55,865 bases of DNA from a virus: positions 1-55,865 of IMG/VR virus record IMGVR_UViG_3300045303_000324. One strand, 5' to 3'. Within the stretch, counting starts at the first letter, position 1; the number at the start of each line of letters is the position of its first letter. Positions 1-55,865 of the stretch are shown piece by piece. The notes under the pieces were generated by a model. The model saw only the letters and a list, made by a program, of their open reading frames with translations. It did not search any database and had not been told where the DNA came from. The translations under genes were made by a program, and so were the position numbers.

Positions 1-127
1 ACCGTCGGGCAAAATAGAATGCTTACCCTCCGTTGAAATAGAATGTAAACAGGGCTGAAGCAAGCGCGCGCTGCCGGGTAGGCGTGGCGATTGACCCCAG
101 GTTGGTGTCATTGTGGCGGCCGGAAGT
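1..127. repeat. Terminal direct repeat, copy 1 (identical to 55739..55865)
   Basis: Compared base by base by eye: 1-127 equals 55739-55865. The repeat is bounded by both contig ends. Confidence 0.95.
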
Positions 128-227
128 GATCGGCTCGTCCTGGGGCAAATACGAGCGAAGTAAATATAACTGTTATTGTGGGCGAAAACTGTGGGCGTAA
201 ACCGTTGTCACTTCAACATGGGACAAA

Positions 228-614
228 TCACTTCGACGCTGCAACGTCGGGCACCACTACAGGTTGTGGTTCATTCGCTGGAGGTAGAACAATCGGCGCC
301 GGAGGATCGGCTGGCTTGTTCGCCGCCTCTTTGACGCCTGCTTCAGCGCCTTTGCCGCGGTCTGTCCGCTTCTTTGGCTGGACCTGAGGCCGCAACGAAC
401 CTGGCAGAGGTTTGCCGCGGTGAATTCGCACTCGGTCGTCGGCATCGGTCCAGGATCGAATCGACTGCGCAATCACGCGTGAAGTCTCCAAGTCCTCTTC
501 GCTTACTTGTTGAGTCGCGAGTTTGATAACGATGTCATAGGCAACTTTGCGCAGGACATAGCTTTGAGTCAGACCTTGGGTATTTGTCTTTGGTTCTTCA
601 ACTTCGAGGTTCAT
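228..614 (-). CDS. hypothetical protein with a basic, Pro-rich C-terminus
   Basis: 128-aa ORF, the last gene of a leftward unit. No family recognised. Confidence 0.5.
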   Translation of the reverse strand: MNLEVEEPKTNTQGLTQSYVLRKVAYDIVIKLATQQVSEEDLETSRVIAQSIRSWTDADDRVRIHRGKPLPGSLRPQVQPKKRTDRGKGAEAGVKEAANKPADPPAPIVLPPANEPQPVVVPDVAASK

Positions 615-675
615 AACGGCAACTGACTATCGCTACACGTAATCGGTAGAAGCGTCAAGGAAAGTGAATCCACCT

Positions 676-704
676 AAAAAAAATCCCCGGTAGTGAGCCG
701 GGGG
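676..704 (-). terminator. Rho-independent terminator (minus strand)
   Basis: The minus strand reads TCCCCGG-CTCACTA-CCGGGGA followed by T8. This lies just downstream of ORF 725..925. Confidence 0.6.
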
Positions 705-724
705 ATGAGAGTGAAGATCGGCGT

Positions 725-925
725 TCAATAGTTCATCGAATAATCGTAATCGCCGCCGGAGGAATCTTCAGAGTAACGCGCGCGACGGTGACATTTACGG
801 CAGACAGCGCTCGTGGAATCTTTTGGTAGCTTGCGACCGCAGGACGCGCAGTTGAAACTACCGTCGGAGTTTGGACAACCGCCGTTCTCGTGGCCGCAAC
901 AAGGGTAATCTTCGCAACGTGACAT
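725..925 (-). CDS. small Cys-rich zinc-ribbon-like protein
   Basis: 66 aa with 8 Cys, including the pairs CASC and CRKC. Confidence 0.55.
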   Translation of the reverse strand: MSRCEDYPCCGHENGGCPNSDGSFNCASCGRKLPKDSTSAVCRKCHRRARYSEDSSGGDYDYSMNY

Positions 926-930
926 AGGTT

Positions 931-1104
931 TTATCGGGGTATGGTAGCATTGACCGAGACGGAGATTTGTTTCCCATCGTGGACCGCGGTAGTCGGTTGG
1001 AAGCCAGCGCTTCCGGCGACGAGGATAGTTTTACCTGACTTCGAGACCTGGGGGTTTATTTCAAGTTCCAGGATGAGCTTACCGTTTTCTATTTTGGCTT
1101 TCAT
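931..1104 (-). CDS. small beta-rich early protein, function unknown
   Basis: ATG at 1104 (MKAKIENGKLILELEIN...). The longer track ORF reaching 1164 starts at TTG and would overlap the predicted promoter. Confidence 0.5.
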   Translation of the reverse strand: MKAKIENGKLILELEINPQVSKSGKTILVAGSAGFQPTTAVHDGKQISVSVNATIPR

Positions 1105-1155
1105 TTGACGAGTTTTGTTAGTTTTTTCGTTGCGCTCTTGATTGCGCTCGGGTGA

Positions 1156-1219
1156 ACCATACAAGGTGAAAAGATTGTGTCAAGTATTTTGTTGACACTG
1201 GGCAAGGGGAGTGTAGATT
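1156..1219. promoter_or_regulatory. Back-to-back sigma70-like promoters with a palindromic operator
   Basis: Plus strand: TTGACA (1192-1197), 16-nt spacer, TAGATT (1214-1219). Minus strand: TTGACA (1183-1178), 16-nt spacer, TATGGT (1161-1156). The two -35 boxes form the inverted repeat GTGTCAA-N8-TTGACAC. Confidence 0.45.
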
Positions 1220-1450
1220 TGCGGCAGTGCCAAAGCACTGCGCCGACGACTCGCCCGGCAGTTTGATCCGGGAGATGTCGCGGCGCGGAGCGACGAACAT
1301 ATTCTTGCGGCTTACCTGCTCTGTGGGCTTTGCCAAAATCCACTGTTCGCCAACACCGCAGCCGCGATTCAAAACCCTGCCAGCGTCGAAGAATTTCTAA
1401 CGCTGACGGAAATGGCGCTGGCAACACACCGCTGCCCGTCGAAAAACTAA

Positions 1451-1777
1451 ATGACCTCGAACGACTACAAAACAGAGCGCCAAAAGCGCGGGACACAAAA
1501 CGAAGTCGCGGCCCTACTCGGTGTAAAACAGGAAACGATCTCCCGCCGCGAGACGGGCGGGGAAATAACCCGCGAAGCATGGCTTGCACTGCTCTCGCTG
1601 CCGAAGAAAAGGAAACGCCGTGAAACCGTTAATTGCAACGCTCATCAGGGTTACACCAAAGACTTTCATTACCTGCAATACCAAACAAGCGATGGGGTTT
1701 GGCACGACATACCCGATGCTTTTGAAGATAAAACGGCGTATAGCATAGATAGAACCTCGGAATACGACAACCCATGA
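1451..1777 (+). CDS. HTH DNA-binding protein (XRE/Cro-like)
   Basis: GTQNEVAALLGVKQETISRRETG is a helix-turn-helix. It is the first gene of the rightward block downstream of the promoter. Confidence 0.7.
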   Translation: MTSNDYKTERQKRGTQNEVAALLGVKQETISRRETGGEITREAWLALLSLPKKRKRRETVNCNAHQGYTKDFHYLQYQTSDGVWHDIPDAFEDKTAYSIDRTSEYDNP

Positions 1778-1959
1778 AACGCACCGGACATCGCCTGTGT
1801 TCACCGGGCAAGGTGAAAGCCTATTTCCAAGCCGATATTGACGCGGCAATGGACGTTGTGATCCGGCTATCTGACAACGACCGATACGACGGCAAGAAAT
1901 TTATTCGTGAAGTAATCCGCAAACTTAAACCGTGGGGAACTGATGATCACTCTTTCTGA
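1774..1959 (+). CDS. hypothetical protein
   Basis: 61-aa ORF whose start overlaps the previous stop (ATGA). Confidence 0.45.
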   Translation: MKRTGHRLCSPGKVKAYFQADIDAAMDVVIRLSDNDRYDGKKFIREVIRKLKPWGTDDHSF

Positions 1960-2140
1960 CACTGACCCGATGCCATATGGCAAACACAAAGGGATTCCCA
2001 TGCAGGACGTGCCCGCAAATTATCTGCATTATCTGTGGCATAACGGGCTGCAACACGATCAAACCTCGAATGTGGCCCAATATATCAGGACAAATTTGCA
2101 CGCTCTAAAAGTTGAAAACCCCGATTTACTTTGGTCTTGA
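1943..2140 (+). CDS. DUF3820-like protein
   Basis: MPYGKHKGIPMQDVPANYLHYLW matches the DUF3820 signature as I recall it. Confidence 0.6.
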   Translation: MITLSDTDPMPYGKHKGIPMQDVPANYLHYLWHNGLQHDQTSNVAQYIRTNLHALKVENPDLLWS

Positions 2141-2337
2141 TCCCATGACTTACCACATACCAAACGCGAGACAAGGACTGGCTCGGTTTAGCAGTCCAAT
2201 GGAGGATACGCTTAGTCCGCAGTCGTTGTGCGTGATCCTCGAATTGATAGACGGAGCGGGCACGATTGCGGCGTGCCTGTCTCCGGGGGACTAAATATGA
2301 ACAAACAAACCAACTCCTTTTACTGACCCCAGACACC

Positions 2338-2562
2338 ATGAAAACCCCCCAATGGTTCAAAAAACTCGACGCCTGGACGGATCGGCAGCCTGTTCACTCG
2401 CTGATTCTGATTGGCGTGCTGTGTCTCACCGGCCTCGTGCTGGCGTGCTGGCTGGACTCAATCAGCGCGCGTCAACAAGGTCCGATATTCTGCACTGGCT
2501 TCTTCGTCGGCCTGTTCGTCGGCGCCGCAGCTCACGTCGCGGACTTGAAGAGGAAATCGTAA
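2338..2562 (+). CDS. small membrane protein
   Basis: ATG at 2338. Two hydrophobic helices (LILIGVLCLTGLVLACWL and FCTGFFVGLFVGAAA). Confidence 0.5.
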   Translation: MKTPQWFKKLDAWTDRQPVHSLILIGVLCLTGLVLACWLDSISARQQGPIFCTGFFVGLFVGAAAHVADLKRKS

Positions 2563-2765
2563 TGCCAACCGCTTACTTCACTTTCGGACAGTCGCACGCT
2601 CACCGAGTCAACGGCAAAACGTTCGATTGTGATTCCGTTGTCAAGATCACGTCGGAAGATCCGCGACAAACCATGTGGGATCATTTTGGCGCTAAATGGG
2701 CGATGCAGTACGACGACGTGCCGCCCAATATGCACTATTACCCGCGTGGAATCATCGAGCTATGA
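2562..2765 (+). CDS. conserved small phage protein, function unknown
   Basis: ATG 2562 overlaps the previous stop (TAATG). 67 aa, MPTAYFTFGQSHAH... Confidence 0.55.
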   Translation: MPTAYFTFGQSHAHRVNGKTFDCDSVVKITSEDPRQTMWDHFGAKWAMQYDDVPPNMHYYPRGIIEL

Positions 2766-2923
2766 CCCGCTACCGCGTTGCGTTTCATTCCCTTGCCGTA
2801 GATGGCCCCGTGCTGTGGCCGACCAGGTTCCGGTTCGCCTGGACCGCGCGCGTGTTCTGCTGGATTCTGCAACGCCAGTGCGGGAAAGAGAGATGGTTTT
2901 ATTGCGTGAAGGAGGAAGCATGA
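2762..2923 (+). CDS. hypothetical 53-aa protein
   Basis: This is the tail of track ORF 2696..2923. ATG 2762 overlaps the upstream stop (ATGA), and its own stop overlaps ATG 2920 (ATGA), forming a coupling chain. Confidence 0.4.
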   Translation: MTRYRVAFHSLAVDGPVLWPTRFRFAWTARVFCWILQRQCGKERWFYCVKEEA

Positions 2924-3318
2924 GCGATTGGAAATTTCTAAACCTTCACCGTTTCAAAAAACCTTCCGACCGAGCCCTGTCGATGTATTGGAGCGAAGAC
3001 AGTGACGGCTTCAATGGTCTGTTCCGATTCGTGCTAGACACTCGGTGGGTGCGCTGTATCGCGTCTGACGGCATGGATTGGCAACACGTCTCCGTAAGCA
3101 TCGAAGAAAGCCAGCACCCGCCAACATGGAACATGATGTGCAAGGTGAAAGACCTTTTCTGGGAGCCGGAAGATTGGGTCTGCCAGTTTCACCCCGCACA
3201 CAGCGAATACGTCAACCATCATCCCGGTTGTCTGCACCTCTGGCGTCCAACTGCCGAAAAGTTGCCAACTCCCTTGTCGATCATGGTTGGTCCTAAACCT
3301 GGAAAGATAATCGCATGA
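2920..3318 (+). CDS. conserved phage protein, function unknown
   Basis: GGAGGA lies upstream of ATG 2920. 132 aa. The pattern WQHVSVSIEE..PPTWNMMCKVKDLFW..CLHLW recalls a recurrent phage family. Confidence 0.6.
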   Translation: MSDWKFLNLHRFKKPSDRALSMYWSEDSDGFNGLFRFVLDTRWVRCIASDGMDWQHVSVSIEESQHPPTWNMMCKVKDLFWEPEDWVCQFHPAHSEYVNHHPGCLHLWRPTAEKLPTPLSIMVGPKPGKIIA

Positions 3319-3323
3319 CATTC

Positions 3324-3358
3324 AACTCAAGACTCAAGACTCGTAACTCTGAACACGG
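3324..3358 (+). repeat. Tandem heptamer array A
   Basis: AACTCAA GACTCAA GACTCGT AACTCTG AACACGG, in an intergenic gap. Confidence 0.6.
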
Positions 3359-3370
3359 TTCATTTATCAG

Positions 3371-3562
3371 ATGAAAAAAAGATTAATCAATCTGCTGGCC
3401 GTTTTCTTTGGGCTTTCGGTGTGGTTGGGAATACCCATGCTGCTGTTGCTCACACCCATCAAATGCAATGACGAGTTATTCGTGGTCGCATTCGTTTGGG
3501 GAACAGTAGGAATGCCGTTGGGACTTAGATGCTGGTTGTTCGTAAAGGAAAAATACCAATGA
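3371..3562 (+). CDS. small membrane protein
   Basis: 63 aa with two hydrophobic segments. Confidence 0.5.
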   Translation: MKKRLINLLAVFFGLSVWLGIPMLLLLTPIKCNDELFVVAFVWGTVGMPLGLRCWLFVKEKYQ

Positions 3563-3984
3563 AAATCAAGACCCATTCCGAACACGGCAGTTTCACCCTC
3601 GCCGTCATTCTGGTCGTGGCCACAGTCGTCGTCGTCGGCCTCGGTGGCTGCGTTGTTCACAAACTTCAGAAGAAAGTGGACGACTTCAACGAGAAACGAC
3701 GCCAGCAAGAGACCAACGAGGTTGAGAACTTCGCCGGACAGGCGTTGCAGGATTATGTCGCGCAGACAGGCGACACCGGCGCTTTCACGCTCACCTCGAT
3801 CACTTGGGCGACTCAGGAAATGAATCTGCCGACCGTGTGGCAGGTTCAAACGTCGTCGAATCTGATTGATTGGGAAGTCGTACTCGAGACGCAGGACTCA
3901 GCCGCCGCGGATTCGGCCGTGTCGCAGCAATTGTCCCAACCACGAACCGAAGCCATGCGGTTTTTCAGGCTACTCTCCAAATGA
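3559..3984 (+). CDS. membrane-anchored protein
   Basis: ATG 3559 overlaps the previous stop (ATGA). N-terminal TM helix FTLAVILVVATVVVVGLGG and a C-terminal ...SSNLIDWEVV...RFFRLLSK tail. Confidence 0.55.
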   Translation: MKIKTHSEHGSFTLAVILVVATVVVVGLGGCVVHKLQKKVDDFNEKRRQQETNEVENFAGQALQDYVAQTGDTGAFTLTSITWATQEMNLPTVWQVQTSSNLIDWEVVLETQDSAAADSAVSQQLSQPRTEAMRFFRLLSK

Positions 3985-4301
3985 CACGAGAAATACTTTG
4001 TCCGAAGTGCGGCGATAAACTTGGTCCGATGCACCCGGAAGACGTTGCGATGGGATTTCATCGGAGGCAGATATTTGGGCTGGCACACAAGCCAGCGGTA
4101 CACCAAGTGAAAATCAATGATGATCCACCGATAAACCTTCCCTCTTTGGTTTGTGATCACTGCGGTAACGGAATCTCGGACGGCACCCCAGCCAGAGCGG
4201 TCACTTATTGGAGAGACGGCGAACAGCCTCGCGATTGGGAAGGCGAATACCTCACTCCACCACCGGCAAGTCCACCGGGTGCGGCCCAAGATACTCCGTG
4301 A
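3981..4301 (+). CDS. zinc-ribbon protein
   Basis: ATG 3981 overlaps the previous stop (ATGA). Contains CPKC and CDHC pairs. Confidence 0.5.
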   Translation: MTREILCPKCGDKLGPMHPEDVAMGFHRRQIFGLAHKPAVHQVKINDDPPINLPSLVCDHCGNGISDGTPARAVTYWRDGEQPRDWEGEYLTPPPASPPGAAQDTP

Positions 4302-5025
4302 GATCGTTGTTTTTGGGCACGGATTCGGGGTTGAGGCGCCATTGCTCGATCGTACTGACCAGCTCGCAGCCATAGAATTTCTCCTTTTTGCGTAGCTGGC
4401 CAATGTCCGAGTAGCTGTAGTGGTACATTCGCACCCCGAGCGCGCGCGTTTCTTCCATGCTCAACACGTTCTCCTGCCCGCGGCTCATCCTGGGCGGCTC
4501 ATGCGACAACCAGTGTTCGTTGTCCTGCCACCGGAAAAGCCGGCGCCATGGCAGGGCGTTGCCCCAGACCTCGCGCGACAGCTTCATGTGATGCCGGCGA
4601 TCTCCCCAGAAATGCAGGGCATAGAACTCGCCGTCGGTGTAATCCGAATCGTCCACGGCGGCCTTCAGGCGCTCCAAGTCTTCAGGAAACCAGAACTCGT
4701 CTATGTCCCGCTGGAAGACCCAGCCAGGTTGCATTTGGACCAAGGCCGCGTTGCACATGTCGGTCTTGCCCGCCCAAGGTCGCATGGGGTAAACGACCTT
4801 CAGCTTGGGCAACTCGCGTTCCAGCCGGCGCAAGATGTCCTGAGTGCCATCCGTGGAACCCATTTGCCCGCCAGTGAGCGCGTTGCCGTCGCCGTGCCCG
4901 AGCCCGTCACCGCGCGCGGCGCCGTCCACGACCACGATACGGTCGAAGAACGAGTACAGTGACCGTACGTTGGCCTCGATCCATTCGGCCTCGTTACAGA
5001 CGATTGTGAACGATTGCCAGAGCAT
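4252..5025 (-). CDS. glycosyltransferase, GT-A/GT2-like
   Basis: 257 aa. VVVDGAARGD, GSTDGTQDIL and DIDEFW resemble GT2 nucleotide-sugar transferases. Confidence 0.75.
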   Translation of the reverse strand: MLWQSFTIVCNEAEWIEANVRSLYSFFDRIVVVDGAARGDGLGHGDGNALTGGQMGSTDGTQDILRRLERELPKLKVVYPMRPWAGKTDMCNAALVQMQPGWVFQRDIDEFWFPEDLERLKAAVDDSDYTDGEFYALHFWGDRRHHMKLSREVWGNALPWRRLFRWQDNEHWLSHEPPRMSRGQENVLSMEETRALGVRMYHYSYSDIGQLRKKEKFYGCELVSTIEQWRLNPESVPKNNDLTEYLGPHPVDLPVVE

Positions 5026-5553
5026 TTAGAGTTGGACCACCCAACATTGTCCAATAAGGGTGAATTTGCCAGCAAGCAGCTCTTCCACGGCCTGTTTGAC
5101 GCCGTGATGCTCCGCTCCGAAATCATGCCCAGCGGCAACGCCGCCAGCGCGAACCTTGGGCAACCAAGCGTTGATTCCAGCCTTCACCGCCTCGTAAGTG
5201 TGATCGTCGTCCAGGAAAACCGCCGCCAGATCGTTTCTGACGAGCTTTGACGCGGTGAGGCTGGTTGTCCTAAGGGGGATTACGTTTGAGCATTTGCACT
5301 GCAACATATTGCTTACGAAGCAACCGTACAAATCTTCGCGCGCGTCAACCCGATCAGCAATCGGAGCAAAGTATGGAAAATTATCCACGGCTATGATCGT
5401 CACGTCCGGTAGAACCTTGCTCGACAGATAGGCCGTTGACTTGCCCAAATAGCACCCGACCTCGACCACCACGTCGCCGGGACCAACCTTCGAGGCAATC
5501 AAGTCGTAGGTTTGTTGAAAATCAAACCATCCTTCTATTGATTCCCAAGTCAT
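5026..5553 (-). CDS. class I SAM-dependent methyltransferase (Methyltransf_24-like)
   Basis: VVEVGCYLGKST is SAM motif I. FLDDDHTYEAV...GGVAAGHDF is also present. The stop abuts the start of the next gene. Confidence 0.8.
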   Translation of the reverse strand: MTWESIEGWFDFQQTYDLIASKVGPGDVVVEVGCYLGKSTAYLSSKVLPDVTIIAVDNFPYFAPIADRVDAREDLYGCFVSNMLQCKCSNVIPLRTTSLTASKLVRNDLAAVFLDDDHTYEAVKAGINAWLPKVRAGGVAAGHDFGAEHHGVKQAVEELLAGKFTLIGQCWVVQL

Positions 5554-5635
5554 AAGAAGGACGGACGCGCGGTCTCGGCGAGCCTGCGAATCTTGTCACA
5601 GACACAGGCGTTATCGCTACGCGCGCCGTCCAAAT

Positions 5636-7039
5636 TTATACGAGGTTGTCGATAACTGCGTCCGCCCATAGGTTGTTCCTGTCAAACCACCTGTTCGCTT
5701 CGCGTCGGTTATGGGCATTGGCTTCACGCGCGGCATTTCCAGCCCAAGCCGGCTGGTGTGGCCGGTGCCAGATCGCCGACGGTAACGCCGGTGCACCGAC
5801 GCGCCGCATGAAGGCCAGCATGACCAGATCCCATTGCTCCGCGCCCAGAACCATGTCTGGATACTCGTTTCTCCACTGTTTCCACAGTTTCACGCCGATT
5901 GCGAACAAGTCCACACCGGGGTAAGGCTCCCCGTCCAGCGCATTCTCGTCCAAAGTATCGCTCCGATGCGCATAAGCGGCAGCAAGGGGCCACCTAGCGA
6001 CATCCAGCAGGGTTCCTGTGAGTCCTGGGGCAAATCCCACGTCGTCGTTGGTAATGACGAGCAAATCGGTGTCAGCGGCTTTGTCCGCGGCATTGTTAAG
6101 GATGTCTTTGATCAGGGGCAGCTCGCGGGCGTCGAAATGACGGCACCCACCGATGAATGGCGAATTGTTCCACACGGAACCGTATTCCCTGAGCCACGTC
6201 CGGGAGGCGAGATAATGCCTATCGTGCTGGTACTGGCTGCGTTTGAAATCCGACCAGCAATGCCACAGTTTGGGCTCTGGCCTCGGCTGGATTGCTTGCT
6301 CGACGGCCGCTAGCAGTTCCGCCGCGCGCGCCGGATACTCGCCATAACGGCAACGAAACGCTTGGTTTGGCCTCGTCGCCGTTCCGTGCCAAGAAGTAGG
6401 CCCGTCGGCGATCAGGGCAATCACCGGCAGTCGTGGTGTGGCCCAGGACAGGTGCAGGAAGGCACTGTCGATGGTCACCAAGCAGACGGCGCGGTCGAAT
6501 AACCCGAGCACGTCGTAGATTCGCTCGGCAATTGGGTCTATCACCTTGACTCGATCCCCGAAGGCTGACTTGAGCGATTCCAGCAACGCAGCTCGGTGAG
6601 CAAAAGGGCTGCTGGTCCCGTCGATGGCAAGGAGTATGGTGTTTGAATCAACTCCCAATCGTTCGACCAGCCTGGCTTCGCGCTCGGGGCTTCGTCGGTC
6701 AAAGCACAACACACCGGGCCAGCCTCGCCGTCCAATCTGCGCGAAGGCACTGCGCACGAAGGAATCACCGAGCGCGACTGTCGGCCAGTTCGCGGACCAG
6801 GCTTGCACAATGCGAAGCTCGTCGTATTCACGGGAGAATTCCTGGACGCATGCCTGAAGGTCCCAGTACTGGCCTTTGAAGATCACCGGGCGAACGTAAC
6901 TCACGCCTTCCAGCAGCGGTGCAAACTCTTCGCTCACGATCCAGTCTTGCGGACCTCGGATTCTAAACTCCTCCCATGCGAGCGGAAGGGCGTTGATTAT
7001 GTCGCCGTTTCTGCCCAAGCAACAGTACGCCACGCTCAT
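5636..7039 (-). CDS. two-domain glycosyltransferase (GT9-like N-half, GT-A-like C-half)
   Basis: N-half: GDIINALPL and IDSAFLHLSWATPRLPVIAL are heptosyltransferase-like. C-half: LLVITNDDVGF, GVDLFAI and WD. Confidence 0.65.
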   Translation of the reverse strand: MSVAYCCLGRNGDIINALPLAWEEFRIRGPQDWIVSEEFAPLLEGVSYVRPVIFKGQYWDLQACVQEFSREYDELRIVQAWSANWPTVALGDSFVRSAFAQIGRRGWPGVLCFDRRSPEREARLVERLGVDSNTILLAIDGTSSPFAHRAALLESLKSAFGDRVKVIDPIAERIYDVLGLFDRAVCLVTIDSAFLHLSWATPRLPVIALIADGPTSWHGTATRPNQAFRCRYGEYPARAAELLAAVEQAIQPRPEPKLWHCWSDFKRSQYQHDRHYLASRTWLREYGSVWNNSPFIGGCRHFDARELPLIKDILNNAADKAADTDLLVITNDDVGFAPGLTGTLLDVARWPLAAAYAHRSDTLDENALDGEPYPGVDLFAIGVKLWKQWRNEYPDMVLGAEQWDLVMLAFMRRVGAPALPSAIWHRPHQPAWAGNAAREANAHNRREANRWFDRNNLWADAVIDNLV

Positions 7040-7266
7040 GCACTCTGAACAATCATAGTTCGGTGTTTATCAATCCAATTTCTTAGGCACGCAAGACGAC
7101 AGAAGTGGCAATCTGACTTCAGTTCTGGTTCGATCCACATGTCCGTGACAGCACCGCCGCCACTAGTGAGCCGACGTGTGATGAGTTCCAGCCGGTAACC
7201 GACCGAATTACGGGTGTGAGTAATATCAGCACCGCAACTATCGCATTTGACCGTTGGGTCCATCAT
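7036..7266 (-). CDS. small zinc-binding protein
   Basis: 76 aa with CDSC and CHFCRLAC. Start and stop overlap both neighbours. Confidence 0.5.
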   Translation of the reverse strand: MMDPTVKCDSCGADITHTRNSVGYRLELITRRLTSGGGAVTDMWIEPELKSDCHFCRLACLRNWIDKHRTMIVQSA

Positions 7267-8375
7267 ACCCTCTCCAAACTCCTTTCCACAGGAATTGAGT
7301 CAACCAAACCACGGCAAATTTCCTCCACCTTGGCGTCCAGCTCCTTGCCTTTGAGGCCGGTGTGTTTGCGCACAAGCTCGGTCAGAGATTTGTTGGAAAT
7401 GCTGAAATTCTGGATCACGTCGTCCGGATCAATCCCAAGGTGGATCAGACGCTCATTCAACGACAGTATAGAAGTCACCTTCGTCCTCGTCTCACCCTCT
7501 CGGCTCAGTTTGTAACCGGGCAAGAACTCAGGGTCACGCTCGATCATCGGTTTGACGGCGGCCACGAACGTCTTACGCAACTTGTCGGCCATCGCGAAGG
7601 CGTCGAAGAGTTTGGTGCGCAGCTCAGGTTCCATACTTTGAAGAACCTGGCCGGGATTCTGAAGCAACTTTTCGCTGAACTTGTGAACTGGATTCATCGC
7701 CATGCTGATTGCCTCTTTGCACATTCCGAGCTGAAAACCCCGGCAATACCGACATTGCTTGAGCCCCGGCGTGCGTGGTGCCTCTGGTATGCAGGCGTCG
7801 TACACGTACTCGATCATCTTTCTCAGGGCAGGAATCTCCGCGCGCGTGTACTTCACCGGTGGTGCAGGCTTGCCAAAGCGGGGGATGATCAGCCCGTAGT
7901 ATTCCGGAACGTCAAATCTCTCAGCCAGGCAGGCGATGTACACCGCCAGTTGCTCGTTCAGCTCAGGAGCGTCCACTTCCTCGTAGCCGAATTTGTAGTC
8001 CACGATTGCGACCTTGCCCTTACCGACCATAACAAAGTCGGCATGGTTCAAAAAGACGATCTTATCTTTCAGGGTGTACGGTAACTCGACCTCGATTCTC
8101 TTAACCCAGCCAATCAATTCAAGGCTTTCAAGGAATCGATCACGCAAGGCCAGCTTTTCTTTAACCAGTTCCGTTTGCTCCAAAGTGAGCTTTGTGAAAT
8201 CTTCGGTGCCGGCAGCGAAATGTAGTAACTGCCCTTCCGCCGACCACTCGTTCTCGACTTCCGGAAGACCATCCTCCATCGCGAGACTGCCGTTGCAGAG
8301 ACGACGACGTGTAAAGCAACTCGCTGAAAACAAAGTCCTGGTCACCCTTTGATCTCCTTCACGACCGCCGGCCAT
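7263..8375 (-). CDS. PD-(D/E)XK exonuclease, Cas4/RecB-like
   Basis: ADFVM...VAIVDYKFG nuclease core. N-terminal FSASCF..C plus a C-terminal C-x2-C-x7-C cluster. Located directly downstream of recT. Confidence 0.7.
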   Translation of the reverse strand: MAGGREGDQRVTRTLFSASCFTRRRLCNGSLAMEDGLPEVENEWSAEGQLLHFAAGTEDFTKLTLEQTELVKEKLALRDRFLESLELIGWVKRIEVELPYTLKDKIVFLNHADFVMVGKGKVAIVDYKFGYEEVDAPELNEQLAVYIACLAERFDVPEYYGLIIPRFGKPAPPVKYTRAEIPALRKMIEYVYDACIPEAPRTPGLKQCRYCRGFQLGMCKEAISMAMNPVHKFSEKLLQNPGQVLQSMEPELRTKLFDAFAMADKLRKTFVAAVKPMIERDPEFLPGYKLSREGETRTKVTSILSLNERLIHLGIDPDDVIQNFSISNKSLTELVRKHTGLKGKELDAKVEEICRGLVDSIPVERSLERV

Positions 8376-9439
8376 TGCTCACAGAGCTTCTTGAGCTTGT
8401 GCGTCGCGAGATCAGACAGTTGACTCTGTTTCTCCGACGCCAGCTTCGCCGCCTTCGCCCACATGACCAAGAGTTTTTCTTCGATCCCATACTCGCGCGC
8501 GTTGGCCATGAGTATGCGAATGACCTCGGCCGGGTCTTCCGTGTCGCCGTATTCCAAAGGAACAACTCCCGGCCCGGTAGAAGCAGGCTCAGCCACTTCT
8601 ACAACGGGTGCGGGAGCTTGCCCAGCGGCGCCCGTGTTGGACTCGTCAGAACCCTCACCTGGCGAAGGCTGGACATCTTGCTTGCGGGTTTTCTTGCCGC
8701 CTGAAATCAGTTTGGAACTCGTCGCCGGACCGAACGGGATCTCGTCCTCGTACTGTGGCTCGGCGTCCAGGTCTTTGATGATTGCCTGATCGTATTTGAA
8801 TGCCGTCTGCATTTGAACGCTCAAAATTCCCCAACGCCGAAGCGAGTTGGCAATTACGGTCTTGATCGCCATACTATCGAAATTATTCATCCACGGGCTG
8901 TCGGTCTTCTTTTTCTTGTACGCCTGACTGAAGCGTTCAGCATGAGCAATGACTTTCGCCTTGGGCCAGTAAACCGTCTTGGAAAATCCGCTGTTCAAAC
9001 GCCATGCGAACACGTAACCAATCGCTTCCTTCGTCTCGTCGAGAAGTTCCCAACGAATGATCGGATCGCCAATGTTATCGTAACCACCGAAGCACTCCGC
9101 GTTCACCGCGACGGCGTTCATCCCAGAGTATTGATTGCTGCGAAGCGCCAATTGGATTAGCCCGCGCGCTCCCATTTGGAAGCTGGCCACTCCAGCGTAG
9201 GGAACGATATGAGCGAAGCCCAGGTTCTTCTCAATCGGCAAGTCGAGGGTCGCTGCAATGGCTGCTGCGGCGATAACGCTTGCAGGATCAACCGGGCGAT
9301 CAAACCCTTTGTACACGGTGATCACGGACGAGATGAACTGTGGCGCGCGTTGCCCCAGCATCTCGTTGAAGCGTTGGCGTATCTGAGGCGACGCCAGCAT
9401 CGACTCGATGGTGTTGGGTTTGGATAGTTGGGTGCTCAT
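8342..9439 (-). CDS. recT: RecT-family single-strand annealing recombinase
   Basis: ATG 9439 overlaps the upstream stop (ATGA). The NLGFAHIVPY..QMGARGLIQLALRS core is followed by a ~130-aa acidic/helical extension. Confidence 0.85.
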   Translation of the reverse strand: MSTQLSKPNTIESMLASPQIRQRFNEMLGQRAPQFISSVITVYKGFDRPVDPASVIAAAAIAATLDLPIEKNLGFAHIVPYAGVASFQMGARGLIQLALRSNQYSGMNAVAVNAECFGGYDNIGDPIIRWELLDETKEAIGYVFAWRLNSGFSKTVYWPKAKVIAHAERFSQAYKKKKTDSPWMNNFDSMAIKTVIANSLRRWGILSVQMQTAFKYDQAIIKDLDAEPQYEDEIPFGPATSSKLISGGKKTRKQDVQPSPGEGSDESNTGAAGQAPAPVVEVAEPASTGPGVVPLEYGDTEDPAEVIRILMANAREYGIEEKLLVMWAKAAKLASEKQSQLSDLATHKLKKLCEQWPAVVKEIKG

Positions 9440-9693
9440 TTGGTTTTGGCTTTCTTGTGAACGAAACATTGTTCGTAACTCAGTCCTGTCCGCGTGATGA
9501 TCTGCGCCGCGTTGTCGAGGCTGATCCCCCCGTCGTGATTGATGAAACTCTCCAGCGTGGAGTAGGCGAGACCGAGGAACTTGGCGGCAGCATTCGTGGT
9601 AGGGTACGCCGAGATGATATTCAGCAGTTGCAGGCTCGGTCGAACCCGAATGCCTTCAATTTCGCCCGTGCGATGGCCCTTGCTTCGTGACAT
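9436..9693 (-). CDS. HTH DNA-binding protein
   Basis: 85 aa. TNAAAKFLGLAYSTLESFIN looks like a helix-turn-helix. Confidence 0.5.
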   Translation of the reverse strand: MSRSKGHRTGEIEGIRVRPSLQLLNIISAYPTTNAAAKFLGLAYSTLESFINHDGGISLDNAAQIITRTGLSYEQCFVHKKAKTK

Positions 9694-9730
9694 TCCCCCA
9701 CATTACAAAATCCTTGCCGACTGTCAAGGG

Positions 9731-10969
9731 TTATCCCTTCCAAAAACTGTCCTCTTCCCAATTGGCCGTCGGTCCACCAGCAGGCTTCGGCGCCGGCGAG
9801 GTCTTGCCGGGACCAGGTTCGGACTTCTCGAACGCCTTCAGCTTCGTTTCCAAATCAGCGATTCTCGTCTCATACGCCGTGAGCTTGTGAACAAGTCGAG
9901 GATAGGCCGCGGCCGCATGGCGCACGTAGCTGTGGTGAATCACACGTTGTGCCGGCGTGAGAGCCTTGGGATCGGCGTCCACGCGCGCGAACCCCTTTTT
10001 CAACAGGTCGTTCCCTTCGTCGTCCCCTTCCGATTCCGCGAACCATTTGCTGCGCGTTTTCCAGGCTTCGTCCGCCTTGCGTGACATTGCCTCAAACGCC
10101 TGTCGTTCGCCTGCTTGTTTCGCGACGTCGGTCTTTTCACGATCTTCAGCTTCCTTGCGATAACGCTCGATTTCGAGTGAAGATTGTTGAGCGATTTCAG
10201 ATAAGCGGTCGTAATGCCGCATAATAAGGTGAGCATCCTCACCAAATATTGCTCGTGCTTTTTGCCATGCAGCCCCTTCAGGTAAACTAGCCACCTCGTT
10301 AAAATCTGCCGCTGTCGCTCTTCGCTGATTCTCTTCTCCAGTTTCAGGGTTTTTCTGAGTAATAACCAATTGAGCAACGCTGTCATAAGCGCGCTTGCTT
10401 GCGGCCTGGTAGGGTTCGAGGAACTTGGCTTTGTACTCGGGGCTTTTCTCATAGCGGATCACTTTCAGTTCGGATTCCAGTGCGGTGCGATCGGCCCTCT
10501 CGCGCGCGAGTTGTTCGGTCAAAGCGGTCACTTCGCCTGCGTCAGGTCGCGGTGCAGTCTTGGCCGATTCCAACTGTTGCAGCAGTCCGACCACCTTGGC
10601 GTTCGTCTCTTTGAGCTCTCTCGCCGTGCGGTCGTACGCGATTCTCAGATCCTTGGGCGTCTTGAATTGCTCCGGCTTCTCTGGCTCGGGCTTGGCCGCA
10701 GGCTCGGTTTTCGCCTTGGGATCTGTCGGTTTGGCAGGTTCCTTTGGTTCGGCGGGCTTTGGATCAGGTTCGGTCTTGGGCTCCGTCTTGGGCTCAGGCA
10801 CGAGCGCAGGGCTGTCGTCCAAAGTATCGAAGAACTTGTCCGGATCAGGCGTTGTCGGCGGTCCTGAAGGTTCCGGCAACGATACCGGTTGGGGTGAAGG
10901 TGACGGCGAGGACGTGGTGGGAGTCGGCGCCGGCGCGGTGGTGGGTGGGGCTTCCATTACAGGTGGCAT
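9731..10969 (-). CDS. coiled-coil protein with Pro-rich N-terminus (possibly scaffold-like)
   Basis: 412 aa. The first ~110 residues are P/T/E/K-rich and the rest is heptad-like and charged. No family recognised. Confidence 0.6.
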   Translation of the reverse strand: MPPVMEAPPTTAPAPTPTTSSPSPSPQPVSLPEPSGPPTTPDPDKFFDTLDDSPALVPEPKTEPKTEPDPKPAEPKEPAKPTDPKAKTEPAAKPEPEKPEQFKTPKDLRIAYDRTARELKETNAKVVGLLQQLESAKTAPRPDAGEVTALTEQLARERADRTALESELKVIRYEKSPEYKAKFLEPYQAASKRAYDSVAQLVITQKNPETGEENQRRATAADFNEVASLPEGAAWQKARAIFGEDAHLIMRHYDRLSEIAQQSSLEIERYRKEAEDREKTDVAKQAGERQAFEAMSRKADEAWKTRSKWFAESEGDDEGNDLLKKGFARVDADPKALTPAQRVIHHSYVRHAAAAYPRLVHKLTAYETRIADLETKLKAFEKSEPGPGKTSPAPKPAGGPTANWEEDSFWKG

Positions 10970-10975
10970 AAGACT

Positions 10976-11266
10976 TTATTGTTTACTCTTCTTTGCGGGG
11001 TCTTTCAAGCGCCGCATGTAATCGGGGTCGGGCTGAGTGAGTTGTGGCTGCTGGAAAATCTCTTCAATCGCGAACGGCTCGCCAATCTCGCACAAGTGCC
11101 GGATCAACAGTTTTGCCCCTGACAATTGCTCGGTGGTGATTCCGCCAACCCAAGTCATGTCGGCCAGCGCGTAGGACAAGGCCGATTGAAATTCGTCGGT
11201 AACAATGAAGTCCTGCACCTTCGAGGCGAATGGCTCTTTGAGAAATCGTTGGCGGGGGGAGATCAT
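10976..11266 (-). CDS. hypothetical protein
   Basis: Internal ATG at 11266 (MISPRQRF...) within track ORF 10976..11341. Confidence 0.45.
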   Translation of the reverse strand: MISPRQRFLKEPFASKVQDFIVTDEFQSALSYALADMTWVGGITTEQLSGAKLLIRHLCEIGEPFAIEEIFQQPQLTQPDPDYMRRLKDPAKKSKQ

Positions 11267-11417
11267 AATTCGCCACTCGGAGCCGGGCAGCCCGAATCCA
11301 CCCGGTCTCCGTCTATGATGGTCGCAGAACGTGCCCAACAACTCGGGACAAGCACTTCCGCTCGTGAATCGTCCTTAACGCGCGCTGGACGATCCAATCG
11401 TGTTTTTTGACAGAAAA

Positions 11418-11603
11418 TCATCCCTTCACCCTCCGCAATCTCGCTTCAGCGAACTCGGCCAGAATCGTCGTGTGCCCTTTTCCCGTGACTTCCTTCAGTT
11501 TCATCAGTGGTTTCACCAGATCGTTGTCGATCCAGATTGTGAACTGGCTCTTGATTCTGCCGTCACGTTTGCGCGTGTACTGGGTTGGCTTGCAAGTCAC
11601 CAC
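11418..11603 (-). CDS. ribbon-helix-helix (CopG/Arc-like) DNA-binding protein
   Basis: 61 aa with a GTG start. A beta-strand (SQFTIWIDNDL) is followed by two helices. Confidence 0.45.
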   Translation of the reverse strand: MVTCKPTQYTRKRDGRIKSQFTIWIDNDLVKPLMKLKEVTGKGHTTILAEFAEARLRRVKG

Positions 11604-11643
11604 TGATTATTCTTGCAAGCCCGAGACATTTACAAGTAAAAAT
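11587..11643. promoter_or_regulatory. Paired palindromic operators and a promoter for the opposing methyltransferase gene
   Basis: GGCTTGCAAG (11587-96) and CTTGCAAGCC (11612-21). The core CTTGCAAG is self-complementary. TTGCAA (11613-18), ~18-nt spacer, TAAAAAT (11637-43). ATG 11650 lies only ~7 nt further on. Confidence 0.4.
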
Positions 11644-11649
11644 TTAGTT

Positions 11650-12309
11650 ATGAGCATCAGCCCGCCGGAGCGTGGGGAGTTCGAGCAAGCGATTCGCCGC
11701 ACGGTGGAGAGGTTCAAACCTCAAAACGTGATCGAGACCGGCACCTACTTGGGCAACGGCACCACGCGCATCTTGTTTGAAGCCCTGAAGGAGTACAGCC
11801 CTTACTTCACCCTCGTCACCATTGAGTCCAAGTACGAATATTACAAGGTGGCTTGTGCGAAATACCGTAATTACCCCGAGGTCGTATGCCTTCACGGGCT
11901 CACCATTCCCCGATCACAATTGCCGACGCTCGAAGAGATTCAACGCGAGACCGTGGACAACGAAGTGCCGGGAATTTATCACGACCACGACAAGACGTCG
12001 CGCGCAGCACTCTACTTTCAGGAGCAACAGACCGAAGGACCGGATGGGCTCCTGGGTATTGCGTTGAACGCGCTGGCCTGCCAGCCCGATCTCGTTCTGC
12101 TCGACAGCGCCGGGCACCTGGGATTTCGCGAGTTCACCTTCCTGATGTCGATGGTCAAGGCGCCGTTTGTTCTAATCTGTGATGATTGCAAGCACGTCAA
12201 GCATCACCAGACTCTTGTCTCAATTCACACGGACGTTCGATGGGAGATCGTGGCAATCGGAGACGAGCGTTTTGGATTTCTAGTGGCGTACTTCAAGGCC
12301 GGGGGTTGA
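11650..12309 (+). CDS. class I SAM methyltransferase-like protein
   Basis: ATG at 11650. VIETGTYLGNGTT resembles SAM motif I, and LVLLDSAGH is present. It is the only plus-strand gene inside the long leftward region. Confidence 0.6.
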   Translation: MSISPPERGEFEQAIRRTVERFKPQNVIETGTYLGNGTTRILFEALKEYSPYFTLVTIESKYEYYKVACAKYRNYPEVVCLHGLTIPRSQLPTLEEIQRETVDNEVPGIYHDHDKTSRAALYFQEQQTEGPDGLLGIALNALACQPDLVLLDSAGHLGFREFTFLMSMVKAPFVLICDDCKHVKHHQTLVSIHTDVRWEIVAIGDERFGFLVAYFKAGG

Positions 12310-12335
12310 CCGGGACGTTCACTTCAAAGGATAGG

Positions 12336-15300
12336 TCAGGGCGTTTGCTTCTCGATTGCGTTTCTCATCGCCGTGCCAAGGTGACGGAGTGAACGGCTCT
12401 TGTTATCCCGATCCACGGCGTCCGTGGCGTCCATGACCAGTTTGCGCGCGTCCCTCAGAGTTTGGAAATCTTTCGTCCCAAGTTTGCCGTTCTGTTTCGC
12501 CCAGTCTGTGACCCATTGCACGTCTCTGGAGGCGGCTCCAGAAGACTCGGCGATATATCCCGTGGTCTTCAACGCGGTATCGACCAAGCTGCGGTGCGGT
12601 GTGGAGATCATGGCCGCCGTTTGTCCGGCGCCTCCCAAGGAACCAAGCAGATAGTCCAGGTTCCGCGGATCAATCTCCAGTCCGGCAACTTTCAAAGCCG
12701 AGGCGATTCCCTTGGACACCGCGCTCGCGTGAGCTGTTCCCTTGCGCAACTCGACTTTCAAATCCTTCTCCCACGCCGGCACAATGTCGCGGCCTCGAAA
12801 CGTGTCCCGGTTGAATTGCAATTCGAGAAAGGTCTTCAGCGGTCCGGTGCCCTCGACCGGCGTGTTGATCGGCAGAACCGCATTGGCCGCGCTGCCTGCC
12901 CAGCCTTCCATTGCCCGGCGATCCCCGAGAATACGGTCAATGGCGCGCTCCACGCCTCCCGCCATGACGCCCAGCTCGTGCGGACGCGGGATGCGCAACC
13001 AGTAGGGTCCCACCTTGAAGTTCCAAAAGAAATCACGCTGATACGCCGGCAACTGCTGGTACTCGTCCCAGGTATCCTTATTCTGGCGCTGATAAATCGC
13101 GTTGAGAATGGTCGGCACCAGCACGAACATTCCCCAACGCATTGCGAAGCCAGCCGGATTTTCACCGATGGAAAAAGCGGACCGCGCCAAACCACGAACG
13201 CGGGCATTTGAAAATGGAACCAGCCGGTTGATCACGCGCATCACCGTTCCAGCCTTGGCAAAATCCATGAGCCCACGCGCTTCTCCGGCCGCGTAGAGTG
13301 CCGCGTTGTAATCGTCGTACCCGAATTCTTTTTTGCCCATCTCGAAGGCGCGCCTGAATTCCGCAATGCGCCCGATCTTCTCGGACTTTTCGGAAAGGTC
13401 TTCCCACGCGTGTTTGAGCTTCAACGGAGAAAGCAGAATGTTGGTCGGGTCCTTGCGCAGTTCCGCGGCGGCTTTCTTGAGTTCCCTATTCCAGACGTGC
13501 CGGTCCACGATGTAATTGCCGAACTGTCCGCCGCCGAACACCTCGTAACGCGACAGCTCTTCCGGGGTGTACCCGCGCAGGATGTCCCAAGGCTTTGAAC
13601 CGTTCCGGCTGACGACGCTCCGCTCAAACGTGTCGCGCATCGGATTTCTCAGCAGGAATTGAGGACCGTGCGTGATCATGTAGCGCGCGAACTGTGATGG
13701 CAGGGAAAGCAGGTCGATGAATGCGTGCGTGCCCAATTCCCCCAGTCCCTTCAAAGAATCGTGAATGTCGGGGTCAAACTTCCAATACTCGGGCTTGCCG
13801 TTTTTCCAGACGGTGATCGTGTTCCTATCCGCGCTGGACGCCTTGCTTCCGAACTGCTCGAAGTCCTTGAGATTGGCCCCGTGCAATTCCCGCACATTCC
13901 GCAGACTGTCAACGAAAGTGTTGAGAGTGACGTTGCGGAACGCTTCCTTTTGAATCGAGTCCGTCTGCTCCAAGAGATTCGAGTAAACGTTGTCGAGTTC
14001 CAGAGTGCTGCCTTTGAACCTTCGGATGACATCTCGCGTCGTCCCGATCTTGCCACCCCGCTGAGCCCGGTTGCCTTCCTCAAATTCCATCGAGAGCCGG
14101 TGCATGTCCACGTACTGCTCGTTGTTGTTGCGGATTTCTCTTGCCGCGTCCTTGCTCAACCTGCCTGAATCAACCAGCATATTTAGATTCTGGTCCGCCC
14201 AGAGCCGGTATCGACGCGCGGCCTCTTTCAACCGGGTTTCACGAACGGGATCGGCGGCGACTCGACGCAACAGTTCTTCCGCCGCGGATTTGTCGGTGAG
14301 AATGCCGGCGCCAATTCCCGAAATGTTCGATTCCCGGCCAAGCTGTTTTCCTTTTTCGACCGTTCGTTGCGCGACCATGTAAGCCGAGGCGTCACGCATG
14401 TCCTGGTTGAATTTGTCTTTGGAAGTCTTGTCGAAAGCGTCCAACAGCCAGTTCATTGTCATCGGCTGCTTGGTCACGGGATCAATCAACCGCTGAACCT
14501 CCAACTGGCCTCTGGCGTTGACCGCTTGTGCGGGTCTCAACGGGGTCAGCCCATGCTCAAACTCGTCGGACATGCGGGCGTCATGGGTGGAAAGCAGTCT
14601 CGCCTGCAACTCGAAGTTGTCCTTTGGAAGCAGTTGTCCGCCACGCAAGGCATTCGCTTCCTTGAATGCTTTGACCGCGTAATGGTAGGGATCATCGAAC
14701 CACATTCTGAGACGGTCGATCGGATTGATTTCAAACCCAAACCCGCGTCCCCGCATTCCTTCCCAGAGCCGTTCCCGAAGCGACGGTGGTTCCATGCGTA
14801 TGTTCAAGCCAGCCCGGACCAGCGGGTCTTCACCAGCCCAGATGCGAACGTCGTTGCTGAAATCACGAATTGCTTTGAGCCCTTCCGGAGTCACGGTCTT
14901 CTCGAAGTAAGCCGTGAAATTGGGGGCTTCAGCCTTGGCCATTTTCGGGTTCACCACGTAAGCCCGGATGTATTCGGCCACGCCCTCCGCGCGCCGGTAA
15001 CGCAGGGTGCTCCTGGGCGTGACGCTGCCGTGAATCCAAAACTTGGCCAGCTCGGTGTCGTAGGGGGAACGCGTCTTGGCTTTGGCCCAAGGCGCGCCGA
15101 TTCCGTACCTGTCATCCATCCAATGCCCGGCCAGCTCATGCGCCGCGGTATCCAGATCACCGGCGAATTTCTCGGCCGTAAGCGTTGAGCCGGGACTGTA
15201 GGTGCCAAGCGTGTTCGCCTTCAGGCGACGCACCCTGATTGCCTTGCCGATGGCTTCAGAAAAATCCTCGATGATTTTGAAGGGTGACTTTGCACCGCCG

Positions 15301-17615
15301 CCAGGAATCGGTTCGACGGGTATCCGCACCGGTGGAGGCGATGGTGGAGTGACCGGGGGACGCGGTGGTGGTGGCTGGCCTGCCTTGGGACGTGGGTTGG
15401 GAGTTACCGGCGGTGGCGGACGCTGCGTGCCGGCAGGACGTGGCGCTGGCCTGGGAACAACGTTTTTTGGCTCTGTGCCATTGAACACATGGCGCATCCA
15501 CTCCGCCTTCTCGGCTGCAACCGGGTCTTTAGCCTGTCTCTTGAACAAATCCTGAAGAAACGGCTTCCAGATTGACACGTCACTCGTCGCCTTGATGATG
15601 TCCAGTACCTTATAGAACTCGTGCGACGCAAAGGCGGCATTGAACTTCGAGGCGAACTGTTCCTTCGTGAAGACCTGATTCGGATTGGGCTGACCGCGGT
15701 AGGCCAGGTCTTCCGGCTCGGGATAAATCTCACGGAATTGAGCGTCGAGATCGTCGAAGGCTTTCTCGTCTCCGGCTTGAGCGCGCTCGAAAGTGTTGTC
15801 CCGTTTGGCTGTCTGAAATGGGTCACCCTCTTCCGTCTTGGGCGCAGGTTCATCGAACAGGTTGCCTTGGTGTTCCGCGGCGAATTTGTCCGCGGCTTCA
15901 AGGTCGCTTTCCGCTGCCCTCTTTTCGGCTGCAATCCGCTCAGTATCCACGCCCGATTCACCCGACAGGTTGAAAGGCGCGTCCTGCCCCTGGAGAAGAT
16001 CACCGGTTCCTTTTTCACCCGGTCTGAGTTTTGGCGTCTGTCGCTTGTTCAGTTCCGAGATTTTCTCTTTCAGCTTGGGAAGCAATTTGGACAACGTTAC
16101 AGAATCGGCGTAATCCCCACCGAGCTCCTTGACGGCGCGCCGAAGAGTGGACGCTATCTCGTTGTCCACTTTCAATTTGTGCTTGATCGACGCCGTGCTG
16201 CTGCCGCCTGAGTGCGCCGACCGGTCATAGTAGAGATCGGGGTCCCGGATGAAACCAAGTGGCACACCATGCTCACGAATGAGCGCCTTGAATTCCTGGG
16301 CGAGTTTGAAATTCTGCGAATTCTCCGCTCTGATTTGCCTGGCCGTGGGTTTTTTTGGAGCTACTTCTGGTGGAAGTACATTTTCTTCCCCTGCCGGCTC
16401 TCCCGGTTTGTTGATTTTGCTTTCTTCGGGAGCTTTCCCTGGTTCGGGTACTCGTGCGCCCACTTTTCCGCTATCTCCGGGTGTTTCGCCCAAAGGAAGC
16501 GCCTCTGACTTTCCGACTTGAATGGCACTGGGTTCCTTTCCGGCTTGCGCCTGTTTTAGTTTATCGACTGCTTCTGCGTAAGAATATCTTCCTTCTGGTA
16601 ATGCCGAAAAATCAGGTGATCCCTCTGGCAAAGTAATTTTCCCAGATTGCTCCGAGGCACTGGGATCAACAATCTGAACGTGGCCAGGTGCAACTTCACC
16701 ACTTTCCGAAGTTCTTGGGCCTGTAACCACCACACGCCAGTCGTCTTTTGGAATTGCAGTTTGAGTTTGTTCTGGCACTTGAAACCCAGACGCCTTCAAA
16801 TTCTGTTCGGTAATGCTCTCACCAGGTTTGTAAGTGCGCCCGTCAACAGACTTTATTGTTTCACCTTCGTTTACCTTGTAGTAGTTCACCGGACCAAATT
16901 CGGCCTCAAATGTGACCGGAGCAGTCTTCAACTCAGGTTTCGGTTTCGCCGCGGTTTCCTCAGGCAACGGCTCCAGCTTGGCCTCGTCGAAGGTGAAGCG
17001 ATCAACTGTGGGTCGCATCGCGTCTCGAACGGCATTCAGGATCGGTCTTCCACCTTCCACAACCGGCTTGGCTGCCATCAGTCCACCCAATGCCATTTGA
17101 CCCACACCGCTCCCAATCGTCTCCGGTTCCCCCCTCTGAATCCCCACCGATGCTTCGCCGGCGCCGCCACCCAGAGCTTGTCCACCGAAATACAGACCCA
17201 TCGCCGTGGCCGCCGGTGGATAGGCTGCGAGTGGAAGCAATGGAAGCGTCGAAGGTGCGGACGCTGAACGAACGCCCCCCTCGATTGCCCTCACTCCAGA
17301 GCTGACGCCGCGTCCGACCTTGGACATTCCGATAATGTTCTCGATTGAGCCTGGGTCTTCCGGTGGAAGAAGCAAAGGCGGAATCAACTGCCTGTCTTCG
17401 GCCAGGAATCTTGCCGCCTTGTCTTCTCCCTGAACGGCTCTGAGTTGCGCTGGCAGGGTAGCTCTTGAAATCTTGGCCTCTTCCTCTGGAGAGAATGGCT
17501 GAACAGATAGCGGATCGACGAACTTGGAAGAACTCTGCTTTGGCTCGTCCACCGGCTCCAGCAGGTCTTCATTGAAGCTGACTGGTTCCAGCAGAGATTC
17601 GTCGAAAGACGGCAT
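12336..17615 (-). CDS. giant internal virion (ejectosome) polyvalent protein
   Basis: 1759-aa uninterrupted ORF. Gly/hydrophobic N-terminal segments, a Pro-rich linker (15291-15455), HELAGH (15123-15140) with AEGVAEYIRAY downstream, and a ~900-aa C-terminal region. Confidence 0.8.
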   Translation of the reverse strand: MPSFDESLLEPVSFNEDLLEPVDEPKQSSSKFVDPLSVQPFSPEEEAKISRATLPAQLRAVQGEDKAARFLAEDRQLIPPLLLPPEDPGSIENIIGMSKVGRGVSSGVRAIEGGVRSASAPSTLPLLPLAAYPPAATAMGLYFGGQALGGGAGEASVGIQRGEPETIGSGVGQMALGGLMAAKPVVEGGRPILNAVRDAMRPTVDRFTFDEAKLEPLPEETAAKPKPELKTAPVTFEAEFGPVNYYKVNEGETIKSVDGRTYKPGESITEQNLKASGFQVPEQTQTAIPKDDWRVVVTGPRTSESGEVAPGHVQIVDPSASEQSGKITLPEGSPDFSALPEGRYSYAEAVDKLKQAQAGKEPSAIQVGKSEALPLGETPGDSGKVGARVPEPGKAPEESKINKPGEPAGEENVLPPEVAPKKPTARQIRAENSQNFKLAQEFKALIREHGVPLGFIRDPDLYYDRSAHSGGSSTASIKHKLKVDNEIASTLRRAVKELGGDYADSVTLSKLLPKLKEKISELNKRQTPKLRPGEKGTGDLLQGQDAPFNLSGESGVDTERIAAEKRAAESDLEAADKFAAEHQGNLFDEPAPKTEEGDPFQTAKRDNTFERAQAGDEKAFDDLDAQFREIYPEPEDLAYRGQPNPNQVFTKEQFASKFNAAFASHEFYKVLDIIKATSDVSIWKPFLQDLFKRQAKDPVAAEKAEWMRHVFNGTEPKNVVPRPAPRPAGTQRPPPPVTPNPRPKAGQPPPPRPPVTPPSPPPVRIPVEPIPGGGAKSPFKIIEDFSEAIGKAIRVRRLKANTLGTYSPGSTLTAEKFAGDLDTAAHELAGHWMDDRYGIGAPWAKAKTRSPYDTELAKFWIHGSVTPRSTLRYRRAEGVAEYIRAYVVNPKMAKAEAPNFTAYFEKTVTPEGLKAIRDFSNDVRIWAGEDPLVRAGLNIRMEPPSLRERLWEGMRGRGFGFEINPIDRLRMWFDDPYHYAVKAFKEANALRGGQLLPKDNFELQARLLSTHDARMSDEFEHGLTPLRPAQAVNARGQLEVQRLIDPVTKQPMTMNWLLDAFDKTSKDKFNQDMRDASAYMVAQRTVEKGKQLGRESNISGIGAGILTDKSAAEELLRRVAADPVRETRLKEAARRYRLWADQNLNMLVDSGRLSKDAAREIRNNNEQYVDMHRLSMEFEEGNRAQRGGKIGTTRDVIRRFKGSTLELDNVYSNLLEQTDSIQKEAFRNVTLNTFVDSLRNVRELHGANLKDFEQFGSKASSADRNTITVWKNGKPEYWKFDPDIHDSLKGLGELGTHAFIDLLSLPSQFARYMITHGPQFLLRNPMRDTFERSVVSRNGSKPWDILRGYTPEELSRYEVFGGGQFGNYIVDRHVWNRELKKAAAELRKDPTNILLSPLKLKHAWEDLSEKSEKIGRIAEFRRAFEMGKKEFGYDDYNAALYAAGEARGLMDFAKAGTVMRVINRLVPFSNARVRGLARSAFSIGENPAGFAMRWGMFVLVPTILNAIYQRQNKDTWDEYQQLPAYQRDFFWNFKVGPYWLRIPRPHELGVMAGGVERAIDRILGDRRAMEGWAGSAANAVLPINTPVEGTGPLKTFLELQFNRDTFRGRDIVPAWEKDLKVELRKGTAHASAVSKGIASALKVAGLEIDPRNLDYLLGSLGGAGQTAAMISTPHRSLVDTALKTTGYIAESSGAASRDVQWVTDWAKQNGKLGTKDFQTLRDARKLVMDATDAVDRDNKSRSLRHLGTAMRNAIEKQTP

Positions 17616-17624
17616 GGCGGGAAA

Positions 17625-18506
17625 CTACTGCAAAACGTCGTACTTGTCCGTAGGAACTTCGCTCGCGCTACCGGGATACTTGAATTTCCTTCCGTCTGAC
17701 TTTCGGCGCACGATGACACCGGCAGGAGGCGCAGCGGCAGGCAATGGCGTAACAGGAGCACCTGGCATGGCACCCAATGGGCCAGCCGGTGCGGGAGGTG
17801 CCATCGGTGCCACAGCAGGATTGACGGGCAAAGCTATTGGTGCGGGGTGCAGAATCGCTTCTCGTTGTTGGTCGAGTTGCAGCAAACGCCGGCTCAATGC
17901 GGCCTTGGTAACGTCATCTGTCGTGAGGCTTTCGGCCGCCTTTCGATTGTCCTTTTCCAGCATGTCAATCTGTCGGATTTGAGCCTTCTGAACGTCGCTC
18001 AACGTTCTTTCCTTGCCGAATCCCTTGTCCGCCTGAAAATGCGCGCTGCTTTTGCTGATGGGTATTCTCAAGCCCACTCTGGCCTGAGTTTCCGGATCGG
18101 TCAGCACTTCAGGACCGCCCAGAGGAGCGCCTGTTTCATCGATCTTGTTTCTCATCATGTCGAGATGCGCGCTTTGCAACCCAAGACCGGCCTTGTGCAA
18201 ATCCAACTGAGCGTCACGGTAATCCTTCAGAGCACCCTGAGCGGTGCCAGCCAGCTTTTCACGGCTCGCCATTTCTTCGCGTGACAATCCTTGGCGCGCA
18301 TCAAATTCCTTGGCTCTCTCGGCCGCGGCTGCCTGTCGTTCTTCCGCCCTGTCCTGCAACTCTTGAAGTTGCATCTGGCGCTGCTGATTGCGCGCGGAGA
18401 TACGGTCGCGCATCTCGGCCAATGCCAGCCCTTGCTGCGCCCCGTGCGCGTACGCATCGCTGAACTGCGAAGGTTCGCCCTGTATCCAACTTGGTAATGG
18501 GGCCAT
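17625..18506 (-). CDS. putative internal virion protein
   Basis: 293 aa with a coiled-coil and a Pro/Ala-rich tail. Located immediately upstream of the giant gene. Confidence 0.6.
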   Translation of the reverse strand: MAPLPSWIQGEPSQFSDAYAHGAQQGLALAEMRDRISARNQQRQMQLQELQDRAEERQAAAAERAKEFDARQGLSREEMASREKLAGTAQGALKDYRDAQLDLHKAGLGLQSAHLDMMRNKIDETGAPLGGPEVLTDPETQARVGLRIPISKSSAHFQADKGFGKERTLSDVQKAQIRQIDMLEKDNRKAAESLTTDDVTKAALSRRLLQLDQQREAILHPAPIALPVNPAVAPMAPPAPAGPLGAMPGAPVTPLPAAAPPAGVIVRRKSDGRKFKYPGSASEVPTDKYDVLQ

Positions 18507-18509
18507 GCG

Positions 18510-19523
18510 TTATTCTCCGGTTCCGGTATCTGCGCTGTTGTCGTAGGGCACTCCACTCGATCCCGTCTCGTCCATCCAGGCAAAGGGATCATCCAGTGGA
18601 CTGCCACCACCGCCGAAAGGTACACCACCTGCGCCTGATTCGTCCATCCAAGCGAACGGGTCACCGCCGGTGTACGGGTCAGGAGCGCCGCCTAGACCGT
18701 AGCTGTCCAGGATGTCCTGCCAGTTCGATCCTCCAGCGTTCCCACCAAAGTCGTAAGACCCTGAACCGCCCGTGAAATCCAATGGCGCACCCGTGGCACC
18801 GGGATAGATGGCTGGACCCGGTGTCCAGGGAGCGGCACCACCTCCACCACCGCCTCCTGTGCCGTGAAAGTCGCCTGAGGCCACTGGGAACGTGTTGGGC
18901 GCACCCATGCCGGCGGGATTGCCCGGTGATGGTCGAAGATTAGGAGCGCCAAGTGACCCGCCAAAGCCGCCACCGACTCCAGGCACGCCTCCTCGACCGC
19001 GGTTGAATGCCGCTTCGAGCTCCGCCGCCCGCGCCGCCGGATCAGGCGCCGCATTGAGATTCGCGTTGTTGGCCGCAATCTCAGCCTGTAACGACGGCGG
19101 GACGGTCTGGTTCGCCTTCACACTTCCAGTCAATCCCTCGTAGTCCTGCAACCCATTTCGCTGAAGTCCCAGTGACGTCAGCCCAAGATTCCTTGCACTA
19201 CGGTTGCTCGAAAGCGTGCTTCCGGGCATTCCTGAGCTCACCCCAAACCTTGCCCCCTCGTTCTGGATTTGAGCAATCACGTCCGGCGGAAGTTCACCCG
19301 TCAACTCGTGAATGATGTTCTGCGAAGCCTGTCCCGTGGCCGAGTCCAAGCCTGGTATCAACCGCGCCAAGTCACCGTGGGGATCAGGCAAACCCGTTGC
19401 GCCGGGCACCAGACCGTATGGCCCTTGACCAGCCCGCGGCGCAGGATTCACGTCGTAACCTGAAACGGGCGAACCTGGAGCAGGTGGTGTATAACGTCTG
19501 GTATAACTCGTTTCGCTAGGCAT
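18510..19523 (-). CDS. Gly-rich putative internal virion protein
   Basis: ATG at 19523. Contains Gly runs. The C-terminus has a tandem DPFAWMDE(S/T)G duplication. Confidence 0.6.
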   Translation of the reverse strand: MPSETSYTRRYTPPAPGSPVSGYDVNPAPRAGQGPYGLVPGATGLPDPHGDLARLIPGLDSATGQASQNIIHELTGELPPDVIAQIQNEGARFGVSSGMPGSTLSSNRSARNLGLTSLGLQRNGLQDYEGLTGSVKANQTVPPSLQAEIAANNANLNAAPDPAARAAELEAAFNRGRGGVPGVGGGFGGSLGAPNLRPSPGNPAGMGAPNTFPVASGDFHGTGGGGGGGAAPWTPGPAIYPGATGAPLDFTGGSGSYDFGGNAGGSNWQDILDSYGLGGAPDPYTGGDPFAWMDESGAGGVPFGGGGSPLDDPFAWMDETGSSGVPYDNSADTGTGE

Positions 19524-19527
19524 AAAT

Positions 19528-20550
19528 TCAGATGTTCCAGCCGATGCCGGAGCGTTCCAGCCGGGCGCTGCCCCACGTCGCAACGTCGATCGCCACCTGG
19601 TCGGTCGGCACAAAGTCGCGCTCCTGCAAATTCATCTCATGCACGGCGTCCAGCTCGTAGCTCACCTTGCCTTGCACGTTCCCGCTCTGGCCCTCTTTGA
19701 TCGCCTGAACCATCGCTGCAATGGCCTGAAGATTCTGCACCGGGCTGATGTCCGTGTCGTCGCGCAGTTTGATGAGCGCAAGTTTGAACAACGCCGTGAT
19801 CGAACGCTGCCCGTCACACGCCGAGGTGCAACAATCCATCCCGCCAATTCGCGTGAAGAGATATTGAGGATTGGTCTCGCGCGGCTGGTACTCCGCCATG
19901 TCGATCAACACGTCGTTCACCGTGTCGTACTGAAACAGCCTGATCGGACACTCGGTCTCGGGCTTGATGACTCGATCCGGGAAACCGGGACCAACATCCA
20001 TCGTCGTGCTGACGAACGGAGCAGCGAGAACGAGACTGATGCCGTCCTTCCAAGTATCATCCGGGTTACGAGTCCGTACCGGATTGCCGTTTGAATCCTT
20101 TCCAAAAAGCTGAATGACCTTTCCCAAATCCTTCTGGCATTGTGTGTACGCCCGCACCTTGATGTTGAGAGCGCCGCACGCCACGTTCCTGAACACCGGC
20201 ACTGTTCCCTCGTTCAGAGCTGAGTAATCAGAACAGAAACATGAGCCGTTCAAGTCGGTCGGTCCGAAGGGGAGAAATGAACCCCAAATCTTAGTGATCG
20301 GCACCGCATAATTGCAACGTTTCAACGCGCGCAGTCTTCCGACGAACTTTGGCCAAGCTACGCATCCGTTTCGGACGCAGAACTGCGCCTTCTTGAGCGA
20401 TGTCCACCAGTCACCCTTGCGGTAGATGCGTTCAATCGAATCGTTCAACCGACTCTCGTACTCGGGAGAGCCTGGACAATAGCCGATCACTCCGTTGATT
20501 CCGTCGTCGGCCTTGATGTCCGCGTATGTCAGGATGTCTTCCATCAGCAA
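19528..20550 (-). CDS. virion structural protein, Cys-rich
   Basis: 340-aa ORF in the tail/ejectosome operon. No family recognised. Confidence 0.6.
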   Translation of the reverse strand: MLMEDILTYADIKADDGINGVIGYCPGSPEYESRLNDSIERIYRKGDWWTSLKKAQFCVRNGCVAWPKFVGRLRALKRCNYAVPITKIWGSFLPFGPTDLNGSCFCSDYSALNEGTVPVFRNVACGALNIKVRAYTQCQKDLGKVIQLFGKDSNGNPVRTRNPDDTWKDGISLVLAAPFVSTTMDVGPGFPDRVIKPETECPIRLFQYDTVNDVLIDMAEYQPRETNPQYLFTRIGGMDCCTSACDGQRSITALFKLALIKLRDDTDISPVQNLQAIAAMVQAIKEGQSGNVQGKVSYELDAVHEMNLQERDFVPTDQVAIDVATWGSARLERSGIGWNI

Positions 20551-20936
20551 ACGGGTTTGGCAAGTTTACGAAACAAATCTCGTCTCGAAAATCGTTGTGG
20601 AACTTCAACCAATTTAGGTTCCTGAATGTTTGGAAATTCTATGTGAAGTCTGTCGTAGAGAAGCTCCGCACCATTAAACTCTGACCATTCACCAGTTTCA
20701 AAGTGACCGATCCAAGAGTCATCTGTGGGATACCAATTTTTCAGAATTTCCGAGTCAAAGTGGGGCGCCCGATCTAATAGGTAATTGTAGTACAACGAAC
20801 AATCGTTCGGAATTCCTGGTACTATTATTGTGGTCTTCGGTACCCACAACAGTCTCTCAAACCACTCGCCGAATATCGATGAGTTGAAGAGCGGGAATGC
20901 TCCCACCAGGAATTTGAAAAAATCTCGACGTTTCAT
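20544..20936 (-). CDS. Tat-signal-like protein carrying a paralogue of the capsid-protein N-terminus
   Basis: Starts MKRRDFFKFLVGA. Residues ~42-105 align with residues 1-65 of ORF 45408..46718 (IPNDCSLYYNYLLDRAPHFDSEIL.. versus MPNDCSLYKDYLFDRAPHFDLDIL..). The region is visibly AT-rich. Confidence 0.55.
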   Translation of the reverse strand: MKRRDFFKFLVGAFPLFNSSIFGEWFERLLWVPKTTIIVPGIPNDCSLYYNYLLDRAPHFDSEILKNWYPTDDSWIGHFETGEWSEFNGAELLYDRLHIEFPNIQEPKLVEVPQRFSRRDLFRKLAKPVC

Positions 20937-21493
20937 CAGCTTGATCGATCAAATAAACGGCCAGTCGGTTTGATAAAGTACACACCCATCGCACCGGGGT
21001 CAGTTCCCGCGGCGCCAGCGGACGCCAGTTTGGGTGCTGGAATGGCGACGTTGACATTCGGAGCGAACACCCCAACGCCCACCGGAATCAAATTGGCGAA
21101 GGTCGTATCCTGTTGCCAGTACGCGCCAGTTACATCAGAAATCGTACCTGGCTCACCTCCGTCGAATAGCTCCAAATCAGTGAGGCTTCCGATGAAAATT
21201 TTCCTCTCGTTGAAAGGTGGATTTCCCGCCGGCCAATGCCGCCTGAGCCACAGCCCATAGATCGGGCTATAGTCGAAGTCGCCCACGCCGATGCTGGTTG
21301 ACGAGTCAGTCTTGTGCCACGGTCTTGCTCTATTCTCGACAGTGGGTTCATCGGCACCCGTGTTCCACACCGTAAACACCGCCGGAAAGAAAACCTGAAT
21401 TTGAGTGAGCAGGTCGTGAATGGACGTGGCACTGAGACAGAAGCCAGCGGGGAGCGGGGGGATTCTAACGTCCATCTCGGTTTCGTCAGCCAT
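20936..21493 (-). CDS. virion structural protein
   Basis: 185-aa ORF coupled to its neighbours. Confidence 0.55.
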   Translation of the reverse strand: MADETEMDVRIPPLPAGFCLSATSIHDLLTQIQVFFPAVFTVWNTGADEPTVENRARPWHKTDSSTSIGVGDFDYSPIYGLWLRRHWPAGNPPFNERKIFIGSLTDLELFDGGEPGTISDVTGAYWQQDTTFANLIPVGVGVFAPNVNVAIPAPKLASAGAAGTDPGAMGVYFIKPTGRLFDRSS

Positions 21494-21523
21494 AAGTCGT
21501 GTTTACGCCTTTCGCGGTGTTTG

Positions 21524-23356
21524 TCAGTAAGATTCCATTTCGACGCTGGGAGGTCCGGCAGCCAGCCTGCAAGGCAGGCCGTCCCCAACATCGGCAATAT
21601 CGTTTTTCAAATAGATTCCGGGGCCATCGCTGTTGCTTCCTTTGATGCCCTGCCACAGCAGAATGAAATTCGCGCCACCATCCATCTCACCGATGGTGAG
21701 CACCCAACCGCACCCGGACGGCGCCAGCGTGGGCACAGCGCCAAGACCCGTCGAGTAACGCACTTCAGCGGTGTAGAGCTTCTTGCCGTTGTTGAGTGAG
21801 AGATTGCCCGGCACGGGATCGGCCTTCCACTCGATCTGAGTGAAACTACTGAATGTCCGGTTGGGCATAGTTCCATCCCACTCCGCACCGACGCCTGCGG
21901 CAGCCGTGGCGCAGTCCAGCGTGAGCAGGATCGTCTGAACCTCTTTCGTGCCTGCGTTGCCCGGCGTGTTCTCGGTGACGGTGAACAAGGGAGCGAAGGT
22001 GATGGTCGTTACTTGCGCGGTCAGCAACGCGCGTAGCCCATTGTTGTTCCAGGTCACCTGCCAGCCCGCGGCGAGACTTCCGGCGACAGTCACGCCTCCG
22101 ACCGAGGAAATCGAAGCGATTGCATTGAGAGCGGATTGCACCTGCACTGCTGTTGCGTTGAAGGCGAGCGGCGCAGTAGTGTTTGCGCCGAAGGTTGCCG
22201 TCCAGCGCGCCGAAGCAAACGACGAATAGTTTTTGACCTTGATCCGCAGCGAAGGCGGCACGGCAATCTTTCGAGTCCTGCGTAATGACCAGGTCGGGTT
22301 TGGAGCGCCATTGTGCCTGACCGTGGCGGCATACCCACCCCAGCCAGTGAATTTCAGGAACATCAAACCGCCTTGGTGCGTGTGTGTGCCGAGGTTGGCA
22401 CCGGAGACGAATGAACAGTTGGCCGCCTGAGGCGGGCAGCCAGCCAAGTCCTGAACGTTTGGGCGGTCGAAGCCTGTTTGCGTGAGCTGCGCTGAACTGC
22501 CGCCATTGTTGTAAAAGACCTCGTGGCCAAGCGTCGAGTAGGACAGGCCAGGACATCCAAAACCTGCCGTCACAACGTCATAGTTGAAACAGCCGTTCTG
22601 GTAATCGAGAACGAATTGCATCGGATCGAACGAGCCGAAGTTTTGAATCGCGTTGAGGGGTGTCAGATCAGCGATGCCAACCGTCGCGAGCACTGTGTTG
22701 TCCGGCACCGACAAATCGCACGGGGCAGCGATCACACCGCACTGTAGTTTCCCGTCAGCTATCCCCTTGTTGAATAGCTTCGTGAGTTCGTCGAGTGCCT
22801 TTTGATTGGCTTCCGCCAGTGTGGACGCACTAAAAGCACCCGGCTTCATGGTCAACCCCTTGCCATCAATCGAAATCTTGATGCTCGTTGGAAGGAACGA
22901 TGAGAGCGGCAGTCCTGAAATGTTGAAGATCGGGTCGCCATTCGGACAATTGACCGTCTGAGGATCGCTCAACTGCGTTTTCTTCTTTGGTCTGAACGCC
23001 TTCTCACGACACCCAGCCAGTCGTCGTGCGGCCTCATTCACCATCGACTGCAAGAGCGCGGTGTAGTCAGCCTGCGAGATGTTCGAGTCGTACTGAACCG
23101 TCAAAGGTCCGTCACAGCAGTTGATCGTCAGCGGAAGGAAATTCGGTGTCGGTGGAGGGTTCCAATGAATCTCGCCTTTGAGAATCGTGATGAGCTTGGG
23201 ATAACTACCCGGCATGCAGACGTAACCGACGGGACACTGAAACAGCAGCGAGATTTGATCGTTCTCGAACGTCGAACCAACCAGAAGATAATCGTCGAGA
23301 CCGGACGGCGGACAACAGTCCAGAACTTCACAAACTGGGCATTCTAGTTTGGACAT
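21524..23356 (-). CDS. large virion/tail protein
   Basis: ATG 23356 (MSKLECPVCEVLDCC...) overlaps the upstream TAA (TAATG). Confidence 0.6.
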   Translation of the reverse strand: MSKLECPVCEVLDCCPPSGLDDYLLVGSTFENDQISLLFQCPVGYVCMPGSYPKLITILKGEIHWNPPPTPNFLPLTINCCDGPLTVQYDSNISQADYTALLQSMVNEAARRLAGCREKAFRPKKKTQLSDPQTVNCPNGDPIFNISGLPLSSFLPTSIKISIDGKGLTMKPGAFSASTLAEANQKALDELTKLFNKGIADGKLQCGVIAAPCDLSVPDNTVLATVGIADLTPLNAIQNFGSFDPMQFVLDYQNGCFNYDVVTAGFGCPGLSYSTLGHEVFYNNGGSSAQLTQTGFDRPNVQDLAGCPPQAANCSFVSGANLGTHTHQGGLMFLKFTGWGGYAATVRHNGAPNPTWSLRRTRKIAVPPSLRIKVKNYSSFASARWTATFGANTTAPLAFNATAVQVQSALNAIASISSVGGVTVAGSLAAGWQVTWNNNGLRALLTAQVTTITFAPLFTVTENTPGNAGTKEVQTILLTLDCATAAAGVGAEWDGTMPNRTFSSFTQIEWKADPVPGNLSLNNGKKLYTAEVRYSTGLGAVPTLAPSGCGWVLTIGEMDGGANFILLWQGIKGSNSDGPGIYLKNDIADVGDGLPCRLAAGPPSVEMESY

Positions 23357-23919
23357 TACGGTGTTTGTTTCACCACGTCGATCCAGCTTCCGGACTTGAG
23401 AGTTACGGTATTCGCAATCGCTCCCCAATTAAGGGCAATCGTTCCGTCAGCAGAAGGAACAATGACGAGACTGTCCGTGGCGATCAGAAAACTGCTCAGG
23501 GCATCGCTGATATTGGCCAGCAATATCGGTCCTGAGGAATGTCCTCGTTTCCAAACCAAGGCTCCGGCCTGAAAGTAGAGAATGTCCTGGTTGGCACTGG
23601 TGACCGCCGGCACCGTCCACTGGTAAGTGACAACTCCATTGGGCGTCACGATGTCATAAATCAGTCTCGTGCGAATGAAGTATTTGCTTCCAGCGACGAC
23701 AGGGAAGAACAACTGGTCATCATCACCTGACACGGCGGCTGCACGAACCAAGTCCGTCGTGCGGCTGATCGTCGTGATGTCCGGAAGCAACTTTCTGGCT
23801 GCCTTCTTGGTCTGGAACACGCCACCGCCAACGTCTTGGGCAATGCCGAACAGGTCGTTGGGTTTGATTTCCGTGGCGGCGATGGGAAACGCACTAATCA
23901 TTTTGCCTGTCAAACTCAT
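23356..23919 (-). CDS. virion structural protein
   Basis: ATG at 23919 (MSLTGKM...), downstream of a GAAAGG box. Confidence 0.55.
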   Translation of the reverse strand: MSLTGKMISAFPIAATEIKPNDLFGIAQDVGGGVFQTKKAARKLLPDITTISRTTDLVRAAAVSGDDDQLFFPVVAGSKYFIRTRLIYDIVTPNGVVTYQWTVPAVTSANQDILYFQAGALVWKRGHSSGPILLANISDALSSFLIATDSLVIVPSADGTIALNWGAIANTVTLKSGSWIDVVKQTP

Positions 23920-23929
23920 AATCAGCCTT

Positions 23930-26062
23930 TCAAGTAATTTTGAAATAACTCGTTTCATCAATTGCCCACCAATCGTTCTCGTTCGTCAAAAACGCGTCCT
24001 GCACGTCCACGTCCACGTCCGGTTCAGGCGGAAGTTCCGGCAGAACGTCGCACGTCGGACTCTGGCACATCATTGGCGCCATCACCGGCTCCGGCGTCAA
24101 CACCGCGCGCAATTTCATTCCACTCACACGGCACCAGCCCTGAATCAAAATCCTGACCTGAGCCGTGTACAGGTCGCGAAACGGTTTGTTCGTGATCGGG
24201 TCACAGGGTCTCGGTGATGGCTCTCCAAACCCCATGCGCACCCGGTATTGAGGTTGCGCGTTGAGGATCGACAGGCAGGTGAACGGGTCCGGCAGACACT
24301 CTTCCTGCTTGGCGCACACACTCCAGCCGTGCCAGAAAATCCAGCAAGGATGTTTGTCTGGGCGGTAAAAGATTCGGATGTCCACCCGGCCACGAATATC
24401 GTCAACATAGATTTCTCCGTCCTGCAACCGTACACGCTCAAATGATCCGATCCCCGAACGCTTGAACATATCCCCGGTTTCCAACGACCACACCACAGGA
24501 TACTCCAGATTGTTGTTCGTGTCTGCAAATTCCGCACCGGACGGCATGATCTCGAACAGGTCGATCTCGCCGTTGTTGTTGAAGCTCGCCGCGAACGCGC
24601 GTTCCATCGAGCCGAACACACCCGTCATCATCTGCAACACCTGCAACCCGGTCCAGCCCCCGTCATAGATGGGCGGGGAACTTCCCTGTAATGTCGAAAG
24701 GATGTCGAAATCCAGCGCCACCAGAGCGCGGTGATAGATCCCACGGTCGCTCACCGTGGGACTGGCGCTCATCAGCAGGCGGTTGTTGAACACGATCGCC
24801 GTGGAGAATTCCAGCAGGCTTTGATTGTCGGCGAGCATGATCCGGTTCATCTCCCGGCTCACCGGTTTGTTGCCCCAACGCTGTTGGAAATCGCGCCGCC
24901 CAAGAATCAACGTCTGAATGCCGGCGAAACTCCGGTAAAACAAATCGCCATTGGCCACCACGGTCGAGTATTGCGACAACCCGCCACTTTGAATCTGACT
25001 GACGCTCAGAAGCACACTGGTCGTGTTCTGCCATTCGATGTCGTCCACCGGCGCGTCGCAGTTGAACACGATTCGCGCCGTGAGCACTTGAAGCGGTCCC
25101 TGGCCCAGTGACACGTCGAGGTTGGCCACGGCCCGCATGGCCATGATTTCGCCGCCGTTGGACGGCACTGAGAAATCTCCCCCGGTGAGAAAGATGTTCC
25201 TCGTCTGCTTGAGCACGGCGTCGCGTTTCTTTTCCCCCGGCGTGCCGCTGCTCGAGTACACCAGGTCACCGGCGCGGAATGTGAGCCCATCCGGATTCAC
25301 CCACCAGTTTCTACCCTTCCAATAGACGCCCATTCTACCGGCCGTGAGTTCACCGCTCAGCACGTTGGAACGCCGAGACGTGGCACCGTCGAAGAAGATA
25401 GGGACACTCTGACCGTCGTTTATGATCATCCACTTCTCGGACTGCCAAAGCCATGCGTGCGGTCGTGTGGCTGGGTTCACGTCCCAAAAGATGAACTGCG
25501 CTCCGACACCGATAACGCTGCCCGCCAGATCGTCCACATTTTTGACAGTGATCGTGGTTGGGCTCGTCACCAAAGTCACAACGTAATTGTGCCCCGCTAT
25601 TTCGATTTCATACCCGTTCTGTAAGTTGCTTGTATCAAGAACGGACACGCTAACGGTAGAGCCGATGGCTGGAACGGTGAAGGGCAGCGTGGTGATGGTC
25701 TGAACGTTGATCGTGATTTCCTGCACCTTGAACTTCACTGGACCGGGTTTGATGACAAATTGTCGCCCGCCGATGCACCAGATCAGGTAGGTTTGGCCGG
25801 CGTCAGACTGGTATGTCTCACCTCCCTGCCAGCGACCAGTCCTGAACCGATTCTCGAGTACGGAGTTGCCGCCGAAGTCCAGTTGCCGCTGGTGAAACAT
25901 CGAGCGCGCCGTGGCAAATCCACCGCGCAGAGTCGCATTGGCCGCGAAGGAAAGCTGGTTCTCTTTTACGAGTGAGGGAACAACACCACTGTCGATTCCA
26001 CCTTGAAGCGTCGTGAAACCGTCGAAGACATCTCTGGGCTTCTCTTGTTGTTTATCAGCCAC
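23930..26062 (-). CDS. tail tubular protein B (nozzle)-like
   Basis: 710 aa. The N-terminal TTLQGGIDSGVVPSLVKENQLSFAANATLRGGF parallels the start of T7 gp12-type proteins, from memory. Confidence 0.6.
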   Translation of the reverse strand: MADKQQEKPRDVFDGFTTLQGGIDSGVVPSLVKENQLSFAANATLRGGFATARSMFHQRQLDFGGNSVLENRFRTGRWQGGETYQSDAGQTYLIWCIGGRQFVIKPGPVKFKVQEITINVQTITTLPFTVPAIGSTVSVSVLDTSNLQNGYEIEIAGHNYVVTLVTSPTTITVKNVDDLAGSVIGVGAQFIFWDVNPATRPHAWLWQSEKWMIINDGQSVPIFFDGATSRRSNVLSGELTAGRMGVYWKGRNWWVNPDGLTFRAGDLVYSSSGTPGEKKRDAVLKQTRNIFLTGGDFSVPSNGGEIMAMRAVANLDVSLGQGPLQVLTARIVFNCDAPVDDIEWQNTTSVLLSVSQIQSGGLSQYSTVVANGDLFYRSFAGIQTLILGRRDFQQRWGNKPVSREMNRIMLADNQSLLEFSTAIVFNNRLLMSASPTVSDRGIYHRALVALDFDILSTLQGSSPPIYDGGWTGLQVLQMMTGVFGSMERAFAASFNNNGEIDLFEIMPSGAEFADTNNNLEYPVVWSLETGDMFKRSGIGSFERVRLQDGEIYVDDIRGRVDIRIFYRPDKHPCWIFWHGWSVCAKQEECLPDPFTCLSILNAQPQYRVRMGFGEPSPRPCDPITNKPFRDLYTAQVRILIQGWCRVSGMKLRAVLTPEPVMAPMMCQSPTCDVLPELPPEPDVDVDVQDAFLTNENDWWAIDETSYFKIT

Positions 26063-26069
26063 ACAAGTA

Positions 26070-26753
26070 TTACAACGGCCAGTCGATTTCTGCCCAAGTC
26101 AAGGAACCATTCACAATCCAGGTCGTACCCGCGCCGCTACCCGCCATGATCGCGCACAAGGCACCTGGAGGTATGATGACCAAACCACCCAAATCTTCGC
26201 CCACCACCCCAGGACCGCCGTTGCCTGCCGCCGCCGCTGCTGCCGCCCCTCCAATCATAAACATTTCCTGAACAGGATTTGGCGTCGCCAGCCAGCCACC
26301 GAGCGCCACGTTGTTCCAGGGTTTCATCAGTGAACCTTGTTGGGAAACACCGCCTTGGACAAGATGATTGAAAATGTTCCCCGTCGCCGCAGCAGTGATC
26401 GGCAACGCGCCACCCGCCTGCACATTGAGAATCGCCTGGCCACCGGCGGGAGTGCCGGAAGTGGTCAAAAATGTTGATCTCAAAAGGAGAGCGGCCTTGT
26501 TGGTGGAAATGTTTCCAAATCCAATGACGGGCGTCGCGGTGTTGGCCGCGATGGGCGAATTGTGCGTCGCGGCCACGGTGACGGCCTTTACAAACGTCGA
26601 GAACACCAGCCCATAACGAACCATCTCGAAGTACCTGCCCGCGCCGGAATCGTTGACGATCAAATCGCTGAACGGCCCGCTGCGAATATCAGCCTCCACG
26701 TTATTCGACGTGCGGCGCATTCCGGTCACTGCTTTGATGACATCCATGCTCAT
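26070..26753 (-). CDS. virion/tail protein with poly-Ala/Gly segment
   Basis: 227-aa ORF, beta-rich. Confidence 0.55.
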   Translation of the reverse strand: MSMDVIKAVTGMRRTSNNVEADIRSGPFSDLIVNDSGAGRYFEMVRYGLVFSTFVKAVTVAATHNSPIAANTATPVIGFGNISTNKAALLLRSTFLTTSGTPAGGQAILNVQAGGALPITAAATGNIFNHLVQGGVSQQGSLMKPWNNVALGGWLATPNPVQEMFMIGGAAAAAAAGNGGPGVVGEDLGGLVIIPPGALCAIMAGSGAGTTWIVNGSLTWAEIDWPL

Positions 26754-26944
26754 AATCGGTTCGCTTCCTTTGAGAGTTCTTTCGGCAGATCAATTCCCTG
26801 CTTCAAAAGGTAAAAGCAGAGCAGACGGAAAAGGTATTCATCACGCGCCACACGCTCATTAAGCGGGATGTCGAGATCGTCCTGCGATTGCAACTGCTGC
26901 ATTGCAGCCGTGTCGTCGAGGACCAGTGGTTTTCGGTCAGACAT
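26750..26944 (-). CDS. small protein sharing an N-terminal docking motif with the 26944..27432 product
   Basis: MSDRKPLVLDDTAAMQQLQSQDDLDIP compared with MALRKPLVLVQGVVQQLQSGDTLDAP. Confidence 0.5.
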   Translation of the reverse strand: MSDRKPLVLDDTAAMQQLQSQDDLDIPLNERVARDEYLFRLLCFYLLKQGIDLPKELSKEANRL

Positions 26945-27432
26945 TAAAGCAAAATGGGTTTGAACGGAGAAGACAGGTTGAGTTCGATTGTGCTTACGGC
27001 CACGCCCAACTCGACCACGTATTGCCCCCCGGTTGACGGTGGTGTCACTGTTCCAAGACCTGCTGTGGTGGGCGATAGAAAGTAGCGTGTTCCAACCGTA
27101 AATCCTCCTGTGGTGCCGAACGAAGCATCGACCTGGGCCGTGCTGGTGAAACCCAACACCCCGTTGACTTGGATTGCACCGGATACACCGTTGGTGATGC
27201 TCGCGTCACGGACCAGTCCGAGTACGCGCGCCGTCGTTGCGGCGTCGGCCTTCCCTTTTTTTACTCCATCCGCAACATCGTTATAAACCGGAGTGCCGAT
27301 GACGATGGGTGTTGCCTCGTCGTTTGTCTGAGCGAGAACGTCACCGCCTGATTGAGGAGCGTCGAGAGTATCCCCGCTCTGTAGTTGCTGTACGACCCCT
27401 TGTACCAAAACCAGTGGTTTTCGCAGCGCCAT
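26944..27432 (-). CDS. fibre-tip / receptor-binding-like protein
   Basis: 162 aa. The C-terminal knob pattern ends ..PILL, as in the next gene. Confidence 0.6.
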   Translation of the reverse strand: MALRKPLVLVQGVVQQLQSGDTLDAPQSGGDVLAQTNDEATPIVIGTPVYNDVADGVKKGKADAATTARVLGLVRDASITNGVSGAIQVNGVLGFTSTAQVDASFGTTGGFTVGTRYFLSPTTAGLGTVTPPSTGGQYVVELGVAVSTIELNLSSPFKPILL

Positions 27433-27438
27433 AAGTGA

Positions 27439-27966
27439 TTAGAGAAGTATTGGTTGCGCGGAGTCAACCACGATTGTCGTTGGTGATTTGGCTGTCCCCA
27501 CCTGCTGAACAAAACCAGTACCCGGAGCGGAACTCGCCAAGCCGGTTCCAGACACGTAAATTTGATCGCCCGGCGTCCACGTCCAAAGCGGATTATCGAC
27601 TTCGCCTGATTCCACCACCGTACCGGAAAACCCGAGCGCAATCGCTGCCAGCGCAATACCGATCACGCGACCGATGCCAGCAGAAGGATTTGAACTGTTG
27701 GCGATTCTACCGAGCGACGTGACAGCCACGAACGCTGGAATGTTTTCCGCCGCGGTGATGGTGACGGCCACGCTGGAGGCTGGCAGTCCAATCGGTGTTG
27801 AAGGAGAGACGAACGCAGTGTCGTAATCCGTGGAAGAAAGTTTTGTGAGCACCTGACCGACAGTGCCGCCCTTGGGAAGATTTGAACCTAACGTGGGAAT
27901 GCCTAACTTGCGCCTGGCCGCGGCAACGTTCCAAATATCTATCGTCGCGTAGTCGTCTATGCGCAT
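27439..27966 (-). CDS. fibre-tip / receptor-binding-like protein
   Basis: 175 aa. GTVGQVLTKLSSTDYDTAFV is a common tail-fibre motif. Ends ..PILL. Confidence 0.6.
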   Translation of the reverse strand: MRIDDYATIDIWNVAAARRKLGIPTLGSNLPKGGTVGQVLTKLSSTDYDTAFVSPSTPIGLPASSVAVTITAAENIPAFVAVTSLGRIANSSNPSAGIGRVIGIALAAIALGFSGTVVESGEVDNPLWTWTPGDQIYVSGTGLASSAPGTGFVQQVGTAKSPTTIVVDSAQPILL

Positions 27967-27967
27967 G

Positions 27968-28969
27968 TCAGTTGTTCAAATACAGCTCTCCACGGACACA
28001 CTGAAAAGTCCACACGCCCGCCGCACCCGGATCGACCGACACGCCGAGGATCAAGTTGGCTGGGGTAGTATCGAATCCCGCCGAGGTCGTTTGCAAGACC
28101 ACTGCCCCTTGATTGGCGAATCCGGTGGCTGCCAGGTTATGCGTCAAAGCCAGTCCTCCGGCCAGAACACCCGCCGCGCCGATGTTTCTCAGAATCGCTT
28201 CAATCAGGATGATCGCCGTGTCCGCCGCAGCCGTCTGCGCAGGGCCAGTGAACAACAGGCGTTGAGCATCCCCGGTCGTGCCTGCCGCGCCTACCCTCAC
28301 TGAAAATGCCGGGGCTACGACTCCAGCAGCCGTCTTGGTCGCCACCATTCGCCACCGAACCACGGTGCCGACCTTCAAACCAGCCGTCGGAACGAGCAGG
28401 GCCGAGCCAGTGAGGTAGGTGTCCGCGGCATTTGCCGGAACATCGGCCGTGTTGGCGTTGGACTTGAACCCAAAATTCGTGCGCGCATTGGTCGCCGTGG
28501 ACGCACCGGTGCCACCTTCGTTAATCGCCAGTGGGATTGTCAGTCCAGTCAACTGTGTGATGTCACTGTTTACTCCAGAAGCCGCGAAACCAGTCACGCT
28601 CGGTTCAAACCCGCCCGGTGACACGCCGCTGCCGCTGACGATGTTGGTTCCCCCCGCCGCATTGCTCGAGTACCCGAGGTTTTCCAGTTGAACACTGATA
28701 CCATCGACAATCGACACGACCTGCATCACTCCTGCACCCTGAACGAAGACCGGCTGACCCACGACCATCCAATCGGTTGAGGCCACGTCCACGACAACGC
28801 TTCCAGCCGCCGCCGGCATCGTGAAGTCCGCCGTGGTGAACGTGAAGGCAGAGGAACCGTTTGAACCGGCTGCACCGTCCACGCCGGCAATTCCTTCGAG
28901 CCCCGGCGTCGATACTACGAGTGGAAGAGCACAAGGGTCACAACAAGAGCTGGGTGAACTCATGCTCAA
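27968..28969 (-). CDS. tail fibre with a collagen-like segment
   Basis: Six G-x-y triplets (GLEGIAGVDGAAGSNGSS) and the fibre motif SDITQLTGLTIPLAINEGGTGASTATNARTNFG. Confidence 0.7.
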   Translation of the reverse strand: MSMSSPSSCCDPCALPLVVSTPGLEGIAGVDGAAGSNGSSAFTFTTADFTMPAAAGSVVVDVASTDWMVVGQPVFVQGAGVMQVVSIVDGISVQLENLGYSSNAAGGTNIVSGSGVSPGGFEPSVTGFAASGVNSDITQLTGLTIPLAINEGGTGASTATNARTNFGFKSNANTADVPANAADTYLTGSALLVPTAGLKVGTVVRWRMVATKTAAGVVAPAFSVRVGAAGTTGDAQRLLFTGPAQTAAADTAIILIEAILRNIGAAGVLAGGLALTHNLAATGFANQGAVVLQTTSAGFDTTPANLILGVSVDPGAAGVWTFQCVRGELYLNN

Positions 28970-29011
28970 TCAATCCTTTATTTCCGCCGAAATACAAGTA
29001 TTTCTTGTGGG

Positions 29012-30808
29012 GTGAAAACCGTGTCCAAATACGGCATCCCTTGGAAGATTCACGAAGGCGACGTGGACATCGAGATCGAGAAGGCTTGCGTTCGTAACGG
29101 CGGCCAGTGGAAAGACAAGAATGGAGAGCTGTGCGGATTGGGTCTCTTCGCTCACTTCAAGAACCTCTGGAAGCTATGGTGGCCTGACGACGACGAGCAT
29201 CGGTGGGCGGATCTGATTCTCAAGCACTACCTCGAAAATCAGTACACCACACTCATGGGATCGGCCAACAGCAGCAAGACCTACACGATAGCCAAGATTG
29301 GGCTCACCGAATACGCCTGCTTCCCCGACAACAGCCTGACTCTCATCAGCAGCACGGACGTTCGAGGTCTGGAACTGCGCGTCTGGGGAGCCATCAAATC
29401 GCTTTGGGAACGAGCGCACGAGGCGGACGAGGATTTCCCAGGATTCGTCGTCGATTACCTGCACGCGATCAGCACGCAGGAAGCCGGTGACGGAAAAATC
29501 AGGGATCTCAGGCGCGGCGTCATTTGCATTCCCTGCCTGTCCGACCGAGGACAGTACAAGGGTCTTGGCCGGTACGCTGGCGTGAAGGCCGAACACGTTA
29601 GATTGTTCGCCGACGAAGTGCAATTCATGCAAACCAGTTTTTTGGGAGCCATAGCGAACCTGCGCAACAACCCAGACTTCAAAGCGGCTTTCATGGGCAA
29701 TCCGCTGGGCATGGGCGATCCGCTGGACCAGGTGTCCGAACCTGAGTGCGGCTGGAGCAATCATCCTGTGCCCGACAAGACTGCGGTGTGGAAAACCAGG
29801 AAGTTTGGGGGTGTCTGCGTCAATCTCATTGGCACGGATTCCCCCAACTTCGATTTTCCAGGTGAAGTCCGGTTTCCCTACCTCACGCGCCCGGATGTCA
29901 TTCAGGAAACCCTGCGCGATTACGGTCCCAATTCGCAGGAATACTGGTCGCAGTGCAAAGGCGCCCGTATCACCGGGCTCATCGCGCGCAAGGTCATCAC
30001 ACGCGATTTGTGCGAGCAACATCACGCGATGGACCAACCCAATTGGTTGAATACGATTCGCACAAAAGTCTATGCCGTGGATGCCGCCTACGGTGTGGTG
30101 GGCGGAGACCGTTGCGTCGGCGGGTACATTGAGTTTGGTTTGGACGAACTGGGCCGGATGATCCTCTACGTGCCCATGCCGCATATCATTCCGATTCAAC
30201 TCGGTGTAGGCGGCCAGCCTGAGGACCAGATTGCGGCTTTCGTGCGCGACGATTGCATTGCCAAGGACATCCCCCCGGAGAACGTGTTTCACGACGCTAC
30301 TGGACGAGGATCGCTTGGGACCAGCTTTGGCCGTCTGTGGAGTCCCAAAGTGAACCCGATTGAGTTTGGCGGTTCAGCCACCGCGCGCCCGGTCACACAT
30401 GACACCTTCATTCGAGATCCACGCACCAACGAACGCCGGCTCATGTTGTGCCACGAAAAGTACGCGAACTTCGTCACCGAACTGTGGTACTCGGTGCGCT
30501 ATGTCACTGAGGCTGATCAAATGCGAGGACTGCCCCCGGAAGTCATGGAGGAAGGCTGCCTGCGCGAGTGGAAGGAAGTCCGGGGAAATAAGGTGCAAGT
30601 GGAGCCCAAGCCCGACATGAAAAAGCGAATCGGAAAATCTCCTGACATGTTCGATTGGTTAGCCACCGCAGTGGAAGGCGCGCGTAGACTTGGCTTCCAG
30701 ATCATGCGGTTGCCCGGAGCATTTGAACAGGACGAAAACAACTTTCTTGACAAGGAAGAGGAAAAAACTCAAAAATTACTTATGAGTCAAATGTTGACCC
30801 ATGCGTGA
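29012..30808 (+). CDS. terL: terminase large subunit
   Basis: GTG start. Walker A-like GSANSSKT and Walker B LFADEVQF. 598 aa with a nuclease-like C-half. Confidence 0.85.
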   Translation: MKTVSKYGIPWKIHEGDVDIEIEKACVRNGGQWKDKNGELCGLGLFAHFKNLWKLWWPDDDEHRWADLILKHYLENQYTTLMGSANSSKTYTIAKIGLTEYACFPDNSLTLISSTDVRGLELRVWGAIKSLWERAHEADEDFPGFVVDYLHAISTQEAGDGKIRDLRRGVICIPCLSDRGQYKGLGRYAGVKAEHVRLFADEVQFMQTSFLGAIANLRNNPDFKAAFMGNPLGMGDPLDQVSEPECGWSNHPVPDKTAVWKTRKFGGVCVNLIGTDSPNFDFPGEVRFPYLTRPDVIQETLRDYGPNSQEYWSQCKGARITGLIARKVITRDLCEQHHAMDQPNWLNTIRTKVYAVDAAYGVVGGDRCVGGYIEFGLDELGRMILYVPMPHIIPIQLGVGGQPEDQIAAFVRDDCIAKDIPPENVFHDATGRGSLGTSFGRLWSPKVNPIEFGGSATARPVTHDTFIRDPRTNERRLMLCHEKYANFVTELWYSVRYVTEADQMRGLPPEVMEEGCLREWKEVRGNKVQVEPKPDMKKRIGKSPDMFDWLATAVEGARRLGFQIMRLPGAFEQDENNFLDKEEEKTQKLLMSQMLTHA

Positions 30809-30830
30809 CCATCCTTAACCACTTGAATCA

Positions 30831-31376
30831 ATGCCTACATTCGCCAAATGCCCCAAGGAAGTTTACAAACTGACCGAAGTAATTCTCGCCGAGTTTGAGA
30901 CTCACTCGCCAGTACTCACCGCCAAGGTAAAGATCGACCTCGTGTTCGCCTTTCCCGATCTGGACGACGAAGGGCATCCGAAGAATGTGGCGTTGAAAAA
31001 GAATGGCGTCCGAGCTCTCGGAATCACCAAGGCTATTTGCCTAAAAGATCGCGCTCAGGGCAGAGGCGACGCGGAAGTCACCCTGGACGGCGATTGGTGG
31101 AAGGATGCCTCCGAGGAAGAACAGCGCGCGTTACTCGATCACGAGCTGCACCACATTTTGGTATGCTGCAACAGCAAAGGCACTGTTCTCACCGACGACC
31201 TCGACCGGCCGAAGGTGAAGATGCGAAAGCACGATTACGAATTTGGATGGTTCAAGGTTATCGCCGAACGTCACGGAAAACATTCGATTGAATGCCAGCA
31301 AGCGGAACTTATCTTCGACCGCGCCGGCCAATCGTTCTGGCCGCAACTCGCACCCAAACTGAAGGAAAAAAACTGA
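30831..31376 (+). CDS. putative phage metallopeptidase (HExxH)
   Basis: LLDHELHHILV..RKHDYEFGWF resembles the phage metallopeptidase family. Confidence 0.7.
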   Translation: MPTFAKCPKEVYKLTEVILAEFETHSPVLTAKVKIDLVFAFPDLDDEGHPKNVALKKNGVRALGITKAICLKDRAQGRGDAEVTLDGDWWKDASEEEQRALLDHELHHILVCCNSKGTVLTDDLDRPKVKMRKHDYEFGWFKVIAERHGKHSIECQQAELIFDRAGQSFWPQLAPKLKEKN

Positions 31377-32086
31377 TGCCCCTCACCACACGTAACACAT
31401 TTCCCCCTGGCGGATTCCCCTTCGACCAGAAGAAGGCGGACGGCTCGATCAAGAAGTTTGAAGGTTTGACCTACGGGTTTTGGGAGCAGGTCATGGAGAT
31501 CAAAGCCTACCGCGAGGGTAACGGTCTGATGCCCACCGACAAGCTGGCCATTGCTGAAGAGCTCGACGCATTCCAGTGCGAGCGGCTTGGGTTTGATCCA
31601 CTCTGGGTGACGCAAAAAAAAACGATGCCGTTCGCGGCTACTCAATTCAGCCCCAGTCACCTGCTCCGAAGTGCAAAAGCTGTGGCTCAAGGGGCTAGTA
31701 TTCTGGCCGATTGGGTTGGTGAAGGTGGTTCCCCGGTAGATCAATCACTGGCACAAAAACGAGCGGACGCCTGCACGAGCGGAGCAAAGGACAAAGACGG
31801 CAATCCAATGCGCTGTCCTCACAATCAAGAGGGACACGGCTTTGCCAAAATGACCACGGTCATCGCCAAGGCAATCCACGATCAACGTCGTGAGAAGCTG
31901 CGTCTTGCACTACGCGTGAACGGTGAGGAAGATTTGCACACCTGCGATATTTGTTTGTGCCACCTTCCGCTCAAAGTGTGGGTGCCCTTCAAAACCATCG
32001 CTGACCGCACCACCGACGTTCAGTGGAAGGAATTCGAGCAGGTGCCGTGGTGTTGGATGAATACCGAGAGGACAATCGCGCCATGA
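31376..32086 (+). CDS. Cys-rich hypothetical protein
   Basis: ATG 31376 overlaps the upstream stop. Contains CPHN and CDICLCH motifs. Confidence 0.55.
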   Translation: MPLTTRNTFPPGGFPFDQKKADGSIKKFEGLTYGFWEQVMEIKAYREGNGLMPTDKLAIAEELDAFQCERLGFDPLWVTQKKTMPFAATQFSPSHLLRSAKAVAQGASILADWVGEGGSPVDQSLAQKRADACTSGAKDKDGNPMRCPHNQEGHGFAKMTTVIAKAIHDQRREKLRLALRVNGEEDLHTCDICLCHLPLKVWVPFKTIADRTTDVQWKEFEQVPWCWMNTERTIAP

Positions 32087-32265
32087 TAAAAGTCGAAGGA
32101 GGATTAGAGGGTAAGTGGAAGGTGATCCACGCGCAAGAATCGCTGCTCAGAAAACTCATGCTGCGTCAGTTCAAACTCAGAACGCCTAAAAAATTGATCC
32201 TGCTCGGTTACAGGGCAGGTGATCTAGTCAGAACCAACCCCAACCTCGTTCGGAGGATGAAATAA
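32083..32265 (+). CDS. hypothetical 60-aa protein
   Basis: ATG 32083 overlaps the upstream stop (ATGA). Confidence 0.4.
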   Translation: MIKVEGGLEGKWKVIHAQESLLRKLMLRQFKLRTPKKLILLGYRAGDLVRTNPNLVRRMK

Positions 32266-32266
32266 T

Positions 32267-33064
32267 ATGAACCATTTGATCGCAGTAATTCCCTACCACA
32301 ACGGAGACGTTGAACTCGCGCGCAACCTTCTGCTTTGGGTTTCAGAGCTTGGTGGGTGCAAGAACCACGCGTGCCTGTTGGGCGCCGATTCTGGAACCAA
32401 GATGGAAGAACGGATCGAGTTGAAGAAACTCGCTCAGGACGCTTTCGGTCACGCCACCAGTGTCGTTGTGGCGGTTGGTGACTTTCCCACGTATCAGGTT
32501 GCCACGAATCGCATGTTCGAGCGCCTGTCCAACCAGATCGAGCAGACGTGCAAATGGCCGTTCCTGTGGCTGGAACCGGACTGTGTGCCGATGAAAAAGG
32601 ACTGGCTCGATCAACTGGCGGACGGATACGCGAGTCAGCCAAAGCGGTACTTCGGGCCGATCATCAAGACCGACGCGACGATGATTGCGCCGGCTGACAT
32701 CAAGGAACACCTGACAATGGTCTCGGTGTATCCGGTGAACGCGCACACTGAGCTGGCGGAGTTTTTCAAAGGCGACCGCGCATTCGACATGGCCTCACAC
32801 GAATACCTGCCACCGCGCGCGACTGACACCAGACTGATAAGCCACTTCTGGCCACCGCGAGATCAGTTGGCCACGTTCAAGGCGGTGCGGACTGAGGAAG
32901 ACCCGATCAACGTTTTGACCCCTGAACGTATCTGGCCTGAGGCGGTGCTTTGGCATCAGGATAAAAGTGGCACGCTCATACCGATCCTGCGCGAGCGATT
33001 GATTGTGCCGAAGGATTTGTCACCAGACTTGAAGAAGCTGCACCCGGCGAACAAGGTGAAATGA
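32267..33064 (+). CDS. GT-A-fold transferase-like protein
   Basis: PFLWLEPDCVPMKKDWLDQLADGY resembles the DxD region of nucleotide-sugar transferases. This assignment is weak. Confidence 0.45.
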   Translation: MNHLIAVIPYHNGDVELARNLLLWVSELGGCKNHACLLGADSGTKMEERIELKKLAQDAFGHATSVVVAVGDFPTYQVATNRMFERLSNQIEQTCKWPFLWLEPDCVPMKKDWLDQLADGYASQPKRYFGPIIKTDATMIAPADIKEHLTMVSVYPVNAHTELAEFFKGDRAFDMASHEYLPPRATDTRLISHFWPPRDQLATFKAVRTEEDPINVLTPERIWPEAVLWHQDKSGTLIPILRERLIVPKDLSPDLKKLHPANKVK

Positions 33065-33150
33065 CTCTGGCAACGACGAATGTGGAGAACGCATCCAGCC
33101 TGAGCTTGGCGACATGGGCGAACAGCTTTGGCCGTCGTTGCCTTTAATTT

Positions 33151-33381
33151 ATGCTAACAGCTAAAGAATACTTCCTGAAACGCAGTCCAGACGGGCGCAC
33201 AATTCCTCCTTATATTGCACTCTCAGCAGAACAGTATGACGAGCTTGTAAAAGAAGCCCGCAAGCAAGGTTACACTGAAGCGGCGGAGATTCTTAAACCT
33301 GATTACATTGACGAAGAATTTAACGATCTTGTTTTAGCTAAAAAGCAAGCAGTTCTCAACGCCCGCGATCAAATCAAATGA
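33151..33381 (+). CDS. hypothetical protein (AT-rich island)
   Basis: 76-aa ORF whose composition is visibly more AT-rich than the flanks. Confidence 0.5.
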   Translation: MLTAKEYFLKRSPDGRTIPPYIALSAEQYDELVKEARKQGYTEAAEILKPDYIDEEFNDLVLAKKQAVLNARDQIK

Positions 33382-33626
33382 CCATCGAATTTGCAACTTG
33401 TGAAAGAAAGCGGGCGCTTAAATTCATACAGCGAGTTTATCCGTCAAAGGTAATCACAGATACTCCAAGCTGTGCTGGCCCATTATTAGATTTGGTAGAA
33501 CGAGATATTGTTAGGATTCAAGACCCAATGATGTATGGCAACATAATCGCAGTAAGTCCCAATGCAACGAACTGGAAGGAAGAATATCGTGAACGGGTAA
33601 TTGCAGCATGTAAATTATTTGCTTAA
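33378..33626 (+). CDS. hypothetical protein (AT-rich island)
   Basis: 82-aa ORF with an ATGA overlap. Confidence 0.5.
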   Translation: MTIEFATCERKRALKFIQRVYPSKVITDTPSCAGPLLDLVERDIVRIQDPMMYGNIIAVSPNATNWKEEYRERVIAACKLFA

Positions 33627-33631
33627 ACTCA

Positions 33632-33856
33632 ATGACCACCACAAACACTATGAAGGTATATCTAAACGAAAAACTAATCGACCTCGGAAAAGGTAAATCT
33701 CACGGAGGTGACGTGCGCGCAAAATTACCTCCTGAACAGAGTGGGTATTCTATTTACAAAACCAGAAAAGGTTCTACAGATAAGTGGATGAGTGACACAC
33801 AATCGGTAAGAAATGGTGATTCGTTTTATACTATTCCTCCATGTCACGGAGCGTGA
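33632..33856 (+). CDS. possible beta-grasp / multiubiquitin-like small protein
   Basis: The pattern KVYLNEKLIDLG..GGDVRAKL..YSIYKT...DTQSVRNGDSFYTIPP resembles ubiquitin-like beta-grasp domains. Assigned by eye only. Confidence 0.4.
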   Translation: MTTTNTMKVYLNEKLIDLGKGKSHGGDVRAKLPPEQSGYSIYKTRKGSTDKWMSDTQSVRNGDSFYTIPPCHGA

Positions 33857-33857
33857 T

Positions 33858-34127
33858 ATGACCACCACAAACACGAACGACAGGCTGGAAAAGATTGTGA
33901 GTAAAGCGAGGCAAGAAGTTATTAAGTATAACGACTTAACCACCGCTCCTTATGGTTTCAGTGGTATTGTCCGCACCGCCTGCCAAGAGTATGCGCGGGA
34001 GGAAAACCAACAACTCCGCGCCGATGCCGAAGCATTGGCGGTAGAATTAAATTCTTTTGCAATCGCATTTGACGATAGATCAGCGAAAGAAGCACTTAAA
34101 CAATACCGCTCCAAACATCCGAAATAG
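33858..34127 (+). CDS. hypothetical helical protein (AT-rich island)
   Basis: ATG at 33858. The first 17 nt are identical to those of the previous gene (MTTTNT). Confidence 0.5.
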   Translation: MTTTNTNDRLEKIVSKARQEVIKYNDLTTAPYGFSGIVRTACQEYAREENQQLRADAEALAVELNSFAIAFDDRSAKEALKQYRSKHPK

Positions 34128-34131
34128 GAAA

Positions 34132-34305
34132 GTGAACCCACTCCCCGGCAATCCTGACCTGCCGCCTGGTGTCACCGAGCGTGACGTTGAGCGAGACGAT
34201 TGGACTTTCTGCCACGCATGTGGTCGTGGCGTGGAGAAGGACAAGATTGACGAATCGGGCTTGTGTGAACGATGCCTGCGCGGGCCGCAAGACGACGACC
34301 GTTGA
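34132..34305 (+). CDS. small zinc-ribbon protein
   Basis: GTG at 34132 follows AGGAAA. Contains CHAC and CERC pairs. GC content returns to the genome norm here. Confidence 0.4.
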   Translation: MNPLPGNPDLPPGVTERDVERDDWTFCHACGRGVEKDKIDESGLCERCLRGPQDDDR

Positions 34306-34423
34306 CGGACAGGCTTTGGGGGCGTAGAAGTGCAGGGTGCAGCCAGTCAACCAGAACCCCGTCACTTAAGGAGGGAATATCAATTTTTCAACTCCCGCTC
34401 ACGTCGGTTCAGCCATCTGGGAC

Positions 34424-36718
34424 ATGAAGTGGGCCGACCTGCCCCGCTCCGACAACCGCACCAAGATCAACAAACTGTTCGACGGCTGGCCGCCCTACAC
34501 CGATCAGGAGGTCATCGACAATAAGATTCCCGTCAACGTCAATTTCAAGGAAGCCTGCGTACTGGGTAAACAGGCGCTCTCGCAGTATGAGAACGCCTTC
34601 CTGAAGCCCGAGAACTTCTTCACCATCCGGGGCGACCGCGGCGAGCCCACCAAACGTTCGGAGTGGAGCAGCTTCGTCACGACTCGGATCAACCGGGTGA
34701 TGAAACGGAGCTGGCCCTATATCCAGCTCATTCGTTCCAAATTCTCAGGTGTAGTGCTGCATGGGATAGGGGCGCAGGTCTGGGAAAGCCGGTGGGATTG
34801 GAAACCCCGGTACGTGGCCGTGGAGGATTTGCTGATTCCCACCGACACCGAGACTTCGCTTGAAAACCTTCCCTTCTTCGCCGTGCGCCGGGTGTACACG
34901 CCTTCCGAGCTGATTGAACGCACCCAGGGCGAGACGGTCGATCCCGGCTGGAACCAGCCCGTCGTCAGGGAAATGCTGGACTCGATCAAGGACCAGAACC
35001 TTTCCACCTCGAACTACACCTGGCTCTATAACCCCGAGAAGATGTTCGAGATGTTCAAGCAGACCGGACATTTTTACTCGATCGACAGCGCGCCGGCGGT
35101 CGTGCTGTGGGATTTCTTTTTCTACGATAGCGACGCGAAAGGATGGAAACGCCGGATGATCCGGGACGTGGACGGACCGTCACCGGGAGCGTCGTACTCG
35201 AGCTACACCGACAACGACGCGGATTGGGTGTACAAATCCGAACGCATCTTCGCCAGGGAAATGGGGGACCTGTTGCACATCCAGTTTGGGGACCTGTCCA
35301 ACAAACCTCCGTTCCACTATCACTCGGTCCGCAGTCTTGGTTTTCAGTTGTTTGACGTGTGCCATTTGATGAACCGCCTTCGGAGCAAGGAAACCGAGTG
35401 TACGACGACCGATTTGCAAACCTGGTTCAGGGTGATGAACCCGGCGGATCTCGCCCGGCTCAACCGCATGACGTTTTACGACAAGGGCGTATTGCAGGAG
35501 GGAATCAGCATCGTAAAGCAGGAGGAACGGCACCAGATCAACGTTGAACTGTTAAACCAGACCAAGGCCGGATATCGCCAGTTGATGAGTGAGAGTTCAT
35601 CGGCCTATACGCAGGACGTGGACACGGGCACGCAGCGGGAACAGACCGCCACGGAGACCATCGCCAAGGTGAACCAGGTCAACGCGCTCATGGGCGGGTT
35701 GCTCAACCTGGCCTACGTGCAGGAGGAATTCGCCTACCGCCAGATTTGCCGGAGGTTCACGCAGCTCAAGACTGAGAACAAGGACGCCAAAAAATTTCAG
35801 GAGGATTGCAAGCGCAAGGGCATTGCCTTCGCATTTCTGGACGTGGACACCTGGGAGATTACGGCCGAGCGCGTGGTGGGGGGTGGAAACAAGATGCTGG
35901 AGATCGCGCAAAGCAAGGAGCTCCTGGGCATCCGGCCATTGCTCGATCCCGACCCGCAACGCATCGTGCTTCACATGTACGCCGAGGCATTGTCCGACAG
36001 CAAAACGGCGAACGTGCTGGTGCCTTTGGACTCCGGAAACAAGGTGACCAACAGTGTGCACGACGCCGAGTTGTCCTTCAACGGCATGATGGGCTCAGGC
36101 ATCCCGATTACTCCGATGGAAGGAATGAACCACACCGAGCAGATCGAGACATGCCTGAAAATGCTGGCGGCCAAGATTCAGCAGATCACACAATCCGGTG
36201 GAGTTGGTACTCCCGCCGACGTGAAGGGTTTGAATGCCGTGGCAATCTTCATTGCTCTGCACATCAAAAAACTGTCCGAGGACGAGAGCGCCAAGGAAAA
36301 GGTGACAGCCTACGGGAAGGAATTGGGCAAGCAGATGAACGAAGTGAAGGCAATGGAGCAACGCCAGGCGCAACAGAACGGGAATGGTCACCTCGATCCC
36401 AAGGCAATGGCTGAACTGGCCGCCGATCAAGCGGCTGCAAAACAGAAGTTGCAGGAGAAAGAGGCTGCCGCGGTGCAGAAACGGACGCACAAACAGATCG
36501 ACTTCCAGACCGATCAACAACGCAAGAACCTGTCCACGGCTTCGGACATCAAGCGCAAGAACGCGGCTGCGGCGTCCGACATTCAGGTCCAGCACGCTCG
36601 AACGCTGGCGGACCTGAAGAGTCAGGGCATGGAAGATACCGTGGACGCCACCGCGCGCCTGGCAGAAGCCGAACTCAAGAAGAAGGAGGCTGCTGCGAGT
36701 GAATCAGAAGGTAAATGA
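34424..36718 (+). CDS. portal protein
   Basis: 764 aa. Supported by its size, its position after terL, and a long Q/A/K-rich C-terminal coiled coil like P22-type portal barrels. The start codon is uncertain. Confidence 0.75.
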   Translation: MKWADLPRSDNRTKINKLFDGWPPYTDQEVIDNKIPVNVNFKEACVLGKQALSQYENAFLKPENFFTIRGDRGEPTKRSEWSSFVTTRINRVMKRSWPYIQLIRSKFSGVVLHGIGAQVWESRWDWKPRYVAVEDLLIPTDTETSLENLPFFAVRRVYTPSELIERTQGETVDPGWNQPVVREMLDSIKDQNLSTSNYTWLYNPEKMFEMFKQTGHFYSIDSAPAVVLWDFFFYDSDAKGWKRRMIRDVDGPSPGASYSSYTDNDADWVYKSERIFAREMGDLLHIQFGDLSNKPPFHYHSVRSLGFQLFDVCHLMNRLRSKETECTTTDLQTWFRVMNPADLARLNRMTFYDKGVLQEGISIVKQEERHQINVELLNQTKAGYRQLMSESSSAYTQDVDTGTQREQTATETIAKVNQVNALMGGLLNLAYVQEEFAYRQICRRFTQLKTENKDAKKFQEDCKRKGIAFAFLDVDTWEITAERVVGGGNKMLEIAQSKELLGIRPLLDPDPQRIVLHMYAEALSDSKTANVLVPLDSGNKVTNSVHDAELSFNGMMGSGIPITPMEGMNHTEQIETCLKMLAAKIQQITQSGGVGTPADVKGLNAVAIFIALHIKKLSEDESAKEKVTAYGKELGKQMNEVKAMEQRQAQQNGNGHLDPKAMAELAADQAAAKQKLQEKEAAAVQKRTHKQIDFQTDQQRKNLSTASDIKRKNAAAASDIQVQHARTLADLKSQGMEDTVDATARLAEAELKKKEAAASESEGK

Positions 36719-36829
36719 TGCGTTGCAGCATCCTCCTGGGGACCTTCACGTCCTTTGATTTGGGGTCGCTCTCGTGCAGTATCGCCTTGAGCTGGGCGAT
36801 AAGCAGGCTTTTGGACTGGTCACCACCGC

Positions 36830-37096
36830 TCACGAAGGAGGCAAATCCGTGTGTGGCACCAGAGATTCGTACGTTGTTGCCTGAATTCGTGCTATCGCGT
36901 CGTCGAAATCCTGAGGGGTGAGATTGTTATTGGCGAACATCGCCTTCAAAATCGCTTCCAGCTTTGGTTCAGCCTTGATGCCGGCGCCGACGATTCCAAG
37001 GATCATCGGAATCAGGGGGTTGATAGCCGCCACGAAAGGCACTACAGTGCCAATTCCAGCGGAAATTTCGTCGGCAGTTTTCTGGCTTAAAGGCAT
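36830..37096 (-). CDS. small membrane protein
   Basis: 88 aa with a hydrophobic core, VVPFVAAINPLIPMILGIVGAGI. Confidence 0.5.
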   Translation of the reverse strand: MPLSQKTADEISAGIGTVVPFVAAINPLIPMILGIVGAGIKAEPKLEAILKAMFANNNLTPQDFDDAIARIQATTYESLVPHTDLPPS

Positions 37097-37101
37097 AGTA
37101 T

Positions 37102-37503
37102 TCAGGGTAGTTTTACGCCAAGACTGACCAGGAGATTGTAAAGATCGTTGGCCGACGCGACCAGCGCGGCTTCAGCCTGTTTCCAAGCACTCGTGTTTCC
37201 AGCGTTCTGAGCTTCGAGGATGGCTTTCCCCGCTTTGAGCAGGGCAATGTCGGCAACCCGGTATTGGTCATAGGCTGCCTTTACCTTGGCCTCTACAGCC
37301 ACTCCGGGGTGATTGGTTTGCACATACTTGTCCCAAAGCCCCAAAGCAGCTTCCACGGTCACTGTGGCCGTCTGGGCAGTCACGTACGCAGCTTTGGGAG
37401 TGGACTTACAACCGGAGGTCTGAATCGCCACCGGGACAGATACCAGAGCAATCAAAAAGGTAAAACTGACAATCCAGCGGGCGAGCTTTTCGCGTGCAGT
37501 CAT
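37102..37503 (-). CDS. lipoprotein
   Basis: Signal peptide with lipobox (VAIQTSGC). The mature part is helical. Confidence 0.65.
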   Translation of the reverse strand: MTAREKLARWIVSFTFLIALVSVPVAIQTSGCKSTPKAAYVTAQTATVTVEAALGLWDKYVQTNHPGVAVEAKVKAAYDQYRVADIALLKAGKAILEAQNAGNTSAWKQAEAALVASANDLYNLLVSLGVKLP

Positions 37504-37512
37504 GCGTTCAAC

Positions 37513-37791
37513 CTAGTGCCCGTTACCGTTGTGGGCAAGTCTTGATTTAAGTGCATTCAGGGGCACCCAAAAGTCACCGGAATTCGCCGCCAGAGGAAGG
37601 AACTTGCCATGCTTTAGCGCCACACTCACCAGCACAGGAATCCGTTTAACCCCGTTTCCGTTTTTTCCATCCAACCGGTAAAGGTTTGCTATCCGGTGAA
37701 TGCACTTGGATGTCTGCGTAACACGCGCCACCATCGGCGAAGCTCCATTCGATGGAACAAACAGGTAAAAACCAACGTCGAGGTTGGGCAC
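37513..37791 (-). CDS. hypothetical protein
   Basis: 92-aa ORF. Confidence 0.45.
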   Translation of the reverse strand: MPNLDVGFYLFVPSNGASPMVARVTQTSKCIHRIANLYRLDGKNGNGVKRIPVLVSVALKHGKFLPLAANSGDFWVPLNALKSRLAHNGNGH

Positions 37792-37797
37792 ACATTC

Positions 37798-38361
37798 CTA
37801 GCGTCGATCGGTGCGATCGCAGGCCGGACCGGCGTAGGCCGAATTACCTACTGAATTGAAGGCGAACAGGCGGTAACAATACCGGGTCCGTTTCTGAAGC
37901 GTATTGTCGATGAAGGAGCTCGTGTTGGCGGGTGAGGTGCCGATACGGATGAATGGTCCCCCACTCCCGATAGCGCGCTCGATCCCGAATCCATCCTCGT
38001 TATCCGCCATGTCCTGCCAGTTCAAGTCAATACGGCTGGCGGACGTGACCGTGGTGCTCAAATTGGAAGGCGGTGACGGCGCGGTGAACGGGATACGGTT
38101 CGTGGTAACGTTGCTGGGCCCGCTCTCAGCGTCCTGGTTGAACGCGGTGACGTAATGCTGGTAGGTCACGCCCAAGGTCAGATTGGACACGGTGGCGCTC
38201 GTCGTGGTGTTGGTCAGGACCGGCGTGAAGGTGGCCCCGCCGTTGGTGGATTGGTAAAGTTTGTAGCCGGTAGGGTTCCCGGTGGAGGCCAGCCACACGA
38301 AATTTATGGACGCTCCGAAAGCGGCTTGAGCGGCGAACAGTAGAACGAGAAGCAATTTCAT
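37798..38361 (-). CDS. secreted protein with two fibronectin type III-like domains
   Basis: Signal peptide MKLLLVLLFAAQAAFG. Two FN3-like repeats (..YKLYQS..SNLT..Y.. and ..LNWQD..ERA..YRLFAFN). Confidence 0.7.
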   Translation of the reverse strand: MKLLLVLLFAAQAAFGASINFVWLASTGNPTGYKLYQSTNGGATFTPVLTNTTTSATVSNLTLGVTYQHYVTAFNQDAESGPSNVTTNRIPFTAPSPPSNLSTTVTSASRIDLNWQDMADNEDGFGIERAIGSGGPFIRIGTSPANTSSFIDNTLQKRTRYCYRLFAFNSVGNSAYAGPACDRTDRR

Positions 38362-38612
38362 GATTTGTCGAAAAAGTAACTCAGCAGGTAAACTGGCATG
38401 AATACGATGTCAAACGGCACTGAAACAGGGAGCAACAACAGCCACGCAGGAGTGTGAACCTTTCCGTCGGTCGCGCTATCGTTAGCGTCGGTCTTGGCCA
38501 TTGCGATCACGAAGCCCGTGGCAGGTGGGGTGGGGAGTGAGGCGCAACCTGACAAAGCAAGAGCGCAGACCAGTGAAAGTAGCAAATCTGATCTGCGCCC
38601 TAAATGCACCAT
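38358..38612 (-). CDS. lipoprotein with a C-terminal TM helix (u-spanin-like)
   Basis: ATG at 38612. Lipobox LALSGC. C-terminal AWLLLLPVSVPFDIVFMPVYLLSYFF. A TTG at 38657 is an alternative start. Confidence 0.5.
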   Translation of the reverse strand: MVHLGRRSDLLLSLVCALALSGCASLPTPPATGFVIAMAKTDANDSATDGKVHTPAWLLLLPVSVPFDIVFMPVYLLSYFFDKS

Positions 38613-38653
38613 CTTGCGACGGCGATTTATTTGAGTGCGTCTCACAAGATTTG

Positions 38654-38884
38654 TCAAGACGGCTCAGGATTGAATTGATCGCGTTCAATCATTCGTTCGA
38701 TGTCGTGATATGCGTATGACGCTCCAGCACGCCACACCGCTTGATCGCAACCCGGAAACGCTTCTGACCATTGCTTGGAGGATAATGCTTCTCCCGATGT
38801 TCTGCTTCTCAGATACTCTTTTAGCGTCGGGCGTTCCCGTCGCATCTTTTCAAGGATAAGGTTCTGACCTTCCTCAACTGTCAT
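38654..38884 (-). CDS. hypothetical protein
   Basis: 76 aa, MTVEEGQNL... The start lies inside the 22-bp repeat. Confidence 0.5.
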   Translation of the reverse strand: MTVEEGQNLILEKMRRERPTLKEYLRSRTSGEALSSKQWSEAFPGCDQAVWRAGASYAYHDIERMIERDQFNPEPS

Positions 38885-38934
38885 TTCTTACTTCCTCAAC
38901 TGTCATTTCTTACTTCCTCAACTGTCATTTCGTT
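38869..38934. repeat. 22-bp tandem repeat, about 3 copies
   Basis: CTTCCTCAACTGTCATTTCTTA occurs twice, plus a third copy that diverges in its last 3 nt. On the minus strand each copy reads ..ATGACAGTTGAGGAAG. Confidence 0.85.
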
Positions 38935-39171
38935 CACGGGTGGCGCTAGCGTTGATCGGATTGTTGCCGCCGCCACATCATCGACATGCAGCACTTCTTT
39001 TAGGTCTGGCATTGGGTCGTTCGCCGTGGTGAGGGCGATTTTGCCGTTGCAGTCGTTGTTTCCGGCTACGGCGTCGTAGAGAATTCCCGCCACAGCTACC
39101 TTTCGGTAGGCGTTTGGCATCAGAATTACCCTGTCACCGTTTTTTGCTTCTCTTCAATTTTTGTAGTGCAT
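38896..39171 (-). pseudogene. paralogue of 44600..44833 interrupted by TGA at codon 6
   Basis: The minus strand reads ATG CAC TAC AAA AAT TGA AGA GAA.., whereas the paralogue has ATG CAC TAC AAA AAC GGA CGC GAA... An ORF from Met18 (38896..39120) stays open. Confidence 0.55.
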
Positions 39172-39174
39172 AAA

Positions 39175-39324
39175 TCAAGGATGCCCCAGCCCGATGATGA
39201 CTAGCAAGCCAAATATCAGGAGCGTGAGCCAGACATAACGCCAGCCCTTTATGCTGGTCGGCCCCGAAAGCCAAAGACCGAACACCAAGGCGATGCCGAC
39301 ACCTATCCAATAAGCAGTCTTCAA
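39175..39324 (-). CDS. possible 49-aa two-TM membrane protein
   Basis: Not in the track because it is under 60 aa. The TTG start overlaps the upstream stop (TTGA). Sequence MKTAYWIGVGIALVFGLWL...LTLLIFGLLVIIGLG. Confidence 0.3.
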   Translation of the reverse strand: MKTAYWIGVGIALVFGLWLSGPTSIKGWRYVWLTLLIFGLLVIIGLGHP

Positions 39325-39575
39325 TACTGAATGAAGCCGTGCCCAATCAAACTCATCAGGAAATTGATGACGACGATTGCGCCGAGCAGGATAAAAAGCC
39401 CGTTCCAGACTGTGAAGGCGATTGCCGGGGCGCTAAACGCCTTTCCCGCCATGTTTCCGAGCCACCAGACGATCAGGGCGCACACCGCAATAACGAGCAC
39501 CACGAACGTTTGGTGAACGAGGGAGCTGCCGTCGCCCGCGGTGGAGGCCAGCATGGGGATAACTTGTGAATTCAT
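39321..39575 (-). CDS. holin-like two-TM protein
   Basis: 84 aa. TM helices TFVVLVIAVCALIVWWLG and GLFILLGAIVVINFLMSLIG. Confidence 0.5.
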   Translation of the reverse strand: MNSQVIPMLASTAGDGSSLVHQTFVVLVIAVCALIVWWLGNMAGKAFSAPAIAFTVWNGLFILLGAIVVINFLMSLIGHGFIQY

Positions 39576-39895
39576 AGTGTTTTGGGTTTTGCGGGGGTTG
39601 TGTTTGAGCTGGAATCGACTGTTGCTTGTTTTGAGACGTGGGAGAGATACGCGTTCATCGCTTCGGTGGCAGCCTTCAAATCAGCCGGGTCTTTTGTAAT
39701 GGCCGCCTTCGCTGCCGTGACTTCAGCCAGGCTTTTGAGTGACAGTCCCATCGCCGAATTGGTAAGGGTATGAATCTGTTCGACGGTTCCGGCAGTTTTC
39801 TTCGCGCGCCAGGCATTCCAGGCAGTCAAAAGGCCGAGTAAGAGCAAGAACAAATTCTGGCCCAAACTCGACCAATCCGTGTTCGGCGAGGTCAC
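39572..39895 (-). CDS. single-TM membrane protein
   Basis: 107 aa. TM helix LGQNLFLLLLGLLTAWNAW followed by a helical tail. Confidence 0.5.
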   Translation of the reverse strand: MTSPNTDWSSLGQNLFLLLLGLLTAWNAWRAKKTAGTVEQIHTLTNSAMGLSLKSLAEVTAAKAAITKDPADLKAATEAMNAYLSHVSKQATVDSSSNTTPAKPKTL

Positions 39896-39903
39896 TTACG
39901 TGA

Positions 39904-40416
39904 TTACGGCTTCGCAGCAGGTTTCGCTTCCGGTGGGCCAGAAGTGATTCCCAGGTTCTTGGCGTTCGCGCCCGTCACCGTGAGGTTGATCGTGTCGGAG
40001 ATGGTCTCCACGCCGGAACCCAGGTCCGCGTCCGCGGTGACCAAATAGGCCGTGTCGCCGGGAGTGTCGGAACTCACGAGAGTCGCCGACAATCCGTCAC
40101 CGGCCACAATCAGGGTTGAATCTCCGCTGGTGACTGACCAGACGGGTGCGCCGTCCAGCTTGGCCGGTTTGCCCGTGTCCGTTACGGGTGTGAGCGTGAC
40201 AGGAATCTGTTGCTCGTTTGTAATTTTCAAGTCCATAGGTTTTAGTACTGGTTGGTTTTTGTTTTGCACCGGACCTACCGACCAGTCGAAGGAAATCGTG
40301 GAAGGATTTTTGCCGCCCTTGATCAGGGCGGACAAACGATCTTCCATGAGTTCCAAGTCATGCTTCGTCGCTGCGTGGCTACGATTCTCTGGTCGCCAGT
40401 GCCGATGATTTCTCAT
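39904..40416 (-). CDS. Ig-like (Big_2-type) domain protein
   Basis: The pattern PVTLTPVTDTGKPAKLDGAPVWSVTSGDSTLIV..GDTAYLVTADAD..INLTVTG. The start is uncertain. Confidence 0.55.
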   Translation of the reverse strand: MRNHRHWRPENRSHAATKHDLELMEDRLSALIKGGKNPSTISFDWSVGPVQNKNQPVLKPMDLKITNEQQIPVTLTPVTDTGKPAKLDGAPVWSVTSGDSTLIVAGDGLSATLVSSDTPGDTAYLVTADADLGSGVETISDTINLTVTGANAKNLGITSGPPEAKPAAKP

Positions 40417-40474
40417 TCAGACTGATAGCCTACGCTCTTGCCCCCATAAGGCAATCGGGGATTTACCCCCGAGC

Positions 40475-41731
40475 TCACAAATTGTATTTGGGTTGCAGAT
40501 AACTGTCGAAAATCGTGTCCATCTCGGCCGGGGTCCGGTTGGCGGCGTAGATGATGATTTCGGCGATGTCGCCAACGAAGAAACTACCACCGGACCGTTG
40601 CCCGACACAATTAACCGTTGGAGTCTGGGAGGTGCCGGTTCCACGCTCTACCTTATTTTCACGGATCGAAGTGATCGAACCTCCCTTGTTGGCGATCGCA
40701 TTGGCGCATTTCCACACCGACTCGGCGGCGGTGAAAGTTCCCGATACAGAGCCCGCCGTGCTCAAAACCCGGCAAATCTTTGCATTGAAGGCGTTGTGCT
40801 CGAACCCATCGCCGTTTACGGAACCACCTATGGAAATGACTCCGGCGCCAGAAGTGTTCGATTCAACCACCAGCCAGGACCAGATCAGACCCAGTGTCAG
40901 GGTGTTGGTCATGTTCAGAAAATCGTCGGTGCCATCAAATCTTACCGCGGGTTTACCGTTTACCACATTGGTCTTGAATAAGGGCCTGAATCCCGCTGTT
41001 CCTTGGACAAGGGTGTTGGCCAGCCCACTGCCATCGGTCCAGGAAATCACCGGATCATTATTTGCCAAAGCGAGCGAGTCCGCATTCCACCATGAAACCA
41101 GATTGCTAAAAACCGGAAGTGTTGGGCCAACCGGAGCTGACGCTGGAGGATTGGTGGCCAGCGTCGCGAGTTGGTTCACCGAAAACGCTTCCGGGCCACC
41201 CGGCATGGACGCAATCAGGCAATCGCACTGCGCCAGGATCGATGTCAGGTTGACCGTCTGAAACTGACCGAGCCATGCCATGAGCAACAGCGCGATCTCG
41301 ACTTCGAGCGGTTGACCGTCCAGGCAGGCGATACAGGGGTTGGCGTCGAGCAGCGCGGAAGGATTCAGGTTGCCAGTGGGACTGAGCGTCAGGAAGCTCT
41401 GCGAGGCCAGTGTGGTGGCCAGGGTGAGAATGACGTTAGGATCCAGGCACCCGACACAGGGGTTGGCCAGCGCAATCGTTTCTGGGTCACACCCGAACGT
41501 CGGCGTGGTGACCCGATTCAGCAGGCAGAGCAGTTGCGCCTGAAGAAAGGCGAGCTTCTGAGGTGACAGACAGGAGACGCAGCCATTGGCGACCGTGCCG
41601 CAGTTGAACGTGGGCGCGTAGGTCTTGACGATGTCGCACAGGAGCGCGGCGTACACCCGGCGTTTGGCCAACGGAGAAAGCCCGCCGTAGAGACGGCCGG
41701 TGGCGAGTGTGGTGTTGACGTCCAGGGGCAT
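40475..41731 (-). CDS. LamG/ConA-like lectin-domain tail protein with N-terminal CxxC repeats
   Basis: The C-half (WTDGSGLANTL..NGKPAVRFDGTDDFL) is LamG-like. The N-half has three copies of N-x-C-[VI]-x-C-L-[SD]-[PG]. Confidence 0.65.
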   Translation of the reverse strand: MPLDVNTTLATGRLYGGLSPLAKRRVYAALLCDIVKTYAPTFNCGTVANGCVSCLSPQKLAFLQAQLLCLLNRVTTPTFGCDPETIALANPCVGCLDPNVILTLATTLASQSFLTLSPTGNLNPSALLDANPCIACLDGQPLEVEIALLLMAWLGQFQTVNLTSILAQCDCLIASMPGGPEAFSVNQLATLATNPPASAPVGPTLPVFSNLVSWWNADSLALANNDPVISWTDGSGLANTLVQGTAGFRPLFKTNVVNGKPAVRFDGTDDFLNMTNTLTLGLIWSWLVVESNTSGAGVISIGGSVNGDGFEHNAFNAKICRVLSTAGSVSGTFTAAESVWKCANAIANKGGSITSIRENKVERGTGTSQTPTVNCVGQRSGGSFFVGDIAEIIIYAANRTPAEMDTIFDSYLQPKYNL

Positions 41732-41734
41732 TGG

Positions 41735-43558
41735 TCACTTCACGATGTAGGTAAAATGCACGTAGGTGGTTTGGGCGGTAACATCCGATGATTTCCAGAT
41801 CAATTCCGCCCGGTCATTGACTGTTTCTCCACGCACAGCCATCACTTGGCCGACAATACCGGGTGAGCATCCGGTTCCAGCGCAATCTCCGGTAGCCGTA
41901 AGATTTGAGGCAATCGGAAGTGAAATTCCAGCGATCGTTGTGGTGGCCGTCAGTGTCGGGTCAATCGACATTTCTCCTGCCACCGTCACCGTGTTTCCAA
42001 CACGCTGATACTGCCAGGTGCTCGCGGCTGTTGGCAAACTGTCCAGATTGGCCACGTTGAAGAAAGTGGGGTTGTAGGTGGTGCCAACGGCGGCAGTCCA
42101 GGTCAATGTTACGTTCCCACCTGCCGGCGCACTCGCAGCCAGTACTTGACCCGCAGTTGGATCAGCAGAAGGAAGAATGAAATTGAGTGTTGAAGCTGGC
42201 ACTGAAGCGGGAGAAAAACTCTGTTTGTTGGCGCTGGCGCTGGATGCCAGGGTGAATTTACCACTCAAAGAAGATGCTGTACCAAGTCTTAATTCCCCGC
42301 CCACAGCCAGATACATTGGGATTTTACTGGTGCCTTGATCGAACCATTCCCAATCGTGATTGTTTTGCTGAAATATTCCGACTCCACCACCGTCTGTGAA
42401 GGTCATAAACTGGCTTGGCCCAACGACCACACTCCCAACAAAGTTGTAGTTTGCCACGATGTTTGCAGTGTTCACCATCCAATTTCCCGACGAGTCCTGC
42501 CATTCAATGTGCTTGGCGAGTGGATTAACAACACCACTGATACCAGCCTGGAAAGAATTCCCCCATATTTTCACGAAATCAGAGCTAGCATCCGTATTCA
42601 CCACGTATCGGGTGGCCCGATTTCCTGGTATGTAATCGTTGTTGGTGCCCGTGCTGGTGTTCCCAAATACGATTACATTGGTGACTCCCGCCAGCCGTAT
42701 ATCGTCTTTCGTGCCGGGATTAAACGTGCCCGAAAGATTGAAGACGTTTCCCTCAATCAGCATGTTGTTGGCATTGGTCAAAAACACGCCATGCGCAAAC
42801 AGTCCCTTTCTAAAAACATTGTCGCTGATTACCGTTCCGTAAGGATGGAAACTGTAAGCCGGATCGTTCTGGATCAACACCCCCGACGTGATGTTTGTGC
42901 CTCCGTCATCCACCCCGTTTCCCATAGTGTAAAAAGCGTTTCCGCTGACCAGATCCAGGAAACTCTGGTAAAACCACATGCCATTGTGCTGTGAAGCCTC
43001 GAAAATGTTGTTCTTGAACCGGTGGTTGTTACCGTAAAACACCTTGACCTGATCCCAGTCACCAAAGAACCAGACATTTTCAACGGTTGAATCAGAAAGA
43101 TTGGTGAGACAAAGGGATGAATTTACGTTAGTCGCAAGGTTCAACGCGGCTTCCATGCGCAAATTCCGCATCTGGAACTGCTGGCCTGTGACCAATAGCG
43201 CATCAATAGTTCCGCTTGCCCGACGTTTCAAAATGGTTCCGTAGCCGTCCCCAAGAATTTGCACTCGGTCTTTGGAAACCGTAAGTCCATCATGCAGGTA
43301 AGTTCCTTTGGGGAAATAAACAATTGCCCCGTTTGAACTCGTCACTGCGCTCAAAGCTGATTGTATCGCCGCCGTATCGTTGGCGTTGCTGTTGCCAAGC
43401 GCATTGTAAGGCGGGTCTTTGACGTTGATCCAAAACGGCACCGTCCTGGTCCCGTTGATCGCATTCGTGCTCGCGACGTTGCGCAGGATCGGTGGGGGAA
43501 AAGCGGCAAACATATTGAGGGTGCTTGCCAGCCAAATCAAGGAGATCAGTTTTTTCAT
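41735..43558 (-). CDS. right-handed beta-helix tailspike/depolymerase (pectate-lyase fold)
   Basis: ATG at 43558 (MKKLISLIWLASTLNMFAA). NDTAAIQSAL..GAIVYFPKGTY, followed by repeated N-x-hydrophobic beta-helix rungs. Confidence 0.7.
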   Translation of the reverse strand: MKKLISLIWLASTLNMFAAFPPPILRNVASTNAINGTRTVPFWINVKDPPYNALGNSNANDTAAIQSALSAVTSSNGAIVYFPKGTYLHDGLTVSKDRVQILGDGYGTILKRRASGTIDALLVTGQQFQMRNLRMEAALNLATNVNSSLCLTNLSDSTVENVWFFGDWDQVKVFYGNNHRFKNNIFEASQHNGMWFYQSFLDLVSGNAFYTMGNGVDDGGTNITSGVLIQNDPAYSFHPYGTVISDNVFRKGLFAHGVFLTNANNMLIEGNVFNLSGTFNPGTKDDIRLAGVTNVIVFGNTSTGTNNDYIPGNRATRYVVNTDASSDFVKIWGNSFQAGISGVVNPLAKHIEWQDSSGNWMVNTANIVANYNFVGSVVVGPSQFMTFTDGGGVGIFQQNNHDWEWFDQGTSKIPMYLAVGGELRLGTASSLSGKFTLASSASANKQSFSPASVPASTLNFILPSADPTAGQVLAASAPAGGNVTLTWTAAVGTTYNPTFFNVANLDSLPTAASTWQYQRVGNTVTVAGEMSIDPTLTATTTIAGISLPIASNLTATGDCAGTGCSPGIVGQVMAVRGETVNDRAELIWKSSDVTAQTTYVHFTYIVK

Positions 43559-43560
43559 AT

Positions 43561-43959
43561 TCAGGGTCCGATTACGGGTTGCCACACTGCTCCATCCCAG
43601 ACCCATACTCCGCCGTTGTCCGTACGGTAATAAATCCCGCAGGCGCCTACAGGCGGCAACACAGGGTCCACCACACCGCATTGAACCGGGGTGTTCACCG
43701 GCGCCGGATTTAGGGCCACCAGGGCAATCTGCTGCAACAGGGCAATCTGAATCAGGGGGATCTGATACGGCCTGAGACACTGAAGGCAATTGATCGACTC
43801 AATAAGGGCGTTGGAGGAGACGTCAGCCATAGGGTTTAAGGCAAGCAGGATTTCCCTGAGCAAAGCCAGCTTGATTTTCTCCAGGTCGGTCTTCGATTCG
43901 TTGTCGAACGACCGCGCGTCGTGCAGAAGACCGGCGAGATTGGCGGTATCGGTGGCCAT
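43561..43959 (-). CDS. hypothetical protein with a CxxCL motif
   Basis: 132 aa. Contains INCLQCLRP. Confidence 0.5.
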   Translation of the reverse strand: MATDTANLAGLLHDARSFDNESKTDLEKIKLALLREILLALNPMADVSSNALIESINCLQCLRPYQIPLIQIALLQQIALVALNPAPVNTPVQCGVVDPVLPPVGACGIYYRTDNGGVWVWDGAVWQPVIGP

Positions 43960-43974
43960 AGTCCGGCCCCCGGT

Positions 43975-44331
43975 TTACGCCGACAGGCAGCGCAGAAACA
44001 CGTACAGGATGAACTGGTCGTGGTATTCTTCAAATTCCGGTGTGTCCTGCGCGATCGCATTGATGTCACTCGGAACCGTGGCGCCCGCCGCCACCGCCAC
44101 TTCCTTCGCAATCTCGATCAAAGCGGCATCCCGCTGGTCCCGCCGCATCGCGCGCCACGACGCCGCGGCCGCGAACAAGGCGTTTGGATTGGCCAGGTAA
44201 TTCACGCCGCCGCTGGCGGTCACCTTCTTGGCCAGCATGTAAATCAGCACGGCCTTGCGCCGGCGCGGCTTCATTCCCGCCCACGGCGCCGTCGCGAGAG
44301 AAACCATGTTCGAGATTGTGCAATTTGCCAC
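43975..44331 (-). CDS. hypothetical protein
   Basis: 118-aa ORF. Confidence 0.5.
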   Translation of the reverse strand: MANCTISNMVSLATAPWAGMKPRRRKAVLIYMLAKKVTASGGVNYLANPNALFAAAASWRAMRRDQRDAALIEIAKEVAVAAGATVPSDINAIAQDTPEFEEYHDQFILYVFLRCLSA

Positions 44332-44340
44332 GGGATTCCT

Positions 44341-44598
44341 TTAGTAAGTCGGTTGAGTTCCAGCGCCGCCCTTCTCCGCGAAGTGCCGGTCCATCGCGGC
44401 CATCGGGCCTTCGTCCTGTTCCGGACCTTCCTGGTAGGCGAGCGTCAAGGTCCCATCCTCATCTTTGGCGGTCACTTTGAAGGTGTCCCCCACCTTGCAA
44501 TCGTGCCCCTCGAAGTACTCGGGCGGGATCATCACCGTCTCGGCGCTCTCGTCGTCGCCGCCACTATCAGTCTGATCGGATGGAAGGTCTGAGGCCAT
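44341..44598 (-). CDS. acidic small protein
   Basis: ATG at 44598 (MASDLPSDQ..). Confidence 0.5.
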   Translation of the reverse strand: MASDLPSDQTDSGGDDESAETVMIPPEYFEGHDCKVGDTFKVTAKDEDGTLTLAYQEGPEQDEGPMAAMDRHFAEKGGAGTQPTY

Positions 44599-44599
44599 G

Positions 44600-44833
44600 T
44601 CAGTTTTTAGTGCTGTCGGGAATGGTTGCCGCCGAGATGTCGTCAACGTGTAGAACTTCTTTCAAGTCCGGCATGGGATCATTCGAGGTTGTTACCGCAA
44701 TTTTTCCGTTGCAGTCATTATTACCCGGAGTCGCATCATAGAGGATGCCAGCGACCGCCACCTTGCGATAACCATTAGGGAGCAGGATTACTCTATCTCC
44801 GTTCTTTGCTTCGCGTCCGTTTTTGTAGTGCAT
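44600..44833 (-). CDS. small conserved protein (intact paralogue of 38896..39171)
   Basis: 77 aa. MHYKNGREAKNGDRVILLPNGYRKVAVAGILYDA..NNDCNGKIAVTT.. Confidence 0.6.
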   Translation of the reverse strand: MHYKNGREAKNGDRVILLPNGYRKVAVAGILYDATPGNNDCNGKIAVTTSNDPMPDLKEVLHVDDISAATIPDSTKN

Positions 44834-44834
44834 A

Positions 44835-45047
44835 TCACTTTTTCATGTCGCTGTCGGTTTTGCCCAACCCTATGCCCGGACCATTGGGCAGGGATGGACC
44901 CATAGGAATGGGAGAAGGACCCGGTGGCGCCTTTTCCTTGTCGGCTCCAGGCTGTTTCTTCAATCCCGGCCCCGGCGCGTTACCACGATAGGGGTTGTCG
45001 GTGACATCAGGCGGTCCAGGTAAGGCTGGCTCCAGTTGTCGGTTCAT
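44835..45047 (-). CDS. Pro/Gly-rich small protein
   Basis: ATG 45047 overlaps the HNH gene stop (ATGA). Low-complexity sequence. Confidence 0.35.
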   Translation of the reverse strand: MNRQLEPALPGPPDVTDNPYRGNAPGPGLKKQPGADKEKAPPGPSPIPMGPSLPNGPGIGLGKTDSDMKK

Positions 45048-45370
45048 GGCGTTGGATTCAGTTTGGCGAAGGTGCCGAAGCGTTGTTGTGCTGCCGAGTT
45101 GTACGCTTCGATGGCAAGTTCCTTTGTGGCGAAACGACCGAGATGAATTTTCTTCCGGTTGATTTTGATTGAAGCCGTCCAAACGCTATCAGCTTTGAAC
45201 CACGAAACGCCTTTCGCACCGGAAGTGCTTTTGCAGTTCAACTTCTGGTTCATCGCGTTCTGAGCATTCGTACACGTCCGAAGATTTCTTCGAGTGCAAT
45301 CGTGACGGCACCCGTTGATGTGATCCGTGTACATGCCCTTGGTCGTGTGACCTATTTGGACATCGTTCAT
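45044..45370 (-). CDS. HNH endonuclease with AP2 domain (short form)
   Basis: DHINGCRHDCTRRNLR is the HNH motif. GVSWFKADSVWTASIKINRKKIHLGRFATKELAIEAYNSAA is the AP2 domain. Confidence 0.7.
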   Translation of the reverse strand: MNDVQIGHTTKGMYTDHINGCRHDCTRRNLRTCTNAQNAMNQKLNCKSTSGAKGVSWFKADSVWTASIKINRKKIHLGRFATKELAIEAYNSAAQQRFGTFAKLNPTP

Positions 45371-45407
45371 ATCGTCAGTGTGTCGTCTTGGGACAACATG
45401 TCAATCG

Positions 45408-46718
45408 TTACGGAACGGTCGGACACAACGAGTTTCCGCTGTTGTACGACTGGATCACCGATGCTTGTTCCGCACTGCACAACGGGTCGTCTATCAGGCA
45501 TGGGGGCTCATGTAGGTGGAGAATCGCTCTCACCAATTCAGGGCGCTCGTAACGAATTGCGTTCACAAAGTCTGCCCAGAAAGCCCCCTGATTATGCCGT
45601 TTGTTGTCGACAGTGCAGGCTTGTCCTGTGGCGGGGTCGGTCCACATGATGACCTCGCTGTTGTTGCCGCCCTGGAAGTACCATTTGCCGGCGAGATTTC
45701 GGACGAGGAAGGGCATCTCGCTGTTGATGGATTCGAGCGCCAGAGTGAGGACACGAGCGGCTTCGGGGTGCCAGATGAAACTGATCTGGTAACGGGCGCG
45801 TTTGTAACCGGGAGCGAGCTCGGGTTTGATGCCAATGCTGGCGGGAATGTTGTCCCAGGGAAAGATTCGCTTCAGGAACCCGGCAGAGACGCGTTCGTAG
45901 CGAAGGGGGGTAGCGTCCCAGGCGAAACCCCAGTTGCCGACGCCACCGGACAGGCCGAACTTCCACATGTCCGAACCTTTCTCGATGTCGGAATAGCGGT
46001 AGTTATCGTTCAGATTGTCCTTGCGCAGCTTTTTGGTCGTGGTGGGGTCGGTGATGACCTTCATAATGCCGTTGGGCACATATTTGCTCTTGAAATAGCC
46101 CGTGAGCTGAAGGTCTTCCCAGAAGTTGTCCAGGTAAGGGATCGTGAGCTGCGACGTCGGAAGATTGGCCGCCGAAAGGTGCAATTCGGTGCAGTCCGGC
46201 CCGAGCAGATCCGTGGTGATCGGCACGCTCAAGTCAGGGTTGGAGGCGTTGGCGATGTAAAGGCGTTGCGCACCCTTGAAAGCCTGTAAGCGCAGGTAAT
46301 TGGACTGAATGATGCGCGTCGCGTCCTTGAGACCTCCGATGATGGTCGAGAACTGTTCCTTCGCCGCGGCCTTGCTGTTGATCTGGTCGAAGCAAATAAC
46401 GTTTGTTCGGAAGGATTCGCCTTCCAGGCTGTAATCGGTGCGCGTGCTGCCCCAGCCGATGAGTTTTTCGGGCAGGGAACACGTCTCGCAGGTATTGGCG
46501 TCCCTGGTAATCGGAGTTCGACAACCTGAGAGGTTGGGAAAGGCGACGTGCATCCGGTGGTAGGCGTGCGTGGCCCCGGTGAAGGCGCCCCAGGTTCCGG
46601 TCATAAAATGGCCGATCCAGGCGTCGTCGGTGGGGAACCAGTCCCTTAGAATGTCGAGGTCGAAGTGAGGGGCGCGATCAAAGAGGTAGTCTTTGTAGAG
46701 TGAACAGTCGTTTGGCAT
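45408..46718 (-). CDS. putative major capsid protein
   Basis: 436 aa. It is the first gene of a long leftward late operon and follows a ~370-nt leader. Helix-then-beta pattern. Assigned from context and size only. Confidence 0.5.
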   Translation of the reverse strand: MPNDCSLYKDYLFDRAPHFDLDILRDWFPTDDAWIGHFMTGTWGAFTGATHAYHRMHVAFPNLSGCRTPITRDANTCETCSLPEKLIGWGSTRTDYSLEGESFRTNVICFDQINSKAAAKEQFSTIIGGLKDATRIIQSNYLRLQAFKGAQRLYIANASNPDLSVPITTDLLGPDCTELHLSAANLPTSQLTIPYLDNFWEDLQLTGYFKSKYVPNGIMKVITDPTTTKKLRKDNLNDNYRYSDIEKGSDMWKFGLSGGVGNWGFAWDATPLRYERVSAGFLKRIFPWDNIPASIGIKPELAPGYKRARYQISFIWHPEAARVLTLALESINSEMPFLVRNLAGKWYFQGGNNSEVIMWTDPATGQACTVDNKRHNQGAFWADFVNAIRYERPELVRAILHLHEPPCLIDDPLCSAEQASVIQSYNSGNSLCPTVP

Positions 46719-47090
46719 AAGCCAGTAATGTTGAGCAACAGTTTAACCGTCATGGGATTGGTGGGTTCCCTTACACCGTTGCCTCACTGGCCAGGCTCAG
46801 AAGGACTGTCCGTATCGCTGGCGGCGTCTTGCTGAAGGACGAGTTGGTCTTGCGACCCGAGCTATCGTGGAAGGAATCACGGAAGCGGAGAAATGTCAAA
46901 CTTTTATTTTTGAGATTGACTGTGGTTTAGGTACGGTTTGCACCTTGGAAAAGGTAAACCGGGGATCAAGCGGTTTAGTTCTCATTACGCGTTCTGAGTA
47001 AAACACAATTACCCTTCGATTTTTTTTAATTTTCACTTATGACGCGCCATCACCCGCGCAAATAACCTGGAATGAAAAATAAATTTTGGT

Positions 47091-47167
47091 GCGCCCGTAG
47101 CTCAATTGAATAGAGCCGTCGGCTGCTAACTGACTGGATGTGGGTTTGAATCCCACCGGGCGCACCA
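47091..47167 (+). tRNA. tRNA with anticodon GCU (nominally Ser), class I architecture, CCA encoded
   Basis: Full cloverleaf. Acceptor stem GCGCCCG/CGGGCGC, D stem GCTC/GAGC, anticodon stem GTCGG/CTGAC, anticodon loop CTGCTAA, 5-nt variable loop, T stem GTGGG/CCCAC, then A73 and CCA. Confidence 0.85.
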
Positions 47168-47237
47168 AATCTATAACTCAACTTCTAGCACTCAAATTTT
47201 TCCTACTCAAGGATAAAGAAGTGTCAACAAAAAGATT

Positions 47238-47414
47238 TCAGGCGAGCGCGAGACCGGGAGTGACGTGAGTTCTTTTCTCGATGAGCTTCACGTATTCCGG
47301 ATTGAGTTCGATCAAGAGTGCTTTGCGTCCGAGTTCCAGAGCGACCATGCCTGAGGTTCCACTTCCACCAAATGGGTCCAGCACCACGTCACCGGGCTTT
47401 GCTCCGGCGATTCG
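47238..47414 (-). pseudogene. C-terminal fragment of a beta-class DNA methyltransferase
   Basis: The frame reads ..AGAKPGDVVLDPFGGSGTSGMVALELGRKALLIELNPEYVKLIEKR..* (SAM motif I). A TAA closes the frame immediately upstream. Confidence 0.7.
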
Positions 47415-47614
47415 TTAGCAACAACTTGCTTTATGAGGAATTCGGAGTTCCCCAACTTTGACACTCCTGCTTCATAAGCCGCCGAAATAGAATCGAAAGT
47501 TCCAAGGAAGTCGCTACCCTTGAAGACGGCGAACTTGCCCAAACAAATCTTGAGCAATTCGTCTTTTCTGGCTTCATAAGCCGCAAGTTCTTCTTTGAAT
47601 TTAAGGTCTGCCAT
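47312..47614 (-). CDS. small ORF that runs out of frame into the methylase fragment
   Basis: The first ~65 aa (MADLKFKEEL..GKFAVFKGSDFLGTFDS..EFLIKQV) look like a small antitoxin-like DUF. The last ~30 aa are an out-of-frame read of the methylase remnant. Confidence 0.4.
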   Translation of the reverse strand: MADLKFKEELAAYEARKDELLKICLGKFAVFKGSDFLGTFDSISAAYEAGVSKLGNSEFLIKQVVANESPEQSPVTWCWTHLVEVEPQAWSLWNSDAKHS

Positions 47615-47674
47615 ACCCGCATCAAGATGAACGTGGAATATAGCACAATCAAGTAAGATTGTAAGCCCATCTGA

Positions 47675-47818
47675 TTAGTTCGTTAACAGTTCTTCAATCG
47701 TCCAAGTGTGATCGGTAAGCCCGACTGCCATTGCTGGCGTCAATCCGTGCGCCGCGCTCTTGCGACAGAAATTTGTGTGCGCGACCAACAGGGCAACTGA
47801 ATGTTTGAGGTTTGCCAC
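47675..47818 (-). mobile_element. C-terminal remnant of a DDE transposase
   Basis: The frame reads ANLKHSVALLVAHTNFCRKSAAHGLTPAMAVGLTDHTWTIEELLTN*. This is a characteristic transposase tail with no upstream part. Confidence 0.45.
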
Positions 47819-47840
47819 TTGCGGGGCTTTTGTTTTACTG

Positions 47841-47891
47841 TTGACTTATGTTTAACAAAACTCTAGCTTTAGGTCAACACTTTTGTTAAAC
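47841..47891 (+). promoter_or_regulatory. Promoter with an 11-bp inverted-repeat operator
   Basis: TTGACT (47841-46), 17-nt spacer, TAGCTT (47864-69). GTTTAACAAAA (47850-60) and TTTTGTTAAAC (47881-91) are perfect reverse complements. Confidence 0.45.
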
Positions 47892-47897
47892 CAATGT

Positions 47898-48083
47898 ATG
47901 CAGTCCAAGAAACCTAAAATGGGGAGACCGAGGCTTTCCGAAAAATCACCCAAAGACGTTCTTATCGGTGCCAGATTTGGCAAAGAAGAAGCCGAATTGA
48001 TTGAGGGAGCGGTGAAACGAACCACCCGAAACAAATCAGCATGGGTCAGGAGTGCCCTGCTGTCCGCAGCCAAAAATTCTTAG
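47898..48083 (+). CDS. ribbon-helix-helix regulator
   Basis: ATG at 47898. KDVLIGARFGKEEAELIEGAVKRT..NKSAWVRSALLSAA is a typical RHH layout. Confidence 0.6.
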   Translation: MQSKKPKMGRPRLSEKSPKDVLIGARFGKEEAELIEGAVKRTTRNKSAWVRSALLSAAKNS

Positions 48084-48280
48084 TACGCCGGTTTCAAATG
48101 CTTTTTTGGGTGACGAATCGGGCGCTGCGGCTCAATACGAGCGGATTCGCAGGACGGATTATCGGCTTGTTTTCGTTCGGGAAAACGATCAATATAAAGT
48201 TCGTCGAATAGAGTCCTGAAAAGGCTCTTTTCCTTGGCATAACTGCGCCTGACGAGTTCATTTTTTGGAAACATTATCAT
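48080..48280 (-). CDS. hypothetical protein
   Basis: 66-aa ORF whose start overlaps the upstream stop (ATGA). AT-rich. Confidence 0.4.
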   Translation of the reverse strand: MIMFPKNELVRRSYAKEKSLFRTLFDELYIDRFPERKQADNPSCESARIEPQRPIRHPKKHLKPAY

Positions 48281-48570
48281 TTGCGTTTGCCTTTCTTCTT
48301 TTTCTTGAGTTTTGACAATTGCTGTTTTCTTGATTGCAGCTTTTCACAAGCTTTGGAAATAGCGTCCCTTCGAGTTCGATCCAAAAATTTGTCCACAAAC
48401 GCAGTCATGCCAGCACCCATGACGACAACGGGAAATTCCAATCCTTCGTGTTTAATCTCGTGAATCTTGGCGACTGATTTTGAAACCAGAACTCCACGTC
48501 CAAAGGTAGCCTTGCTATCGCTGGAAACAACAAGTCCGTCAGAACATTTGATTGCTATGCCAACAGTCAT
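48277..48570 (-). CDS. proteasome-beta/HslV-like Ntn-hydrolase, N-terminal half only, with a poly-Lys tail
   Basis: MTVGIAIKCSDGLVVSSDSKATFGRGVLVSKSVAKIHEI..VVVMGAGMTAFVDKF aligns by eye with the HslV/proteasome N-terminus (T1, D17, K33/34). The ORF ends at 97 aa in KKKKKGKRK. Confidence 0.45.
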   Translation of the reverse strand: MTVGIAIKCSDGLVVSSDSKATFGRGVLVSKSVAKIHEIKHEGLEFPVVVMGAGMTAFVDKFLDRTRRDAISKACEKLQSRKQQLSKLKKKKKGKRK

Positions 48571-48683
48571 TTAAGATTGATACCCGGTAACGCAATTTGT
48601 AGTGATCCTTGGGCGTTCGTGCAACAACAAGATTGTCGAGTTCAACCGAGTACTGTTTCTGGCATTTTATAGGTAAATCAACT

Positions 48684-48836
48684 TTAGAGTACGCCACGAC
48701 CGATTTGGTCGGCGTGCCCATAGTCGCGCAGTCCCCAGTACGGCGGCGATGTAACGCAGCATTGCACGCTTTCGTCAGGAAGTTTTTTCAATTCCTTCAA
48801 CGCATCGCCACAGATGATGGTGAGTCGGTCCTTCAC
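48684..48836 (-). pseudogene. N-terminal fragment of a beta-class DNA methyltransferase
   Basis: The GTG overlaps the rusA stop (GTGA). It reads MKDRLTIICGDALKELKKLPDESVQCCVTSPPYWGLRDYGHADQIG (motif IV SPPY), then RGVL*. Confidence 0.7.
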
Positions 48837-49273
48837 AACGTCTTGACGGTGACCCAAAGTCCAGGCACGCCGTACACCTTCCTCAAATTTTCGATTACGA
48901 TTTGAGCATCGTCACGGTACAGGACTGAGCTAAGCGCGTCCTCGGCCGCTCTGGCCAGTTTGAGAACATCAGGTTTTCGGTGAGGGTACGGAGGCGCCGA
49001 CTCCTTTTCGATGCCGGCATTTTTTCCGGTGCGAAAGTGACCATTCGGTCGCGTGAGTTGAAACACGAAGGTGACTTCCAGCGGACCTTCGAGGAGCGGT
49101 CCCTGATAATTCTCCGAGGCGAAACGTTTCACGTCACCGCGCCAGTCCTTGCCCGCCTTACCTGACGTGTCGGTGATGATCGCTCGTGTCCAGCCTTTTG
49201 GGATAAATGCCCTCTTCGAGCCAGCGGTCTTGGGCACACCGGGGACGAAGAATTTTATTTCGAGCGCGCTCAT
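48833..49273 (-). CDS. rusA: RusA-family Holliday junction resolvase
   Basis: FFVPGVPKTAGSKR and KPDVLKLARAAEDALSSVLYRDDAQIV. Confidence 0.8.
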   Translation of the reverse strand: MSALEIKFFVPGVPKTAGSKRAFIPKGWTRAIITDTSGKAGKDWRGDVKRFASENYQGPLLEGPLEVTFVFQLTRPNGHFRTGKNAGIEKESAPPYPHRKPDVLKLARAAEDALSSVLYRDDAQIVIENLRKVYGVPGLWVTVKTL

Positions 49274-49536
49274 TTTGATTGTTGTGGGAATCCACGAATC
49301 AGATCGTCCAGCAGTTTTCTTTGGCGTTCGGTCAAATTTGGAAGTCCTGGGATCGCGCGTTCTATGATCGGAATTGAACTCTTACCGCCTGTGGCCAGCA
49401 CTTCGATTGTGGTGAAATGTTTATCGCACACCCGGCATTTCCAAACGCGTCTCGTGCCGCCACTGGTCTTTCTTGAATCCATGCAGACGGTTCTCTTGCC
49501 GCAACACTCCCTGAATTCTGTTGAGCCGTTGTTCAT
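49270..49536 (-). CDS. zinc-ribbon protein
   Basis: ATG at 49536 (MNNGSTEF..). Contains CC..C and CRVC motifs. Confidence 0.5.
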   Translation of the reverse strand: MNNGSTEFRECCGKRTVCMDSRKTSGGTRRVWKCRVCDKHFTTIEVLATGGKSSIPIIERAIPGLPNLTERQRKLLDDLIRGFPQQSK

Positions 49537-49739
49537 TTTGATTTGAACCTCACCTTTTTCCCTCGCAGGAACCACGACAGTTTCCTTCCTTCGCGCAGGC
49601 TGGAGAAACCCGACTTCTCCCTGGACTTTCGGCGCGCGGTTTTTAGGATGGCCGACTCGCTGATGAGTTTGGGCATGACCTGTTCACCCATGAGGAAGCC
49701 GTGATCGTTGTACCACTTGAGCGTCACGAGTCCTTCCAT
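49533..49739 (-). CDS. hypothetical protein
   Basis: 68-aa ORF bridging its neighbours with overlaps at both ends. Confidence 0.35.
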   Translation of the reverse strand: MEGLVTLKWYNDHGFLMGEQVMPKLISESAILKTARRKSREKSGFSSLREGRKLSWFLRGKKVRFKSK

Positions 49740-50071
49740 TTGGAAATTGTCCTCAAGAAAGCCTCGGCGCGTTGTCGGGCGATAGAGTATAGGCAGTGCC
49801 AGCAGCCCTGAGTTTCACCTCGACCCGTCCCGCCCTTAAGAAGTAAGACGACGTAGAGATTTTGTTCCTCCAGAGTTAACATTTTCTCCGCCTCGTGCAT
49901 AGCGTTCAGGTCGGAGCAGTAGTTGGGAAGGCTTTCAGTCATAAGTGAAGCAAACTTCCCATCCTTTGCATACACATCCCAAGAAACATTACTCTTTGTA
50001 TCGGTTACACGTCTGTGGAACTTCCACCCACAAGCCTCGGCTATCAGGACGTTGATTTCGTTGTCGGTCAC
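49724..50071 (-). CDS. phage ABA-sandwich-domain-like protein
   Basis: The pattern NVLIAEACGW...PNYCSDLNAMHEAEK. Confidence 0.5.
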   Translation of the reverse strand: MTDNEINVLIAEACGWKFHRRVTDTKSNVSWDVYAKDGKFASLMTESLPNYCSDLNAMHEAEKMLTLEEQNLYVVLLLKGGTGRGETQGCWHCLYSIARQRAEAFLRTISKWKDS

Positions 50072-50229
50072 GCGACTAGGCTCCTTTCATTCTCGACCCA
50101 CCATTCTATCAAATCACCCGGTTCAAAACAAATCGTGAGCCCTGACCTTGCGAACAACTTTTCACGCTGGCGCACCCAGAACTCGAAGTCCTCGGCCGTG
50201 AAACTGGAGGGGAAAAAGATGGTCAGCAT
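50068..50229 (-). CDS. hypothetical 53-aa protein
   Basis: ATG 50229 overlaps the dcm stop. Its own stop overlaps the next ATG (ATGA). Confidence 0.35.
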   Translation of the reverse strand: MLTIFFPSSFTAEDFEFWVRQREKLFARSGLTICFEPGDLIEWWVENERSLVA

Positions 50230-50855
50230 AGGATCAATTTCAAAAGGTTTCTTCCTATAAATTCCGTGTACGCGGGGGGGATAGCCTGCGAGAGTTCTTC
50301 GCGGTTCATCCAGCCTATTCCCATCGCGGCGCGGTAGTGTTTGATTGTCGGATTGAAGCCGAGTTTTTCGCGTACCCATGTTGGCGTTCCGTGGCCGACG
50401 ACCGACACGACTGGATACGGATGGTGGCAGCTTGGCAGCAGCGCCATTCCGTTCCACGACGTTTCAAACCACCGCTCTCGCCGCAGGTCCATTCCGAACT
50501 GGCAGCCGCAGAGTTTGAAGTCGGCACGCATCGGCGCGCCCGGCACGTTTTCGATTACCCACGGCCTGCCGGTTTTTTGGAGCGCGCATCTAGTCGTGGC
50601 GAGCAAGTCGGGATACACCTTTCCGGCGTTGCGCTGAGTCTGCGCAGACATTGAGTAGGCTTGGCACGGAGGCGAGGCGTGGATTGCGTCGTATTCGTGT
50701 CCATGCGCGGCGCAGTATTCGAGCGCGTCAGCCTGGATGAACGTGTGCGGGTTGTTCTTTTGCGGCTTGATGTCCACGCCGGTCACGTCTAAGCCAGCGC
50801 GGCGGTATCCTTCACCGGCGCCACCTGCCCCGCAAAATAAATCGAGCAGCTTCAT
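50223..50855 (-). CDS. dcm: DNA (cytosine-5) methyltransferase, compact form
   Basis: DLFCGAGG (motif I), SPPCQ (IV), ENV (VI), RRERWF (VIII), AIPPAYTEFIG (X). Only 210 aa. Confidence 0.85.
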   Translation of the reverse strand: MKLLDLFCGAGGAGEGYRRAGLDVTGVDIKPQKNNPHTFIQADALEYCAAHGHEYDAIHASPPCQAYSMSAQTQRNAGKVYPDLLATTRCALQKTGRPWVIENVPGAPMRADFKLCGCQFGMDLRRERWFETSWNGMALLPSCHHPYPVVSVVGHGTPTWVREKLGFNPTIKHYRAAMGIGWMNREELSQAIPPAYTEFIGRNLLKLILC

Positions 50856-51508
50856 TGCTTTCTCACAAACACAGCCCAGCCATTACGGCAGTCCATGTCC
50901 ACGTAGTCGAGCTGGTATTCTCCGTTGATTCGGTTCAGGTCGGCAAAATTCTCGAAATTTTTAATGTCCAGAACATCATCGAGCACGATGATTTTGCTGC
51001 CCCACACCTCAGTCAGATCGCGCACTCCGCAGAAGGGGCAGCCATCGAGCAGCACGAGGTCAAACTCTTTGACGCCCCACTCAGATTTGATCGATTCGAT
51101 ACCGTGTTGAGGCAGGTCGCGCGCGTGGACAATTTCTCCTGCGAGCCACGCCAGCACTTCCTCGATCGTATAGCGGTTGAGCGCGGTGATATGAGACTCG
51201 TAGAAGTCACGAATCTGGGGCACGGTCAGCCAGGTCGAAACAGGGACCGAAGTCGAAAGTCTTGCGTCAAATGTCTTGGGTCGGGACTCAAGACTCAAGA
51301 CCTTCGACTTTAGACTCTCAAACCTTTCGTGTCGCGTTTCTAAACACGCCAGCCGGCAATCAACCTTCCCCTTGAGCCCGGAGAGTAACGCCTGCGTCGA
51401 ACCAGAGCCATCGCCACTGCCGACTTCGAGCACGGTCTTCACGTCGTCGCGCGCGGCCAGTGTCGTGAGCATGGCCGACAAACTGTCGTTGGTAATCTCA
51501 GGATTCAT
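50852..51508 (-). CDS. class I SAM methyltransferase-like protein
   Basis: ATG 51508 overlaps the upstream stop (ATGA). VLEVGSGDGSGST is SAM motif I. LVLLDGCPF is present. Confidence 0.65.
   Translation of the reverse strand: MNPEITNDSLSAMLTTLAARDDVKTVLEVGSGDGSGSTQALLSGLKGKVDCRLACLETRHERFESLKSKVLSLESRPKTFDARLSTSVPVSTWLTVPQIRDFYESHITALNRYTIEEVLAWLAGEIVHARDLPQHGIESIKSEWGVKEFDLVLLDGCPFCGVRDLTEVWGSKIIVLDDVLDIKNFENFADLNRINGEYQLDYVDMDCRNGWAVFVRKQ
51285..51319 (+). repeat. Tandem heptamer array B
   Basis: GACTCAA GACTCAA GACCTTC GACTTTA GACTCTC. It is preceded by five more 7-nt units starting GTC (51252-51284). It lies inside, and antisense to, a coding region. Confidence 0.6.
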
Positions 51509-51768
51509 GTCGAAGTGGGTTGAGGGGTGTCGTGCCGAATGTTGAATGAAGGCATGCATTCAAATTCGGATAGTCGCTGGCTTCGGTTGCCGAACTTCAA
51601 CTTGTCGAGGCCCAACGCCGACTCAACGTGCTCGCGGTGACACCGGCAAATTTCGTCCTGCGCAATGAATCCCTCGATCTTCAAATCGAACAGAAAGTCG
51701 GAGCTGATAATCTCCCCGCACTCACAGCGCCAGAGCCGGTGCTTGCGGTCATGGATCAGGACGTGCAT
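51505..51768 (-). CDS. Cys/His-rich small protein
   Basis: 87 aa with CEC and CRCH motifs. Confidence 0.5.
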   Translation of the reverse strand: MHVLIHDRKHRLWRCECGEIISSDFLFDLKIEGFIAQDEICRCHREHVESALGLDKLKFGNRSQRLSEFECMPSFNIRHDTPQPTST

Positions 51769-51826
51769 GGCCGAGAGTCTGAAGTGTTCAGTTGAAAAGT
51801 TTTCAGGAGCATGGCTTTATCTCTCC

Positions 51827-51861
51827 GACTCAGGACTCAGGACTTTTGACTCTGGACTTTC
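51827..51861 (+). repeat. Tandem heptamer array C
   Basis: GACTCAG GACTCAG GACTTTT GACTCTG GACTTTC, spanning the stop of ORF 51837..52154. Confidence 0.6.
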
Positions 51862-52154
51862 CTTCCCGCCTTCGCCCTTGGGTGTGGTCGTGGGTTTGAT
51901 TTCCTTTTACCGTAATTTAGAATGTATTCCTTGGCCTCTTTTCGAGAGACTTTTTTGTCTTCCCAATCCAGATAAATTTCGTCCATGTGATCTATGGCTG
52001 CGATGAGTGCTTCTTTTTGTTCTGGCGTGTCCTTTTGCATCATCGCGCTGAATGAGACACCCCCATCCGCCCACTTTTGAAGCGCAGCCTTGGCTTCTGG
52101 AGTTTGTAAATTCCACCCTTTCACAGTTCCCCATTTTAGCGTAAGTGAGTTCAT
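51837..52154 (-). CDS. hypothetical protein
   Basis: ATG 52154 overlaps the upstream stop (ATGA). 105 aa. Confidence 0.5.
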   Translation of the reverse strand: MNSLTLKWGTVKGWNLQTPEAKAALQKWADGGVSFSAMMQKDTPEQKEALIAAIDHMDEIYLDWEDKKVSRKEAKEYILNYGKRKSNPRPHPRAKAGRKVQSQKS

Positions 52155-52957
52155 GGTTGCTCCGAAGGTTTCTGAATTTCTGACTGACAACGTTCGTGCC
52201 AGATGTCGTTTCCACTCCAGCTACCGCAAACCGATTCTTTCCATTTGAATCGTCCCTTGCACTTGGAGCACCGGACGAACAGCCATCGGTTCAAGAGTTG
52301 AAAGAATGGCACTTGAATTCTCCAGTGATGAATATGCCACCGGGGATGCCGCCACCAACATTGTTCCCTCCTGAGAATCCACCCGTAGATCTCGGAAGCC
52401 ATGTTGCGGATTCGCTCATCCCGATTGCTTTCGGTTCCCCACTTTCTAACAACCCCGTCACGCAACGAGTCGGTTGGGTTCTCCGCGAACATCAGAATAT
52501 CGAACAGATTGTTTTGCATCCAGCGCCGGGCCTTTTTCCAATTCGTTTGCCCAGTGCTCTCAAAGTATTCTCCTGCGGCCATGAAAAATAAATTCAACAC
52601 AATGGCACTCACTCCCATGTTTGGCATTCCAGCACCATCGTCCTCCGGGTAAAAATATCCGCAATGATAGACCTTGCCCGAATCCGATTTGAAAACCCTG
52701 TCCCAATCGAACTCGAATCGCTTGACGATCTTTTCCAGCACAGCCTTGTCTCCGTGACGTGCGCGCTTGAACCAGCCACATGAATCGTCGGTGTGATCCT
52801 TCTCAGGGTCTTTATGCCAGATGGTCGCGATCTGATACGAAGCCCATTCCTTTCGCTTATCCTTCCAAAAGGTTGTCGTTTTCCACGGCAAAGGAATTTT
52901 TACGTTGAAGGCGACTGTCAGTGGGTCGTGCATAATTTTTACCAGATTCCGACGCAT
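52151..52957 (-). CDS. conserved phage protein, function unknown
   Basis: 268 aa with HPRWHIHHWRIQ and a C-terminal CSKC..C..C cluster. Confidence 0.6.
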   Translation of the reverse strand: MRRNLVKIMHDPLTVAFNVKIPLPWKTTTFWKDKRKEWASYQIATIWHKDPEKDHTDDSCGWFKRARHGDKAVLEKIVKRFEFDWDRVFKSDSGKVYHCGYFYPEDDGAGMPNMGVSAIVLNLFFMAAGEYFESTGQTNWKKARRWMQNNLFDILMFAENPTDSLRDGVVRKWGTESNRDERIRNMASEIYGWILRREQCWWRHPRWHIHHWRIQVPFFQLLNRWLFVRCSKCKGRFKWKESVCGSWSGNDIWHERCQSEIQKPSEQP

Positions 52958-53023
52958 TTGTGATGTTCACACGGCGAACAACGGTGCTCGGTTCGTGCTG
53001 GAAAATTGAGAGTTGATGGCATA

Positions 53024-53215
53024 TTATCTCCACCACGCTCCGCAATGAACACATTGCCACATCGCTTGGTTTATGTCGGGAAGTTCCGTAAGAGTGTTTG
53101 GAGTATTCGGACGAGTTACCGGACAGATATTCAGATCGGATTTCTTGCCGCAAGCATCGCACCATACCCAATCAGGTTTCACCCCAACGAAAGAATCGCT
53201 ACTTTGTTCACTCAT
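53024..53215 (-). CDS. zinc-ribbon protein
   Basis: ATG at 53215. Contains CDAC and CVHC pairs. Confidence 0.45.
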   Translation of the reverse strand: MSEQSSDSFVGVKPDWVWCDACGKKSDLNICPVTRPNTPNTLTELPDINQAMWQCVHCGAWWR

Positions 53216-53261
53216 TCCTGTTCCCTCGGTTGACTGCGTTCGATGAAACTGTCCGCGCGCT

Positions 53262-54563
53262 TCATAATGGGCATTCAAATCTTGTGAACTCCCGCTTGAA
53301 CGTGAAACTGATCGTGCCGGTTTCCCCACTCCTGTTTTTGGCGACGAGCATCTTGCTCGAATAAGGATCGACCGAGTGCAGCAATCCCACGAAATCGGCG
53401 TCCTGCTCAAGGCTTCCGCTGTCCCGCAAGTCGGCCAGATTAGGCTCCCTCTCTTCGCGCGTCACCGCTCTTCCCAGTTGCGCCGCGGCCACCACGGGAA
53501 TTTTTCTCAACATGGCCAGGTCCTTGAACGCACCGCTGACCTCGGTGATCAAATCATTCCGGTTCCCCCTGAAGTTCGGTATGTGCACCCGCTGAATGTA
53601 GTCCACGATGATCAACCGTGTTCCACGCTCGCACGCCTGATGACACTGCTTCAAGATTTCCGACAGTGGAGGAGACGAATCCAAAATGTTGAGTGGAAGT
53701 TTTTTCAACTCCACGATCGACTGGCTCACTTTGAAAAAGTCCTCTTCCGTCGCCGTTCCGCGGGCAAACTTTCCCGTCACCACCCTCGATATCGACGCCA
53801 CCATCCTCAATCCCAATTCCTGCGCCGGCATTTCCAGACTGATATAAAGCACAGGGTGTCCGGCGGCTGTGGCCGCATGAGCAAGTCCACCGAGAAACGA
53901 ACTCTTGCCCTCGCCCGGTCTCCCCGCGAAAATGTAGAACCGGCAATCCTGCAAGCCCGAAGTCGCCCGGTCCAAATTGCTAAATCCCGTGCTGATTCCC
54001 TCCAGCCTTCCCTGAAGCATGTGCGACTTTTCCAGAGAACCAATCAACTCTGGCGCCAGCTCCTTCAAACTCTTCCCGCCCGCCGTCCCTGCGCTGTCAG
54101 TGTTCAACTCCACAATCTTTTTGGACACCGCATCCAGACCCAGCGCATCCCCTCGTTGCAGCCGGTCCGATACCCCCGTCATCTCCGCCTTCACACCCAA
54201 CACCTTCCTGGCCTTCCAGCAATCTTCCACCACCCCCAACCAATACGACCAGTTCTCCGCCGACGGCAACCCATTCATGGCCTTGTTCAAAGGCTCCAGA
54301 TCATACGCCGCCAACCCCCTGCAAATCTCATGCTCGAATGTCTCATAACTCTTCAGACATTCCTTCTTCTCCAGCCAGATTCCCTGCATCTTGAGCAACA
54401 CTCTTCTCGCCGTCTCAACGTAAAATATCTCCGTCCTGATCGCCCCGATCAACTCCGGCTTGTGCACCATGCACGCCACCAACCACCACTCCGCCGCCTC
54501 ATCGTGCGGGGGAAGTTGAGCGTCTTGAGTCGTAAGTCCTGAGTCCAATGTCTCGTCGTTCAT
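53262..54563 (-). CDS. dnaB: replicative DNA helicase DnaB
   Basis: ATG 54563 overlaps the upstream stop (ATGA). GISTGFSNLD, Walker A GRPGEGKSSF, IVDYIQ and SGSLEQDAD. Confidence 0.85.
   Translation of the reverse strand: MNDETLDSGLTTQDAQLPPHDEAAEWWLVACMVHKPELIGAIRTEIFYVETARRVLLKMQGIWLEKKECLKSYETFEHEICRGLAAYDLEPLNKAMNGLPSAENWSYWLGVVEDCWKARKVLGVKAEMTGVSDRLQRGDALGLDAVSKKIVELNTDSAGTAGGKSLKELAPELIGSLEKSHMLQGRLEGISTGFSNLDRATSGLQDCRFYIFAGRPGEGKSSFLGGLAHAATAAGHPVLYISLEMPAQELGLRMVASISRVVTGKFARGTATEEDFFKVSQSIVELKKLPLNILDSSPPLSEILKQCHQACERGTRLIIVDYIQRVHIPNFRGNRNDLITEVSGAFKDLAMLRKIPVVAAAQLGRAVTREEREPNLADLRDSGSLEQDADFVGLLHSVDPYSSKMLVAKNRSGETGTISFTFKREFTRFECPL
54511..54545 (-). repeat. Tandem heptamer array D
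   Basis: The minus strand reads GACTCAG GACTTAC GACTCAA GACGCTC AACTTCC, within the first codons of dnaB. Confidence 0.5.
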
Positions 54564-55207
54564 TTTAGCTCCTTGTTCCACGCTGCGTCGCGCCTTGGTT
54601 TCTTGCTCCTCGGACTCTGATCACTGAAACTCTGCTGCGCCTTCAGGTAATGCGGCCAGCTCGAAATCTTCTGCCCTTTGGAATCCCTCCCCCTTCTCCC
54701 CATCGCCAGGTTCCACGTCGTCTTCGTGAACCCCTCCTCGATCCCCGCCGTCATCGCCATCGCTATCGCCTCCTCCTCCGTCTTGGGAAAGCCTGGGGGT
54801 AGCTCTTCGTCCGATGGCAATGCTGTTCCCTTCCTCGATGCTCTGATTACCCGCTGCCTTTCACGATTGTATTCCCGCCTGTCCTCCTCCCTCTGCATCC
54901 GATCATACGCCGCCCCGTTTACCACTCGATACAGATAAGGATTGATCTCCACCAGTTTCTTTCCTTCTTCAGCTTCCGTCCTGCTCTTCGGGTCAGGCTT
55001 GCAAAAACTCTCAATCGTTTGCGCCACTTCCTTCTCCGGTTCCCCAATCAGAAAGGAAATTATTCCAGGATTCAACTCAACAAAAAATTCCGTCTTCCCC
55101 CTGGTGGGTTTCTGGTGCGAAATCACATACCCCCACACCGCAAACGCCAATGCCCCAGCCCCACACATCGACCCCGTGTACATGCTTTCGTAATGCTTTC
55201 CGTACAT
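54560..55207 (-). CDS. conserved replication-module protein (organiser-like)
   Basis: The pattern YESMYTGSMCGAGALAFAVWGYVISHQ..VELNPGIISFLIGEPEKEV..YRVVNGAAY recurs upstream of phage helicases, from memory. Confidence 0.55.
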   Translation of the reverse strand: MYGKHYESMYTGSMCGAGALAFAVWGYVISHQKPTRGKTEFFVELNPGIISFLIGEPEKEVAQTIESFCKPDPKSRTEAEEGKKLVEINPYLYRVVNGAAYDRMQREEDRREYNRERQRVIRASRKGTALPSDEELPPGFPKTEEEAIAMAMTAGIEEGFTKTTWNLAMGRRGRDSKGQKISSWPHYLKAQQSFSDQSPRSKKPRRDAAWNKELK

Positions 55208-55208
55208 T

Positions 55209-55415
55209 TTAGTTTTCCTCTGTCCTCTGCTCCTGCCTCAAAGTCGTGTTCAACAATTCTACGCTGAATCTGTTGAAACATCCTCGACACACATAAATCG
55301 TATTGATCTCACTGGCCCTCCACAAAATGTCGCCAACCCTTATCGGACCCTGGCACATGCAGCACATCCTCGTTTCCAATCCTTCCCCATCTTCAACTTC
55401 AGTGAACATTCCCAA
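55209..55415 (-). CDS. small zinc-binding protein
   Basis: 68 aa with CCMC and CRGC. It is the first gene of the leftward replication operon. Confidence 0.45.
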   Translation of the reverse strand: MGMFTEVEDGEGLETRMCCMCQGPIRVGDILWRASEINTIYVCRGCFNRFSVELLNTTLRQEQRTEEN

Positions 55416-55462
55416 TCTTTTCCCAAATTATTATCCTTCTCGTCAACAACAATCTTTGTTTT

Positions 55463-55536
55463 TGTTGTCCAATGTTGCAAGTTGTTGCTAAGTGTTGTTT
55501 CCTGTTGCCATCCGTACAAAACCGTACTCAGTGTTG
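55463..55536. repeat. Phased TGTTG(C/T) boxes (candidate iterons)
   Basis: TGTTG occurs at 55463, 55473, 55483, 55493 and 55503, at exactly 10-bp spacing. A sixth copy is at 55532. Confidence 0.6.
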
Positions 55537-55540
55537 CGTA

Positions 55541-55568
55541 CACAGACACAGACACAGACACAGACACA
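55541..55568. repeat. Hexanucleotide microsatellite (CACAGA)n
   Basis: CACAGA occurs four times in tandem, followed by CACA. Confidence 0.9.
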
Positions 55569-55738
55569 ACGGCATCTTGTACCCTTAGTTATTCTATACC
55601 CCTCACTCCTGTCTCCAGAAAAATGCCTCTCGTTGCTTCGCTTCGCTTCGTTTTTCAAAAGTGCGGGTCTAGCAAAGGTGGAGCCTCTACGTGGTGATAT
55701 CCCACGCTGCGGGGGGTGCCGGGGTGGGTAGGGTGGGG

Positions 55739-55865
55739 ACCGTCGGGCAAAATAGAATGCTTACCCTCCGTTGAAATAGAATGTAAACAGGGCTGAAGCA
55801 AGCGCGCGCTGCCGGGTAGGCGTGGCGATTGACCCCAGGTTGGTGTCATTGTGGCGGCCGGAAGT
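55739..55865. repeat. Terminal direct repeat, copy 2 (identical to 1..127)
   Basis: See copy 1. Confidence 0.95.

Follow-up and report, generated by a model that had tools for sequence, protein, structure and literature searches.

An arginine-type tRNA gene with a GCU anticodon in a phage genome, near the relic of an IS1-family transposase gene

The window analyzed here is a whole stretch of viral DNA of 55,865 nucleotides (IMG/VR record IMGVR_UViG_3300045303_000324), and its one tRNA gene raises a simple question: what is an arginine-type tRNA with a serine anticodon doing in a phage? ArgRS takes no account of the wobble base, nor SerRS of the anticodon, and an arginine-type tRNA with GCU is therefore among the few single-base designs expected to break the genetic code outright, by placing arginine at AGC and AGU codons. 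An active gene of this kind in the phage would mean that mistranslation can be carried naturally by a virus. If inert, it would show that mobile DNA scatters look-alikes of "code-breaking" tRNAs, which annotation pipelines label as tRNA-Ser. A sequence-only reading of this DNA had noticed the combination and proposed that the tRNA either inserts arginine at serine codons or is a tRNA-Arg(UCU) with a mutated wobble base. Its observation is confirmed and its interpretation is partly supported.

ARAGORN, one of the checks that had been proposed, called a single tRNA in the window, with anticodon gct, as read from the letters before (Table 1). With Rfam model RF00005 the gene scores 62.5 bits (E = 3e-11), where 29 is the gathering score, and tRNA was the only Rfam match over the locus. 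The cloverleaf is also the minimum-free-energy fold (-31.1 kcal/mol, z = -2.9). It comprises a 7-bp acceptor stem (GCGCCCG/CGGGCGC), a D stem (GCTC/GAGC), an anticodon stem with one G-U pair (GTCGG/CTGAC), a variable loop of 5 nt (TGGAT), a T stem (GTGGG/CCCAC) closing the T loop TTTGAAT, and A73 followed by an encoded CCA. Each element listed in the sequence-only reading (stems of 7, 4, 5 and 5 bp, A73, CCA) was thus found. The expected core nucleotides U8, A14, G18, A21, G53:C61, U54, U55, A58 and R15:Y48 are all in place. The A19/U56 pair, taken earlier as a sign of a maintained fold, is real: the fetched tRNAs whose D loop reads N19-A20-U20a-A21 show covariation between positions 19 and 56 (G:C in 104, A:U in 28, C:G in 3 and U:A in 2), and A19:U56 is a common variant among arginine tRNAs, those of phages included.

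Table 1. Features of the tRNA locus; positions are those of the window.
Feature	Position	Strand	Basis
Class-I tRNA gene, arginine-type body, CCA encoded	47091..47167	+	ARAGORN, Rfam, minimum-free-energy fold
D loop AATTGAATA, 9 nt; A20 = 47110; A19 = 47109, pairs with U56 = 47147	47104..47112	+	sequence
Anticodon GCU (Ser AGC/AGU) in canonical loop C32-U33-G34-C35-U36-A37-A38	47125..47127	+	sequence; ARAGORN, gene position 35
Perfect 13-bp inverted repeat, 47085-47097 with 47157-47169	47085..47169		repeat search, folding
Segment of about 316 bp missing from the closest long relative, L007	46900..47215		blastn, alignment
Imperfect direct repeat around the insertion, left copy GAGAAATGTCAAAC	46888..46901		alignment by eye
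Imperfect direct repeat around the insertion, right copy AAGAAGTGTCAAC	47216..47228		alignment by eye
3' relic of N6/N4 DNA methylase gene, last ~60-65 codons, DPFGGSGT motif	47232..47410	-	L007 homology ends at 47410; three-frame translation
IS1-family DDE transposase relic, C-terminal ~46 residues	47678..47845	-	profile search; tblastn hint

We then compared the body of the tRNA with the identity rules of the two synthetases. In bacteria, A20 in the D loop is the main ArgRS determinant and is unique to the Arg family (PMC9976931), and the rule is completed by C35, U36 or G36, and A73 or G73 (PMC9976931, Table 1). SerRS depends primarily on the long variable arm of class II tRNAs, with C2:G71 acting as an antideterminant (PMC9976931). 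The window tRNA holds the complete ArgRS set, A20 (47110), C35 (47126), U36 (47127) and A73 (47164), in agreement with the elements picked out earlier. It is not a bacterial tRNA-Ser, since it has no long variable arm, carries A73 where SerRS calls for G73, and contains C2:G71; the doubt about SerRS recognition that the short variable loop had raised is supported. At the same time the anticodon is not one that reads arginine codons (NCG or YCU). The exact D arm was found in 42 IMG/VR matches, representing 29 distinct tRNAs, and every one of the 29 has an Arg anticodon. The phage tRNAs nearest to it carry Arg(UCU) annotations or calls, such as that of Stenotrophomonas phage RAS14 (76.6% identity), in line with the likeness to tRNA-Arg(UCU) noted earlier. 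Judged by these sequence features, the body is of arginine type and a bacterial tRNA-Ser is ruled out. With bacterial and phage tRNA-Arg(UCU/CCU) the window tRNA shares the class-I body, a GCGCCCG-type acceptor, the G18-N19-A20-U20a-A21 D loop, C32-U33 and C35-U36-A37-A38 in the anticodon loop, the length of the variable loop and A73. In contrast to them it has G34, and so reads Ser AGY and not Arg AGR; its acceptor is longer by 6 bp through leader/CCA pairing, and the gene itself is not conserved in the relatives of the phage.

We also scored the tRNA with isotype models. Home-made covariance models gave 81.9 bits for Arg and 77.1 for Lys, against 62.5 for the generic Rfam tRNA, and the window tRNA ranked 8 of 313 by the Arg model, although both the Arg and the Lys models are only moderately specific. 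As some Asn, Met and Ile tRNAs overlap the Arg-over-Lys margin of +4.8 bits, these scores are consistent with the Arg isotype and not decisive. Per-isotype DNA HMMs (Lys 43.5, Arg 38.7) were discarded after poor leave-one-out performance (Met 6/20, Ile 2/14, Arg-NCU 11/21), and a nearest-neighbour identity vote gave no isotype signal. Closely related tRNAs were not found. IMG/VR contained no identical copy and no tRNA that matches it in the D and T arms together, blastn against E. coli genomes returned no match, and a search of the phage collection gave generic tRNA-level matches only. No close relative bearing UCU turned up, the top match covering 62 of 74 positions.

The gene is embedded in a longer helix, which is absent from the sequence-only description. 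The leader TTTGGT pairs with A73-CCA-AA and adds 6 bp to the acceptor stem, giving 13 bp in all. Folds with the extended helix reach -41.2 kcal/mol on the plus strand (z = -5.25) and -43.3 kcal/mol on the minus strand (z = -6.6), where the helix is lengthened via a G-U pair and followed by the U-rich tract UUUAUUUUU. Against these 6 extra acceptor pairs, none of the 444 ordinary tRNAs of the fetched loci has more than 2, and 3-4 extra pairs occur in 8 of 97 class-I GCU/ACU tRNAs.

Having described the gene, we looked for it in related phages. Relatives were gathered via a neighbouring 436-aa protein, for which a single-protein scan of IMG/VR gave none whereas an alignment-based scan did. Among more than 60 related loci, ranging from 95% down to ~26% identity in that protein, not one carries any tRNA, and the gene is private to this phage among the related loci scanned. 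The closest long relative, L007, has the same junction without the tRNA. By blastn, window positions 45432-46899 correspond to L007 11287-9827 and positions 47216-47410 to L007 9838-9644, and the segment between them holds the tRNA with 190 bp upstream and 48 bp downstream. The flanks of this insertion have no match in any fetched locus, in the phage collection or in the rest of the window. The direct-repeat motif around it is present as a single copy in L007, and the right copy occurs once in the window; the repeat may be a target duplication or microhomology.

The surrounding DNA carries further marks of rearrangement. The truncated methylase gene has an intact homologue in L007 (355 aa, L007 8749-9816, PF01555 at 178 bits). 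Beyond its 195-bp relic, 0.5 kb from the tRNA and convergent with it, lies the transposase relic. This was the only match in the window to a transposase profile of 238 homologues run against the six-frame translation (E = 5e-8, 29 bits, profile positions 228-273 of 295); the 56-aa fragment alone matched nothing in Pfam or NCBIfam. Of an intact IS1-family IS, with DDE gene, terminal inverted repeats and target duplication, the 46-residue relic is all that was found, and neither terminal inverted repeats nor a clean target duplication of an IS was detected at the locus. Overall, the locus is a scrambled stretch in which foreign segments interleave with L007-homologous ones (46899; 47216-47410; 48700). 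Both genes flanking the tRNA lie on the minus strand, so that the tRNA is antisense to them, and a scan for a plus-strand sigma-70-like promoter found none, with a sigma-70 model that may not be the host's. The attP site of a temperate phage was considered; the ORFs scanned yielded RecT, a PD-(D/E)XK nuclease, DnaB and RusA and no integrase. Similarly, no dedicated synthetase or editing factor was found among ~30 window ORFs scanned.

We next asked whether the combination of an arginine body with GCU occurs elsewhere. IMG/VR contains 11 distinct Arg-type tRNAs with GCU and 5 with ACU that form good cloverleaves, and GTDB species genomes contain at least 62 Arg-type tRNAs of the G34/A34 kind. 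This census was drawn from searches requiring those anticodons and bears on occurrence, not on frequency relative to U34/C34. About 20 of the Arg-type G34/A34 tRNAs are immediately followed by an IS1-family transposase gene in the same orientation, many of them lying ~100 nt upstream of it. A wider pattern thus emerges, in bacteria as well as phages, of Arg-type tRNAs with abnormal anticodon loops beside IS1-family transposase genes. In transposase-anchored look-ups that were blind to the tRNA, an aberrant Arg-type tRNA was present ~100-120 nt upstream in 2 of 10 loci (Bradyrhizobium japonicum and Humitalea), and the other 8 had no tRNA. We therefore rejected, as a general rule, the notion that the tRNA is an integral part of an IS1-like element. 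A search around the tRNA-transposase units gave no bracketing pair of exact inverted repeats at least 10 nt long. The tRNA and the transposase relic in the window are convergent and not in the usual tRNA-then-transposase order, so that they need not have come in by one joint insertion. Members of the recurrent set have conserved acceptor, T and D arms and often aberrant anticodon arms, several members having non-complementary anticodon stems or 8-nt loops. In 19 of these tRNAs, 97% of cells are paired and 15 pairs are altered on both sides, a pattern of compensatory change; the conservation of A20, C35 and U36 is partly imposed by the search patterns. The literature searched contains no report of the Arg-body/GCU combination in phage or beside IS1-family transposases, nor any description of Arg-type tRNAs with abnormal anticodon loops adjoining IS1-family transposase genes.

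Codon usage in the phage is ordinary at the codons concerned. AGY occurs 24 times per 1000 codons and makes up 38% of Ser codons, and AGY positions align with Ser, Thr, Asn or Asp in homologues and never with Arg. The earlier remark that AGC is used as an ordinary serine codon is therefore upheld, and genome-wide recoding of AGY is rejected. AGR accounts for 21% of Arg codons in the phage.

The explanation we favor, with roughly even confidence, is that the window tRNA is an intact Arg-family gene with GCU that arrived as a recent passenger of mobile DNA and has little or no role in phage translation. It would have come with foreign mobile DNA and would not be native equipment of the phage lineage. 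It would have landed in a hypervariable "methylase slot", flanked by the methylase gene and the capsid-like gene; the decayed IS1-family transposase lies there too. The gene would belong to the recurrent set of mobile-DNA tRNAs of arginine type, with G34 or A34 followed by C35-U36 and abnormal anticodon loops, and given this assignment GCU more likely came in with the imported gene than by new mutation in a tRNA-Arg(UCU) that the phage already had. The 8 transposase-anchored loci without a tRNA indicate that it is not integral to the IS family. Should the RNA be made and processed, the identity rules predict that it would be charged with arginine despite G34, as ArgRS does not read position 34, would pair with AGC/AGU and would cause Ser-to-Arg errors. 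The antisense orientation, the missing recognizable promoter and the 13-bp helix that pairs leader with CCA together make strong expression or ordinary maturation less likely. A perfect cloverleaf, covarying tertiary positions and a CCA encoded in the gene would suit an RNA that is made and used, and to that extent they speak against a passenger. Beyond this phage, we put forward as a doubtful extension that Arg-type tRNAs with GCU or ACU form an undescribed family carried or targeted by IS1-like elements in many bacterial phyla and the phages of these bacteria. Its members would be expressed, would fold and be charged by ArgRS, and would either mistranslate Ser as Arg selfishly or serve the element as tRNA-shaped RNAs, with the window tRNA as a phage-borne member.

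Other explanations were weighed against the passenger reading. Phage genes for tRNA-Arg(UCU/CCU) are common helpers for rare AGA/AGG codons, and one such captured gene may have mutated once at the wobble base, to persist as a neutral, weakly expressed or decaying pseudogene. GCU is one substitution from UCU or CCU, the closest phage tRNAs are Arg(UCU), the share of AGR among Arg codons means that a tRNA-Arg(UCU) would have been useful, and a private gene has had little time for further decay. Anticodon/isotype conflicts also often mark decaying tRNA-derived elements (PMC8450103). Yet the top match has just 62 of 74 positions in common and no close UCU relative was found; moreover, many unrelated loci carry Arg-type tRNAs with G34/A34 whose cloverleaves are intact and covary, unlike one-off decay, and the IS relic and the extended acceptor helix tie the gene to that recurrent set. 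We consider this origin unlikely. A trivial origin is highly improbable, namely an assembly or sequencing artefact, whether bacterial DNA joined on as a chimera or a miscalled base at position 34. The window is indeed one metagenome-assembled contig (Logan SRR35384919_33039), but foreign and L007-like segments interleave at short range, unlike a simple chimera, the contig closes on itself through a 127-bp terminal repeat, and independent contigs elsewhere bear the same kind of tRNA.

A working decoder would be a different matter. An Arg-accepting tRNA that reads AGC/AGU might carry out programmed or selfish Ser-to-Arg mistranslation, for host damage, protein diversification or stalling relief, the last of which supposes that a defence nuclease has destroyed the tRNA-Ser(GCU) of the host. 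The complete ArgRS identity set and a canonical anticodon loop with U33 and A37 (PMC9976931), the tertiary pairs of the L-shape kept by covariation, the encoded CCA and the recurrence of the design in phages and bacteria all fit such a role, and tRNAProX is a precedent for a dedicated bacterial mistranslation tRNA (PMC10404621, PMC11415595). It is nevertheless rather improbable. AGY stands at conserved Ser/Thr positions of the phage's own capsid-like protein, and at its frequency in the genome self-damage would follow; leader/CCA pairing is atypical of a processed tRNA; the broken anticodon stems or 8-nt loops of several members of the recurrent set are incompatible with decoding; and the ~30 scanned ORFs include no dedicated synthetase or editing factor. 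The deliberate mistranslation, recoding or decoy role entertained by the sequence-only reading found no support, as the gene is missing in all relatives scanned, sits on a 316-bp insertion antisense to its neighbors with no promoter found, and has an IS1-family relic and a truncated methylase nearby. More improbable still is a tRNA-shaped element, of RNA or DNA, that does not decode at all. It might signal processing or insulate, resemble a terminator on the minus strand, offer mobile elements a place to recombine or a target, or act as a decoy that draws off tRNA-binding defence proteins. The terminator-like option would concern a minus-strand transcript between the methylase and capsid-like genes. 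In its favor are the longer and more stable minus-strand helix with its U-rich tract, the retention of acceptor, T and D arms alongside often aberrant anticodon arms, the fixed position upstream of IS1-family transposase genes and the enrichment of extended acceptor helices in the recurrent set. On the other hand, L007 has the junction without the element, no known family or mechanism fits and Rfam gives tRNA only, the strand preference depends on a single G-U pair, and the conservation of A20, C35 and U36 owes something to the search patterns.

Known systems resemble the window tRNA in part. Disagreement between anticodon and predicted isotype (IPD) in tRNAscan-SE 2.0 may, according to its authors, mark either "genetic code-breakers" or decaying tRNA-derived elements (PMC8450103). 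The window tRNA, like IPD "hybrid" tRNAs, has an anticodon in conflict with the isotype features of its body, although IPD is a general flag and no described family. In the tRNAProX/ProRSx system of Streptomyces and relatives the anticodon specifies an amino acid other than the one charged (PMC10404621, PMC11415595). There the tRNA has a dedicated synthetase and A33, A15-A48 and G21, and is conserved in its lineage, whereas the core nucleotides of the window tRNA are canonical, no relative scanned has the gene and no synthetase-like match was obtained among the ~30 window ORFs scanned. When tRNA genes are remolded, or undergo anticodon shift, a single-base change there gives the gene a new codon assignment (PMC3923123, PMC4783518). 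Such shifts succeed where the synthetase reads the changed base and identity moves with the anticodon; in the window tRNA identity and anticodon come apart, because position 34 does not matter to ArgRS, nor the anticodon to SerRS. Similarly, after reassignment of AGR in metazoan mitochondria the AGN-reading tRNA-Ser must avoid ArgRS, which is tolerant of any base at position 34 (PMC4615739). The mitochondrial Ser tRNAs (UCU/GCU) are without Arg identity elements, so that fidelity is kept, whereas the window tRNA has them all. Finally, phage tRNAs of the T5 type, which replace host tRNAs cleaved by defence nucleases or escape such cleavage, keep a cognate anticodon and their identity and differ elsewhere in the anticodon loop. 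The window tRNA, by contrast, has an anticodon that does not match its body, in a loop that is otherwise canonical.

ARAGORN detected a single tRNA in the 55,865-bp window, at 47091-47167 (+) with anticodon gct, and the gene matched the Rfam tRNA model at 62.5 bits (gathering score 29, E = 3e-11). The cloverleaf is its minimum-free-energy fold (-31.1 kcal/mol, z = -2.9 relative to shuffles) and the core nucleotides are complete, namely U8, A14, G18, A21, G53:C61, U54, U55, A58 and the R15:Y48 pair. This match to tRNA is far beyond chance. The cloverleaf, GCU anticodon, short variable loop, A73 and CCA end proposed in the sequence-only reading were all recovered by ARAGORN, Rfam, folding and inspection of the sequence.

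In bacteria, Arg identity depends on A20 (the main determinant, unique to the Arg family), C35, U36 or G36 and A73 or G73, while C2:G71 counteracts SerRS (PMC9976931). The window tRNA carries four of four Arg elements, and A20, C35, U36 and A73 were confirmed exactly as first listed. It also lacks a long variable arm and has both A73 and C2:G71, so ArgRS is the only synthetase whose known rules fit it. A scan of IMG/VR for its exact 18-nt D arm, with the anticodon left free, returned 42 tRNAs, all with Arg anticodons; the 29 distinct ones comprised 15 UCU, 9 ACG, 3 CCU, 1 GCG and 1 UCG. The closest tRNAs in sequenced phages were the tRNA-Arg(UCU) of Stenotrophomonas phages RAS14 and CM1 (76.6% identity), agreeing with the likeness to this isoacceptor initially proposed, and other full-length phage matches were mostly annotated as Arg too. 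Using home-built covariance models with masked anticodons, whose training tRNAs were not chosen for likeness to the window tRNA, we obtained 81.9 bits for Arg (rank 8 of 313 matches), 77.1 for Lys and 62.5 for the generic Rfam model. Among the top 45 Arg-model matches, 31 had Arg anticodons and 7 were class-I GCU or ACU tRNAs. These scores are consistent with Arg, not decisively, as the +4.8-bit margin over Lys overlaps the margins of some Asn, Met and Ile tRNAs. An HMM-based isotype classifier was dropped after failing cross-validation. Overall, the identity rules and the D-arm scan (29/29 distinct Arg) support an Arg body with a Ser anticodon. The A19:U56 pair, earlier taken as a sign of a maintained fold, does exist and the two positions do covary, but it is a recurrent variant and no special feature: tRNAs of this D-loop type showed G:C 104 times, A:U 28, C:G 3 and U:A 2.

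Features of the window tRNA as read from its sequence, and coordinates of features in the window and in fetched comparison loci (L-numbers)
Feature	Locus	Position (strand)	Particulars
Acceptor stem	window tRNA		7 bp, GCGCCCG/CGGGCGC
D stem	window tRNA		GCTC/GAGC
D loop	window tRNA		9 nt, AATTGAATA = A14 A15 U16 U17 G18 A19 A20 U20a A21
Position 26	window tRNA		C26
Anticodon stem	window tRNA		GTCGG/CTGAC, one G-U pair
Anticodon loop	window tRNA		C32-U33-G34-C35-U36-A37-A38
Variable loop	window tRNA		TGGAT
T arm	window tRNA		stem GTGGG/CCCAC, loop TTTGAAT, position 56 = U
3' end	window tRNA		A73 + encoded CCA
Capsid-like 436-aa protein gene	window	45408-46718 (-)	adjoins tRNA
N6/N4 DNA methylase relic	window	47232-47410	last ~60-65 codons; L007 homologue intact, 355 aa
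IS1-family transposase C-terminal relic	window	47678-47845 (-)	profile of 238 transposases, E = 5e-8, 29 bits
Intact N6/N4 methylase	L007	8749-9816	slot upstream of capsid-like gene
Dam-type (MethyltransfD12) methylase	L003	54-887	same slot
tRNA; transposase	L408	5319-5394; 5508-6401
tRNA; transposase	L427	1321-1397; 1501-2394
tRNA + transposase, bacterial	L318, L335, L344, L347, L349, L366, L367, L377, L384-L387, L399, L408, L412, L414		16 loci
tRNA + transposase, viral	L264, L290, L210		GCU; ACU; partial case
tRNA + transposase, transposase-anchored	L427-L431, L440		Bradyrhizobium japonicum; Humitalea
Non-complementary-stem look-alikes	L278, L281-L283, L290, L292, L295, L296, L299, L300; L427-L431		viral; B. 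japonicum
Palindrome-bearing tRNA-like copies	L337; L337; L368	4048-4130; 4324-4400; about 7134
Acceptor-unpaired tRNA-like sequence	L166, L197, L252, L261, L262, L266, L267, L273; L126, L150, L254		identical; variant
Alphaproteobacterial module	L306; L357; L376; L308; L364; L384	300-1020; 3680-4400 (-); 5800-6520 (-); 3180-3900 (-); 640-1350 (-);

The window is one Logan metagenome contig, self-closing via a terminal repeat of 127 bp, which is exact, direct and located at 1-127 and 55739-55865. This is consistent with a complete phage genome of ~55.7 kb, circularly closed or terminally redundant. Its proteins are mostly without annotation; those recognised include a DnaB-type helicase, RecT, a PD-(D/E)XK nuclease, RusA, a cytosine methylase fragment and tail-spike-like proteins. 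The capsid-like gene has more than 100 homologues, from soil-type metagenomes. No tRNA was found in the related loci scanned, more than 60 having been fetched, among them relatives whose protein identity is 95%, 85%, 79% and 77%. In L007, the nearest of the long relatives and a 55,751-bp contig from IMG/VR, window segments 45432-46899 and 47216-47410 lie adjacent, and hence 46900-47215, with the tRNA inside, is a 316-bp insertion. It is flanked by an imperfect direct repeat, GAGAAATGTCAAAC ... AAGAAGTGTCAAC, of which L007 has one copy only. Beside it, all but the end of a methylase gene has been swapped for 1.3 kb of unrelated sequence that contains small ORFs (slot 47216-48700), and the relative at 95% identity has another, Dam-type methylase in the corresponding place. 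The profile of IS1-family transposases found its sole match in the window here. Given the insertion, the methylase relic, the replaced 1.3 kb and the transposase relic, the tRNA sits in a scrambled slot, hypervariable among close relatives, that bears traces of mobile DNA. The tRNA and the IS1-family relic are convergent with the methylase relic in between, and one joint insertion is therefore not demonstrated.

The two genes flanking the tRNA are on the minus strand, so that it is antisense to the transcription around it, and its own strand showed no sigma-70-like promoter. Counted over 49 window ORFs no shorter than 100 aa, AGC and AGU (AGY) made up 38% of Ser codons (24 per 1000 codons), and AGA and AGG 21% of Arg codons. 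When the capsid-like protein was aligned with 39 homologues, its 11 AGY codons corresponded to Ser, Thr, Asn, Asp, Gly or Pro, never Arg. From codon usage and alignment, which agree with the earlier view of AGC as an ordinary Ser codon, AGY is not recoded in this phage; Arg put in at AGY would thus be an error, harmful to the phage's own proteins.

The ends of the tRNA are also unusual. Six bases immediately 5' of it, TTTGGT, complement A73-C-C-A-A-A and give a perfect 13-bp helix that dominates the precursor fold (-41.2 kcal/mol, z = -5.25); read on the minus strand, it is lengthened further by a G-U pair, and a run rich in U comes next. All 444 ordinary tRNAs of the fetched loci had at most 2 extra acceptor pairs, and 3 or 4 were found in 8 of 97 class-I GCU or ACU tRNAs. 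Because RNase P needs a free 3' RCCA in a normal bacterial tRNA precursor, pairing of the CCA end speaks against routine maturation, or else for some function of the structure as such. Taken with the orientation of the gene, the absence of a detected promoter and the heavy AGY use of the phage, the paired CCA end suggests that the window tRNA adds little to translation.

Pattern scans for an Arg-type D arm (TAGCTCA...ATAGAGC) followed by U33-G34-C35-U36-A37, conditioned on G34 or A34 and thus informative on recurrence, not on frequency relative to U34/C34, gave 44 G34 matches in IMG/VR (32 distinct; 11 good cloverleaves, 9 of them perfect). The A34 control gave 27 (18 distinct, 5 good cloverleaves), plus a further group in which the acceptor and T arms are perfect, the anticodon stem is non-complementary and a CTACTAAGT motif is conserved. 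In bacteria, with one genome per species, we found at least 116 distinct sequences and at least 62 good cloverleaves across many phyla. In fetched-locus tRNAs not targeted by the scans, this D-arm pattern occurred with Arg anticodons only, bar one labelled Tyr(AUA). Across 19 of these recurrent Arg-type tRNAs, including that of the window, 97% of stem cells were paired and 15 of 21 pairs had changed on both sides, and neither shuffles nor slid registers came near this pairing. The cloverleaf is maintained by compensatory change, in a test somewhat biased by the tRNAs having been found as cloverleaves.

At ~20 loci, a ~300-aa protein is encoded 80-260 nt downstream of an Arg-type tRNA and in the same orientation; it matches Pfam DDE_Tnp_IS1 above threshold and is annotated by NCBI as 'IS1 family transposase'. 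The anticodon arm of these tRNAs is consistently abnormal. None of 44 IMG/VR loci picked by D arm alone (322 tRNAs) contained an IS1-family transposase, and the association greatly exceeds what chance would give. Groups of homologous transposases, ten in all, were then examined blind to tRNAs, and two had an aberrant Arg-type tRNA 100-120 nt upstream: in Bradyrhizobium japonicum isolates it borders a variable region and has an ACU anticodon on a non-complementary stem, and in Humitalea it has an 8-nt loop. The other eight groups lacked an upstream tRNA, ruling out that it is an obligatory part of this IS1-like family. Ahead of the transposase start codon there is a palindromic TGCTTGAC...GTCAAGCA motif.

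The 'hybrid' tRNAs, in which anticodon and isotype disagree, form an established category, flagged IPD by tRNAscan-SE 2.0 and read as possible code-breakers or decaying elements (PMC8450103). Anticodon shifts and tRNA remolding are known (PMC3923123, PMC4783518), and mitochondria resolve the same ArgRS-versus-AGN problem with Ser tRNAs stripped of Arg identity elements (PMC4615739). In the searched literature, where journal coverage was incomplete, we found no account of a phage tRNA that combines an Arg body with GCU, and none of IS1-family transposases that neighbour Arg-type tRNAs whose anticodon loops are aberrant. The best-supported reading, to which we give about even odds, is that the window tRNA is a recent import, a mobile-DNA-associated member of the tRNA-Arg family that had a non-Arg anticodon on arrival; this one gene is then probably no more than a passenger in the phage. 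By the identity rules ArgRS would charge it, and it would read AGY. The insertion and the recurrence of G34 and A34 bodies point this way. A tRNA-Arg(UCU) that was captured and then mutated at the wobble base in this phage alone would suit the nearest phage tRNAs, yet, set beside that recurrence, seems unlikely.

Bacteria are documented to mistranslate deliberately by means of tRNAProX and its dedicated ProRSx (PMC10404621, PMC11415595). An active Ser-to-Arg mis-decoder is improbable here: deliberate use by the phage, one of the readings first considered, is not supported, as there is no recoding, the gene is antisense and private, and no promoter was found. We think it slightly more improbable still that the sequence has the shape of a tRNA and serves a purpose other than decoding, as a processing signal, terminator-like structure, target site or decoy; the paired CCA end would suit such a role. 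An artefact, conceivable for one metagenome contig, is very unlikely beside the self-closing assembly. The window tRNA belongs to a recurrent, transposase-linked set of Arg-type tRNAs.

Several related forms were also observed. In one group of look-alikes the acceptor, D and T arms are perfect, whereas the anticodon stem is non-complementary and yet a CCTACTAAGT motif is conserved (e.g. GGTCC-CTACTAA-GTTCC). The Bacteroidia MAG contig JAUIBA010000005.1 holds three copies of an Arg-type tRNA-like gene in which the loop CTGCTAA is followed by a 20-nt perfect palindrome (CCTGCCTGCCGGCAGGCAGG), inserted in all three ahead of the 3' strand of the anticodon stem. A recurrent viral sequence has intact D, anticodon (GCU) and T arms and an unpaired acceptor (TTCCTTG ... 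CTTGATTATT); bacterial L393, L398 and L410 and viral L276 carry comparable half-paired forms with CTTGAA(T/A) at the end. These acceptor-unpaired and half-paired forms look like attachment-site or junction copies. A perfect Arg-type ACU tRNA (7/5/5 stems, 80.6 bits on the Arg model) lies at 14098-14172 (-) of L284, the 57.6-kb viral contig IMGVR_UViG_3300005336_000007, which is close to the window in size and has RusA-like and cytosine-methylase-like genes in common with the window at 40-45% identity. C55 (T loop TCCGA...) replaces the near-universal U55 in the Arg-type GCU tRNAs of L240, L260, L313, L349, L366, L372 and L399, and L176, L304 and L412 have C19:G56 or U19:A56 instead of G19:C56. 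Finally, a conserved alphaproteobacterial module opens with a class-II Leu-like tRNA with an aberrant anticodon (UUA 'ochre' in 4 loci, AGA in 1, ACC in 1), followed by a ~133-aa coiled-coil/wHTH-like ORF without a Pfam match, a terminator hairpin and an Arg-type tRNA(GCU). It closes with a repeat of part of the 3' half of the Leu-like tRNA, suggesting that a tRNA-Leu gene was the site of insertion, and in L306 an IS1595 transposase lies nearby.
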